This document shows positions 1-64,000 of a stretch of 64,000 bases of DNA, in pieces. The DNA is taken from assembly GCA_025558095.1 (NCBI GenBank), contig JAIVFI010000021.1, forward strand, positions 558,001 to 622,000. The letters run 5' to 3'. The position numbers and the translations under genes are program-made. Numbering within the stretch: position 1 is the stretch's first letter; the number at the start of each line of letters is the position of its first letter. Under the pieces are notes generated by a model. That model had not been told where the DNA came from. It searched no databases and saw nothing but the letters and a program-made list of their open reading frames with translations. The DNA comes from Hyaloraphidium curvatum SAG 235-1. Its lineage: Eukaryota > Fungi > Monoblepharomycota.

Positions 1-2476
1 CGCGCCCGCCTCTCGAACCCAGCAAACATCGAAAGCACTGCCGTCAGCGACAAGGAGGCCGACGAAGCACCAATCACGATGGACTTGGAACGCGGTCCAG
101 TCGAAGAAGACGTCGTCGGACCCCGGGCCAAGGAGCTCTTCTGCTGCGTGCATTACGGACTGATCGGAGACGGGCGCGGGCACGGGCAAATCGTCCTGCG
201 GCGCGGCCAGGCTTTTATTGCATCTGACAGCCTTGTTGAGTCCTTTGCGCTCCGCGCGATGCACTTTGTGCAGCCAAGCCTCCAAACCGTGCCAGAAACC
301 TATGCCGACAACGTGATTTGCGACGACTGCATTTCAGTCAATCGTGCAGCGCAAGTTCCGGCCCAGAGCAATGAAGAGCACGATTCGTCTGCGATTCAGG
401 CCGTTCTCGACTCGACGGTGCAGGATGTACGCATGTACGAGACGGATCCGGGCGCTACCCACGACGGACACGTCTCTCAAGCCGAAGCGGTGACATTCAG
501 CGAGGAACCCATTGCAGAGGACAGCGCCGAGCAAGACCTTGGTGATGCTGTCGGAGAAGGCACGGTCGAGATCGGCGACGATGCTCCCACCTCCAGCGCT
601 GAGAAAGAAAGCCCCTTGGAAATGAACGGCTTTGATGCTGACTTGGTTCTTGCCGCCGATGAGAACTGCACCACAGACGGCTGTTCGTCGCTCGACAATG
701 CGGAGATCAATATGCAAACACAGGAGCCTTCGGAGTTCTCTGCGGTCGACGTGTCGTCGGAACCATGCTTGCCCGTCCAGAGCGCTTCACGGCAAGCCGA
801 AGAAGCGATGCCCGAAGACCAGACGGTCTCTGCGATTGTTTCTGAGTTCCCTGAGGCTGCCGAGATGCCCGAGCGCCCGCTGGAGCCGGTGGCCTCGATT
901 GCGCGAGATGAAGCCGTCGCTGACAGCGGATCGCCGGAAATCGAATCTGCCTCGGCAGAGGAGCACCGGCGACAGGCATCACCAGCTCCAGAAGGGAGAC
1001 CTCTCAGTACGACCGAGTTCGGACAGCCAGAGTACCAGGACGAGCACGAAAGCATGGCCAAAGCCGACCTGCCTCACGAGGACGCCGACCTGGCTCACGA
1101 GGAAGCCGGGTCCGTGGTGGCGCCTGATGCCCATCTCCTGGAGCTTGCATTTGAGCGCAATCTGACGGAGCTGGCCCATGGGCCCCTGGTGGCATCGCTT
1201 GGCGCCGAGCCTGAGGCTTCTGAAACTGGCGAAGTCGAGATCGAGAGCGGCCCGAATGAACCGTTGCAAGCGGATGGCCACATGACAGTTTTGGTCGCGG
1301 AAGGAATGGAGGGCACTCAAGCCCACGATGACAACGAGGCGGTCGAAGGTCGTGGTGATGCAAGCGCCGACAGCCAGTATTCCGGCAGCCATGAGATGGC
1401 AGATTCGCAGGGTGAGCCCGATTTGCTGCGACCCCGCCGGTTTTCCATGACACGAAGTACAACTCTCGGCAGACGAAGCTGCCTGGACCTCGCAGCCGTC
1501 GAGCCAGACGCAGAGCTCCAGCCAGTCCTCCCAGCCTTTCCCCGGAGACCTCGACCCCCACTCTTTCGTACTTCCCAACTTCTTCTCCCCTTCGCACGCG
1601 GGGAACGATCGTGCGACCTCGCTCCACGTCACCAAACCCGAGCCCCGCGTCCCGATCAAGCCCTCGACTGAGCGCCTCCGGGAGGCACTCCGGGGCAAGC
1701 GCTTCCAAGGCGAAGGCGTCGCTGGCTACGAAGCCGAAGATGCCGCGACAAGCTTGGGCGTCGGAGGTGTTCGCCGCAAGGATACGGGCAAGGCTGCCAG
1801 GAAGCGCGGTGCCAAGACAGCCCCCGCAACTCCGTGGAGGGGCCTCGCCGAGGACGACGAAGAGCCCACGCGGGCGCTGACTCCCGGCCCGGCCATGAGG
1901 AAGCTCCCGGGAGGCATGCGAGGCGCCATGACGCCGCAGGCTGATGCCGCAGGCCACAAGCGCGCCCGGCGGGACAGTCGTCTGAACGGAGAGGAGGTCG
2001 AGATCGAGGTGCCTGCTGCTGGATCGGGCCCCGACAAACACGCCAAGGCGCTGGATGACACGGATGTCGCCGCCGTTTCTCCTACGAAGCCTGCTGAGCA
2101 GAACGAGCCCGGCGCCGAGGAGCAGGCCCTTGCGCCGCCAGTGCCGCAGATCGCGGCTGCTTCTCCAAAGCGGCGCACGGCGCCCCCCACGCCTGCTCCA
2201 GCATCTCCCAAGCCCGTGCGCAGCTCCCCACGCAGCAAGCCCGCCACGCCGAGGACCGACGGCAAGTCGTTCGGTGAGGGCAAGGAGAACGCAGGCGACG
2301 CCCCGGTGGTCCCCAAGCCGGCTGCGAAGCGGGCACCGGGGACGCCGGCGGCTGCCGCGACCCCGGGCAAGCTCAGGCACGCGTTCGCTGCCAAGATCAT
2401 GAGCCCGCTGCGGAGCTCGATCGAGTCTGGCCCGGTTCCGAGGTTCGAGGAGGACGAGGATGCGGAAACCTTCTGA
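1..2476 (+). CDS. 5'-partial acidic, low-complexity (disordered) protein of unknown function
   Basis: ORFs 79..1671 and 1754..2476 are joined in frame by intron 1412-1472 (GTGAGC...CAG). Glu/Asp-rich N-part, Pro/Lys-rich C-part, TGA at 2474-2476. No recognisable domain. Confidence 0.6.
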
Positions 2477-2730
2477 GCGGCGATGCCGTAGCCACCCGAA
2501 AGCAGTCGTTGAACCGTGTATCTTGTGTATCCATAGCTATCGAGTGCGTGCAGCGATCTGCCAGTCCCGCCTTCTTCACAGGAGGGTGGTGATCCCTCAC
2601 GACGGCAACGCCTGGCTGATCGCCCTCCAGTCACTTCGATGAACGCTGCCCGGGCTCGCAGGCAGCCCCGGATCCGCGACCGCGCCGCGTGCGCCAGCGT
2701 CTTCCCAGCGCGGCGCGCCCCGTGAGATCG

Positions 2731-5700
2731 ATGGCGGCGTCGCGCGCGCCGGGCGCGCCGACGGGGACGGCACCGCCCGCGCCGGCGCGCCCCACGCCCG
2801 CCGCGCATCCGCCGCCCGCGGTGGGCGATCCGCCTTCTGAGACGGCGGCGGCGCCTTCCCCGTCCCCTTCGGCCCCCGCCGCGCCGTCGTCGCGCGCGCC
2901 CGCGCCGCCGCCCGCCGCGACCGACGCCGCCCCGCCCGCGCCCGCGCCGGAGCCCCCCCCGCCGCCGCCGCCGCCCCCGCCCCCGACAAGCTCCGCCGCT
3001 GAGGTCACCGTGGGCCCGTCTTCGGCGCCCGCCGCCCCCTCGCCGGATCCGGCAACGCAGGGCCCGCATGAACCGGCCCCCTCCCCGGCGGCCCCGCCGG
3101 AGCCTGCCCCGCCGCCCACGTCGGACCCTCCCCCCACTCCGACCCCCACGATGCCCGACGTCGAAGCCGTCTCGCGGACCCAGGGGGGCGTGGTCGCAAG
3201 CAGCGGTGCGGGAGTGGAGACCACGCCGCCACCGCCGCCCTCCACCACCCCCGATGCTCCGACGGAGGCCCCGGTGAGCACCCCGGATGCGCCGGCCGCG
3301 ACCACCGCGGCGCCGCCTGCGACCACCGATGCGCCGGCCGCGACCACCGATGTCCCGTTCGCCACCACCGATGCGTCGCCCACGAGCACGGATTCTCCCG
3401 CATCCACCGTCGCGCCTAGCCCAACCACGGATGCGCCTGTTCCTTCCCCCGGTCCGGAGCCGGGTTCTACGACAGCCGCCGCCGAGCCCTCTTTGTTGCC
3501 GACGCCGACCATGGGGGACGGGGATGTGGTCACGAGGACGCAAGGAGGCGTGGCGGAGAGCACCCAACCTCGGCCATCGTCGACGACGTCGGACACGTCA
3601 TCGGCTCAGATCCCGCAGACGTCCGAAGCTGCGCAAGGCACTCCCTCGGAGCCCGCATCAACGCCTTCCCCGACCGTCACCGGGTCTGCAACCAGCTCGG
3701 AGCCTGCTGTTACCCTTGTTCCGACGCCTACCATGGATGAGGGCCAACCGATCACCAGGACCCAAGGCGGTGTGGTGGAGAGCAGCACGCGGACTTTCAC
3801 GGCCGGGGCGCCGAGCACAGCGACACAGGTTGCAGAGACCTCGGCTGCTCCTGCGAGCACTTTTGAACCGGGCCCCGCGACAACGTTGGTGATAACCGGA
3901 TCGGAGGCCGCTCCAACCATCGTTCCGACACCAACAATGGATGAGGGCGAGACCTTCACGAGAACGCGGGGGGGCGTCGCGGAGAGCAGCCTTGCGGCCG
4001 CATCCAGCACGAGTCGCGGAATCGAGACCACCGATGCAAGGCCTTCGCCTCCGTCGCCATCACCCTCGATTCCGGTGGATCCGGGCGGACCAGTCACGCG
4101 CACCGACGGATTCGTTTCGAGCCGATCCCTGGTATCGGCCGTCCCTTATTCCGCAACATCAATCCTCCCCTTGCCGTCGGTCACTGCGCCGCCCGTGCCT
4201 CTGTCTGCATCCACCGGCCTTCCATTGACCACTGGCACCGTCGATGGTGTCATTGACGAGCCCGTTGTGACGCGCCCGCGTGGGACTGCTTTGGACGTTC
4301 CTACGCCTGCCGCCAGCATTGCTTCACGGCTACCAGAGAGTTCTTCCGTCGCGGCAGCAGTAACCCCATCTCCATCCTCTCCCTTCACGAGGACGGTTGC
4401 TGAAGTAGCGGGCTCTGGAGGAAGCGGCACGTCGCCGGCAACTACGTCGGACCGTTCACCACTGTAAGTGTCCCGCGTCGGCTCCTTCTCGGAGGATTCC
4501 CTAACGTTACCGCCATTCAGGCTGGCACCGACGGCGGCTCCATCGCCGCCTTCTCGTCTAGACGAGCTCCTGGCGAGCAAAGTATCCGAGCTCCTTGTAC
4601 AGGCCACCGAAGCACCTGAAGGTGGTGGTCAGTCTCAAGGCGGTTCGGCTGCGGACGACGTAGTGCCAGGCGTTGGTCAATCGGCGGATAAAGGGTGAGT
4701 TTCTGGTCACCTTTCGGCGAACATGCGGCTCACGCATGCGAATGCAGCTCCACCTTTCCATCGACCACGCGAGCCAACTTCGTCATTGTGGCACCCACGG
4801 TGCTGCCGGACTTTGGCCCTCAAGGCCCCGATTTCGGCCCCAGTTCGCCGGCCCAGGATCCAGCAGCAGGGGGCGAAGGAACCGCCACCGGTGGTGATCC
4901 CGTAGCCGGCGGTCCGTCGCGGCCATCGCGCGTGCGCGTCCCCGGACAGACGTTTGATTCCTCGGACCCGTTCGCGTTCGCCGCACTTGGACGCGCCGAT
5001 CCGCGGGCCAACCTCACCATGGCAATAGTTGTTGCAACCGTCGGTGTGACGCTCCTGACGGTTGCCGTCGTGCTTGGGGTGCTGCTGTGGAGGAAGCGGC
5101 TGACAAAGCGGGACGGCAGGAAGGCAATGATGAACGAAAGCATAGGGAGGCTTAACCGGTCCAGGAGTATGGCCGAATCGGCGGCCCGCGGTGCAGGCGC
5201 TCAGATCCCGCCCGACATGGTTCAAGTGGACTTGAACGAAGAGTCGATCGCCGATGATGCTCAGACCATATCGACCGAGCTTTCGGACTATGCACCGCGG
5301 ACGGTCTTGGGCGAGCTTTCTAGCCCGCATGCCGACGGCGTGGACCGGGGGCCCATCCTGCCTGCGAATGGAAAGGCGCCGCGCAAAGCATTGCCCCCGC
5401 CCATCCAAACACGTGGGCCTGGGATCGTGCAGCGGACGGACAGCTTTGCTCCATCGATTGCAGCTGGCTCGGGCGATATTTCTCCGTCCATCGCAGCGGG
5501 TCAACGGTCAAGCCCAGCTCATTCGCCGACGTCGCCGACAAGCATGGGCAAGTCGCCCGTCTCTGCTTTCGCGAGGAGCAAACAGCATGCAGCGGCAAAG
5601 GTTGTGACTTTCTTGGACTCTGCTCCCACGCGCGGTTGGGTCGCACCTGGCGTGTCGACTGCCGCCCTGGAGACATCGCCTCCCCGGCCCGCTCTACTCT

Positions 5701-6272
5701 CGCGTGCTTTCTCGGCAGCCTCGGCGTACCGTGGTTCCAACGAGACCAGTCGTCTGGCGGATGCGTCCGCGGCAAGGTCGGCTTCGATGAGAGTGACTTG
5801 GCGGCAACAGTCGCTCTTAGTGAAGTCTTCGGGCGCGTCAGTCGTTTCCGAAGCATCTGTGACGGAGGACTCCAACTCCGTGCTCTCCGGCCCCAGCGCG
5901 CTCAGCGTTCGAGACGTTCAGCTGGGCCATAGTGGCAGGCCCCTCGTGTCTCTACCGTCGGGAATTGAACGGGGCAGGCTGGCCGTGGTCTCGGAGGAGG
6001 AAGGAGACCATGATCTGGCGGTAGACGAGGTTCCGGACTCGATCGACTACGGAGAAGTGTTCGGGTTCGCCCGAATGGCCTCGCCAATTGGCGAGTCTCC
6101 CCTCTGCGTCGAGCCGGGTGATGCGGATTCGGACAAAGCCCCTGTTGGCACGGCACAGTCGTCGCCGACGCTCGAAGCCGATAAAGGCGGCGTATTGCAT
6201 GGCTCGGACGGGGCGAGTTGGAGTTCGGAGACGCTGCAAAAGGCAGACCGCTCCTCCACATCCTCAATCTGA
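2731..6272 (+). CDS. Single-pass Pro/Thr/Ser-rich signalling-mucin-like membrane protein
   Basis: ORFs 2689..4467, 4468..4698 and 4695..6272 are joined in frame by introns 4464-4520 (GTAAGT, CTAAC branch, CAG) and 4695-4747. TM helix LTMAIVVATVGVTLLTVAVVLGVLLW followed by RKRLTKR, then a Ser-rich cytoplasmic tail. Start uncertain; no signal peptide visible. Confidence 0.75.
3139..3990 (+). repeat. Dispersed coding repeat PTPTM-x(6)-[T/S]RT[Q/R]GGV[A/V][E/A]S (4 copies) plus short 21-bp ATTDAP-type tandem repeats
   Basis: Copies start at 3139, 3499, 3721 and 3925. Tandem APAATT/TTDAP units at about 3289-3380. Confidence 0.8.
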
Positions 6273-9200
6273 AGTTGACTTTCTTGTGTTCACTGAGTCT
6301 CTTTTCCAAATCAAATCGGGTATCGCAAACACGCTCGTCGTCCTTCGTGTCCCGACGCATCCACCTCGCTGCTGGCCCGGGCGCAAAAACCCCACCGTAG
6401 CCGCCCTAAAGTACTCGGCTATTGCGCGCCCAAAGCAGCTGCCTCGCGGCAGCCAGAATCCCAGCCCGCATCTGAAAAACGATAAGCAACTGCCAGACAG
6501 ATGACAGGCCATCTCACATGTAGCACGCTTCAATGCAGCGAGCTTCTCTCGGTGAAACGGCCCCGGTTGCGTCCTTCCATCCGATGCTAATCGAACATGC
6601 CCCTGACAAACGTAAGGTGCTATAATAGGGAACACGTCCGCAAACTTGACAACTGCGGAAGGGTTCCCCTCGTAGTGAGGGACGAAGGTAACAAGAGCAG
6701 GTTCATAATGATAGAGGAAGGCTGCCTTTAGAAACAGTGAGCTGGCACAATTAGGTTCGAGCTGATCCAACCACACATACAACTTGGCCCAGCATTAGCT
6801 GGATCGGGAGAATGACCAGACGGTGACCCACTTAGTACTGTCATGAAAAAGGCACTGCCAAGTTTATGCTGGATGCTGATGACGAGATCCACAAAGGATT
6901 TGCCGTGTGTCTTCTCGAGAAAGGACCGGAACAGGTTGTATGACTGCACTGGAAACACTGCGATGTTCGAGGTTAAATGGTGGGTGCAGATCATATGTCA
7001 GGCACCGGTTTGTAGCGCACCTGGCGCAATGATTGACCTTTGTTGGTTTGCCGGTTAGAGCTGGTCATGCGGACAACAGCCACGGACTCCCACGAAGAGA
7101 AGTCCAGTGTCACGTTCTGCTTGATCAATGCCGACAAAATGTCTTGCTGCGTTCGCAACTGGCCCCCTGTAGAGCCATACGGGGCATACATTGCAATAGG
7201 CTTGCGTCGGAAAAAGACATCTCTGGTTAGCAACCTGCGTGTGATGACGCTATCGAAATCAAGGTGCAACACGTGCAATGTATCGTTCGGACAATACTCG
7301 TCCAATCGAAGCTGACAGAGGATCAACAACATGGTCGCGCGAATCGATCTGTGCCTACCGCGATTAGGCTGCAGAGGTGGCAGATGCGCGGTCAGCCAGA
7401 CCCAATCACTCATTGCGGCCATGCAAACCTTTGGTTGGTTTTACCGTCGCCCGACGTGTCTGAGTCGGCCACGAGACGTATTCGCTGATTGTCCGCTCCG
7501 GGAAACATCTTCAGCGCATCTTCGAAAGCGCCTCGTGGAACAATGACCACGAGGGCGTGAAACTCGGGGCTGTGTCGCAGAGCGGAATTCACAGCAAGTG
7601 CTGCGTAGCTGTCGAATATGACATCAATCTGGGTCACGGGCTCCCCGGCCAACACGACCAACTCCAAGAACCCAGCGGGAACATAGAGAACAATACAGAT
7701 CTTGTGCTCCCTTCGGACCCCTCCCGCTTTTTCTGCATCGGATACCTCGCGGAGGCTGACCTGGCCCGCGACATCGAACTTGGTCCTGTGCGCTTCCGCC
7801 CCAGCTGCAATGGACGACACTTTGGAGTGATTCTCAAACCGTGGCGAGAAACGCGTACCGGAATCTCGTTTTCCGTGCATGAAGACTGTCCTCGGATTCC
7901 TCATAGCTGCAGAGGCAGACATCTCCGAGAAATATCCTGCGCAGATTCGTGTGAGCTATGTTCCGGGATTCGTTGGCCAGGAAGTCTCACCGAAGTGCTG
8001 AATGAAGTCGGTCTGCACGAACCTAGCATCGAGGCTAAGGAACAATCAATGTCGCTGCCACACTACCCTCTCACTTGCGAGCAGCATATTGCCTGCCAAG
8101 GGCTTTAGGTTGCTGGAAGGCTGCCGGGACAAGCCACATACCGTAGAACCCAACCATAAGGATTTGAATTCAGGGCTCGACTAACGCCATGGCCTTCAGC
8201 GACAACACGCAACAAATGAACGGTCCACTTTGGCCTACCTTATCGATATATCAAACGGCTTCCAATAGTCACTGGGCGGTTCGTGTTCCTACGACATGCA
8301 TTAACAAAGCTGCAACGAGTCCAAAACGAGCTCAACCTTTGTGATCCGAAGAAAGTCCTCAAACTCAGGGTCATTCAAGCGATAAATTGCGTTCCCATTC
8401 AGGTGATCCACCCTGCTGCGCGTTAGACGCGAGCAAAACCGGACCCCTGCGGGACGCACCAGTTCCAGTTGCGCGGCCTGATGACATCCCGATCGAGCCC
8501 GCGGCCCCGATACATGCTGCCCTTCATCCAGTAATCGGGACTTTCCAGCGAATGCGCCGAGGGCAGCGTTGCCTCGATATATAGGGAATCGGCCCAAAAG
8601 GGACGTATCGGACCTAGGGTAAAATGAGAGTGTGCGCAATGGAAACCGGCAAGCAGCTACTCACGTACATCCGGCTCGGCCCAAAACATGTACCGGTAGT
8701 TGCTGCGGAATGCGTAGAGATCCGACGATTCCATTAGCTTGAAGAACATGTTGGAAGGTCTGCGCGAGAGCAGGTTATCGGACCGGGCCTAGCAAATCTT
8801 CTTGGACACGTACCCGGCCGGATATCCATCCTCCACGTCTGAGATCGAGCACGTCAGGCACGGTGTTGTCAGGAGCCCAAGAGAGGATGAAAGCTCACCG
8901 CTCAGGTTCGCAAACAGCGTCCCTCTCTCCGAGAAACAGCGCCGAACCTTGCGGAACGTGGCAGAACGCTCCAGCTTCTGATGCAACAGGTCCACCTTTG
9001 CGTCGTGCAACCGGCTGTAGTAGAAGAAAATGTCCATGGCCCCCAAGAACTTTCCCGAGCAGGGTTCTCCCGCTGCTTCATACGCGTTGAACACCTTTCC
9101 GATCTGCAGAGCATGTGAGCGACGGTGGAGCTCCCAGGGGGGCAATGCACCTTGTCTATGTCGTTGCCGGAAACTGGGAACACCATGGCGAGCCTGTCGC

Positions 9201-9508
9201 CGCGAGCAAGGGACTCTTCTGCGGGCGCGAAACGCCGGCAGGCTGACCAGTCGCGGACCAAGAGAAAGATCATTCCGGCAATAGCAGAGAGAAACAGTCG
9301 GCGGAACAGGGCCCCTTGCGAATGCGAATGTCTCCGCAACCACTGCGCGAGTTCGTTCATCGCTCTCCGTCCCCGCGATCGTCGTGTGGATATCAAATTT
9401 TAGCACTTTCAACGAATAGAGTTCAAAATCCAGCTCCTTCATGGCGTCGTTGGCCCGCGCGAGGAGGCATCCGGCGCGCGTCCCCCGCCGCCGCGGCGGC
9501 TGTTTCAT
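6264..9508 (-). CDS. Intron-rich two-domain glycosyltransferase-like protein (uncharacterised GT-A-like domain plus a second DxD GT-A-like domain)
   Basis: Spliced exons read GPSNMFFKL..YRYMFWAEPDV, HLNGNAIY, YWKPFDISI, KFVQTDFIQHFG, NPRTVFMHGK, then KICIVL..AVNSALRH..LVVIVP, LRLDEYCP..HVLHLDFDSVITR, FRSFLEKTHGKSF. Many GT-AG introns. The 3' end is uncertain (6264 to about 6500). Confidence 0.55.
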
Positions 9509-9549
9509 GGCCTCTCGATATAAACAGTTGTCGTAGCCCTACGCCTACG

Positions 9550-10217
9550 ATGGCCAAGGAAGGGAAGGACAAATCGTCCAAGAAAAAGGACAAGGACGAT
9601 GCGAACAAAGCGTCTGCGGCGGAGGATGCCATGGAGGCCGACTCGCCGAAGCCGCGGGAGTCTTTGTCCGGCGACCCGAACGACGCCAGGGGACCTTCAT
9701 ACGAATCGCGTCTGAAGGCGCTGAGCCCCATCGCTCAACCGCTTGCTTCGAAGAAGCTCACAAAGAGGCTGCTGAAGGTGGTGAAGAAAGGTTCGTGCGG
9801 CGGAAGTCGGACCAAGTTGGACATTGCCGACCGAGCGCCCCGTTCCAGCGGCCAAGAGCAAGAACGTTCGGCGCGGGGTGAAGGAGGTTGTGAAAGGCTT
9901 GCGAAAGGGGGCGAAAGGGTGGGCTTTGCCGGCGCCGCTGCTCTGCCGTGGACCTCAAGCGTGCCCCCTTTCCCAGCATCGTGGTGATTGCCGGCGACAT
10001 CTCCCCGATCGACGTCATCACGCACGTCCCAATCCTGTGCGAGGAAGCGGACGTGCCGTACTGCTACGTCCCGTCGAAGGAGGACTTGGGACAGGCGGGG
10101 TCGACCAAGCGGCCCACGAGCTGCATCATGGTCGTGCCCGCCAAGGGCGAAGCGGACGAGGGCTACCTGGAGTGCATCGCGGAAGTGAAGGCGATAGGCG
10201 AAGCGACCTATGGGTGA
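9550..10217 (+). CDS. NHP2: H/ACA ribonucleoprotein subunit 2 (L7Ae family)
   Basis: SPIAQPLASKKLTKRLLKVVKK / RRGVKEVVKGLRKG / VVIAGDISPIDVITHVPILCEEADVPYCYVPSKEDLG..STKRPTSC. Introns 9791-9848 and 9919-9976. Confidence 0.95.
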
Positions 10218-10293
10218 TCGATATATCCTGCGATGGTATGGACCACAGACGGGAGGGGTATCGTCGCGACCGTGTCCGCGCCGGGATGAGGCG

Positions 10294-13018
10294 TCATGCC
10301 GGCTCCTCTTCGGCAGTCCCGATGCGGATGTCCACCTCGACGCGGTGGCAGCCGCCTGGCTCCGCAGCTTCGACCTGGCATTCGACGGCGAGCCCGACGG
10401 CGAGCAGGACGGGCACGTCCAGGGAGCGTCGGGTGCCGTCGGCCTGCAGCGCAACGTCCGCAGCCACGGCTCCGCCGACAAGGATCCGAAGGGCGGTCCG
10501 GCTCGGGCAAGCCGGATCCTTGCGGAACTCGGCGCGCATTGTAGCATTCCCGACCTCGTCGCTCGTCCACCGTCGCACGACGAGCACCGAGGAGTCCCCT
10601 GTCCGCGCGCCGACTTGGGAGCCGCGATCGAGCACCCGCACCGAGGCCTGGCCGGCAAGGGGGCCGCAAAAGCCCGCATCGGGCCCTGTGCCGTAGCAGG
10701 CTGCGCAGAAGGGCGTAAAGTCGCCGGACCGGCCTCGGCGGTAGCCATAGTCCCACTGGTGGAGGCCCTGGACCGCCGAAAACTGGGCCCGGCTGTCGGC
10801 AAACAGGTCACGGAATCCCAAAGATCGATCGTCCCCTTCCAGCCTGGCGACGACGGCGGGCAGGCCTGCGCCCCGCTCCAGACCCATGTACGGCGACAGG
10901 GCGCGCAGCGTTCCCCGCAGATTCTCCCTGCGGTCCATGGCGTGCATCATGGATTCCCTCAGCTCGCGCTTCCAGAACAGCGGCTCGGGCACCACTTCGA
11001 GGCGGTAGCCCGCGAGGACGAGCGAGCCGAGGAACTGCCAGTCCTCGAACGGCAGGCGGTCCGCGCTGAAACCGCCGAGCGCGTCAAAGACGTCGGCGCG
11101 CACGAAAAAGTTGGCGTCGCCGAAGCGGTTGGTGAAGGCGCCGATGCCGGCGGCGCCGCCGACAGGGAGCCACCGGAACGGTTTGGGTCCCGTCCGAACT
11201 TCGTCGTCGGTAGGGGGCTTGTCCGAGTAGAACGAGGACACGAGCGACGAGCAGGCGTGGGCACCGGTCCGGTACATGGTGCTCCAAAAGGCGCTGATCT
11301 CGTGCGGCAGGGCTGGTGGAAATGGTGGGACGGTCAGACCGGGTGCCAAGACGGGTGCGCAAGGCAAGTGGACACCGACCCAAATTGTCGTCATCCATGA
11401 ACATGAGCAGGCGCCCCCTGGCGAGCCTGCGGCCCTCGTTCCTCGCCTCGCCCAGGTAGCGGTTGGCCGGCAGCCTGAGCACCCTCCAGCCGCGCCTGCG
11501 GGCCATGAGGGCCTCGGCGCGGGCGATCTCGGCGAGGGCGTCCGGCGAGTCGGAGGCGTCGTCGACGAGGATGAGCTCGACGTTGGGGTAGTCCTGCGCC
11601 AGCAGGCTCCGGACTGCGTCGGTCAGGTACCTGTCGCGGTTGTGCGTTGTCATGATGACCGAGACCAGGGGCAGGAAGGTGGGTGGCGCGACGGCCCGCG
11701 CGGCGGCGTCGGGGAGCCGCGAGTGCCAGTCTACCCAGGCGTCCGCGGGGTCGGCTGGAGCGGGCGCATTGGACCGCGGCGGAGGAGGTTCCGCTGCGCC
11801 CGAAAGGCAGCGCTCCAGCACGGCCGCGAGATCGTCCTTGGGTTCAAAGGTCCGCGCGCCCGCGCCGGCCGGGTCCATTGCGGCGAGGGCCTCGCGCAGG
11901 CCGTCACGGCCGCAGGCGGCGAGGCGTGCCCCGGCTGCGGCGGCGTCGAGCGCCCAGGTCGTGCCCGGCGCGACGTCGCACGGCACCACCAGCACGCGGG
12001 CGGTGTCTGCGGCGGCGTAGGCTGCCGGGTCCGCGGCGGGGTCGTGCAGCAGCGTGACGCCGGGCAGGGCGGCGGCGCGGCGGACCAGGCCCGGGTAGCT
12101 GCGCGCGGGCGCGGCCAGGAACAGCGTCGCGGGTGCCGCGCGGCCGCGGGCGGCGAGGGCGTGCAGGGCGGCGAGCACGGCGCGCAGCGTGCGGACGGCA
12201 GCGGGCGGCGGGAACACGAGTTCCGGGCGGTGGGCGGTGCCGGGCGGAGTGGCGGGGTGCGTTAGTCGCGGGCCGGCCAGCGGCGGGGCGACCAGCACGG
12301 AGCCGCCCGCGGTCCACCGCGGGCGGGCCAGCGCGGCGGCGTCGGGCAGCGCGACGGCGTGTGCGGCGCGCACTGCGGCGGCCTCGAGGAACGCGGCCTC
12401 GACGGCGGCTTTGGAGCGCGGCGGCGCGCGCGCGGCGGCCCGCGCCCACGCGGCGGGCGGCGCGGCGGCGTGCACGACGACGGGCAGCGGCGGCGCGCCG
12501 CGCGTGGCGAAGAAGGCGGCGCCGGCGGCGGCGGGGAAGTGCGCGGCGTCGAAGGCGCCGTGCCCGCGCGCCCCGTCGCCCGCCAGGAACAGGTGCGCGC
12601 CGTACGCCGCGCGCGTCGCCGCCGGCGCGTCGGTCGGGAACCCCATCGGCGCCGCGTGCGGCACGGCGCCCGACGCGTTGCCGCAGCCGACCGCCGCCAC
12701 CGCGTGGCCGCCGGCCGTCAGCGCCGCCGCGAGCCGCACGAGCGGGGCGAACACCGCGCCGCCCTCGGCCCCCTCGGCCCCCTCCCCCGCCTCCCCGCCC
12801 CCGCCGCAGAACACCGCCACGCGCCGCCGCCGGAACCGCGTCCGCGCTCCGCCGCCTCCCAGGGCCCGCGCCGCAGACGCGCTCGCGGGCCCGCCGTCCC
12901 GCAAACCCCAGCCGTCCCGGCGCAGGGCTCCCGCGAGCGCCGCCGCAACCGCGCACAGCGCAGCAAACAGCGCAAGCGGCGGCGGCGTGCGCAGCCGAGG
13001 CACGCGCAGGGCGGGCAT
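10294..13018 (-). CDS. Type II membrane glycosyltransferase: degenerate GT4-like N-part, GT2 domain and C-terminal beta-rich module
   Basis: PLVSVIMTTHNRDRYLTDAVRSLLAQDYPNVELILVDDAS..ARNEG..LMFMDDDN, then intron 11313-11379, then LPHEI..NRFGDANFFV..LGGF..FEDWQFL..VVPEPLFWKR. N-terminal TM segment LALFAALCAVAAALAGAL. Confidence 0.85.
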
Positions 13019-13385
13019 CCTCCCTGCCGGGGGGAGGGGTTGCGGGTGCGGTGGCGAGGGATGGGACGGGCAAGTAACTTGGACGCCTGAAGCTCTGTGT
13101 CGGATCGGTTTTCGGGAGCTCTACGACACGGGCGTCATCGAGTCCATCGACGTTGTCAAGGATTTCTCGACCGCTCTTTCGTCGGATTTACTCCGTTGGC
13201 ACGGTACAAATTGTCCTCGCCACCTCTCGAGCTCGTGGTTTTTGCTCCTATACCGCTTCCGCATGCCGCAAAAGCCGGAGCAGAAGTTCGCGAAAACGGG
13301 AATCCGAGCCTTGCCTTTGCTGCATTGGTAGCCATCTCCAAACAGCCATGGGCGGCGCGCCCGGCCGCACCCTTGGCGTCTGCCG

Positions 13386-14405
13386 CTACGTTGTCAGGTT
13401 GCCGGGCTGCGCGTCAAGCCACGTCACGCTACCCAGCCGTGTCAGGCGCAGATAATCCTCGCGCCGCACGAGCCACAAATGCTTCTGCCACGCGGCGTTC
13501 CACGACTCGAAACAATCAGTGTCGTTGAGGTAGTTTGATTTGGAGTAGCAGAACTGGCAGCCAGAAAAATGGACGGCCGTGAAGATGGACTCGTTGCGGT
13601 TGTAGATGGAAGATCGCGAGCCCTTCCCAATCCACATGTCCGGAGAGTTGAAAGCCTGGCTCTCCCAGTAGACCTTGGCACGGTCCTGGGTCGGCAGTTG
13701 GTTCAGAAGGTACACCAAGGCGGTCTGGTCTTGGATCCACTTGTTGTACCGCTCCCCGAAGAAGGCCTTGATCTTCAAAGCAACCTCGTCCGTGTCTCTG
13801 GTGGGCCCACAGAAAACTCTCGCGATTGCCAGCTGGCGATCGAGGAAGGAGCGCATCCATGGAGTGTTTCGCAAGAGGAGCACGCCGGAGTTGAGGCAAT
13901 GTTGCGTGTCTGGGTCTTTACCATAGACCTTTTGCGGATCACCCGAGATGACAAGGTCCGCCTGCGGCGGGTAGCGGTTCAGCGGGAGCGGCACGTGGGG
14001 GTGCAACACGATAGAGTCGATGTCGCTCATGAAGAACCACTCGACATCAGGATAGAGCCGCAGAGCTCGATGAAGCAGTGCGACCTTGTTCCAATGACCG
14101 TCCACGTCGGGGTTGACCGTCGCCTCTACGTGGAACCTGTACCCGTGCAGTCGCGCAAAGTCGAGACGGTTCCTCAGGGACTCCGCTTTCTGTATCTCCC
14201 CTTCCAAGCGCAAGCATGCATATGGCACCATGGCCATGAGGACCATTACAGATGGTTGCACGCTCTCGGCGGGCTGGAGTGCGAGGTCGCCGAGGCCCGG
14301 CACCATGAAAGGTACCCGCCGGAACAGTGCACTCATGTAGAGAGCCACGACCATGATCCCAATAATGAAAACTGGCCGTCGGCATTGTCGGATGGCTTGC
14401 GACAT
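13386..14405 (-). CDS. GT34 family glycosyltransferase (GMA12/MNN10/XXT family), intronless
   Basis: N-terminal TM; NRLDFARLHGY, WNKVALL, VEWFFMSDIDS, LNSGVLLLRNTPW, DQTALVYLL, VHFSGCQFC. Confidence 0.9.
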   Translation of the reverse strand: MSQAIRQCRRPVFIIGIMVVALYMSALFRRVPFMVPGLGDLALQPAESVQPSVMVLMAMVPYACLRLEGEIQKAESLRNRLDFARLHGYRFHVEATVNPDVDGHWNKVALLHRALRLYPDVEWFFMSDIDSIVLHPHVPLPLNRYPPQADLVISGDPQKVYGKDPDTQHCLNSGVLLLRNTPWMRSFLDRQLAIARVFCGPTRDTDEVALKIKAFFGERYNKWIQDQTALVYLLNQLPTQDRAKVYWESQAFNSPDMWIGKGSRSSIYNRNESIFTAVHFSGCQFCYSKSNYLNDTDCFESWNAAWQKHLWLVRREDYLRLTRLGSVTWLDAQPGNLTT

Positions 14406-14645
14406 TGCCTAGTTTCATGCTCCCTGCTGTGCCAGTAGAGTACGCGCTCCTCTGTGTGCTTCCTCGAGGATGGTCGTGCTCGAAATCACAGATCACGAAT
14501 CACAAAGCTCCGCACATTTCCAAATAGGAGGTCTGTAGACTGGACAGGGCTGAAGGCTTCCTTCTTTCGGATCTGGATTCGGCTGCCAGCTGGGCCGGAG
14601 CCCGGAGCTCTGTTTGTTTTTCGGCAGGGGTATCACATTCCTTCC

Positions 14646-17600
14646 CTAGGTCTGCAAGCTTTCGCTCTTTACACTCGCAGCCCGCACGGCTTGCTTCATG
14701 GCATCCGCCTGCTCCCTGGCGAGCTTGCGCGCAAACTCGTATACCGCAATGTCGTCCGAGACGCGCTCCGCAACCTGCCCGATGAAAACATCTCCAAAGG
14801 CGGAGCGGTTCACGTGCTTGATGGAGAGGTCCGGTGGTGGATGTATCCACTCAGCCTGTCCCCTCAGCACGGCAAAGAACGAAGCCAGTTCTTCCACGAC
14901 ACCAACGACGTGGTACTCGGCCAAGTTGGCCTTGGCACACTCCAACGAAGCATAAGAATACTGGCGAAAGAGCTGCGGGGGGCACAGCTGCTGCACGAGC
15001 CAGTCGCCCCCAATCATGCCCCTTGCAAGGACCTCCTTCATGGACAAGCCTTGCATGGCCTTGGATCCTTTCAGCTCTTCGTACATGGCCAATGCCCGGT
15101 CAACGGGGTCGCGAACAACGATGGCGTAGTGTCCGCAGCGGAAGTTTGGGGCGATGCGATGGGCAAAGTTGCCAATAAAGACGTCAACCCGCCGCTGCTC
15201 CGCCTCTGTGAGGTTGACCTGCCCTGTCCAGTGGTAGAAGACGGCCAGCTGAGCTTGGGAAGCGCTGTTCTGGAGCGCGGAGATCACAGACGGAGGCGTG
15301 CTTCCGGCAGAGTGCATGAACATCAGGGGGAGCAAGGAGGAGGGTTGTGCCTTCGGTGGATCCCGTGCCAAATCTCTGCACTTCACATTGGTAACCACAA
15401 AGTGGCGGTTTATTGCAGGGGCCATCCTCCCGCTGGCTGGTGGGGGCAGCCGTTGTGCAAAAGACGTCGGACCTTGAAACACCCACCCGTCTTTACAGTG
15501 CTCGACTCCGCAGCGGTCAACATCGACGCGCTCATCTGATCGCCTCCAGTTGTCCCTGTGTACAGTGCCGTTGGCATCGCGCCGAACTTTGCTGCAATGC
15601 CTGTGCAGGATCTTGAGGGATTTGCAAGGATTCGACAAAAGAAAGCCGGCCTTTTTCAAGGCGTGCACCACAACGTTTTCGGCACCGGACAAGTTGGGCA
15701 CGAAGTCCAGCTCGTTCACAGTAGCATTGGGAAAGCCGGCATCCGAGCGGAAGAGAAACCCATCGTGTGAAAGAAAACCCCGCGCTGATTTCTCGTAAAG
15801 GTCGCAAAGGCTTGTGCCATTGCAAGTTTGATCAAGTTCATCACGCGTGAGGGCCAAGACCTCGTCGCTGCCCAAGGTCTCCCAAGTAACTTGCTCAAAG
15901 CCAGGACCTAGCTGGATATCCGCATTAACGTAGAGAACAATTGCATCCGTCAAGTTTGCGGCGTAGCGGAGAACATCAGAGTACGTTAGCCGCCGTCCTA
16001 GAAGCGTGCTGCGAATCTTGCCACAAGGATCTTGATTCTGGGACTCCCATCTTCGAGCGAAGTAATCGACCGACTGCTGCGATTCGTGAAGCACGTGGAT
16101 AGCCTCGATGTGTGGGTGCCGGAGATTGGCTCCAAGCGTCTCCTCGTATTCCAAACGGCGCGAATCCAGGAGCGCATCTCCACCAGGACCCTGATCTGGG
16201 ATGTGATCGTGCTGCAAGATAAGGTGGATCCTTCCATCCGGACAGCTTGCACCGCACGCAAACTCGAAAGTCTTCGGCCTCCTTCCGAGAAGCCTGGCAA
16301 GCTCCGTGAAGGATGACCAGAAGGACCCGAGGATGGTAGATGTGGAAGCAAGCAGATAAAGTTCAGCCACCGCTGTTCGGAGGCATTCGAGGGTCCGATT
16401 GGAGCAGGATTCCGATAGTGAAACAACCGAGTCCGATCCAAACACTGCCTCGAAGGCTTGCGTGCTCATAGGGTGATCCGAGGAAACGAACACGCCCGAG
16501 ATGTTCATGTTCCTCAGTCGAGCAATGAAGGGCTCGTGAGTGCAAGCAAGGCGAAAGCGTCGCAGTTTGGCCAAATCCCGGGGCGTGTACTCCTTGTCCA
16601 CGCCCTCAAACTCAAGGTCTGGTGCCATTGATCTGACGTGTACCCCGACCAGCTTCCCCAAATCCCTGCCTGCGGCGACAGATTGAACCATGGCGTGGAT
16701 TTCCGGTTTCGGACGGAGCTGCGTTAGCTCTGTGGCCACCGAGTCATCACTCACAGATGAATGGTTCAGCTGGTATGCTGTCTTCACGTAGATGTGCTTT
16801 GGTGAGGTGGCATTTATGTACTGGGCCTTGATTCCACCTTCTGCTTCCATGTAATTCTGAGGTGTGCGGATCAGTTCAAGGCGGAGACAGGCGGTTCGTC
16901 ACGAACCCACATAGACATCCACACGCAAAGGATCCACGTCTAGTTCATTAAAGCGGTAGACGAAGTCAATGGCAGGCGAGCCTCCAGGATCTAGATCGAA
17001 GAGATCCCCAAACTTGACGGGCATGTGCAGGTCCAGACCCCAAATGACACGCAAGGACCGTGTAGTGGCCCTGGCCAGAGCCATGGCAGAAGCTAGGGCC
17101 CGTAGTCTGTTCCCCAGTCCATGTTGGACATGGACAATGATCCACCGTTGGCGAGAATTGTGGTAGTACAAAGCCAGAAGGGAGTTGAGGTGCTCGAGAT
17201 CATCCAAAGAATCGATGTAGGTCCGAGGAATTGCAGACGAGTAACCCAAAACGCGGCGGGTGATGTTCAGGGTGACTTCATGTACTTCCGACACCGCGAG
17301 GTCAGCCAGAGTCGGAGGGCACGAAATGGACTTCTGCACAAACAGAATTTGTCCCCCAGAGGACCCATTGGCAGTCCATCCGCAACTCTGTAGCTTCGCT
17401 TCTGTCCACGACCCGAGCTTTTCGATCAGCCCCTGGTTCACCAGTATGTCGACATCGGTGAAGGTCATGCGGCGATCCTTCACATCGGAGGCCCGAATCG
17501 AGTCATCGTGCAAGTCGTGCTTGATGTAGTCCAAATCTAGGGCTGCCTCTGCCAGGCCACTGCGGCGCAGACGTTGGTACATGTCGTCGTCGTCATAGCC

Positions 17601-18194
17601 ATAACTGTGAATGCGCTCGTCATAACCCCGAACGCGCAGAAAGTCCGATCGGCGCAAAAACAGGGCGCCATTCAAGTGCCTCTCATTCTCGTTACGCGCG
17701 AGTTTCCACAATCCGCGATAAAAGACCCCCGGGGGAAGCGGGTGGGCCGTGACAAAGTTCGGATCCAGGCAGTCGTCGGCATCGAGCTTGAGAAGGGCTT
17801 CGGATCGAGCCAGCCGCGCACCGAGGTTGAAAGCCCAGCTGAGCCTCCACGATGTCTCGTTGTCGACCCGGACAACCTTCACGCGGGGATCCGTGGTCGC
17901 GTCGTTATCAAGTTCGAAAGGCGGGTCCGACGACCAATCGACCACAAGGATCTCCTCAATGTGCGCTGCTGCACGCCACGAGGGCAGACATCGGCGCAGA
18001 AACTCCCCACGATTCATCGTCGCCGTAATGATTGAAATTGAGGTCGGGCGAGACCTCACATGGTCCGAGGCCTCGGGCCACCGCCAGACCCAGAATCGTG
18101 AAACGAGGAGGTAGCACATGAGCCACAGAGGCAGCCGCGTGCCCAGACAGAGGCGTAGGACGCGTCGACGAATCATCATCGCACCTGGACTCAT
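14646..18194 (-). CDS. Four-domain Golgi-type glycan enzyme: GT2/GT7C-like, fucosyltransferase-like (GT-B), uncharacterised GT-A and sulfotransferase-like domains
   Basis: ORFs 16899..18200 and 14646..16850 are joined by phase-0 intron 16857-16910. Motifs: ISIITATMNR..LVVDWSS..LLKLDADD..GYDERIHSYGYDDDD; HVQHGLGNRLRALASA..VGVHVR..VFVSSD..AELYLLA..GSFWSSF; YVNADI..LALTR..SHDGFLF..GAEN..NPC..HRH; VVRDPVDRALAMY..AKANL..VVGVVE..DIAVYEFA. Confidence 0.8.
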
Positions 18195-18343
18195 GAGCAA
18201 CCAGTGAGGGACCTAGTGTCCCTTTTTGAAGGGTCCGATCGAGGGTCACGAGTCACGAGACGCCCAAACAAACTCACAAATCTTCACCCAACCTGCATCG
18301 AGCCCACATTAGAAAATGCCAATGGCATGAGGGCGTGCGAAGC

Positions 18344-19328
18344 ATGCTCCGTCACTCGAGGATTTTGCTTGCCTTCCTACTGGGCGTATGCTCGTCCTTC
18401 TTCCTCAACTCGTTACCGTTGGCTTCAGAATCCATTTGCTTTAAAGGGACGGACCTGCCACTCCTTATCGTTGAAACCGCCTATAAACCGGCGTTCTACA
18501 TTTCGATGCATCACCCCAAAGATGACAATCCTCGTGCGTCGCTACTCACAACGGGGGAGTACTACGAATCTGCCGATCTACGTTACCTGGCAAACACGCT
18601 GCATCAGTATCCACACGGAGCTGTGCTTGATGTTGGGGCAAACATCGGTATATTCAGCTTGTTCGCTGCATCGCAGGGGGCACAAAGGATTTATGCTTTC
18701 GAGCCGAATCCGAGAAACGTTGCCAAACTGAGGCAATCTATCGCTGCCAATCCCGCCCCCATCATCACTATAATTGAGGCTGGGGCAAGCAATGTCACTG
18801 GCGTGGCCAACTTCTCTGCCCCACCTTGGAACACAGGCATGGGCAGAATTTCCCATGAGCTCATTCAACCCAACAAAAGCCATCTCCATGGCTTTACAGC
18901 GGCAGTCAAAATGGTTTCAATCGATGCTGTTGTTCCAACGAACACGGAGATTTCATTTTTGAAGATTGATGTTGAAGGCAATGAATTGTTTGCCCTGCGT
19001 TCTGCCTCGCATTTCATTCGATCGGGAAAAGTGCAAGTGATTATGGTGGAAATCACCCAAAGCGGCGGGTTTGAAACTTTGGGCATAGATGAAATGTTTG
19101 AGTGGATGTACTCTCACGGGTATGCTGTTGCTGTACCTGCTGGGAACTCGTCCCTGTTTCCATTCGTGGGCAGGATCCAAACGCTTCTTGAGCTGAAGGG
19201 TGATATCAAGAAGCTTGGCGAGGTGGGTTCGACCACATTTGCGTAAACTGCAATTGACTTCCTTCAAGTCGCGCAATTTATATCTTTTGTCCAGGAACGC
19301 GCAAAACCGTGTCCATGTTGATGCTTAG
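18344..19328 (+). CDS. FkbM-family (Methyltransf_21) SAM-dependent methyltransferase with N-terminal membrane anchor
   Basis: VLDVGANIGIFSL, IYAFEPNPRN, ISFLKIDVEGNELFAL, VIMVEI. Probable last intron 19223-19268 gives a stop at 19328. Confidence 0.88.
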
Positions 19329-19519
19329 AAGAGTAACTGGGACACCCGAATACGATTTCATTTCGATCTCTCCGAAGCGCTGGTTCTCGGAGATCGGCGT
19401 CACGCACGGCAACGCAAACAGGAACTGGCAGGCCTGTCAGGATCTGCGGACGCAGCAGCCTCCGGGCGAGCCGACGTCGCTGTACGACCCCGCCGGGCGC
19501 TCTGTGGCAGACATCTCGC

Positions 19520-20170
19520 CAAGGGATACTACCAACTGCTTAGGAAGACTTATGCGAGGCGGAAGGGCAACAACCTGTTTGGGTACACCCACCTCCTCCA
19601 GCTTCCTCCACAACCTCGGGCGCTCCACCGTGTCAAAGCCTTTGTGAAATCTACAAACACCATGATCAGCTTCTCCTTGCGTGCCTTGGCCAAGGAGAAG
19701 AGCGCCTCAGCGAGGAATACTGCATGAAGGGTCGACCTCCGTGTCCGGAATCCAAACTGCGAGCCTTCCAGCAGCTTGTTGCACTCAGCCCAGGGAGCTA
19801 GCCGAGCGTTCTCCAGTGTCCTCTCTATGCTGCTGCCTCGGTAGCTGCTGTCAGCTAGCCACGCACGTTCTTGGGCCCCTTCTTGTGCAGCATCACCAGC
19901 AGTGTCTGGCCCCAGTCTTGCATGTCGACGCCATTGAGCACGTCATTGAGCAGGTCGACAACAGAGGACGCAACAGTGGTCACGTCTCGAGGCATCGCAC
20001 AACCAATTCGGCTCCGGAAACGGCGTCCTTGCGTTCAAAGCCTCTCGCAGCTCCAGCCGTCCAGCTGCCATCAGCCCCGGACGAGCCGCGTCTTAGCTTT
20101 TCGAAGACGCCCCGGCCCAGCCCGTGGTGGCTGATGCCGCAACTTGTGGCGCAGCCATCTCGGCGCGACG
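19520..20170 (-). mobile_element. Degraded non-LTR (LINE) retrotransposon reverse-transcriptase fragment
   Basis: The minus strand reads, across frameshifts: KLRRGSSGADG, DWGQTLLVMLHKKG, SYRG, NARLAPWAECNKLLEGSQFGFRTRRST..AVF, KLIMVFVDFTKA/FDTVERPRLWRKLEEVGVP. These are classic LINE RT subdomain motifs. Confidence 0.85.
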
Positions 20171-20843
20171 CAGCACCCGGACCCGTCCTCCTTTGCAACA
20201 ACTGCACCTGTCAGAACGAGTGCCGACACGCCACGCACGCCCTGTGGCGCGCGTTTTTCCGGAACACCGTCGTCAAGCGGATCAAGGTCGCGGCATCGGA
20301 GGCATTGCTCTGGATTCCCGCGCTGGTCCCGGCGAACACGGCGTTGAAGGAGCAGAAGCAGAAGCCGCGGGGGTTAGGCGGGCAGAAGGGTGGTCGCCAG
20401 AGGGTGCGAAGCGCAGCGGCGCCGATTGCCGCGGGTCCGGATCCCGGGGAGGGCGACGACGTTTCGAGCGGCGGTGCTTCCGACGGCGTTGCTTCGGACG
20501 GCGACGACGAAGGAGCGCCCTCGGCCAAGCGGCCGAAGCTCGATGATGGCGCCGAGGAGCCGGAGGATGTGTCGGCGGAGGCGGAAGGGGAGCCGGCGAG
20601 TGCGGTGGCGGAGGCGGAGGCGGGCGACCCCGAACGGGTGTTCAGGCTCTTCCGCCACGAGCTCGAGCACCCTCGCTGCCGTCACCAGGGCTGGTCAAAC
20701 TGCGTGTTCGAGGACGAGTACGATCCTTCCGACGAGGAGACGTGGGGCTGGGAAGACCCCGACTGGGAGGACGGCGAATGGGTCGAGCTGTAGATGGAGT
20801 GAAATCGAGGAGATGGAACGCTAGCGACGTCATCGTCTCCCGA
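20171..20843 (+). pseudogene. 5'-truncated copy of the 3' end of the 24996-28686 gene, including the stop codon and about 50 nt of 3' flank
   Basis: Near-identical to 28073-28734, from CAGCACCCGGACCCGTCCTCC to GACGTCATCGTCTCC. Confidence 0.9.
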
Positions 20844-20849
20844 CAAAGT

Positions 20850-21500
20850 CGCGGATCTATCCGGCCACCTCAAATAGCAATGCCGTCATATACATGCACT
20901 GTTTGCTGCAGTCGGAATTGCGGGATGTTTCATGAGGGCGTCGATGGTCACCTCTTTCGGACTGACGAAGCGGTTGTACTCGTAGGCATGCCGGTCCTCG
21001 AGATCCACCAACCGCGCAGGCAGCTCGGTGCCCTCCTTCAAGCTCGTGAGCAAATTATACACCTCTTGTACCATCACGGGGAGTCGCGCATCCAGACGAT
21101 CCCTGCAGACACGCACTAGCAGTACAAGTACAAGCAGTGCATGGTTGTTTATCGTCATCACCCGGACTCGCCGATTGGTTCTCCATCTCAGTAGCTTTTG
21201 CCATTCTGCTGAACAAGTAGAGTGCGTACTTCCATGCTGGGTAGATCTACAATAGCGATAGTCTGCCAGAATGCGATAATAGATATGCTGTATCTTTTTC
21301 TGGGCCCGCGGTGGCCGCAGCTTTTCACTTTTGGCTTGTCAAGTCATTTCCAGATTATTCAATGGTGGCAACTTGGAACCATTGCTGCGCCCTGCTGCAC
21401 GCCTTCTACGCTTCGTACCTTCAACACTGCCCATCGCATCACTCTTTAAAGATGCAACGGCCGTATCTGTTGTGTCAGAGTCGCAGTAGCTATGTCCTCG
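20850..21500 (-). mobile_element. Possible upstream part of the same LINE relic (endonuclease-RT linker), heavily decayed
   Basis: AT-richer sequence with stop-riddled frames containing KE*CDGQC (WFDxEC-like) and AFWQTI linker-like words. Weak support. Confidence 0.25.
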
Positions 21501-21581
21501 GCGGTCTGACGGCCTGATGCCTGGAACATCTGGCTCTAGTACCATGTACAGACCAAAACAAAATCCCACGTTTTTGATCCC

Positions 21582-21657
21582 GGGGAGGGAAGGAAGAAGG
21601 GGAGAAGAAGGGAAAAGGGAAAGGAAGAAGAAAAGAAGAGGAGGGAGGGAGAAGGAA
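21582..21657 (+). repeat. 76-nt pure polypurine (GA) tract
   Basis: GGGGAGGGAAGGAAGAAGG...GGGAGAAGGAA with no pyrimidine. Confidence 0.9.
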
Positions 21658-23155
21658 CGGGAACACAGAGAAGAAGCGTACGATCGTCATGTATTTGTCA
21701 ATCTTCACGTACTCGCTTCCGCGACCTCGTTTTCCTCGATCGCCTTCTGCGGAGCCATGCTATAGTCAATCATATGCGTGGCCATCCTCCATGGCGGTCC
21801 TGCGCGTTGGAGACACGTTCGGGAACACCGCTTTCGAGAGAGGTCCTGCACCGCTCCCTTCCCTTCCTCTTCTTGGCGGTCGCGTGAGCGTTAACGAGAT
21901 TCGATTGCACTTGAAAGTTGCTTTGAGGTGCGCGCCGCGATTCGCTGCCTTCGCTGGTCGCGCTACGGCCAATCCATGGTCGGAGACCGCAAACGCTCCT
22001 TGCTTGGTCCCTTCTCCGGCTTGGTGAAGCTCATCCCAACATCATTGGTGTAGACCACGGCACGTGCGGGCTGTCCTGCGGCCGCGAAGTGCGCGCTGGG
22101 CGGTTCTGCGGCGCGATCTCGGGGAAGGTGGTCAAAGTCCTCAGATGGGTTGGTTCCCCATCGTGCAAGCCCCTGTTAATGACGAATGATGCCCTGTGAT
22201 ATCAGCAAATGATTCGCGGCACGATGCGCTGCAGCAAGAGTACGTCAATGGGTTGATCGAGTTGAGACCTTACCCGCTGGGCGCCAGGGTCGCAGCACAG
22301 CAAAGGTGGCCCAGTTTTCAAGCAAGGAGCAAGCAGTACGTTAGCTGAGCTGCCTATGCTGCGACGGAAGGTGCCCATTTGTGATGCGATCGCTGGCAAA
22401 AGCAGAGGATTGAGGTCGCGAGCGCCAGTGGGAGCCCCGGCGACGCGGCTTGAGGCTCCCTCCCCAGAAGTGTCCCGACTCGAAGGAGCGATGGTAGAGC
22501 CCGCCCACGCTTTAACGCCGGGACCGGCTTCGCCGCCGACGCGCCCTTAAGATGTCGATGTCGGGGTGGCTGGCTGCGAAAGGGCAGATAGCCCGCCCGA
22601 GGCCACAGTCAAGGCCGAGCGGAGGTCCCAGATTCCTCGCTGTCCGTCCGAGCAGCCCTCGCGGTGTCGATGATCCGCGCAAACGCCAGAAGAGGCCCTC
22701 GAGGGTCAGCCAGCGAGCGGGGCCGTCCCTGCCTCCTTCTGGCCTTCTTCGGCCTAGTTATGCCGTCCATCGGCGGCAGACGGCTTGCCACCATGCAGAG
22801 CCCAAGTGGGCGCGGCGAATATGACGTCCTTGGAGAGTCGGTTCCGTGGAAGGAAGAAGGGTGTCCACTTCACGAGGCGACGTCCCAAAGCCGCCCAGGA
22901 ACCGAGCCTATACCGCCCAGCGCCAAGATTTTCTCTTTCTTTTGCCGTTTTGCGAGGATAATCGCGGGATTGACGGGGCATCGAGGCGCGATACGCGCGC
23001 TTCGGATCCCGCGCTTCCGGAACCGTGTCGGCGGGGGCCTTCCAGACCATCGAGGGGCCCGGGAAGCTCCAATCCGGTTGCAAGGATGATCTCCATGCCG
23101 CAGGGCCCGGCGGCGGTGGTCCAGCGCATCGCATTTTGATCCTGGGCGGGTTCGA

Positions 23156-23219
23156 AGTTGAAGTGGGGTTAACCGAGTTGAAGTGGAGTTAACTCCGCAC
23201 GGTGCCCGTTAGTTGAAGG
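23156..23219 (+). repeat. Short direct repeats AGTTGAAGTGG[G/A]GTTAAC x2 plus AGTTGAAG, with palindrome GGAGTTAACTCC
   Basis: Copies at 23156, 23176 and 23211; palindrome at 23185-23196. Confidence 0.7.
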
Positions 23220-24074
23220 GGGGTGCCGGTCTGTGTATCGCGCGACTCCCGAACATCTCCCTTTGGCATCTGGCCCGGTTGGCAACTGAACTGCACATTC
23301 CACCGTTCTACCTCCTACGATGCCCTTGATACTGCTGAGGCGAGAGGAAGGTCAGGCAGTGCGAGTTGGCACGGAAATCAGAGCCCCCTTGTGCAGGGAC
23401 TTGTACAGGGCATGAGCCAGATGTGCCGATCGAAAACACGGGAAGAACGGCTCGAAACCCCCGAATGGGATTCAGGCCGCCGTATTGCACCTCAGAGATG
23501 TCCCTCCCTGGTCTCAGATGGGGCAATACGGTGTGGGGCGCACCGGATTCGGGGTCAGCCAAACGTCACACCGGACGAGATCGAGTTCACGCGCGGCACG
23601 AAGCAGGGGCTTCGTAGCGGGTGCCGCATCAGCCGATCTCCATCGCAGTGCAGACATCCGTAAAGGATTGGCAGGGCCGCGGCGCCGCAGGCTCGAAACC
23701 ACGGCGCGGAGCGGCGGCATCCCCGCGGGGACATTCGCTCGGCGTTTCCCAGCACATCGGCGCCTTCTCGCCGCACTGCGGCAGGCACGGCGCAGCAATT
23801 GCTTCCACAGTGATACCTCGCGGTACCACATGGTTCCAGCTCGGGGTGCGTTGTCCCGGCTTCGACGCTCCACTTCGGACTTCACCCCGCTCGTCCGGAA
23901 TAGAGATTGTTGCCATCCTGGCTCTATTTGCTCCGCTTCGAAAACTTTGCGTCCTCCACCTTGGCACGGAGCCGCCAGTGGCGCCCGTCCCTCGGACCCG
24001 TCCTCCGACATGGGTGGCCGACCCCTGCCCTGAGCCCATAGTTGCCGCGCCGCAGCTCCTTTCACATCTCCCAA

Positions 24075-24559
24075 AAGGTAGGAAGGGCCTTCGTTGATAT
24101 GGAACGACGACTCGTCGAGGGAGGCGAGGTCGGTTTCGTCGGCGCCCGCGACGGCCTCGTGGAAGGCGAGGTGCCGCTCCGGCTGGGCTGCGGCCTCCGA
24201 GCTCGTCACCCGCAGCCTCTTGCGCGTCACACCGTGTTCCTGCAGGATCTTTGAAACCCACTGCTGCGAGATGGCGACCCCGAACCGGTCCATGAAGGCC
24301 CTTGCCATGCCGGCCTGGCTTGCAGTCACCTTCGACACGGCAAACTCGGCCAGCCATCTAGTCCTATCTGTGGTGACTTTCCGGCCCGGCCTTTGCGCGT
24401 GGCCGGCGCGGGCCCTTGCTCGACCTTCTGGATCCGCCGGTACAGCGTGCTGCGGTCCACGCCAAAGAGATCGCAGATGGCGGGGACGTCGAGGAACTTG
24501 CGGCTCTTCAGTTGCCAAGCGACCTCGCGGCGGTCGACGAGCCGTCCAGCAGATCTCAT
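24075..24559 (-). mobile_element. IS630/Tc1-mariner-type transposase relic (frameshifted, truncated)
   Basis: HTH ICDLFGVDRSTLYRRIQK, frameshift near 24390, then RFGVAISQQWVSKILQEHGVTRKRL..LASLDESSFHIN (first catalytic Asp). Similarity is lost after GPSY. Confidence 0.8.
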
Positions 24560-24673
24560 GGCAACGGCGGGAACGGATATCTAGTCCGCAAGGTGCAATT
24601 GTTCAACTAGCCTTGTGGGGGGCGGACCAATCCCTTGGACCCGTGCCAGGGCCGGCGCACCCCCACACAAATA

Positions 24674-24716
24674 TCTCGACTTCCTGAGCTCGGAAATCGC
24701 TGGGAAAACGTCGCAA
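24674..24716 (+). repeat. Left copy of a ~43-bp direct repeat (weaker similarity over about 24610-24740)
   Basis: TCTCGACTTCCTGAGCTCGGAAATCGCTGGGAAAACGTCGCAA versus 29374-29415: 2 substitutions and 1 indel. Confidence 0.85.
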
Positions 24717-24995
24717 ACGATTGCGAGAGAGTGAAATGAAAGACGCAGGATGCATCCGGTGATTTCGAGTTCGGGTCTCTCGGCCCTTGTGGTACAATCG
24801 GCTAGTATCCTGCCCGGCTATCCACACGCTCCCGTGCTTCCTCCAAATGATTGCCTCGCGGTGCATGTATATCGACGCTTTTTTGATCTAGTCAATAGAT
24901 CGTTCGGCGGCGTCGTACTCGTCGGCCGTCGCCTTGTTGACACGTCATCCGATCGGACGCCCCGGAGAAACGAAACGCCATCCCCCTTTGCCGCG

Positions 24996-27900
24996 ATGGA
25001 CCTCGTCGCGGCGTTGACCGCATACGCGGCCGCAATCCGCTTCGACCCGGCTTTCGTCGTCGGAGGCCTCGCCGTGGTGCTGGAGAGCGGGCTGCTCCTC
25101 GGCTTCCGGTTCGGCCCCGCGCCGTCCCTCACGCTGAACATCGGCGGGCCGGGCGGCATCCGGGTCATCGCGCCCGACGAGGAGGTCCACGGCGTGTGTT
25201 ATCTTCAGCTGTGGTTCCCTGCCGACGAGGCGGGGCGGGATCTGTGGCAGCGCTGCCTCGCGGCGAGCGCCCGCAACGATGCCCCAACCGCGGTCACGCT
25301 CGACGGAGCGGCGCTGGAGGCACTATACGGCGGGCAAACCGAAAATACGGAGGCGCGGGAGGCGGCTTTCAAGTACGAGCGGGTCGTTCGGGAAGTCGGA
25401 CGCGTTCCGGACCTCAAGCTCGGCCTCGTCACGGGGCAGCAGAACCCGGTGGTCCTCGACCTCTGGGAAACGATCCTAATCTGGCTCATATGCGCTCTCT
25501 TTGGCGCCAAAGCCAAGAACCTTTCCCCCTACCCCAAGCATTCTTACGTGCGCCGTCCTGGGACGGATGTCGTTTTGGCGCTCGTCGCGGAGCGGGTGCG
25601 CTTTCTCGCCCTTTCCCCTCCGGGCTCCTACCGCCACCTTGGCGCGCCCGGCTTCCACGTCTTGGGACCCGCAGATCGATGGAAGCACCGTTCCGTGGAC
25701 CTTCTGCTGGCCATCTTCGTGCAAGGCGTTCTTGGAGATGTTTTCTCTGGGACTCCGTGGCCAAGGTTTTTGGACTGGTATCGCTCCCTCTCCCTCTCCG
25801 AGCTCATCGACGCGGACCGTGACGTCGGGCGCCACCTGGTCACCGAGACGGGTGCATCCATCCTCATCCATTTCGGCGAGTCTCGGTCCCCTTCCTTCTC
25901 GGTGCCGCCCAACGAGGCGCTTTCGGAGACGCGCGGGCACCTGGCAAGGTGCTACGATTTTTCCATCCGGCGTGTGGAACTTGATGGGGGCGGGGAGGTG
26001 GTTTTCCTGCAGATCGCCACGGTGCACGCTGGCTTTGGGTTCTATGGAACGGCTTTGCGCATGCGCGTCATTGACGTGTTAAGGAGGCTCGCCGATCTGC
26101 TCGAGCTCGTCGTCGCGGAAGAGGAGCGGCTGATGCACGAAGTGGGTTGGGACTTTCCAGCTAGGGGCGCGATCCTGACACCCCTTCCTACCCTTCCCTT
26201 CGTCCCACTCCACAACACAGGATGGACTCCAGCTCCGCTCCTACGCGCTCGCGGAGAGGCTTCTTGGCTTCGCGCAGCCGCTTCTCGGGCCGTACCGCGA
26301 GGCTATTTACGCGCTCGAGGTTGCGGCCGGGGAGCGCGGTTTGGAGCCGCCGCTGCACGAGCTCATCCCTCCCGTCGACCCCCGGAACTACGGGCCTGCG
26401 GATATTGACCTCCTGGTTGCAAACCTGAAGGAGAACCTGGAGAAGCTCGGAGTTGCGCGGCTGGACGAGGTCGCGGAGCTCAAGACGTGGTTCGGCCCGG
26501 ACGCGACTCTGGCGGACGTGGCAGGGGCGAAGCCGGCGCCAGGGACCGCAGCGGACGCCAGCACGGAGGCAGAGGTAGAGCTTGCTTCCGAGGATGAGCC
26601 GTTCGCCGGCGCGGACCGCTCGGACGTCAACGTCGTGCTGGCCCACGCCGCCCCCGACGCCGCTCCTGCGACCGATCCCGCTGGCGTGCAGCCTGGTGCT
26701 CCTGCGGCCCCGGAGAGCATCGAGGAGCGGCTCAGCTACATGCCGCCGGATCGGGGCAAGGATCTTTACCTGCGGCTCCACCAGGAGGCCGGGAGGCGGT
26801 ACCCGGCTTGCGTCGGACGGCGGGGCTTCGATGCGATGGACGAGGGGCGGAAAGCACTGATTCTGGCCGGCATTCTCGCCGAGTGGCGCGAGGAGGACGC
26901 CGAGGCTGCGTACCACCGCCTCGCGACCGGCGTGATGGAGAAGCTCGTCGAGGATGGGCTATTCGATCCGAAGATGGTCTCGCCAGAGGTCGTCCGCAAG
27001 CAGGCCACCTGGCTGTCGGCAATTCTGAGGACCCGGAAGCCGACGCCCGGGGCAACCAGGCCGATTGAGAAACTCTTCTTCACCTGCTGCGGACTCGTCG
27101 CCAGCAATGCTCTATGCGAGCATTCCGAAACGTTTGCGCCGTACCTGGTGCACCCCACGTGTTACGCTCCGAACGACGTCCACCAGGTCACTCCCATCTT
27201 GCTCACCGACAGGTGCAGCACGGGACCGCGCTTCGGATTCGATGCCATACCCTTCGAGTCCGCCGAGCCTGCCTTCCCTCCCGACACCGTCACCTTCCCG
27301 CGGGCCCCACTCCTTCCCACCGCGTTCGACTACTGCGCTTTGGAGCTGGAACGCGAAGGGCCTCGCCTCGTGAACCACCGCCAGCTAGCTCGCTTCGTGT
27401 CAAAGTCGCTCCTACGGCTCGTGGACCTCGCAGACCGTGCGCCAGCCGAGCTGCCTGCGCTCCGCGGCTGCGAGCTCGCCCAGGCCCGCGTGATCGTCGA
27501 CCTTTACGGGGAGGAGTTCATAAGGAAGATCGTTTCCTACCAGCAGGTCACCTTGGGCCCGGAGAAGGGCAAGCATATTTCCTTCGCACTGCTCGTCAAG
27601 CGGCAGCTCGATCTTGTGCTGGGACCTCCCGAGCTCACCCTGTTCGACGCGCGGATGGGATGCAATCTGTACTACTACCGGATCGGGCCGGTTGGGGCGG
27701 AAGGCATCGGGCAGCAGCTCGTGCCAGACTTGGAGTGGGAGGATTTCGGCACGGCCCTGGGCATCCGGCGCGCCGAGGCCAACGCCAAAAGGAAGCCGGA
27801 GAGAAAGTCCGACTTTTCGTGCGCTTGCCCACGCTGCCATGGCGGGCACAGGGGTGACGGAGGCCCGCGGTTGCGGGTCGGACAGCGCGAGCACCCGCTC

Positions 27901-28686
27901 TATCTTTCCGACGCCTCGACCATTGCGGCCCACACGCTGCAGGACGGCGAGTTCCACCTCCTCGTCCAGCGCGACGCTGCCGACGGGCCGCCTTCCGGGC
28001 CTCGTGCTCTCGACGTCGGGCCGCGCGAGGCGGCTGATCCGGTTTGCGATCTTGCCGCGATTGATGAGGCCCCAGCACCCGGACCCGTCCTCCTCTGCGA
28101 CAACTGCACCTGGAAGAACGAGTGCCGACACGCCACGCACGCCCTGTGGCTCGCGTTTTTCCGGAACACCGTCGTCAAGCGGATCAAGGTCGCGTTATCG
28201 GAGGCATCGCTCTGGATTCCCGCGCTGGTCCCGGCGAACACGGCGTTGAAGGAGCAGAAGCAGAAGCCGCGGGGGTTAGGCGGGCAGAAGGGTGGTCGCC
28301 AGAGGGTGCGGAGCGCAGCGGCGCCGATTGCCGTGGATCCGGTTCCCGGGGAGGGCGGTGACGCTTCGGACGGCGGTGCTTCGGACGGCGACGACGAAGG
28401 AGCGCCCGTGGCCAAGAGGCCGAAGCTCGACGGTGGCGTCGAGGAGCCGGTGGATGCGTCGGCGGAGGCGGAAGGGGAGCCGGCGAGTGCGGTGGCAGAG
28501 GCGGAGGTGGAGGATGGCGGCCCTGAACGGTTGTTCAGGCTCTTCCGCGACGAGCTCGAGCACCCTCGCTGCCGTGACCAGGGCTGGTCAAACTGCGTGT
28601 TCGAGGACGAGTATGACTCTTCCGACGAGGAGACCTGGGGCTGGGAAGACCCCGACTGGGAGGAAGGCGAATGGGTCGAGCTGTAG
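24996..28686 (+). CDS. Large orphan protein (~1200 aa): GIY-YIG-like N-domain, UDG-superfamily-like domain, Cys/His Zn motifs, NLS and acidic Trp-rich tail
   Basis: ORFs 24750..26408 and 26341..28686 are joined by phase-0 intron 26142-26220 (GTGGGT..CTGAC..CAG). Motifs CYLQLW, LYGGQTENTEARE, WETILIWLICALFGAKAKN, ILIHFG, ATVHAGFGFY, CACPRCH, CDNC..CRHATH, AKRPKL. The gene itself is well supported; the domain calls are by eye. Confidence 0.65.
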
Positions 28687-29373
28687 ATGGAGTGAAATCG
28701 AGGACATGGAACGCTGCGACGTCATCGTCTCCGATCCGATCCACCGACCACCTCCGGGACGCCGCGATATCCTCGCCAGACGTTTCGAAACCCTGCCAAC
28801 GTGATTGCCTCTACCATGCGGCGTAACTGTCCGCCTGGGCCTCGGCTTCCGGATCCGCAACGACGAGAATAGGGAGTTCGCCGGGTACGCGAGGCACGGG
28901 GTCTTCCGCGACGCCGGTGCGGTCGATGGCGACGTCGGCGTACAGGGGCTGTAGCGAACATCGCCAGTCCGGCGGCCCCGGGCCGCGGACCCCACCCCGC
29001 CCATGCCCACCGCTCGTCCGTCCCGCCTCCGTCCCGCGCCCCGCCCCGCCGAGCGCATGATCCATTGCCTTGCGGTGATTTTGCGGCCGTCGGGCGGGTC
29101 GGCGGACGCCCGAGGAGGGCGCGGGGGCGGGTGGATGTGTGCCGTTTTTCGCGCGCGCTCTGCCCTCACCCGCGCCAGACGGACCCCGCGGGCCGGAACA
29201 ATCGGGAGTGAGAAAATGCCGGATGCTTTTACGCCGATCGCACCGGATTGGCCTCTCCGGGTGCGCTCCCGGGTTGTCCGGCCGCTCCCGATGGTTTGCG
29301 GCGGGGATGCGGGGTTTGTTTTGCAAGCCCTTGGCAGACCAAGCCCTTAGCCTCGCCCCCCTCGCTCCCTCGC

Positions 29374-29415
29374 TCTTGACTTCCCGAGCTCGGAAATCGC
29401 TGGAAAACGTCGCAA
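29374..29415 (+). repeat. Right copy of the ~43-bp direct repeat, about 50 bp past the 3' end of tRNA-Trp
   Basis: TCTTGACTTCCCGAGCTCGGAAATCGCTGGAAAACGTCGCAA. Confidence 0.85.
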
Positions 29416-29462
29416 TGAAGCGCAGGAGTGGAGTGAAGTGTGCAAAATTTTTTGTGGTTTTG

Positions 29463-29535
29463 TGAGGACTGACGGATTTGAACCGCCGACCAATCGATCT
29501 GGAGTCGAACGCGCTGCCAACTGCGCCAAGCCCTC
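29463..29535 (-). tRNA. tRNA-Trp (CCA), intronless
   Basis: Minus strand GAGGGCT-TG-GCGCAGTTGGCAGCGC-G-TTCGA-CTCCAGA-TCGAT-TGGTC-GGCGG-TTCAAAT-CCGTC-AGTCCTC-A folds as a cloverleaf with one U:U pair at the top of the anticodon stem. TTTT pol III terminator at 29447-29444. Confidence 0.93.
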
Positions 29536-30290
29536 TTGAAGGGCATTCTATTACCCAGGGCATCGCGGGCGTGCGGTGTGAACAAATCTGATCTGACTTT
29601 CCTTTACCCGGACCGGGGCGTCGTGCAGGACCTCGTCGCCATGGTTCGTGCACGTGTGCATGGTATTGGATCGGCCCGAAGATACAAAGACCTAGAGCTT
29701 TGAGAGTTCTGTCAGGTATGTATTACGTCGAATGACGCTTGTAGAAGCGCACGGCATTCCGAAACTATCAGAGCGCGGTCGCACGAGCCGAAAGCGCGTA
29801 CACGTCTCCGTTGAAAACCGCGAGCCAATCCACCCGCGAGCTTAATTTTCAAAGTGCAGGCAACGATGTGGGCCAGGAGATCGGTGAGGGGGGTCTTTGT
29901 CCACCATAAATCCGTGGCATGCCCGTCATCCGCTTCCGAGTGCACGCTTTGGTGCCAAGTGGCAGCGATCGGGTCCTCGGGCGGCTAGTCGAATCCGACG
30001 TAGGTACAGCACTATCGGAACGAAGTTTATGCCCTTGCCATTTGTGAGATTCTTGAGATTCTCCGATGACAGCGATGGGAAAGCCTATGCTGCAAGAATG
30101 CATAAGCTTCTTATTCCCCACTGCAAGAATACATACAACACACTGACTGCAAGCCAGGTCCCAAAACGTGATACATGATGTGCTTGCTGGATTTGATTTG
30201 ATTCCACACTCCATCCTCCTTTTTCCATCTTGAACCGTTCCGTTTTCCGCCCTCGTCCTCCATTCGAACTGCATGTCACAACCAGTGGAT

Positions 30291-32700
30291 TTAGGTCGTG
30301 AAGTTGAGCCGCACACTCCCGGCGTCGTAGACGACATCAGCAACTGTGCTGGCAGACACCAGCAGCCACGGCCCAAGCAACGATTTGGCATACGTTGCAC
30401 TAGCCTTGCCTGCCGCATTTGTGGCGTTGGTCTGCAGCAGCTGACCCCAGGCATTGAACGCAATATCGAAACCTTGGAGAGCGGTCGTAGTGAAGGGATC
30501 CGTGAGCGTGGCTGTGAAAAGGGTGTTGGTCCCTCCTGTTGAGGCGCACGGGGGCAAGCTTGACGATCAAGGCTGCTGTGACGTTCGAAGGGCCGACGTC
30601 CTCGCCGCCGGTGAACTCGGCCAGCAGAGTGCCGTTCCCGCCCGGCTGCATGGGGGCGCGGTAGACGAGCGATGCGATCCCGGTGGCGCCCGTCACGTTA
30701 CTGCCGATCGGGGCGCCGTCGAGCGAAAAGGAGATCTGCCTGCCGGCTCCGACCCTGGTCCTGTTTGCGGCAAAAGACAAGGTAGCCGAGATTGTGGCGT
30801 CGCGGCCTTTGGTGCCAGTCACCGCGCTCATCGCAATTGACAAACGGGGACGGACGAAGGGCACCGATCCCGCCGCAGAGCTTCCGAGCGTTGAGCCGTC
30901 GCCTGCCCATGATACATTGATCGGCGTCGGCACAGCGGGGATCGTGTAGGAGAACGAGGCGAGGCCCAGGGAGTTGGTCGTTGCTGCAAGAGTGGCTGCC
31001 TGTCCCTGAGTGGCCAGCACGAGGCGCTTCGCGGCCACCGGTCTGCCCGCCGCATCCGTGAGTGTAGCGTTGATCGCGCCCTTGTCACCCGCTGGTACTC
31101 CGACAGGGAGTTGGAGCGAAATTGCGGTGACCTGGTACACCCGAAGGGTGCCGTTGCGGGAGGATGTGGTGCCGGTGGCCAACGTCGGCAACACAGGGAG
31201 GAGTTGTCCGGCCTTGAGGTCCACAGGGAGCTGCACAGAGCTCCGGGCAGAGCCGCAAGAGTCGGTGATAGATGTACCGGGAACGAGAACGTTGTTGACG
31301 TTGAATGTTACGGCGACACCGGCTGCGGGGGACCCATCGGGATTCAAAACGACCGCCGATATGCCTGCCCGCGTTCCTGCCACGACATTGGAGTCGGCGG
31401 CGGCAACAAAGGTCGGCATAGGGGCCGCACCTGGGCGTAAACGCGATTAGCACAACCAACAAAACGGTGCTTGAGGACGCCAACCGAAGACAAAGGAAGT
31501 TGGGGTCGGGGTGAACGTTGCACTCTGCGTCATCGTTTCCATCATCGCCTCTGTGAGCGTTTCGACGGTGGTTGTCGCTGCATAAGTCTGGAGAAAGCAG
31601 GTGTCGGCGTCTAAAGTGGACGGCGGGAACGATGCATACCATTGTGGCCGCTTCGGACGTCGTGAGAATTTCGGTCGTGCTGGTTTGCGGCGGTTGCCAG
31701 TTGATCGCAATAGAGTACGTGCTTGTGGTTCGACCGTCCGCGGCAATGACACTGACGTAGACCGTGTTGTCGCCGGCCCTGGGCAAGGAGATCGCAGTTG
31801 CAACGTTTGAGATAAGCGTCGTAAAAGGACCAGCAGGATCGTTGAATGTATAGCCAAGCATCGCGCCGACGTCAGTGGTCACAGCCTTGAGCAAGAGTTC
31901 CGAAGTCGGGCCCTGGTACGGGATAGGCCAGAATGTGTAATTGGTAAAGGCGGAGCCGTGAATGACAAACGGTGGCCGCAGAGACCCTTGGTCAAGCACG
32001 AGGTCCGAAAGCGTCGAATCCGAGCTGGGAGGGACGGTGCTGGTCGCGGCAAAGGTCTGGAGGGAGCAAACTTCAGTGCATAAACCGGACGACTGCAAAA
32101 ATGCACACCGTCGTGGCCGCTTCCAATGTCGTAGTCTCCGTCAATGTCTCCGTCACAGTCTCCGTCGTCGTTTTTGTGTCGGGGCAAGCAAAGTTAGTGC
32201 GATCGGGAGTGGGCCAAATGTTGGCTTACCGGAGAAGGGTTGAAGAGCTCTATATCATAGATTACTGGCCCCGAAACTGGATTCAATATGATCCAGATCT
32301 TGTTGTTGCCATAGACCATAGGCACATCTTTCCCAGAACCTGAACTTAACGCCTCGCGGGTGCGGTCTCCATCGGTGGAGTAGAACAGTGTCCCTGACGG
32401 AGTACGGCGAAAAGAAGCTGTGGCAACGTGAGCGCCGAAGCCGGGTCAACAGCCGGATCAAGGGGGCCCAGAGCAGAAACTCCTGCGGCAGCCGTGGGAG
32501 AACGGCGCCTACGATCTCGCGGAGAAGATCGTGAGCACTTGGCTCCAGAAAGCTCCCCTCCGCCCCTCAGGAAGGAGAGCCGCGAACTGATTTCGCCTCG
32601 ACGAAGAACCCCTACACCTTCGGTAAGCAATGGCATGGGCGTGAAGGAGCAACGTCGCTTACCTCGACGAAGGTAACGAGAGCGACGACTCGCCCCGCGG
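30291..32700 (-). CDS. Surface/secreted protein with cadherin-like beta-sandwich and bacterial Ig-like (Big) domains and Thr-rich linkers; apparent frameshift near the 3' end
   Basis: SSDSTLSDLVLDQGSLRPPF..TNYT..ISLPRAGDNTVYVSVIAADGRTTSTYSIAINW; repeated I[N/S]ATL..V..K/R..F..G..T.S/T.G.A units. GT-AG introns. The frame changes at about 30540 with no room for an intron. The 5' end is uncertain. Confidence 0.65.
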
Positions 32701-33239
32701 CGCTCAAGAGCCGTGTTTAAGCGGGGTCAGGGAGTTCGAAGGCGGGAGGGGGGAAAGAAGACGAAGCAGCCACCGCGCTCCTCGTGCTCCTGGGAAGGAA
32801 ATAGTCTTCTCCGCAAATGCCGACTTCATTCGTTGCCCATGTTGTCTCTCCATGCCCTGGCGACGCGGCTGAGCGAGCCCCAAGCCGGGGACGAGGTTCA
32901 AGAAACGCTGTCCGCGCCCCGAAGACGTGCTTCCCCCGCCTCCGCAGCCACCGCGGGGCAGAAAAGCACCGCCATAACATAAAGACGCGTGCTGGAACGT
33001 CTGCAGCGGCCCACGAGACGGTGGAGCGCTGTTCCCGGCGTCGAAGCACCTGGGCCGCGCGAGCGTCTCCCCCGGGCCCCCGGCGCCGTATCCGAGGCCG
33101 CCCACGGCATGGAAAATTCGCAAATAATTCCCTGCGACGGCCTGCACCATCGGCGAGGCCGGGGGAGCACTACAGCAAACAGGTCGGTTGCGAGTGCACT
33201 ATACAGCAGATAGCATGACACGCTCCTGGGGCCGAAAAA

Positions 33240-34038
33240 AGCACCCCCTTACTCCCATACAATGCGAGCCGACACCGTTCCGCTCGTAGCTGGACCGTGC
33301 AGTTTGACCGTGCAGGCTTCTTCCTTAGCTGGGCCAAATGCAGTCAGAGCCAAAGGACGCTCGGTCCTTCCAAACCACCGCCGCGCAACGGATTGCTCCT
33401 GCACCACTTCGTCCACTACCAAAGAGCGATGTTGCAGTACACACCGGCGGGCATAGCCTGCCAAGAGTTTGAGCCGAATTGAGTCGCCGCTGGCCCCTTG
33501 ATGGCGCCCATTGGAGGCACTGGGGTGGTTCAGACAGGCAGGCCGAGGAGGGGCCGTTTCGGAACCTGGCCGATGCTCTCGTAACTGGGCCCTGCTGGGC
33601 GACATCTTCGACCGCAAAACAGAAGTGGCGATATATCAGAGTCATTTCGTGCGCGCGATCGGGTACCTCGGCCAGGATTCGCTTTGAGCTTGGGGAGATG
33701 CGTCCCGACTCCAGCCATTCGGTGACTGTGCGCGCCCCGAAGAGACCGGCGCAAGTCGCCAAGAGGCTGCAAAATGGGGTCGGCATGGGTCATTTGCGAC
33801 ATTTCCATGCTTAAATAGGCCCTTGCGACGGCCGTGCGCGGACTTGCGGAAGCGCGCAACGCGTCGCACAAACGGAGAGGGCTGGTTCGGGGAACCTGTG
33901 TCAACAAGGCAGGCCGGCGGCGGTTGCCCGCGTTCCTGGAATGTGGTTTTGTGGGGTCATCACAAGCATTTGCGGTTTTTAGCGCCCCCCTGGGCGCGCT
34001 GGGGTCGGTTTGGCGTAGGGGGGTTTTGACTCGGTCGG
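33240..34038 (+). repeat. Long direct repeat A (~800 bp), copy 1
   Basis: Highly similar to 39754-40540, e.g. CGAGCCGACACCGTTCCGCTCGTAGCTGGACCGTGCAGTTTGACC... through GGGTTTTGACT. Confidence 0.9.
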
Positions 34039-34699
34039 ACTTCCACCCGCTCAAACGTCGCGAAACGGCCGGCTCTGAACGGGGCTCTCCGCCCCGCGCG
34101 CCATCGCAGCCTCCGAGAACACGGCCCGGCAGTCACATTTCGCGCTCATCTGTCGCGCACGACTCGTTTTGGCGCCGTAGTTTGGCGGCCCGCCCTGCGG
34201 CCCCGGCCGCCGCGCCAGCGCCCGTGGCGGGCAGCGGAGGGGAAAACCAGACGACACTGCGTGAAAAGAGCTCGCAATGGACGGTGCAGGGGACGGCGCC
34301 GGCCGTCCCGCGGCCGGTTCGCGGGCGGTTCGCCGCGCGGCCCGTCGGGCGCCGCGAGCGGGCCAGGTCTCTTCCGCGCCGCCGCTCTGGGCACCAGCTG
34401 CCGGCAGCAACGCAACCGAATGTGCGTGATTCGAGAACGATTGCTCTGTGGCCGGTCGTCTGAGGCGCTTGCTCGGTTCCCGCAGCTGTCATTGACCTGA
34501 CTGGGAACGCTCACGCCGTCGATGCTGTTTGTAGCCCCGCCTGCTCCGCGCGGAGAGCGGTATGCTGACCATGCCCTTTAGCAGCCCGCAGCGGTGCTGC
34601 CGTCGAGCGCTGCGGTCCCGCGCGCCGGCAGCAGGTCGGCTCCTACGGTGCGAAATCCGGGCGTGACGTCGACGTCAGCTCGATCTGAAATTCCTCGCC

Positions 34700-37600
34700 C
34701 GGACAGCGGAAACGTAAGGTGGACGAGGACCAGGACGTGCAGAGAGCTGCTGCGATGGACGTGGACGAGAATGTCGCCGACGAGAATGGCGCTGGTGGTG
34801 GGTATTCAAGCAAGCCGATCGCAGCCTTCCCGTCACCAGCCTTCGCTCCCCGTTCTCCCTCGGCACCCCGCCCCGTCAGCCCGGTCACCAAACGCCGTCG
34901 GAACGCGATCAGCCCCCGGCACCGGCCCCCTGGGTGCATCGTCCGCGGCGCCGCAGCCGCCACACGCGCAACGCACCTTTGCCGACATTGTCGAGCACGG
35001 CACCGCCAATGCTCCCACGAGGCTGTCCCGCACGGAGCGCCACGAATCAGAACTGCGGCGCAAGAAGCAGAGGACGCTCGACTCGCTCGACGACCGCCTC
35101 GCCCGCTGCGTCAATGACATCGCGCCCTACGTGGAAAGGAGGCTCCGGGAGCGCGACGCCGTCGAGGTTTCGCGTGCGATGGTCGCGGCGGCTCTGCAGT
35201 CGGCAGATACTACGGACGACGAGCTGGTGCGGGTGCTGCAGGCGCACATCCACGTGCTGGACGACGTCCGACAGGTCGAACCGTTGCCGGCGGTCGCTCT
35301 AGGGTTCCTCGCGATACCCGGGCTCGTCCGCACGCTGTGCCGAATGGTCGTTGACCCACACACGTTCGATTTCGAGCGGATGCCGGTCGTCGTCGGGAAG
35401 CTCAAGGACGGCGCGCCTTTCGGGGATGGTGCAGGCACGGAGGCGCCGCCCGCGTTTCCCCGTGCGGGCCGGCCGTGGCCGGGCATGGATTCCGACGCCT
35501 TTGCCAAGCAGATCACACAGCAGGAGCCCGAGATCGCAAGCCTTGCTGAACTCTGGGACTTTGAGCTCGTGGACCGCTCGCAAGCACCTGTGAGGTGAGA
35601 GGTTGCCGAAGCCAATAGAATGCATGGCTCTGACCGCCATGACTCTGCTCCGCCAGATCGGATTCGTCGGCGCCCCAGTTCAAAGGATACCTTCGAACGC
35701 GGACGGTTGCGGCCGAGCAACACATGAAGGAGATGCAGCGCTACGCCTCCCGTTATGTCGCGGATGCGCCCTGGGCTGTTTGCTCGTTCAAGGACGCCGA
35801 GGCTGTCGCCGCCGCCGCTGGAGACGGCATTCACGCTCCGTTCACGACCACATACGCCGGAGTGGTGTACAAGAGCGACAAGAGCCCCGCGGACAGGCTT
35901 GTGGAAGCAGCTGCGAAGGACGGAAGCTGCCGGTACACCAACCTCGTCGTGTGCCAGGCCGTCCCACCGGGCACGGAGTCGGGCGCCGCGCAAGCGGAAG
36001 CTGCTGATGCCGCTGGAGACGATGTCGCGGACGACGGGGAACGCGGTTCAGACGAGGAAGATCTTGAACCCGGCGAGGACTTTGACGGTCAGGGAGATCT
36101 GGAAGAGGACGAGGGGGGCATGGACATCGATGCTTTGGCCGCAGCCGCGGGCTGGGTTGCCAACGCCTTCTTCGTGCTCGAGCTGTGGGCAGATCCGAGC
36201 ACCCAGGCCGACTTCTTCCTCAAGCACTCCATCTTTTCCTTCCTGGAGCGGCTATCCGTCGCTGTAGGCGGCTACCAGTCTGCCAACTCGGACGTCGGGG
36301 GATTTTTGCCCGCATGGCGTCTCCGTCCCGAGGTGGCCGAGGTCGGACGCCGGCTCCAGGACGCGCGGCAGGAAGCCCCCTTGGCTACCGACCCTCAGCC
36401 CGGACCTGACCATCCGATGGTGCGGGCTTTGGACGACCTGTTCGGCGACTCGGGTGCGGGTTTCTATGCTGCTTTTGGCTCGTTGGGTTCAAAGGTCCCT
36501 CGTCCTACCGTGGACATTTACCGACGGCAGCTCACCGAGCCCATTGCCACGGTACACGGGATTCAGGTCGGGATGGTTGCCGCCAAGGACGTCACGGCAC
36601 GTGCTCAGGCGAATGCAGGGTCTTTCTATAGCCCTTTTGAGGGTCGTGGGCCGAGGATCACCAGCGCGGCATTGCTACGTGGTCTTCGCCGTCAAGCCGA
36701 CGGCGCTTCCGTCGCAGAACGCCTTCTGTGCCTCTACCAGTCCCTGAAGAAGCTGCTCCCGCCCTTCGTGGACCTGATCCTGATAACCATTCTGTGCCGC
36801 CGCAAGGACAAGCTGTACCTTGCATTTCGGTTCTTTGCAAGGGTTCTGAAGATCCTTCGGCCGCTCGCGCTTCTGTCAGTCAGTTCGCTGACCACAACTG
36901 TGTTGGTCAACGGCTGTTTCGGCCAGGATTTGGACGCCCTGAACGACTCTGAAGCGTCGCTTGAGTGCCAGAAGAGGCGCTTCGCCGCGGCAGGAGAACG
37001 AATTGAGCTTGCTGGCAGTCTACTTGTGTGCCGGATTGGACATGGTCAAGGAGAGCTCACAGTCACTGTTCCTGTTGGCCATGGAGGCGCCCTATCTCAC
37101 GATCCGACTTTCGGACCCATCCTCTACAACCTGAACGAGCTCATTGTCGAGGAGTTCCAGGAGCTGACATATTTCCTCCACGAATGTCTTTTGCTGCCCG
37201 AGGTACGTGCGGCCGTTCCTCGCAAGAGGCTGTCTGGAGCTGACAGGCTCCTTTCACCTGCAGTCTCCCTTCCCTGAGCTGCTCAAAGCTCCCGACTCGA
37301 GATACAAAGCTCTGCTGCATCTGCGCGATTGCTTCGCAGACGCAGCTTTGGATGACGGGCTCTGTCGACTCCTCCAGGGCATCAAGGCCGAGGCCATCGA
37401 CGCGTTCCACTGCATTCGAGGCGCCCGCATGTGCTCGGCGTCCGCGAGGAAAGCGGGCCGCCGGGCGGACGTCGCGGCTCTCTTTGCTCTGGCGGCCGGA
37501 GACGCTCGTTCCGCGACTTGCTACGTGACATCCGGCGAATCCGTTGCGGTGGTGGCTTCACAGCCAGTCGCGGCGGTCTCTCGGCGGCCGCTCGATTTGA

Positions 37601-39039
37601 ACCGCCTCCTACACTTCCAACCTGACCGCTACCTGTCTTCTTGCGACGTTGCTGCAGTCGCAACTCTGCCTCCGCTCCCTCCGGGACAGAAGCTCGTGCA
37701 GCCTCTAACGGCCCAGGGACCGCGAAACTCCCCGGAGAGGGATCTGCAAGTACTCGTCTTGCGCCACCTTGCGGCTACCAGCGAGCTGCACCTGGCCCGC
37801 CAGAATGGGAATTCCTCGCCGATGGCGTGGCTCGTGCGACCCAAGGCCGCCCTCGACCCGTGGTCCCTCGGACCCGCAACGCACGTCGATCCCTTTAGCG
37901 TCGACTTTGCGGAGTTTATCAAGGGGGTTACACCCGGCGCAGCTTTTGCTAAGGCTGTCGGGGGTTGGAAGTGGGATTCGCGGCCTTCGGACGGCGTGGG
38001 CGATCGCACTGCAAGTTCGTTCGAGCGAACCCTAGCCGTTGGCATGACGGCCAAGCGGGTGGCCGGCAACCCTGCATGGGTGTCGAATTTCGTCTGGGAC
38101 AGCTTGATTGCGATGACGGCTCCTACCTACCCCAACGCCAAAGTACCTGATGCACTGCAGTATCGCTGGTGTGCCTGCCCGGCATGCTTGTTGTGCTTTT
38201 TGGACAACCGAGACGGCGGAGCACACCTCGCCAAGGACTGCTCTGCGGGCGGGCACAATGGCGCCGGCAACCGCGACTTTCCCAAACACTACTGCGTGTT
38301 TCCACACGATCTTCCTGAGCTCGAACAGCTCACCATTCCGGAAGCCTATCGGGACCGGCTCCGCATGCTCGCCGTCACCGACATCTTCCCAAATGGCTCT
38401 CCCGCGTTTGCAGGCCTCTCGGCCGAATTCCAGACCCTGGTTCGGACGTATGGAAGCCTTCGGATCCTTGCTCGTACCGTGGAGAGCGTCGGGAACGCAG
38501 CGGAGCGCCGGAAGGAGAACCAGGCATACCTGGAAAGGGCTGCACGGGACCGACTGCTGAAGGCATACCTCTACCTCGGCAGGCCTTCGGAAGTCCTGCA
38601 ACAACCCGAAGCGCTCAGGCGCAGCGGACCTTGTCCCATTGCTTCGACCCTGCGCACTCCAGGTCAGCTTGCCAACCCCCTGTGGCCGTTGGCAAACTCC
38701 GAGTGGCGTGGCACCAAGCGCATGAAATCCCTGTGCTACAGACTCGGAACGGGCGTCGGTATCGGATTGTATACGTGCGATGTGTCGGGCTGCACGGATC
38801 TGACCAAGAAGTACGTCTCTGGGTACCGGCTCGATTCGCAGTTCCAGCCCTACTGCAACAAAGGGCACCGAAAGACGACGATCAGGACCAGCCAGCGTAT
38901 TCCCAACTTCTGGATGCTGGAACCCATCGTTCGGATCGAGTTGATGCGGATTTGGGCGAACCCGGCGGACCCTCTTCACGCCGATCTGGGCGTGAATCCG
39001 GAGGGCGACGAGGCATGGGATGTGGACGTGGACGAATGA
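34700..39039 (+). CDS. Large orphan protein (~1400-1500 aa): GIY-YIG-like, UDG-superfamily-like, CACPxC and CDxxxC..CxxxH Zn motifs, acidic Trp tail
   Basis: ORFs 34594..35598, 35724..37277 and 37207..39039 are joined in frame by introns 35595-35656 and 37203-37263. Motifs FKGYLR, TYAGVV..SPADRL, LERLSVAVGGYQSANSDVGG, IQVGMVAAKD, VLKILRPLALLSVSS, VPVGHGGALSHDP, WCACPAC, YTCDVSGC, YCNKGH. The 5' exons are uncertain. Confidence 0.65.
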
Positions 39040-39753
39040 GTATCCTGGCGGGCCGGGAACGATCTCGGCGCCTCTCGCCCCGCTGCTCCAAGCTGCGACG
39101 GTCTCAGCCACATCGGGCATGTTTCGGCACTAGCTGGCCCGTGCGGTGCGGTCGGCTGCCCACGGGTCGCACGACAGGTTGATAGGCCTTCGCTGTGGCT
39201 AGCTTTCCGGGTGTGAATATACTTATTCGATGGGAGTATCGACTACCCGGACGACCTCGGCCTTTTTGGGTGGCAGCGGGATGGGTCGGGGAAGCGATCG
39301 GTGGTGCCTCCGGCCCTACCCGCGAGCTGGGCAACCTGACCGTTGTGTGCCATCGGCGCAAAGCGCCTCATTGTCTGCTTTTGCTTCAATATCGCCTCTA
39401 GCGGCGAGCGGAGATAGTCGGGGTTGTGGCCAGAGTGTGTCGGGGCACCGATCGGGCGCGCCTCCGGACCCAGCCGGCGCCTCGTGCCAGGAACATCCAA
39501 TGCAACCGACGTGAACGTCAAGAATTAACCTAAATCTTATTTGGAATCGAGCAATGGACGGAGCGCAAATAAAGCTTGAGCACGGGACCGCAAGCGTCAG
39601 TGCACGCCTGCGCGAAGGCCCTCCAAAGTTGCCATCGTGCCGAGAGGACCTTCAGTCGAATCTAGCATTCTTCCTTTCGACGGCACATCCACCGTTTTTG
39701 GAAGTAGAGAGTGACGAGCCCGCGCGTCGTGCACGCGTCCTCTATCGTCGAGT

Positions 39754-40540
39754 GAAAACACCCGTCCCAACAATCCGAGCCGACACCGTTCCGCTCGTAG
39801 CTGGACCGTGCAGTTTGACCGTGCAGGTTTCTTCCTTAGCTGGGCCAAATGCAGAGCCAAAGGACGCTCGGTCCTTCCACACCACCGCCGCGCAACGGAT
39901 TGCTCTTACGCCACCTACCAAAGAGGGATGCTGCAGTGCACACCGGCGGGCATAGTCTGCCAAGAGTTTGAGCCGAATTGAGTCGCCTGGCCCGTTGATG
40001 GCGCCCATTGGAGGCACTGGGGTGGTTCAGACAGGCAGACCGAGGAGGGGCCGTTTCGGATGCTCTCGTAACTGGGCCCTGCTGGGCGAAATCTTCGACC
40101 GCAGAACAGAAGTGGCGATGTATCAGAGTCATTTCGTGCGCGCCATCGGGCACTTCGGCCAGGATTCGCTTTGAGCTTGGGGAGATGCATCCCGACTCCA
40201 GCCATTCGGTGACTGTGCGCGTCCCGAAGAGACCGGCGCAAGTCGCCAAGAGGCTGCGAAATGGGGTCGGCATGCGTCATTTGCGACATTTCCATGCTTA
40301 AGCAGGCCCTTGCGACGGCCGTGCGCGGACTTGCGAAGCGCGCAACGCGTCGCACAAATGGAGAGGGCTGGTTCGGGGAACCTGTGCCCACAAGGCAGGG
40401 CATCCCATCGAGGCCGGCGGCGGTTGCCCGCGTTACTGGAAAGTGTTTTTGTGGTCATCACCAAGCATTTGCACTTTTTGGCACTCCCCCTGCGGCGCTG
40501 GGGTCGGTTTGGCGATCGCGGCAGGGTTTTGACTAGGTCG
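39754..40540 (+). repeat. Long direct repeat A, copy 2
   Basis: Aligns to 33240-34038 with substitutions and small indels. Confidence 0.9.
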
Positions 40541-40599
40541 TATCCAATCACCTTGATCACGCCTCCCTCTCTTACCGGGTTTCGCTCCGTCCCATGCTC

Positions 40600-40811
40600 G
40601 CACCCCGCCCCGTCAGCCCGGTCACCAAACGCCGTCGGAACGCGATCAGCCCCCGGCACCGGCCCCCTGGGTGCATCGTCCGCGGCGCCGCAGCCGCCAC
40701 ACGCGCAACGCACCTTTGCCGACATTGTCGAGCACGGCACCGCCAATGCTCCCAAGACGCTGTCCCGCGCCAAGCGCCGCGAATCGGAGCTGCGGCGCAA
40801 GAAGCAGAGGA
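40600..40811 (+). pseudogene. Copy of an internal 5' coding segment (34863-35074) of the 34.7-39.0 kb gene
   Basis: GCACCCCGCCCCGTCAGCCCGG...CGCAAGAAGCAGAGGA is near-identical to 34863-35074 and encodes HPAPSARSPNAVG..RRKKQR. Confidence 0.9.
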
Positions 40812-41636
40812 TGCGATCTATTAGATCGCCTCCTCGGGACGGGTTGCCCACTGCAGGATTCGGCCCTGACGGCCCGCGCTTTGCCCCGCCTAAGCGCCGC
40901 AATCCCGGCGCCGGTGTGAGGAAACTCGAATTTTGGGTCGTGGGTGGGACTGCTGCGGGTTTGGGGTGCGCCCTGATCGGCCGTCGCCTCAGTGCAACCG
41001 AACGGGGGGGCACTCCACGGACGGCCGTCGACGTTGATACAATCCGTGTTTCTTCATCCTGAGCCCAAGCGATGTATCGCGCGGTGTCAACAAGCAGCTT
41101 GAACGGCGTCGTGCACGGTGAACTGGCGGAAAGCCTTTGATCTGGAAGGGTCGGTGCATCGATCCCTCAATCACGTAAATCAGCCTTAGTCGTCGGGCGA
41201 CGCAGAGAGAGCAGAGCAGATCGGGTATCTACCCACATTGATCTGGCATTAGGGGATTATGAAGCGCGCGTGGAATGCTAACCGGGACACGGCTGAGGAT
41301 GAGCATCAATCGCTCCAACTGCAGCCTTCTGCTTCATACTGTTTCTAGCTCCCGCGTTCTCCCGCCGCGACATCGCATCCCCAGCCCATCCCGGCGCTAC
41401 CGCGTCCTGGGAAGGCGTCGATCGTTACCGGCGTGCCCCTCGCGGGGGAATGCGCGGTCTCATCGCTGTTTGCTTTTCATTAGGCGTAGAATCATGCTTT
41501 GTTTCACGCTTTAGACTATAAGCCGTCCGTTCTCTCTCGTCGCGTTCTTGGCTTTGTCAAGCAAGTCTGGCGGGAGGGTTCCGCGACAACACCCCACCCC
41601 CACCTCTGCACAGAACGGCCAGCACGGCAGTCAAAG

Positions 41637-42518
<882 letters not shown>

Positions 42519-42551
42519 GGTTAGGCCAGCTGTAAGAGCACCGAACCGCTT

Positions 42552-44708
42552 TCATTGCATAAGTCCATAAAGCGTACAACGGATGTGGTCCGTAACGGGT
42601 ACTCTCTCTCGAAAAGGCCGGGCACCATCCGGATAGACGAAAAGAACCTCCTGTTCTGGTAGCGGGGCACCGAAGCTGCCCGTGCTCGGTCCGCTCCGTC
42701 TTGCGAAGGCGAATGATGTTACGAAAGGGCGGAGATTAGGAGTTATCCTTACGGAGCTGCCGGCCTTCTCGTGTCAGTCCTTCACGAGCCGCACCCCCAG
42801 ACGCCGACCCACAGCAAATGCTGGCTTCCTCCGATCTGCAGCGAAGCCGTCGCGGCGGTCGCTTCGACGTCGTCCACTTCCCAGTTTTCGCCGCACCCCA
42901 GCCTCTCGGCCTCGCCCATCACGAGCCGCAGGAAGAAGCGGCGCACATGAGCCATGACGATGTCAAGCAACTGAGCGGGCACATCCGCGATCGGCGTGGT
43001 GATGCGGGTTTCATTTCCGTCCGCATGGAAGTCGCAAAACACCTGGTCGGGGGTTCGGAAAAAGAAAACTGTCTCGCCACTGAACGAGGTCAGCAAAACG
43101 GCCAAGGCGGGCATGGCAGAACTGACCTGCCAAAAGCCACCACGCGGATTCCAGGCTGGCCCGGCGCATACTCCATTGGTAACCGTGCCTCAAAGTCGCA
43201 ACCCAAAGCGCGTGCAGAGTTCCCAAAGGCGTCTAATGCATCTTGAACCCCTGAAAGAAGTGCAATCCCTCGCACCGAAGAGGAGAAACCTATGCCTCGT
43301 GAATCAGACCTCGCACTTATCTTCGACGCCGATGTGGTGGCGTACCCCCGGATGAGTCCTGCCCTTCGCCCCGGACCCTCCGATTTCCTGGGTTAAGCGA
43401 CGTCTGCTGCTCCTTGCGAAGCATCAAGCCAGCGAGGAGGGAAGACTTTTGCCGCTCTCGCCGGGAACGCCCTGGTCTCGCGTGCGGACGCAGTATCGAA
43501 GTCTGGCGAGAAGCGACGTTTATAGTTCCTTGTCTAGCCTGTCCGCGGGAGTCGAGCGTCGTAGCCAGGAAGCTGCCTCGCAAGACTTTCAGACTTACCC
43601 TTTGATTGGCTTCATTGTTGAAGAGCGTACGCTGGGCAATCTCGAGCTCGAGCTCATGAGAAGCAACAACACGTGCTGCGGAACACGGCTGACGGTGGGT
43701 TCCTCCGCCCGGCAAAAGAGCTCGGAGAGTCCCACGTTGGTTCTCCCAGATTTCCCAGGTTTCATCACCGTGAACATGGCGCGCCGAATCAAAATCAACA
43801 CCTGGATGTAGGGTCCCTGACCCTCGCGATGGTCCAGAATCGGCTGTTGCCCCCGCACGACGCCGCAGAGGAAGAGTATGTTTTGCCCCGAAGCCGTGCG
43901 CTGATCCTTCAGGCAACGACTATGAACCATTCTGGCGAAGCTAAGCCTAGTAGCCAACACATTCCCACCTCCAAATGCGTAATCAATATGGTAGGCGAAT
44001 TCTGGTTCCCCCTCTGTCCTCGCTGCCTGAGCCAGTGCGTGCCATCCACGGGCACGAAGCAATGCAAGAGCACCGGCATGCAGCATTTGCTCCTCAGCCA
44101 AAGCGAGGTTTAGAGAAGTTAGGACGGTCCGAAGAACGCCGGAGGCGTCTGTCAGGATCTGCTCATCGGGGAATAACTTGAATGGGTTCAGGACCGGGGC
44201 TGCCATCGCACCTGCCGCTTTGATTCCAGCGCGAACTGCAGCTCGCGTCCGCGTTCGCCGGAATGATCCGTGGTCGGCGCTGCGCCGGCTTCTGCGAGAG
44301 CGATCGCGGCCATTGCCCGCTCTTCCGGAACAGGGTCTGCCATAGAGCTTGCGTGAAGGAGGCGGTCAATGATCTCCAACAACAGCTTGTTCTCCTCTAG
44401 CGCATGGCTGGGTTCCGTTGCGGGTGCAACGTGGTCACGATGAGCTTCGGGTTGGATAGTACACGAGAGGTCGTACTAGACGTGGCTGCGGACCTCATCC
44501 GCCGTTGACAGAGACGAAATGGTTTGGTGGCCTCGTACTGCGCCGCCTAGGTCGCGCTTTCGCGATGACACGCGGTCAAGTTGGGGGGGGCACCCCGCCC
44601 GACCAAACCTACGCCGGAATCGATGTCGTGAGCCGCTTCGTTCGCGCTCCCAGACGATGGATCGGCGTCCAGTCGACGCGAGTCCAATGATAGCTTGACT
44701 GCTTCCAT
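42552..44708 (-). CDS. MED17: Probable Mediator subunit 17 (Srb4) homologue, multi-exon
   Basis: MEAVKLSLD start; ILTDASGVLRTVLTSLNLALAEE..LRARGW..YHIDYAFG and HELELEIAQRTLFNNE resemble conserved Med17 blocks as recalled. Not verified by search. Confidence 0.5.
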
Positions 44709-44867
44709 TGGTGCAGGACGACGATTTCAGGGACGATCGTCACGATCGCGCAGCGCACACGGTAGTGGGATCCGCGCTGCGCTGGTGCCCTAAACACGCG
44801 ATGCGCGCCCGATGCACTCATTAGCGTGTGACTGACCTGTGGTGAAACGCGATCGGTCTCGGCCTCC

Positions 44868-47189
44868 ATGCTTCCCGCGGCAGAGGATTTCGGGTTCGTC
44901 GACGCTGGTTCTTGCTCTGCACTCGGACGTCATCTCCGTTGCTTGGGGTCGGTTACAGAGCAAATCAGCTCGAGAATTTGATAGATGTTGCGACGGATCC
45001 TGCTCGATACGAGGCTGATTTGGGGCTATGCCTGGAGATATGTGATCTTGTGAACCAGAAGGGCGGACGATGGCGGGTTCGAGTTCCGCGACCTTGGACG
45101 CGTTTTTGGACTTATGCGACCCGCCTTCAGGCCTCGTGAGGCGGCGGTGGCGATTGTCCGAAGGGTCAACAGCCCCCACCAGCAGCAGGCGATTCTGGCA
45201 CTGACGGTGGAAGCCAATTCGATCGAACCTCTGCCCATGCTCACTTTTCGCTGGCGGACCTCAGCTTCTGGACTTTTGCGTCAAGAATTGCGGGTATCCG
45301 TTCCACCTGCAGATTTCCACGAAGGAGTTCTTGAACGAGCTCGTGCGCCGCTTCCCCGCGAATCCCCCCGTGGGTAGCTTTGCCGTGGACCGAGTGTCGC
45401 TAATGAGTTGTTGCACAGTCCGCCGTGAATCCAATTCAGTGGAAGATTCTGGAAAGCATACAGCAATGGAATGCCACTCTGGTCGAACACTCCCGTTACC
45501 GTTCGGATTTACGCCACATCAACGACATGTACAAGCTTCTTTCCTTCAAGGGTCTAAGCTTTGCGTCCGAGCGTGAAGTTGCCTTACTGACTGGTGCTTG
45601 TTCGCCTCAGGCTATCGGTTTCCTGGATTGAATGCGGAAGCTGCCGCGGTGCTCACGGAAAGCCAGGTGCTGAAAACGGAACAGGAAATGGAGGAAGAAG
45701 ATAGAAAAGCTCAGGAAGCGGTACATGCGCGCAGGAAAACTTGCAACTCGTGGCTCATTCTGGCTGTCCAGAAACTCCATGAACTCATTCGTCGCGGAAC
45801 ACCTGCCGATCTGGCACAAGCAAACGATCTCATGAAAACCCTGACGGGCTATGTGAGAGACATCTGCCTCCACCGGCCGTTGATTGGATCTTACTCGGAT
45901 ACACCGTCGCCAAACCGATGAAGGACATGGACCGCCGACCTGACTATAGAAAAAAGGTGGACGAAGAGTTGGACAGGGTGTCCGCAAAGGCCTCCGACTT
46001 GATCGAGAGGCTGTCCCTCGCGAAACCCGGGGCCCGGATGGATGCGACGGTGCAGGAGTTGTTTGTTGCGTGCAAGAGCGCGGCCAGCCGGGTTCAGAAG
46101 ATGATCACGGAAGCGGAGGAGAACGATTCACGACTCAGTGAGTTTCACCGCCTTCGTGGCTCTTCGACCCTGACCGAGAACAGATAAGCTCCTCGAGTTG
46201 AATGATCTCCTGAACACGGCGTTGGAATCGTACGATGCCATCAAGAACGGCAGGACGTCATCCGCTCTTCCATCGGCAACGGCGGGGCGCGTAGTGTCTC
46301 CGAGCACCGCTTCGCGCCGCGAACCCACCTTAATTGATTTCGACGCCGGTGACAATGGTGACATGTCTAGTGCCACCAGCCAGGTAACACCACCAGCAAG
46401 CCCGAGCAAACGTAAGCCGGGTGGGGCGGCCTTTTGGATCCAAAGTTCGAACTAAGCGGTCTGCAGAATCCACCAGCCTAATTGAGGACCTCGCGGGTTT
46501 GAATTTTTCGGATTCGTCTCGGCCCTGGGGTCTGGGAGGGGGTGTTGCGCTCGCAGCTGGGTCAGCAAAGCCAAGTGATCTTGATCTGTTCGACCAGACA
46601 AACTCGCTCTTGGCGTCATCCGGCGAAGGTCCCGCGCCAGCTTTTTCTGCTTTGGCGGGAAGAGACGGATCTGACAACCGCAACGTGCGCCCTGCTCCTG
46701 ACCCAGCCAAAGTGGCGCGTCACTTGGCCGCTGCCGGGAGCCCCGAAGGGCTCATATTCGACAAGAACGGATTGAAGATTCTCGCGGCCAAAGCAGGCGA
46801 ATCTGGGTCGACGGCGGACTATGTCCTACAGTTCTACAACGCTATCCCCGTGCCAATGGAGCGACTTGCCTTCCAGGCGGCGGTTCCAAAGGTAGACGTC
46901 TCGTGTGCCTCGCGAGCTGGGCCTGCTTGACCACATCCTTGCCAGGCCATGTCCCTCAAGCTAGACCCTGCGAGCGATTCGACGATACCCGGCAACAACA
47001 AGGAACCTTTGACGCAACGTTTGACCCTCGTTAATCAAACGACGGTAGGCTGCTGCGTCACACGTTCGGGATCGTGATAGACTGAAGCCACGATGCCAAT
47101 ACGATCAGGATGTTCCCAGACTACGGTTCAGGGTCGCGTACGAGATCGCGGGCACTTTGATCACGGAGGAGGGCGAATCTGCCTTGTAG
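44868..47189 (+). CDS. GGA: GGA clathrin adaptor (VHS-GAT-GAE)
   Basis: VHS: LENLIDVATDP..LCLEICDLVNQK..PREAAVAIVRRVN..LDFCVKNCGYPFHLQISTKEFLNELVRRFP. GAT: KLHELIRRGTPADLAQANDLMK. GAE: IFDKNGLKI..LAFQAAVPK..LRFRVAYE. Confidence 0.92.
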
Positions 47190-47385
47190 AGGGGGGCATA
47201 GACGCCACCGTCGTCGGACATCGATGATCGAGAGTTGAATCCGGTCGTTGCCGGCCTCCAATCTCCAATCTTTCGCGCGCAGTCCCGCCTGGCAATGCTT
47301 CAGGGCATGCAAATTGCTCGCCATTCTCGCCCATTTGACTTGGATTGATAGCGCTACGTGGTCGCCCGCGTCCTTTCCTGCCCTA

Positions 47386-49987
47386 TGTTGGCGACAGCTG
47401 GAGGAGCGGGAGCCCATACTCCTGGTAGTGGAGGGCGATTGGAGGGCCCTCCTGCCTTATCCGAGGGTCTTCAAAAGAGGGGGCGGACGTTGCGGGTGGA
47501 CCAAAGCCTGCGCGAGCTTCTGGCCCAGCTGGACGAGGATGCGGAACCGACTGAACTCTCCGCAACCGACTTGGGCTTCGATTACGATGCGGCGTCCGCG
47601 CCGGCCAATGGACTTGAGCCAAATCTGCTCGCCAGCATGTCTGGATCATCTAGAGTCGTTGGTGCTATGGAGAGGACACGTCTCGCCAGACCAGGCCGCA
47701 CGGAAGCGCAGCACGGGCCGGTGCCCACAAAGTCAAGCGGACATGACAAGTTGGAGCTCAACGACTCGGAGCTACGGGACTTCGAAGAGGGCGGAGAGAC
47801 CGTCCTTGTGAACAGTTTCTCGGACATGGGCTCCTTTCGAAGAGACACAGACACATTTGCCGGACTGGCGCCGAGCCGCACTGCTGTTGGCGCTGGCTTT
47901 GCCGGGCATCGCAGCTCCGATGCACATCCTGGGGCCGGAAGCTCGTCCGGAACATATGCCGCTAGCCACGGTGGCGTGTCCCCCAGCACAGCGACCGCGT
48001 ACGTCGATGGTCAGACTGGAAATCTCGGAAGCAACGGCCGTGCGTCCCGGGCTTTGGATGAACGCCAAGCAACCCAATTCGTTGGGCACAATGCGCCCCG
48101 CAATCCCCTGCACGCCGAGATAAGTCGCTTACAGGCGGCAAATGACAAGCTGGCGGCTCATTTGCTCGAGACAAGGCGAGCTCTGGGTACCAATTTGGCT
48201 GCCAGCTTGCGTACGAATTCGCTTAACTAGTGGGCCCCGCTTTCCCCCGCTCCGCTCTCCCCACGCCCTGAAGATGGGGCTCTGTACGAGAAGGAACGCG
48301 CCGTTTTGGAGGTGGAAGCCGAGTGGCAAACGAGATGCGAAGACATTAAGGTAGGCGTTTCAGGGCGGTGGCGCTTGGTTCGACGCTACTTAGGCAACTA
48401 CAGCACGCCAACGACGAAGAGTTCGCCGCCCTCCGAGATCGTATTGCCGAGCTAGGCCATCTCGTCGCAGTGAACCACGACGACTCCTTTCCGCCCACGG
48501 ATTTTCGCGCTGCATTGCGCCAAGAGAAGGAGCTGGATGTCCTTCAAGTTCGAAAACAGATCTGGGAGCAGAAGGAGAGGCAGCTCAACGAGCTGCGAGC
48601 GCAAATGGATCGCGAAAACGGACAGTTGAGGCGCGAACTCGATGAACGCGATACCGAGGTCGCCAGATTGACGGCTCTGTTGACCCGAACCGTTGCGGAC
48701 TTCAGCGCGCAGTGCGACGCGGAGGATTCACAAGGTGCTGCGGCGCTGTTGGCCGAGGTGCTCGGGGAACCCGACGGCTCGACCTTGGTGGAGCTCGTGC
48801 ATGTGGCCACCGAGGCTTTCGCGTCCAAGGAGGCGGTGATTCAGAAGCAGGCGGCGGAGTTGCAGCATCTGGACGACTGCATTGGTGCGATGAGGGACGA
48901 ACACGAGACTATAGTTCGGACGCGGACTTTGGAAATTCGGCGCGATATGGAACGGCAGCTGGAGCAGAAACTCGAAGACCTATCTCTCCGTCACGATCAA
49001 GAAATGACAGAGGCGGTCAGCCGACACTTGAACGACGTGTCCGCGATGAAGGGTCATGCCGCCGAGGTGGAAGCCCTTCGATCTGCTCTCGATGCTCTGG
49101 AGCGCCGGCTCGCTCACCCAAAGCGGCTCGACATCAACGCACTCCAGGAAGAGTATCGCGGCGAGATTGCCGAGCTGCGCGCGCGCTGGGAGGCAGATGG
49201 TTTGGCCAAGCTGGATCAGCTTCGGCGAATGGATGCGGAAGCCGCGATGGCCAGGTGGGCCCGCGAGCGGGACGAACTGAGGCGGCAGCACGATGCCGAG
49301 CTTGCAGAGGCAACGATGCGCGTAAAGCAGCAGTGCACGCAGGCGTACTCTTCAGCTGTCTCCAAGCTGAAAACCGAGTACGCCAAGCTGGAGCAGGTTC
49401 TATCGGGCCGATTCCAGGACGAGATACGCAGGCGACACGCGCTGTGGGAGGAAGAGAAGTCGGAGCTACGGCGCAATCACGAGATGGAGCTGGAGAATGC
49501 CCTCTCGAGAGCCAGGCGCGATCCGTCCGGGGAGCTCAAGCGCCGGATCAGGTACCTTGAAGATATGCTCGCCGAGTCAGAGGTACGGGAGTCCGGGGAA
49601 CCGTCTGCGATGCCAACTCATGTCACGCGCAGGGAACGGCAAGGGGTCTGAAGGACGCCCTGGCCACCAGTGCGCTAGAGCATTCCCGGGCCATGGCTGA
49701 TTTGAAGGAACGTGCAGCTGAAGACCACGAGGCAGTCCTGAGAAACGTGAAGGACAAGTATCTTACTACCCTTCGTTCCATGAGGGACGATGTCGCCGCC
49801 AGCAAACAGCGCAGCCTGGATAAGCTCGAGGCGGAGTGGCAGCGCCGGAAGGAGCGGCTGGATGCCGAGTGGGGCGAAAGGTTGGTCTCGACATGGACAC
49901 TTTCGGTGCCGTATCTGAATGCCGTGATTCAGGATGGCGCAACTCCGTGCCAGCTACGAACAGGGCCGTGAGCCGTTGCGACGGTGA
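47386..49987 (+). CDS. Long coiled-coil protein of unknown function, multi-exon
   Basis: ORFs 47358..48230, 48368..49651 and 49693..49971 with GT-AG junctions; heptad-rich E/R/L/Q sequence; stop at 49985-49987. Confidence 0.65.
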
Positions 49988-50056
49988 AGCGCGGATTCTC
50001 TAGACTTGGGGACATTTTCTTGCGTAGAAGTTGTGGCATCGTGCTGCCTCTGCTTT

Positions 50057-50960
<904 letters not shown>

Positions 50961-51040
50961 GGTGGCGTTGGTTGTGTGCCGCGGCCCCACGCGCGACCGA
51001 TCCGATCACCCCGCACGGCTGCTCACCGCAGCACGATACG

Positions 51041-52508
51041 ATGGACGACGACGGCAGCTTCAACTTCTACATAACGCCGCCGACGCTGCAGCGTGCCGCG
51101 TCGCTGCCGGCCGCAGCCGGCTTCTACGCCGCGCCGCAGCGCCGCGCGAGCCGCGATACGCCCCCGGACGTGGCCGCAGGCACAGTGCTCGCCGGCGGCG
51201 GCCCCGACTTCGCACTGCTCGAGCCCGGCGACCCGCTATGGGCGCCTCCCGACGTCACCTACATAACAAATGATCTTTCCTCCATACTCGGCGCTCATGC
51301 GTCGGACGCCGCCATGGACGGCCTGCAGGGGGACTACGCGACGCAAATGTCGTTTGCGGACCGCCCTCCCGCCGCCGGCGGCAGGGTGCTAATGAACACT
51401 GTGCGTGCTACAACGGACCTTTGCTGTCCCTGCGCTAATCTTCACTTTCCGTCGTTGGCCTCTGTCATCGTGCGCCTGTGGCACACACGCCCTCACTGTA
51501 GTTTGTGCACAAGCTCTACTCGTACGTGTTCCGGTCCGGTTTCTAGCGCTGCTGACGTCCCCGCAGCATGGTCAGCGATCCCACATACCAGCACTACATC
51601 AGTTGGTCGGCGGCTGGGTCGTCCTTTGTCGTGTGCAACGTTCTCGAGTTTTCAAAGGAGGTCCTGCCAAAGCGTGGGCGTCAGGTTGGCTTTCCTGCAC
51701 TGCAGTCGCTCAGGAAGTATCGTCGCAGATTACAAGCACAACAACTTTTCGTCATTTGTCCGCCAGCTAAACATGTACGGCTTTGCCAAGGTCAACAAGT
51801 CGTCCCGTGGCTCCAAGACCCAGGCAGAGAACCAGGTCTGGGAGTTTTCTCACCCAAAGGTCGGGCTCGGCTTCGATCACATCGCGGCGATCGACGTACT
51901 GATTGCGTCCGGCGGAGCAGTTCCATCGCGATCATCCAAATCTGCTGGACGACATCCGCCGAAAGTCGATCGACGCCGTGTCTGCCGCGGGATCGTCGGC
52001 CGACATATCCGGGTCCCTCCAGTTGCAGATGCTGCAGCTCCAATGCCAGGACCTCGCCTCGCAGCTTCAGTCGCTCCAGAACGTACTCGGGAACACGGTG
52101 AAGGAGCTGGTGTCTGTCAAGCAGCGGCAGGACATTCAGGCCGCCATGATGAAGGAGCTCATGGGTTTACTGATACGGATGAAAGGGGATCAGGAGCGCG
52201 GGCTTCCTCGGTCGGACCACGCTTTGGATCGGGGCGGCGAAGCGGGACACGGGAGCATCGCGGCTTCGCACCTGGCTTTGCAGCAGCACGAGATTGATGA
52301 GCTTCTGGCGCAGCACCAGCGGCGCCCTCTTTCTCCGTCGCGGTCCCACACGGCACCGGCAACGACGGCCGCCGTCGGACTCGTTGACCCGAGCTTGACT
52401 CTTTCGGTGGCGATGAACACGCCGCTCCCTCCCAGCCCAGTCGCCGGATCGCCGCTCCAGCAGATGCTCTTGCGGGAGGAGCTCAGAGGATTCGGGGCTG
52501 GCGATTAA
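51041..52508 (+). CDS. HSF-type DNA-binding transcription factor
   Basis: ISWSAAGSSFVV..FSKEVLPK..KHNNFSSFVRQLNMYGF.KV..WEFSHPKF.RDHPNLLDDIRRK followed by a coiled coil. Confidence 0.9.
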
Positions 52509-52603
52509 GGAAGGGGGCGCGCGCGCGCAATTGTCTTTGCTAGTTGTTGGATCCCTCTACCGTTTTTGTGGCAACATTCGAGTCATCCGTCTAGAAGTCC
52601 AAT

Positions 52604-53519
52604 CTACAGATCCGCCCGCACCTGAATGAAGATAGGTTTAGGGTTCCGCGCACTTGGCCTGCCGAGACTCCCACCTTGAAGCCAGGTCCGTAGGGCTCGC
52701 TTGTGAGGACTTTAAGCCCCGAGATTGGCTCCGAAGCCTGCCGCCCAGATTGCGGGCCCGGTTTCGGCTTCCGTCCGGCCTTGAGTTCATCGATGATCTT
52801 GACGACGCTTTCCGTCGTGAGATCCTCCTGTAGGAGAAGGCAGTTGAGAGACATGATCTCCATAGTCCTCCAATGGTTTGGAACTGACGTAGTAATCCTC
52901 GTTCACTGCCAGAACCGGGGCATTGACGCAGGCGCCGGCGCACTCCACTTCGACCAACGTGAAGAGACCGTCCGCGGTGGTTTCGCCGACGTCGAGCTTC
53001 AAGTGCGACTTCAAAGCGTCCAGAACCTTGTCAGCCCCGCAAACCATGCACGGAGTGGTCGTGCACAGCTGCAAGAAGTACTTGCCCACCGGCTCCCTGA
53101 GGCGGACGTCAGCGAGGAACAGCGCCTCGGGCTCCCCACCCTCACTTGTTGAACATGGTGTAGAAGGTGGCCACTTCGTACACCCTCATGGGCGGCATCT
53201 CGAGGAACTTTGCAACAAAGTTCATCACTGAGATGGAACAGAATCCGTTGTTCTGCCGCTGGGCCAGGTGCAGAAGCGGTATCACGGCCGCCTTCTTGTA
53301 CTGCGGCGGATACTTCTTGAGCAGGGCGCGTGCTCGCTCGGTGTTCTCCGGGGTGAGCTCGAACGGGATTGATGGGTCGTTGTAGCCTGTCGGCCGGAAC
53401 TGGGGGGCGCCGCCGCTGCTGGATCGCATCGAGGTGTGCGGGACCGCTGCGCGCGCCGTCGCGCCCGGCATCCGAGGAAGAACAGTTTGGGGACGGAAAA
53501 CCCGCACCGCGAATCGCAT
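52604..53519 (-). CDS. NDUFV2: NADH:ubiquinone oxidoreductase 24 kDa subunit
   Basis: [87 protein letters not shown]. Confidence 0.96.
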
Positions 53520-53637
53520 TTTGCTGGCGGACGAATCGAAGGCGCGTCTGGAGTGCCGGCGCGCGTCGGCCAGTGACGCGCCAACGCGCGGGTTGCGACC
53601 GGCGATCGACGCCCTCCAAACACACACCGACATCGAC

Positions 53638-56600
53638 ATGCTCCGTGGACGCTCATTCGCCAAGAAAACGCGAACTGGACAAGTTGTCAACGTCGTCAGG
53701 GAGCACTGTGCGTCACGTGCTTAGGCTTGTCGCGCCAGGGCTGACCTGGGATTCGCCGGTGGCAGATCTTCGCGATGACATTCCGTGCTCGATTCGGGGC
53801 TGCCCGGCGTGTGCTGTGCAAGAGGCAACGCTCACGGAGCCGATGGGAGTGGAGGCGACAGCGCCTCAAGGGCTGTATCTGCTCGTCCCCGACACCAATG
53901 TCTTCCTGCACCAGGTGGGGCACGCTAATGGATATCCAGCTTCCTTTGTTCCTCAACTCGAAGCCCGGGGACCGTCTCACGGCGTTCCTCTGCACTCCTG
54001 GTGCTAGATCGACGTGATTGAGCATCCTTCTTTCAAGGACGTCATCGTCCTGCAAACCGTGCTCGAGGAAGTGCGCCATCGGGCCATTGCGATATACGAA
54101 CGTGTGCGAGCCTTGTTGGGCACGCCGTCCAGGCGATTCTACCTGTTCTCGAACGAGCATCACAAGTAAGTGCAAATGTTTGTGGCGCAATGGTATATTT
54201 GTGCCTGACAGCAAACGAGGGCGACCTTTGCCGAAAAGGTGGAGAACGAGTCACCAAACGATCGAAATGACCGCGGTAAGCGCCGATGTCTCCGAGAATC
54301 GGCAGATGGCCCTGCAGCAACCTTCCAGCTATTCGCAAGGCCGCCAAGTGGTACGATGAGCACGTGGAATTCAATTTGGGCTCGGGCTTCCCTTGGAGGG
54401 TTGCGTTACTCTCTGACGACGTGGAGAACCGACGCAGAGCGGCAGATGAAGGCTTGCTGGCCTTTTCAGGTGCTGTCCATGTTCTAAAAGGCGGTTCGAT
54501 TGCTGATGTTACGGCATCAGTGCGGGACTTTGTCGAGATGGTACCCGGCAACCCGGAGCTCCACGACATGATTGCTAGCAGGGCAAAAGACGTGGACACT
54601 ATGCGGACGCACGCAGATGCTCTTTATCCCGAGGTTGGTTTAGCCGCGGTTAGTGTTGCCTGGCTGACATCGCGGGCTGCACAGCATCAGAGCTCGCTGC
54701 AAGTTTCAGCAGGGCTGAAGGACGGGCGCTTCTTGGTTGGCGTCTTCAACGTCAGCTCTTATGACGTCACACAAGTAGGTCTACAAGGGTACGAAGCACG
54801 GAACCGCTGGCTGACCTTGTTCACCCTCGGAAGGGCTCTGTCTTTGGACTTGTCGACGGCGCAGAGCAGCAGATACTGATTCAGGGCCGCGTGAACCAGA
54901 ATCGTGCTATTCAGGGAGATACCGTCGCCGTCGAGATTTTGGCAAAGTCCGAATGGGGCCCAGTGAAAGACGACATCGAAGATGATCCGAATTCGCTCGC
55001 CGGCTCCAGCGGCGGCGCTTCGGGAGTGACGCAGATCTTCGACCCGGCAGACGACCCCGCCGGGTTGCCATCGACGACCGCTTCGGCTCCGCGGGGACGA
55101 ATCGTTGGCATCCTGAAACGGAGCTGGCGGCTGCTGTGTGGAATCGTCGATGTCGCTTCTGCGGAAAGGGCCGTGGACGGAAGCCCGCAGAACGTCATGT
55201 TTCTGCCCGTGGATCGGCGCATACCTCGGGTGAAGTTCCGGACGCGACATGCTCGGAGCCTGCTGGGAAAGCGAATCGTCGTCGCCGTCGATTCGTGGCT
55301 GCGGACTTCACGGTATCCCACTGGTCACTACGTTCGGACCGTCGGCGACATTGGAGACCGAGATGCGGAAACGGAAGTCATCTTGCTGGAGAACGATGTC
55401 GCTTTCGCCCCGTTCTCGGCCCAAGTTCTGCGATGTCTGCCACCCGAGGGGGATTTGTTTGCCATTCCCCCTCAGGAGCTGGAATCGAGGACCGACCTTC
55501 GCCATCTGGATGTCTGCAGCATCGATCCGCCGGGATGCACCGACATTGATGATGCTCTGCACTGCAGAGAGCTGGCGAGCGGGTTGTTCGAAGTGGGAGT
55601 CCGTGGGTAAAGCTCGTTCAGCAGTTTTGATAGAGAGCCAATTGATGTCTTGCAATGCAGACATCGCGGATGTTGGGTACTTTGTCCGGACGGGCACTGC
55701 CATGGACGAGGAAGCTTCGCGAAGGGGCACCACGGTCTACCTTGTCGACAAACGAATTGACATGTTACCGACCTTGCTAGGCAGCAGTGGGTTTCGTGCC
55801 GTGTGTAACGCGATCGCCCTGACCGTACATGGAGACCTTTGTTCGCTGAGGTCGGATGTCGACAGACTGGCGTTTTCATGCATCTGGGTGATTCTCACTA
55901 GCAGACGGGATCCCAGCTTGTGCTAACATGGCACCCAGGAAATGACGGAATCGGGAGAGGTATTGTCTACCCGTTATGCCAAGAGCGTGATCCGATCGAG
56001 GGCATCCTTGACGTACGAAGAAGCTCAGGCTAGGATCGATGACGAGTGAGTGCCTTGATCTGGGGTTGCCACTCGATCCGACCGTGTTTTGCGCAGTCGG
56101 AAGAAAGATCCCATCACGACTAGCATTCGGCGGCTGAATCTCATCGCGAAGCAGCTGCGGCAAGAGCGAATAAGCAGAGGTGCTCTGACACTGGCCTCTC
56201 CGGAAGTAAGGTTCCAGCTCGAGAACGAATCGCAGGATCCGTTAGATGTCGGTGAGCGTGGTGGAGATCAAAAGTGAAAGCCGGAATCACTGACGGTGGT
56301 TGCGGTTCATACAGAGCTTAAGGAACTAAAGGAAACGAACGCGTTGGTGGAAGAATTCATGTTGCTCGCCAACATTTCGGTGGCAAAGCAGATATTCCAG
56401 CATTTCCCCGATTCCTCCTTGCTACGGTAATGTCGGCAGATTTGAGCGGCTTCTTCATCCCCGATTTGATCGCCATCACGAATAGTCGGCATCCGGCACC
56501 GTCACCAGCTAGTTTTGACTCGCTTGACAAAGCCCTCGCACCACTCAACATCAAACTCAGATACGATAGCTCGAAAAGCTTAGCTGAATCTCTGGACGAG

Positions 56601-57451
56601 GCGCAGGTGCAATTCGCAACCTTTCCTTTTGCTTTCTTTCGGTAACTGATCGTGGACAGGTTCCTGGAGATCCCTACTTCAATAAGCTCCTTCGCATAAT
56701 GACAACGCGCTGCATGATGCAAGCCGTGTACTTTTGTTCTGGAAAACTCCCCGAGAACGAGTTTCGCCACTACGGGTTAGCATCGGACATCTACACTCAC
56801 TTCACCTCCCCGATCCGACGCTACGCTGGCGAGTCGACCACGGCGGGGTTTTGCTGCACCCTAATTCTGCCTCCTCCCAGACGTAGTTGTTCATCGTCTG
56901 CTGCACGCCAGCATCGATAACGGCGCCTACGTCCCTGCGAGTCTCATAGACAAGGGCCGCATCGACGAGCTGTGCGCGAACTTGAACTTGCGGCACCGGA
57001 TGGCTCAGAAAGCATCACGCAGCTCTGTTGAGTTGTACACGCAGCTGTACTTCCGCGGCAAGAGGTTTGAAGAGGACGGCTACGTCATTCGCGTTATGAA
57101 GACGGGATTCGTTGTGTTGGTTCCCAGGTACGTTGCAATGGCATTTTGTGGCGACATCTCCGTTTGATAGCACCCACATTCAGGTTCGGCATCGAGGGCA
57201 TCGTGCACGTATCTCGCGCGGCAGGAGAACCATCCACCCTCGTTTACGACGAGGATGAGCAGGTACTGCGCCAAGACGAGGTCATCATTCGGGTATTTTC
57301 GAAGGTCGTGGTGCAGATCACGGTCGAAGAGATGGGCCAGCAAAGTTCACGCTCCAAGCTCGTGTTGAAGCTTCTGAACCCGTACATCGCATCGCTGTCT
57401 CCTGAACCTTGCCACGCGGGAATGAAGAGAAAGGAGATCGGAGCCTCGTAG
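53638..57451 (+). CDS. DIS3: Exosome catalytic subunit Dis3/Rrp44 (PIN + RNB)
   Basis: [20 protein letters not shown]; PDTNVFLHQ; ESPNDRNDR; [15 protein letters not shown]; [17 protein letters not shown]; [12 protein letters not shown]; [18 protein letters not shown]. Confidence 0.97.
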
Positions 57452-57459
57452 GATTGTCG

Positions 57460-58222
57460 CTACGACAGGTAGCAGCAGGAGTTCGTTTTTCTGGAACACT
57501 CTTCAGTTCCCGTCAGCACCCCTAGGCAACGTACCCACTTTGCCGTCTTGTAGAAAAGCTTAGACTGCGCAGAGAGCGCGTCAGATCGAGCAACCAAATC
57601 GTCGAGCTTCTCCCCGCGCTGTAGCAAAGATTCCATTGTCTTGTGCTGCAGGAGGTCCGATCGAACGGTCAGTCGCCTCGCATTCCAGGACACCATGAAG
57701 CGTGTGTTGACAGGAAAGTCCCACAACACAGCTAAGGAAGATCTGAAGTTTGCGACTCACCAGAATGACTTTTGTCTCGTCCAGCTCCTTCTGCACCTTC
57801 AAGTATGGATCCGCAGCGTGAGGATCTTGGAATTGCGCCAGGTAATCCCTGAGTTCCGGGAAGATCTGCGCCGTCTGCGACGGCGCTAGCGAATCCCATC
57901 GCGATTTTGGCACTTTGGCCACAAAGTCGTCCAGAATCTTGTTGAGAACAGAGAATGCGGTCCTCATTGGGTATTCGGCGTCGGCAATAAGAACGCCAGT
58001 CAGTCCCTCCAGGCGCGCATGAGCGTAGCCAATGTTCTGCTGCTCCTCGATGCACTGTCGATCTCCCGGCTGGGTACGTTCCGCGATTGTCGTGGTAAAG
58101 AAGGTCAGGAACTCCTGAATACTCGATCTCTGGAAGAAGCCAAAGGCAGAGAGCTCTGCCTCCGACACCAACGTCCGTGCAGGGCTGCCTTGCAGCACTA
58201 TGCTAATGGAAAAAATGCGCAT
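57460..58222 (-). CDS. YKT6: R-SNARE Ykt6 (longin domain, C-terminal CCxx prenylation motif)
   Basis: [79 protein letters not shown]. Confidence 0.96.
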
Positions 58223-58408
58223 TGTCACCAAGAGGAGCTATCAGTAGGACCGGCAGCGTCGGTTCTGGTCGTTGGGAAGAACGGAAGAGCAAACAGAAGC
58301 GTGTGCTCGCGCGCTGCGCGTCCATCAGCCTGCGCCTGAGCCTGCGCTTATTCAGTTGCGTTCAGCGTCTCCCTCCCTTACGCGTAGAGTAGGAAACGAG
58401 TCTTGAAC

Positions 58409-59555
58409 ATGCCAACCAAGGCACGTCCATCTGCGTCCGACGGAGATCAGTACGCCTACCAGGTTAGGCATGGCCTCCGGACGCGCATTGGCCTCCACTG
58501 ATGGATTCGTGGATTCGTTCTCGGAAGACGGAGATCCAGCAAATGATGTTCGTCTTTGGCGAGGTTGCTGAGCCGCTGCCGGCATCATCGCGTCTGATTG
58601 AGGACATTGTGCGGACGCAGGTAGGTAGACTTTTCCCCCGGTGTGCCTCTTCCCGAACGTTCCGTGCTAGGTTACGGAAATACTCAGATGCGCAATCAGG
58701 AGTGCCCGCTCTCGGGGTGGCGTGCGGGCCGCCCTGGTTGCCGAGGACATCATCTTCCTCATACGCCGCGATCGCCAGAAGCTCAACCGCCTCCGCCTTT
58801 TCCTTGGCTGGAAGGAGGTCCGAAAGAATGTGAAGGACAAGGAAGGGCGCGCCAACGATGTTTCTGCCGAGGAAATGCTGGACGAGACGCTGGAAGGAGC
58901 CAGGGACGCGGATTGGGCGGGATCGGGCCCGCAGGCGGGCTCCGCGCAACCTCCAAGCAGTCGGACTTCGCACAGGCGTATCAGATTCAGCTGGGATCCC
59001 CTCGGAACCTACTCGGGGGTTTTGGGCGACATGGACGAAGACGAGGCTGGCGACGAGGACCGGCGGGAGGCTTACACGGACCAGATGGCACGGCTCAAGG
59101 CGGCCGACGAAGTAACGCGCACCATGACCAACGAGCAGTATCTGTTCTATTCGGAGTGCCGCCAGGCTTCCTTCACGTACAAGAAGGCGAAGAGGTTCAA
59201 GGATTGGTCGTCCCTGAGCCTGCACGGCGGCGTGAAAGCGAGCGTCGACGTCGTCGAAACCCTCGGCTTCCTCAGCTACGAGGTCGTTTCGCAGCTGACT
59301 GAAACCGCGCTGGCTGTGAAGCGCGAGTGGGATGCAGGAACAAGGTCTTTCCAACGGCGCTCGGACGCGAACGAGTCGCCGGACGTTGGGCTGGGTGGCG
59401 AGCACACTCTTTTTGCCAAGGAGCGGTCGCTGCGCCAGCCGCTCCGGCCGGCGCACGTTTATGAAGCCTATCGCCGCCTCGAATCCAAAGGTCTCCTGTG
59501 CTATCCCATGTACGCGTTCCTCGCCAACACGGGAAGGAAGGAGGCTTTCGTGTAG
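58409..59555 (+). CDS. SPT3: SAGA subunit Spt3
   Basis: TEIQQMMFVFGE..LIEDIVRTQ; EDIIFLIRRDRQKLNRLRLFLGWKEVRKN; RLKAADEVTRTMT..Y..YSECRQASFTYKKAKRFKDW. Confidence 0.93.
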
Positions 59556-59557
59556 GA

Positions 59558-59981
59558 TCAGACGCTGAATCCAAACAGCTGATTGAGCGCAGTGTCGTGT
59601 CAGCGTCCCGGCCGCCTGTCCTCAAGTACACGCACCTCACCTTCGAGACGATTTCAAACAAGGCTTGTTGGGGGAGTTAGACGAGAAAGAGGAAGACACG
59701 CGGACAGCGACGTACAAGACCCAACGCTGGAGGGAACTTAAGTGGGGAGCACGGAACAAAGACACGTGTCTCACTTACACAACGAAGATGAGGAACGCCA
59801 CTAGCAAGGGGCCCGCGGTAAGCTTGTCCGTCCATCCTGCTTTCTGCACCGAGTGCTGAGTTGGGTAGATTCTCCGAGCAATGCCCACACGCACCTGAGC
59901 CGACTTTGCGACGTTGCCGGCTTTCAGCACGTTGGCTTGGAAAGCTGCGTTCTTTCTGCGGACCGCCGGTGGGGTGGCCAT
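59558..59981 (-). CDS. SERP1: Ribosome-associated membrane protein RAMP4/SERP1
   Basis: MATPPAVRRKNAAFQANVLKAGNVAKS..GPLLVAFLIFVV/VGS/LFEIVSK/LFGFSV* across short exons. Confidence 0.85.
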
Positions 59982-60037
59982 TATTCGTGGGTGCGCGATC
60001 GGATGGGGACGCCAGAACGCACGACATATTCGAATTC

Positions 60038-62378
60038 ATGCTCGCCGCAGATGGGCCCAATAGACGCGGCGCCCGCAAGGTGGTTGCCAAAGTATTCAAG
60101 CGGCATGGCCTGACGCTGCAAGCCGACGCGTCTGGTGCGGGACCATTTCGTCCATTCCCGCGCGATGAATGACCGCAAGTGATTCGGTACCCAAGACCAC
60201 CTCATCGAGCACCTGCTGGAAACCCAAACTAACCAGCAGAGCGAGGAGATTCTCGACCTCATTGCGCGGACATGCGGGCGACAGTGCGGTGAGCCCTGTG
60301 AGGGGAGCACCGCAACGCCGAAATGACTGAGGGGCGCCAGACCGGAAGATAATTGGCGTGCCGGAGCTACAAGCTGTTCTGGACAGCATCGCCAACTCGA
60401 GAGGCGCGGGACGGGGCCAGAGGGTTGCTCGCTCGGGCCCAGTGCTTCCCTCTCCGGGGGACTTGACGTTCGCGGACGTCGCAAGCTTTTTCCACGTCGT
60501 ATCCGCTTTCGAGGTTCCGAGATGCACGTATTCAGCGCAGAGGAAGGCGTTCGAAAGGTGCGTCTCTGGGGCGCGCCCCCTCCCGAAGCCTAATCCTCGC
60601 TCGCAGTCATCTTCGGCGGCCCAACGTACTTGGAAGCGCGATGGACAAGCCCACCTTGTTCCGTGAACGGTTCGAGCTTCTTCGACATAGGCTCTTGCGC
60701 AACGAGCTCTTCCGCGCCGACTCTGCTTTCCACAACCCGAACAACCTGGACGATGAGGAGAGTTTCTTCAAGGTAGGTTTCCAACTGTCCGGTGGGATTC
60801 AGGCTGACAGTTTCCAGATCACGGGCATCAAACATCTCCTGACAAAGGAGAGCGGCAGCTTCTTTGCATTTGGCATGCTGACGAGGATGCAGGACGGCCG
60901 ATACCACCTTGAAGACCCATACGCCCATATTCCTCTCGAGTTCCCACGTGGAGTACGGCTGGCTCCTGCTCCATCTCCATTCGCCCGCTGACTTTGATGC
61001 CGTCCCAAAGCTTGCACAAACGCCGGGCCTTTTCACCGAGAATTGCTTTGTCGTCGTGGAAGGCACCCTCACATCTAGACAGACACTACGACTAGCAGCC
61101 ATAGGCATGCCAGCATCGGAGCCGAGAGCGGTATCAGAGTTGGTTGCAGCCTAATCCAGCTCTTCCGTCGACCGCTTATTATCCGCCCCCGCGGACCAGC
61201 AAGAGTCTTCGGCACATTGATTTCTTTGGTGCGCCGAAGGAAGCTTACGATTTTGTGGGTTTCTGGGCTGCGTCAATCTTGGGAATGGTCGGCGTTTTCA
61301 CACCTTCTCCTGTACAGGACTCCTTGCTGGACCTCGAACGAAGTCTCGAAGATGTCTTCTTCGTCGTCCTGTCCGACGTCTGGCTGGATCAGCCCAAAGT
61401 GCGGCGACCGTCGCTCTGCAAATCGTGCGCTGACCCCTTTTCAGGTGCTCTTGAAGCTTCGCAGCATGCTGGAAGGCTTCTGCTCGTCTTCGAGTATTCT
61501 GCCGCTGGCTTTCATCTTTGCAGGCAATTTCAGCTCCTCGCCGTACTTGCTGAACGGACACAGGACCACGGCCTACCGAGGCGAGTTCGTAAATGACTCG
61601 AGAGCCGATCAAGCTTGACGAGCTTGCTCCCAGATGGCTTCAACAATCTAGCGGACATCATTTCCGAGTTTCCTCGGCTGCGAGAGAGTCGTTTCGTTTT
61701 TGTGCCGGGACCCGGGGATCCTTGGACTTCGGATGTCATGCCGCGGGAAGCAATTCCGACCTACTTCACCGAAAGGGTCAGGCAAAAGGTGCCCCACGCC
61801 ATATTTGCGACCAATCCATGCAGGTGCGCAACCAGCGATTAAGTTCCCTAACCCATTGGTCTCAGTTCCTGATTCACCGTCGTTCTGCTTCCGCTTGACC
61901 CGAAGGATCAAGTTCTTCACGCAAGAGCTCGTCGTCTTTCGCGAGGACCTGGTCAACAAGCTCCGCCGCAACTGCATCATCGCACCCAACGAGGATGACG
62001 AACCCGATCCGACCAAGCACGTTGGTGTTTGTGGTCGTACGAGACTCGGGTGGTCTTGAAGCGTTCCGCAGCTCATACGGACCGTCATCGAGCAAGCGCA
62101 CCTGTGCCCTTTGCCCTTGGAAGTGAGGCCAGTGCTTTGGGACCATGATTCGGCCATGCGCTTGTATCCTGCGCCACATGCTGTAGGTCGCCAGCCAGTC
62201 TGCCCGCGGCAGATGCTTGACTCCTTGGCAGCTGATCCTCGCGGACCGGTTCGATCAATACGTGCGAGATTACATGGACTGCAAGTGTGCGAACCCCGGC
62301 TCCTTCCCGAATTCCGACTGGACATTCCTGGTGTACCAAGCCGCGACGCGCGAATATCAGGTCAGCAAGGTACCGTAG
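60038..62378 (+). CDS. DPB2: DNA polymerase epsilon subunit B
   Basis: [19 protein letters not shown]; [17 protein letters not shown]; [13 protein letters not shown]; VVLSDVWLD; [10 protein letters not shown]; TNPCRI; [21 protein letters not shown]; NPGSF. Confidence 0.95.
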
Positions 62379-62533
62379 GTCTTCCCCATGTACAAGCTTC
62401 TGCTGGACAAAAGAGCACAAAGGCAGGCTTCGTCCGAAAGACTCATCGAACCTCGTTGGCGTGCCCTACGAAGAGTTGTCAGGCAGCTGGCCATATTTTG
62501 CGGCCACACGGACCCACGCTCTGGGCATTCGTG

Positions 62534-63075
62534 TCACTCGAGGTTGCCGTCGTCGCCCGCTTTGTCAAAGCTCTCCACAAGATCCGGCACATCGTCGTCG
62601 TCCTCCCCGTTCTCCTTTCCGGATGCGCCCATTTGCTGGCTTTGGTAATTCTCCGCTAGCCGCCGCAGGCTCGACAGCGAGTCCGGTCCCAGTTGGTTCA
62701 GGATGCCGGGGACGAGTTCCGTAAGCTCCTTCGTCTCGCCCTGACCCGAAACCACGAAGGTGTTGGCCTGGATGGACGCCTGAACTGCAACCCGCGACGC
62801 GGCCGGTCAACGCGCGTCAGCACCGGCCGCGCATACGCCACGCGCCGGAGCGCACCTTTCGGAGCCGTGAAGTGGATGACGTTGCCATCGGACTTGAACA
62901 TGTTGACCTCCTCGATGCCGGCGATGGGCTGGACGCCCAGCTTCTTGAGCGTGCTCTGGAGCTTCTTGTCGTCGGTGCCAGTGGACTTGTGCACCTTCTT
63001 CGCTTTCCGCCGCGGCGTGCCTTTGCCGCCGGTCCGCACCGACGATGCGAGCTTCGCGAGCTTTTCGGGATTCAT
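62534..63075 (-). CDS. EGD1: Nascent polypeptide-associated complex beta subunit (BTF3)
   Basis: [77 protein letters not shown]. Confidence 0.97.
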
Positions 63076-63547
63076 CGTGCGGATGCCGGGGGGGGGGCGG
63101 GAGACGGTTGTGCGTGGTTCCGTGGGTTGATCAAACCTATGGGGTTCTGACCCAACTTCAAGGCGGCCTCTTGAGGCTCACTCGGAAAACGTCTCCGAAC
63201 CTTGCCAAAGTTAGCTAGCCCGTCGCACAGCTCGGCGTGGCGAAACCGGCCGTGATCGATGGCGCGCGCACCCCCCGTGGAAGGATCAGACGGTAAGGAA
63301 TGGGACGTGGGGAGTTTGATGGCACGGTACACGGCTCGCCTTCGCGCACGAATTCAAATCGCACGGGCTATCGGCAACGATATTCTGTTTCAGGCTTTGC
63401 GCGCGGGCAAGCCCTGGCTACGGCGGCGGTAGAGGTCTTTGATTTTACAATTTGCATGTGAGCCCAACACGACAGAGTCTGAATCCCTAGTAAAGCGTCC
63501 ACCGCCGGCGTGCAAATGCAATCATCGTTCCTGCCGAAACGACACAA

Positions 63548-64000
63548 TCAGGATCGTGCGGCGGGCAGCGAGCGACGAGGAATCATCCTGAGCTGCGGCG
63601 AGGAGTTCTCGTCGGCGGACAGGCTCCGCTTGACCGCGGGGGCGAAACCAGAAGGAACAGAGCTGCTCGAGCCCGCGCCAGAAAACATGGCACGAAGGCT
63701 CGATTCGTCCAGCTTCATGTGGGCGATCGTTCTGGGTGCCTGCTTCTTTGCCAAAGACGCTGCGGCCTTGCCGGACGGCTTCCTCAACGACTTGCCGAAC
63801 GAGGCGGAACCCATCGCGGGGAGGAAGGCAGCGAGTTCCGCGAGCGTAGGCTGGGCCTGGCTCAAGGAGAGAGCGACCAAAGGCGGCGACGGGGCGGTGG
63901 CGAGGGCGACGGTCGGGGGGACGACCGTTGACGGCGTCGGGTTCCAGGCGAGGGCGACAGGAGGCGGTACCTGGGCCGAGGGGAGGGAGGCCGGGGGAGC
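63548..64000 (-). CDS. 3' part of a Pro/Ser-rich protein of unknown function running off the window
   Basis: Minus-strand frame ending at TGA 63548 that appears to continue towards the window edge; no domain recognised. Confidence 0.45.
   Translation of the reverse strand, partial: APPASLPSAQVPPPVALAWNPTPSTVVPPTVALATAPSPPLVALSLSQAQPTLAELAAFLPAMGSASFGKSLRKPSGKAAASLAKKQAPRTIAHMKLDESSLRAMFSGAGSSSSVPSGFAPAVKRSLSADENSSPQLRMIPRRSLPAARS

What the first reader, a model, noticed from the sequence alone, without database searches (positions are those of the whole stretch)
24996..39039. Two large orphan genes sharing a GIY-YIG-like + UDG-like + zinc-motif architecture: candidate new nuclease or mobile-element family
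Seen in sequence: two spliced genes (24996-28686 and about 34700-39039) with no obvious nucleotide similarity but the same motif order. (i) Y-L-[Q/R] (CYLQ at ~25200; GYLR at ~35685). (ii) Y-x-G followed by R (YGGQTENTEAR at ~25326; YAGVVYKSDKSPADR at ~35853). (iii) A helix with E followed by N (WETILIW..AKN; LERL..SANSDVGG). (iv) An alpha/beta block ending in H-x-G (ILIHFG..ATVHAGFGFY; LKILRPLALLSVSS..VPVGHGGALSHDP). (v) CACPxC (27820; 38170). (vi) CD..C plus C..H. (vii) An acidic Trp-containing C-terminus. Established knowledge: motifs i-iii are the Tyr, Tyr-Gly, Arg, Glu, Asn signature of GIY-YIG endonucleases, and motif iv resembles the 'P-x-V-I-V-x-L-G ... H-P' strands of the uracil-DNA-glycosylase superfamily. 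Inference: these are divergent paralogues fusing a nuclease, a base-recognition or glycosylase-like fold and Zn-binding DNA-contact modules. They could be a selfish element, a modified-base-dependent defence nuclease or a drive toxin. I know no named fungal family with this architecture. Both genes lie in an accessory island and both have partial copies nearby.
Basis: partly seen in the sequence, partly recalled or inferred. Interest (0 to 1): 0.85.

Follow-up and report, generated by a model that had tools for sequence, protein, structure and literature searches.

The report
Fungal nuclease–glycosylase-fold fusion gene family
One of the two large "orphan" genes belongs to a rare, undescribed family in early-diverging fungi that joins a GIY-YIG-type DNA-cutting domain to a uracil-DNA-glycosylase-type fold, but the other gene shows no detectable relationship to it.

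Summary
The window comes from the fungus Hyaloraphidium curvatum. Both genes exist and look coding. They are annotated hypothetical proteins of 1285 aa (gene 1, P0001) and 1426 aa (gene 2, P0002), with no Pfam or PHROG hit.

Gene 2:
- It is not an orphan. An exhaustive profile search found a tiny family: two further paralogues in this genome, five proteins in Gonapodya sp., two in Mortierella alpina and one from a metagenome.
- An AlphaFold model of this domain finds GIY-YIG nucleases as its two best matches among 48,161 chains. The scores are low (I-TevI Z 4.9, CMoRE Z 3.9).
- The next domain is clearly a UDG-superfamily fold (T. maritima UDG Z 11.0, 178 of 191 residues aligned).
- I found no published GIY-YIG plus UDG-fold fusion.

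Gene 1:
- Every test against gene 2 and its family was at chance level (BLAST, phmmer, three domain HMMs with shuffle controls, hhalign, Smith-Waterman z about 0).
- No homologue was found anywhere. Its fold was not tested.

Other points:
- The CxCPxC motif is not conserved across the family.
- There are no transposon hallmarks. The nearby partial copies are local duplications.

The shared architecture and the mobile-element idea are unsupported.

The parts
34577..39039 (+). Gene 2 (P0002, KAI9018432.1, 1426 aa). Exons are about 34577-34675, 34708-35594, 35657-37202 and 37264-39039.
   Evidence: tblastn of P0002 on the window; GT..AG introns read directly. Coding-like GC3.
35673..36302 (+). 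GIY-YIG-like nuclease domain (P0002 residues about 326-535). Conserved residues are Y331-x-R333 (strand 1), Y386-x-G388 (strand 2), R400, R412-x-x-N415, E517 and N530-x-x-x-G534-G535. A helical insert (residues 339-374, carrying Y349 and D356) lies between strands 1 and 2.
   Evidence: Invariant columns in 11 family members. AF2 models. VIA rank 1 is I-TevI (Z 4.9, 87 of 92 residues aligned) and rank 2 is CMoRE (Z 3.9).
35979..36137 (+). Acidic, low-confidence loop inside the nuclease-like domain (P0002 about 428-480). It is present in the Hyaloraphidium gene 2/C46 and Gonapodya members and absent from the Mortierella/C30 members.
   Evidence: Alignment. pLDDT below 50 at model residues 108-153.
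36408..37184 (+). UDG-superfamily-fold domain (P0002 residues about 571-829). Conserved residues are G621, K630-D631-x-T633, G649-x-x-P652, P689-x-x-D692, L717...P722, G797 and D802-P803.
   Evidence: VIA: 1l9g_A Z 11.0, 178 of 191 aligned; UdgX 9.4; family 5 UDG 8.3; MUG 7.6; SMUG1 7.4; TDG 6.8. Foldseek top 35 hits are all family 4 UDG or UdgX. ESM Atlas type-4 UDG cluster TM 0.61. Conserved columns.
37264..39036 (+). C-terminal region of about 590 aa with unknown fold. It has Cys/His clusters (CACPAC at 38170; CDVSGC...CNKGH at 38776-38868) and a conserved W-x-L...E...N-x-x-D end.
   Evidence: Alignments. A loose C..C...H-x-C pattern recurs in most full-length members, but CxCPxC itself does not.
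24750..28686 (+). Gene 1 (P0001, DFJ74DRAFT_677340, 1285 aa). Exons are 24750 to about 26146 and about 26220 to 28686. It is a lineage-specific orphan, listed because the finding pairs it with gene 2.
   Evidence: No Pfam, PHROG or Atlas hit. The only hit in the protein searches is itself. No relation to the gene 2 family.
20171..20822 (+). Partial copy of the gene 1 3' end (about 91% DNA identity). It has in-frame indels and is still open inside ORF 19681-20793.
39770..40814 (+). Truncated tandem repeat of the gene 2 upstream region and part of its early coding exon (exon 2). It copies 33259-34015 and 34863-35077.
   Evidence: The 757-bp unit occurs only at these two places in the genome.

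Best explanation
Gene 2 encodes a member of a rare, undescribed and fast-evolving protein family of early-diverging fungi. The family is found in Hyaloraphidium and Gonapodya (Monoblepharidomycetes) and in Mortierella.

Its conserved core is a GIY-YIG-type endonuclease domain followed directly by a UDG-superfamily-fold domain. A long C-terminal region with Cys/His clusters follows. The nuclease domain has all five signature residues but carries an unusual helical insert between the first two strands.

The most likely mechanism is inferred, not shown. The glycosylase-fold domain reads (flips out, and perhaps excises) an unusual, damaged or modified base. This directs the attached nuclease to cut DNA nearby. 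It would therefore work as a lesion- or modification-directed endonuclease used in repair or in genome defence.

Gene 1 is a separate lineage-specific gene. Its resemblance to gene 2 is limited to short motifs that are no better than chance.
For: Family:
- An exhaustive hmmsearch gave 10 proteins at E <= 1e-3 among 1.84 billion. All are fungal or metagenomic hypothetical proteins.
- A collinear paralogue lies on contig C46 and a third member on C30.
- The tree has two clades with lineage-specific expansions and branches of about 1 change per site.

Nuclease domain:
- Y331, Y386, G388, R400, E517 and N530 are invariant or nearly so in 10-11 of 11 members.
- The predicted topology is strand, strand, helix, strand, helix.
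- Among 48,161 chains the two best matches are GIY-YIG nucleases: I-TevI (Z 4.9, 87 of 92 residues, model 6-212 on chain 2-93) and CMoRE (Z 3.9). T4 EndoII and UvrC are also listed. The best unrelated row is Z 2.9.
- The ends of the I-TevI alignment are consistent with Y331 on Tyr6 and N530 on Asn90. This uses I-TevI numbering from established knowledge.

UDG fold: (Z 11.0; the eight best VIA rows are all UDG superfamily).

Analogy:
- CMoRE couples a GIY-YIG domain to a modified-base sensor and has an acidic autoinhibitory loop (PMC12923530).
- Gene 2 has an acidic loop inside its nuclease-like domain.

Gene 1 unrelated.
Against: - Model confidence is only moderate (mean pLDDT 63-65, from 11-12 sequences).
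- The GIY-YIG match has Z below 5, and Foldseek finds nothing for this domain.
- No Pfam GIY-YIG or UDG model matches any member.
- The two Tyr strands are 55 residues apart, against the canonical 10-11.
- UDG motifs A and B are not recognisable in canonical form. The His of the HPG motif is replaced in several members, so the domain may only bind DNA.
- The fold of gene 1 was not tested, so a relationship too distant for sequence methods is not excluded.
Confidence: 0.6

Rival explanations
1. Gene 1 and gene 2 are very divergent paralogues that share the architecture GIY-YIG, then UDG-like, then zinc modules.
For: - Gene 1 has loosely similar short motifs in the same order.
- CxCxxC lies at a similar relative position in both proteins: residue 998 of 1285 in gene 1 and 1138 of 1426 in gene 2.
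- One weak collinear hhalign hit lies upstream of that motif (P0001 838-901 against gene 2 exon-4 residues 165-231; E 0.05, probability 1%).
- The family evolves very fast (paralogues are 16-35% identical), so a further member could lie beyond the reach of sequence methods.
- The two genes are only 6 kb apart.
Against: - Gene 1 scores at or below its own shuffles against HMMs of all three family regions.
- Smith-Waterman z is about 0, against z 34 for the gene 2/C46 control.
- phmmer found nothing against the 11 family members.
- The whole-genome profile search did not pick up gene 1.
- Gene 1 lacks the invariant Y-x-R, R-x-x-N, N-x-x-x-G-G, K-D-x-T and D-P signatures.
Confidence: 0.15
2. Gene 2's family has the UDG-like fold, but its first conserved domain is not a nuclease. 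The protein would be a non-catalytic DNA- or chromatin-binding factor, or a glycosylase alone.
For: - The structural match to GIY-YIG is weak (Z 4.9, rmsd 4.0).
- Foldseek and Pfam find nothing for this domain.
- A 55-residue insert separates the two Tyr strands.
- The best sequence match in the PDB is an insignificant one to Pol I Klenow (E 0.7).
Against: - All five GIY-YIG signature residues are invariant, in canonical order, with canonical Glu-to-Asn spacing (13 residues).
- Four different GIY-YIG structures are recovered, and the two best rows are both GIY-YIG.
- The same top hit appeared independently in the two-domain model.
Confidence: 0.2
3. The genes are cargo or enzymes of a selfish mobile element, either a homing-endonuclease-like gene or a new DNA transposon.
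For: - GIY-YIG domains are common in homing endonucleases.
- The family is patchy and multi-copy.
- The two Mortierella copies and one Gonapodya copy lie on short contigs.
- Partial copies lie near both genes.
Against: - There are no terminal inverted or long terminal repeats around any copy.
- The 757-bp repeat beside gene 2 exists only as a local tandem pair.
- Copies within a genome are 16-35% identical, not near-identical.
- Three Gonapodya copies sit singly among housekeeping genes.
- No transposase, reverse transcriptase or integrase domain is present.
Confidence: 0.1

Closest known systems
GIY-YIG endonucleases coupled to a lesion or modification sensor: CMoRE/PD-T4-3 (PDB 9u75; PMC12923530), UvrC, and plant MSH1
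   Same: - A GIY-YIG-type domain lies N-terminal to a separate DNA-feature-reading domain in one polypeptide.
- Tyr, Tyr-x-Gly, Arg, Glu and Asn are conserved.
- An acidic loop sits inside the nuclease domain, as in CMoRE.
- CMoRE is the second-best structural match.
   Different: - The sensor here is a UDG-superfamily fold, not the CMoRE C-terminal domain, a MutS module or the UvrC domains.
- The protein is eukaryotic, 1000-1400 aa long, with a roughly 590-aa C-terminal extension.
- A 55-residue helical insert separates the GIY and YIG strands.
- There is no Pfam match.
Family 4 and family 5 uracil-DNA glycosylases, and UdgX (PDB 1l9g, 4zbx, 2d3y, 6ail)
   Same: Same overall fold over almost the whole glycosylase (178 of 191 residues, Z 11.0). 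A strand-then-'RPL-x-V' element and a late [H/D]-P-G...H-D-P segment lie where the UDG strand 3 and motif B lie (inferred from the order of secondary-structure elements).
   Different: - Sequence identity is about 8-10%.
- There is no PF03167 hit.
- There are no conserved Fe-S cysteines.
- Motif A (GEAPG) and motif B (HPS) are not present in canonical form.
- The domain is fused to a nuclease-like domain.
- Glycosylase activity is unknown.
I-TevI-type homing endonucleases
   Same: The I-TevI catalytic domain is the best structural match to domain 1 (87 of 92 residues aligned).
   Different: There is no intron or intein context, no I-TevI-type DNA-binding domain, and no signs of mobility. The copies are divergent chromosomal genes with spliceosomal introns.

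Membership tests
GIY-YIG nuclease superfamily | Core fold: a three-stranded sheet flanked by helices, in the order strand, strand, helix, strand, helix | tested here: met
   AF2 topology is E6-17, E60-70, H76-86, E166-174, H190-206. The best two of 48,161 chains are GIY-YIG domains (Z 4.9 and 3.9), and EndoII and UvrC are also listed. Z values are low and model pLDDT is about 63, so support is moderate.
GIY-YIG nuclease superfamily | Signature residues: Tyr ('GIY'), Tyr-x-Gly ('YIG'), Arg about 10 residues later, a metal-binding Glu, and Asn about 12-15 residues after the Glu | tested here: met
   Y331 in 10 of 10, Y386 in 11 of 11, G388 in 10 of 11, R400 in 11 of 11 (12-14 residues after the Tyr), E517 in 11 of 11, and N530 in 11 of 11 (13 residues after the Glu).
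GIY-YIG nuclease superfamily | The GIY and YIG strands form a hairpin 10-11 residues apart | tested here: not met
   Y331 and Y386 are 55 residues apart. Two helices carrying invariant Y349 and D356 lie between them.
GIY-YIG nuclease superfamily | Match to a curated sequence model (PF01541 or related) | tested here: not met
   No Pfam hit for any of the 11 domain sequences, even at E <= 10. The canonical PF01541 locus of this genome is elsewhere, on contig C28.
GIY-YIG nuclease superfamily | Metal-dependent DNA cleavage | not testable with these tools
   Needs biochemistry.
Uracil-DNA glycosylase (UDG) superfamily | Alpha/beta/alpha fold with a central parallel sheet, covering the whole glycosylase | tested here: met
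   VIA gives 1l9g_A Z 11.0, rmsd 3.8, 178 of 191 aligned. The eight best rows are all UDG superfamily. Foldseek's top 35 hits are all family 4 UDG or UdgX, best E 3.4e-3. Atlas PF03167 cluster TM 0.61.
Uracil-DNA glycosylase (UDG) superfamily | Motif A (for example GQDPY, GINPG or GEAPG) after strand 1, and motif B (HPS...) before the last helix | tested here: inconclusive
   Conserved K-D-[VI]-T and G-x-x-P follow strand 1, and [H/D]-P-G-x3-[H/Y]-D-P precedes the last helix. No residue-level structural alignment was available to equate these with motifs A and B.
Uracil-DNA glycosylase (UDG) superfamily | Match to PF03167 | tested here: not met
   No Pfam hit for any full-length member.
Gene 2 family (undescribed): is gene 1 a member? 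| Significant sequence or profile similarity to any of the three conserved regions | tested here: not met
   All are at chance level.
Gene 2 family (undescribed): is gene 1 a member? | The same two folds in the same order | not tested
Gene 1 has no homologues from which to build an alignment.
Eukaryotic DNA transposon or homing element | Defined termini (inverted or long terminal repeats), near-identical dispersed copies, and a transposase, reverse transcriptase or integrase | tested here: not met

The most novel reading that the evidence does not exclude
This family is a eukaryotic, single-polypeptide, modification- or lesion-directed restriction-like nuclease. A UDG-fold reader recognises a non-canonical base, for example uracil, an oxidised or methylated cytosine, or a viral hypermodified base. 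It then licenses an autoinhibited GIY-YIG nuclease to cut foreign or damaged DNA. That would make it a fungal counterpart of bacterial type IV systems such as CMoRE. Gene 1 would be an even more diverged member of the same arms-race family.
Probability: 0.15. Interest if true: 0.85.

Novelty: new variant of a known kind. Interest (0 to 1): 0.62.

Why it matters
A GIY-YIG nuclease fused to a UDG-fold domain is not described in the literature I could search. No curated family model captures it either.

If the two domains cooperate, the family would be a new way of coupling base recognition to DNA incision in eukaryotes. Possible roles are repair, epigenetic-mark processing or antiviral defence in early-diverging fungi. 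It could also yield a modification-specific nuclease useful as a reagent, as proposed for CMoRE.

The case also shows that an apparent orphan gene had a detectable family only by exhaustive profile search.

Tried and rejected
Searches and tools that gave nothing:
- Pfam and PHROG scans of all exons and family members: nothing.
- ESM Atlas feature search of gene 1, whole and residues 83-500: no usable hit.
- Word-indexed protein searches: only self-hits for gene 1 (C-terminal part, N-terminal part). Run with the family alignment, the search also returned only gene 2 itself, so this tool is blind at 20-25% identity.
- Profile search of PDB sequences: nothing for the whole family.
- For domain 1 the only PDB sequence match was an insignificant one to the Pol I Klenow fragment (E 0.7). 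I rejected it as chance because the domain-only structure search lists no polymerase.
- Foldseek on the domain-1 model: nothing.

Ideas tested and rejected:
- Gene 1 against the gene 2 family: hhalign (three runs), phmmer, three HMMs each with 2000 shuffles, Smith-Waterman with shuffles, and tblastn against all family loci. All were at chance.
- Transposon idea: no terminal repeats around any copy, and the flanking repeat is local only.
- LINE-mediated retrocopy of the gene 1 3' end: the copy ends about 50 nt after the stop codon without a poly(A) tract. I therefore treat it as a segmental duplicate.

How the sequences were handled:
- I did not build my own joined CDS for any search. I used the database's own annotated proteins (P0001, P0002, P0003) or single exons by reference.
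- The one exception is the tree, where the two pieces of the C46 paralogue were placed in one row separated by X.

Full report
**Source and gene models.**
- The window is contig C21:558001-622000 of a 31.9-Mb assembly. Protein look-ups identify it as Hyaloraphidium curvatum.
- Gene 1 is the annotated hypothetical protein DFJ74DRAFT_677340 (P0001, 1285 aa). It spans 24750-28686 with one intron at about 26147-26219.
- Gene 2 is KAI9018432.1 (P0002, 1426 aa). It spans about 34577-39039 and has GT..AG introns at 35595-35656 and 37203-37263.
- All exons have coding-like GC by codon position: GC3 0.69-0.81 against GC2 0.46-0.52.
- Neither protein has a Pfam or PHROG hit.
- I built no joined CDS of my own. 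Searches used single exons by reference or the database's own annotated proteins.

**Gene 2 is not an orphan.**
- The genome holds a collinear paralogue of about 30% identity on contig C46.
- A profile of gene 2 exon 3 plus that paralogue, scored against 1.84 billion representatives, gave 10 proteins at E <= 1e-3. These are gene 2 itself, the C46 model, five proteins of Gonapodya sp. JEL0774, two of Mortierella alpina and one from a metagenome. All are 'hypothetical' with no Pfam domain.
- A profile search of the genome found a third member on contig C30, a 673-aa ORF.
- A tree gives two clades. One holds gene 2, C46 and the five Gonapodya proteins. The other holds C30, the metagenome protein and the two Mortierella proteins. 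Terminal branches are about 1 change per site, so this is an old or fast-evolving family with lineage-specific expansions.

**First conserved domain (P0002 about 326-535; window 35673-36302).**
- Across 11 members the invariant or near-invariant residues are Y331-x-R333, Y349, D356, Y386-x-G388, R400, D404, R412-x-x-N415, E517 and N530-x-x-x-G534-G535.
- In order and spacing they match the GIY-YIG catalytic set. Arg lies 12-14 residues after Tyr-x-Gly, and Asn lies 13 residues after Glu. This comparison rests on established knowledge of I-TevI (Y6, Y17, R27, E75, N90) and UvrC.
- AlphaFold2 models were made with the 11-12-sequence alignment, for both domains together and for domain 1 alone. 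Both give strand, (two-helix insert), strand, helix, helix, (acidic disordered loop), strand, helix. Mean pLDDT is 63-65 and pTM 0.56-0.60.
- The domain-only model was aligned to 48,161 PDB representatives:

| Rank | Chain | Z | Aligned | Notes |
|---|---|---|---|---|
| 1 | I-TevI catalytic domain (1ln0_A) | 4.9 | 87 of 92 | model 6-212 on chain 2-93 |
| 2 | CMoRE/PD-T4-3 (9u75_A) | 3.9 | 85 | GIY-YIG 5hmC-specific restriction enzyme |
| 3 | best unrelated row (6qv5_A) | 2.9 | 42 | aligned to the helical insert only |
| 19 | T4 EndoII (2wsh_A) | 2.4 | 90 | GIY-YIG |
| 46 | UvrC (1ycz_A) | 2.2 | 72 | GIY-YIG |

- I-TevI was also the only hit to this part of the two-domain model.
- The ends of the I-TevI alignment fit Y331 on Tyr6 and N530 on Asn90.
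- Caveats: Z is below 5, Foldseek finds nothing, no Pfam GIY-YIG model matches, and the two Tyr strands are 55 residues apart rather than 10-11.
- I rate a GIY-YIG-type fold and active site as likely (about 75%) but not proven.

**Second conserved domain (P0002 about 571-829; window 36408-37184).**
- VIA-align gives T. maritima family 4 UDG Z 11.0 (178 of 191 residues aligned), UdgX 9.4, family 5 UDG 8.3, MUG 7.6, SMUG1 7.4 and TDG 6.8. The eight best rows are all UDG superfamily.
- Foldseek's top 35 PDB hits are all family 4 UDG or UdgX, and TDG structures follow further down the list. The best is E 3.4e-3 with probability 1.0.
- The ESM Atlas returns a PF03167 type-4 UDG cluster at TM 0.61. 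BFVD returns phage UDGs and the UDG-like domains of phage DNA polymerases.
- I could not test whether these equal UDG motifs A and B. There are no conserved Fe-S cysteines. The fold is well supported; catalysis is open.

**C-terminal half.** It is alignable across the full-length members, with loose C..C...H-x-C and C-x2-4-C...C...H patterns and a conserved end.

**Gene 1.**
- Its only hit in two word-indexed searches, covering both halves, is itself.
- The genome holds only the partial 3' copy.
- There are no Atlas leads.
- Against gene 2 and its family, every test was at chance:
  - BLAST found nothing.
  - hhalign probability was 1% or less.
  - phmmer found nothing.
  - HMMs of domain 1, domain 2 and the C-terminal region scored at or below 2000 shuffles.
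  - Smith-Waterman z was about 0, against z 34 for the gene 2/C46 control.
  - The genome-wide family profile search did not pick up gene 1.
- Gene 1 lacks the family's invariant Y-x-R, R-x-x-N, N-x3-G-G, K-D-x-T and D-P signatures.
- The shared architecture is therefore unsupported. It is not disproved, because the family diverges fast and I could not fold gene 1. Both prediction jobs went to gene 2, and gene 1 has no alignment.

**Mobility.**
- No terminal repeats bracket either gene.
- The 757-bp repeat upstream of gene 2 recurs only once, just downstream, as the start of a truncated tandem copy.
- The partial copy of gene 1 (20171-20822) has in-frame indels, ends about 50 nt past the stop codon without poly(A), and lies in an open ORF.
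- Three Gonapodya members are single genes beside housekeeping genes such as eIF2D, a DBP10/Urb2-type helicase gene and Utp12. The short contigs show no element structure.
- Within-genome copies are 16-35% identical.
- This is a diversifying chromosomal gene family, not a transposon.

**Mechanism (inferred).**
- The nearest working analogy is a sensor-coupled GIY-YIG nuclease. CMoRE joins a GIY-YIG domain to a modified-cytosine sensor and is held in check by an acidic loop over the active site (PMC12923530).
- Gene 2 joins a GIY-YIG-like domain to a base-flipping-type fold. In the monoblepharid clade it carries a roughly 50-residue acidic loop inside the nuclease domain.
- I therefore propose recognition, possibly excision, of a non-canonical base by the UDG-fold domain, coupled to incision by the nuclease.
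- Repair and defence roles cannot be told apart with these data.

**Verdict.**
- Observation: partly confirmed.
- Interpretation: right for gene 2's two folds. It is unsupported for gene 1, for the Zn motifs as a family trait, and for mobility.
- Novelty: a new domain combination and family built from known folds.

Noticed in passing
window 19681-20793: The partial copy of the gene 1 3' end sits inside a 370-aa open frame whose N-terminal part is unrelated to gene 1. The copy differs by a 15-nt insertion and a 6-nt deletion, both in frame. It may be a chimeric gene rather than a dead fragment.
   Followed up: partly
window 24674-24707 and 29374-29407; tRNA-Trp at 29462-29535 (-): A 34-nt direct repeat (91% identical) brackets gene 1, and the second copy lies about 55 nt from a tRNA-Trp gene. 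It is too short to interpret, and no integrase-like gene lies between the copies.
   Followed up: partly
P0002 residues 333-405 (window about 35694-35912): The domain-1 profile's best match among PDB sequences is E. coli Pol I Klenow residues 452-526 (R-x-L...EA...Y...YP...Y...R; E 0.7). It is not significant and the structure search does not back it, but the helical insert between the two Tyr strands has no assigned origin.
   Followed up: partly
G000:C30:573752-575773 (L018 4253-6274): The third family member in this genome is a 673-aa single ORF of the 'short' type. It groups with the Mortierella and metagenome proteins rather than with gene 2, on a very long branch (2.76).
   Followed up: partly
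G000:C28:296275-296445 (L024): This is the only locus in the genome that matches the curated GIY-YIG model PF01541 (30.9 bits). It may be an SLX1-type gene, but I did not check this. The family described here is invisible to that model.
   Followed up: no
L022 21232-24022 and L023 14896-16890 (Gonapodya sp. JEL0774): Several neighbours of the Gonapodya family members are also large hypothetical proteins with no Pfam domain. None resembles gene 1 by tblastn.
   Followed up: partly
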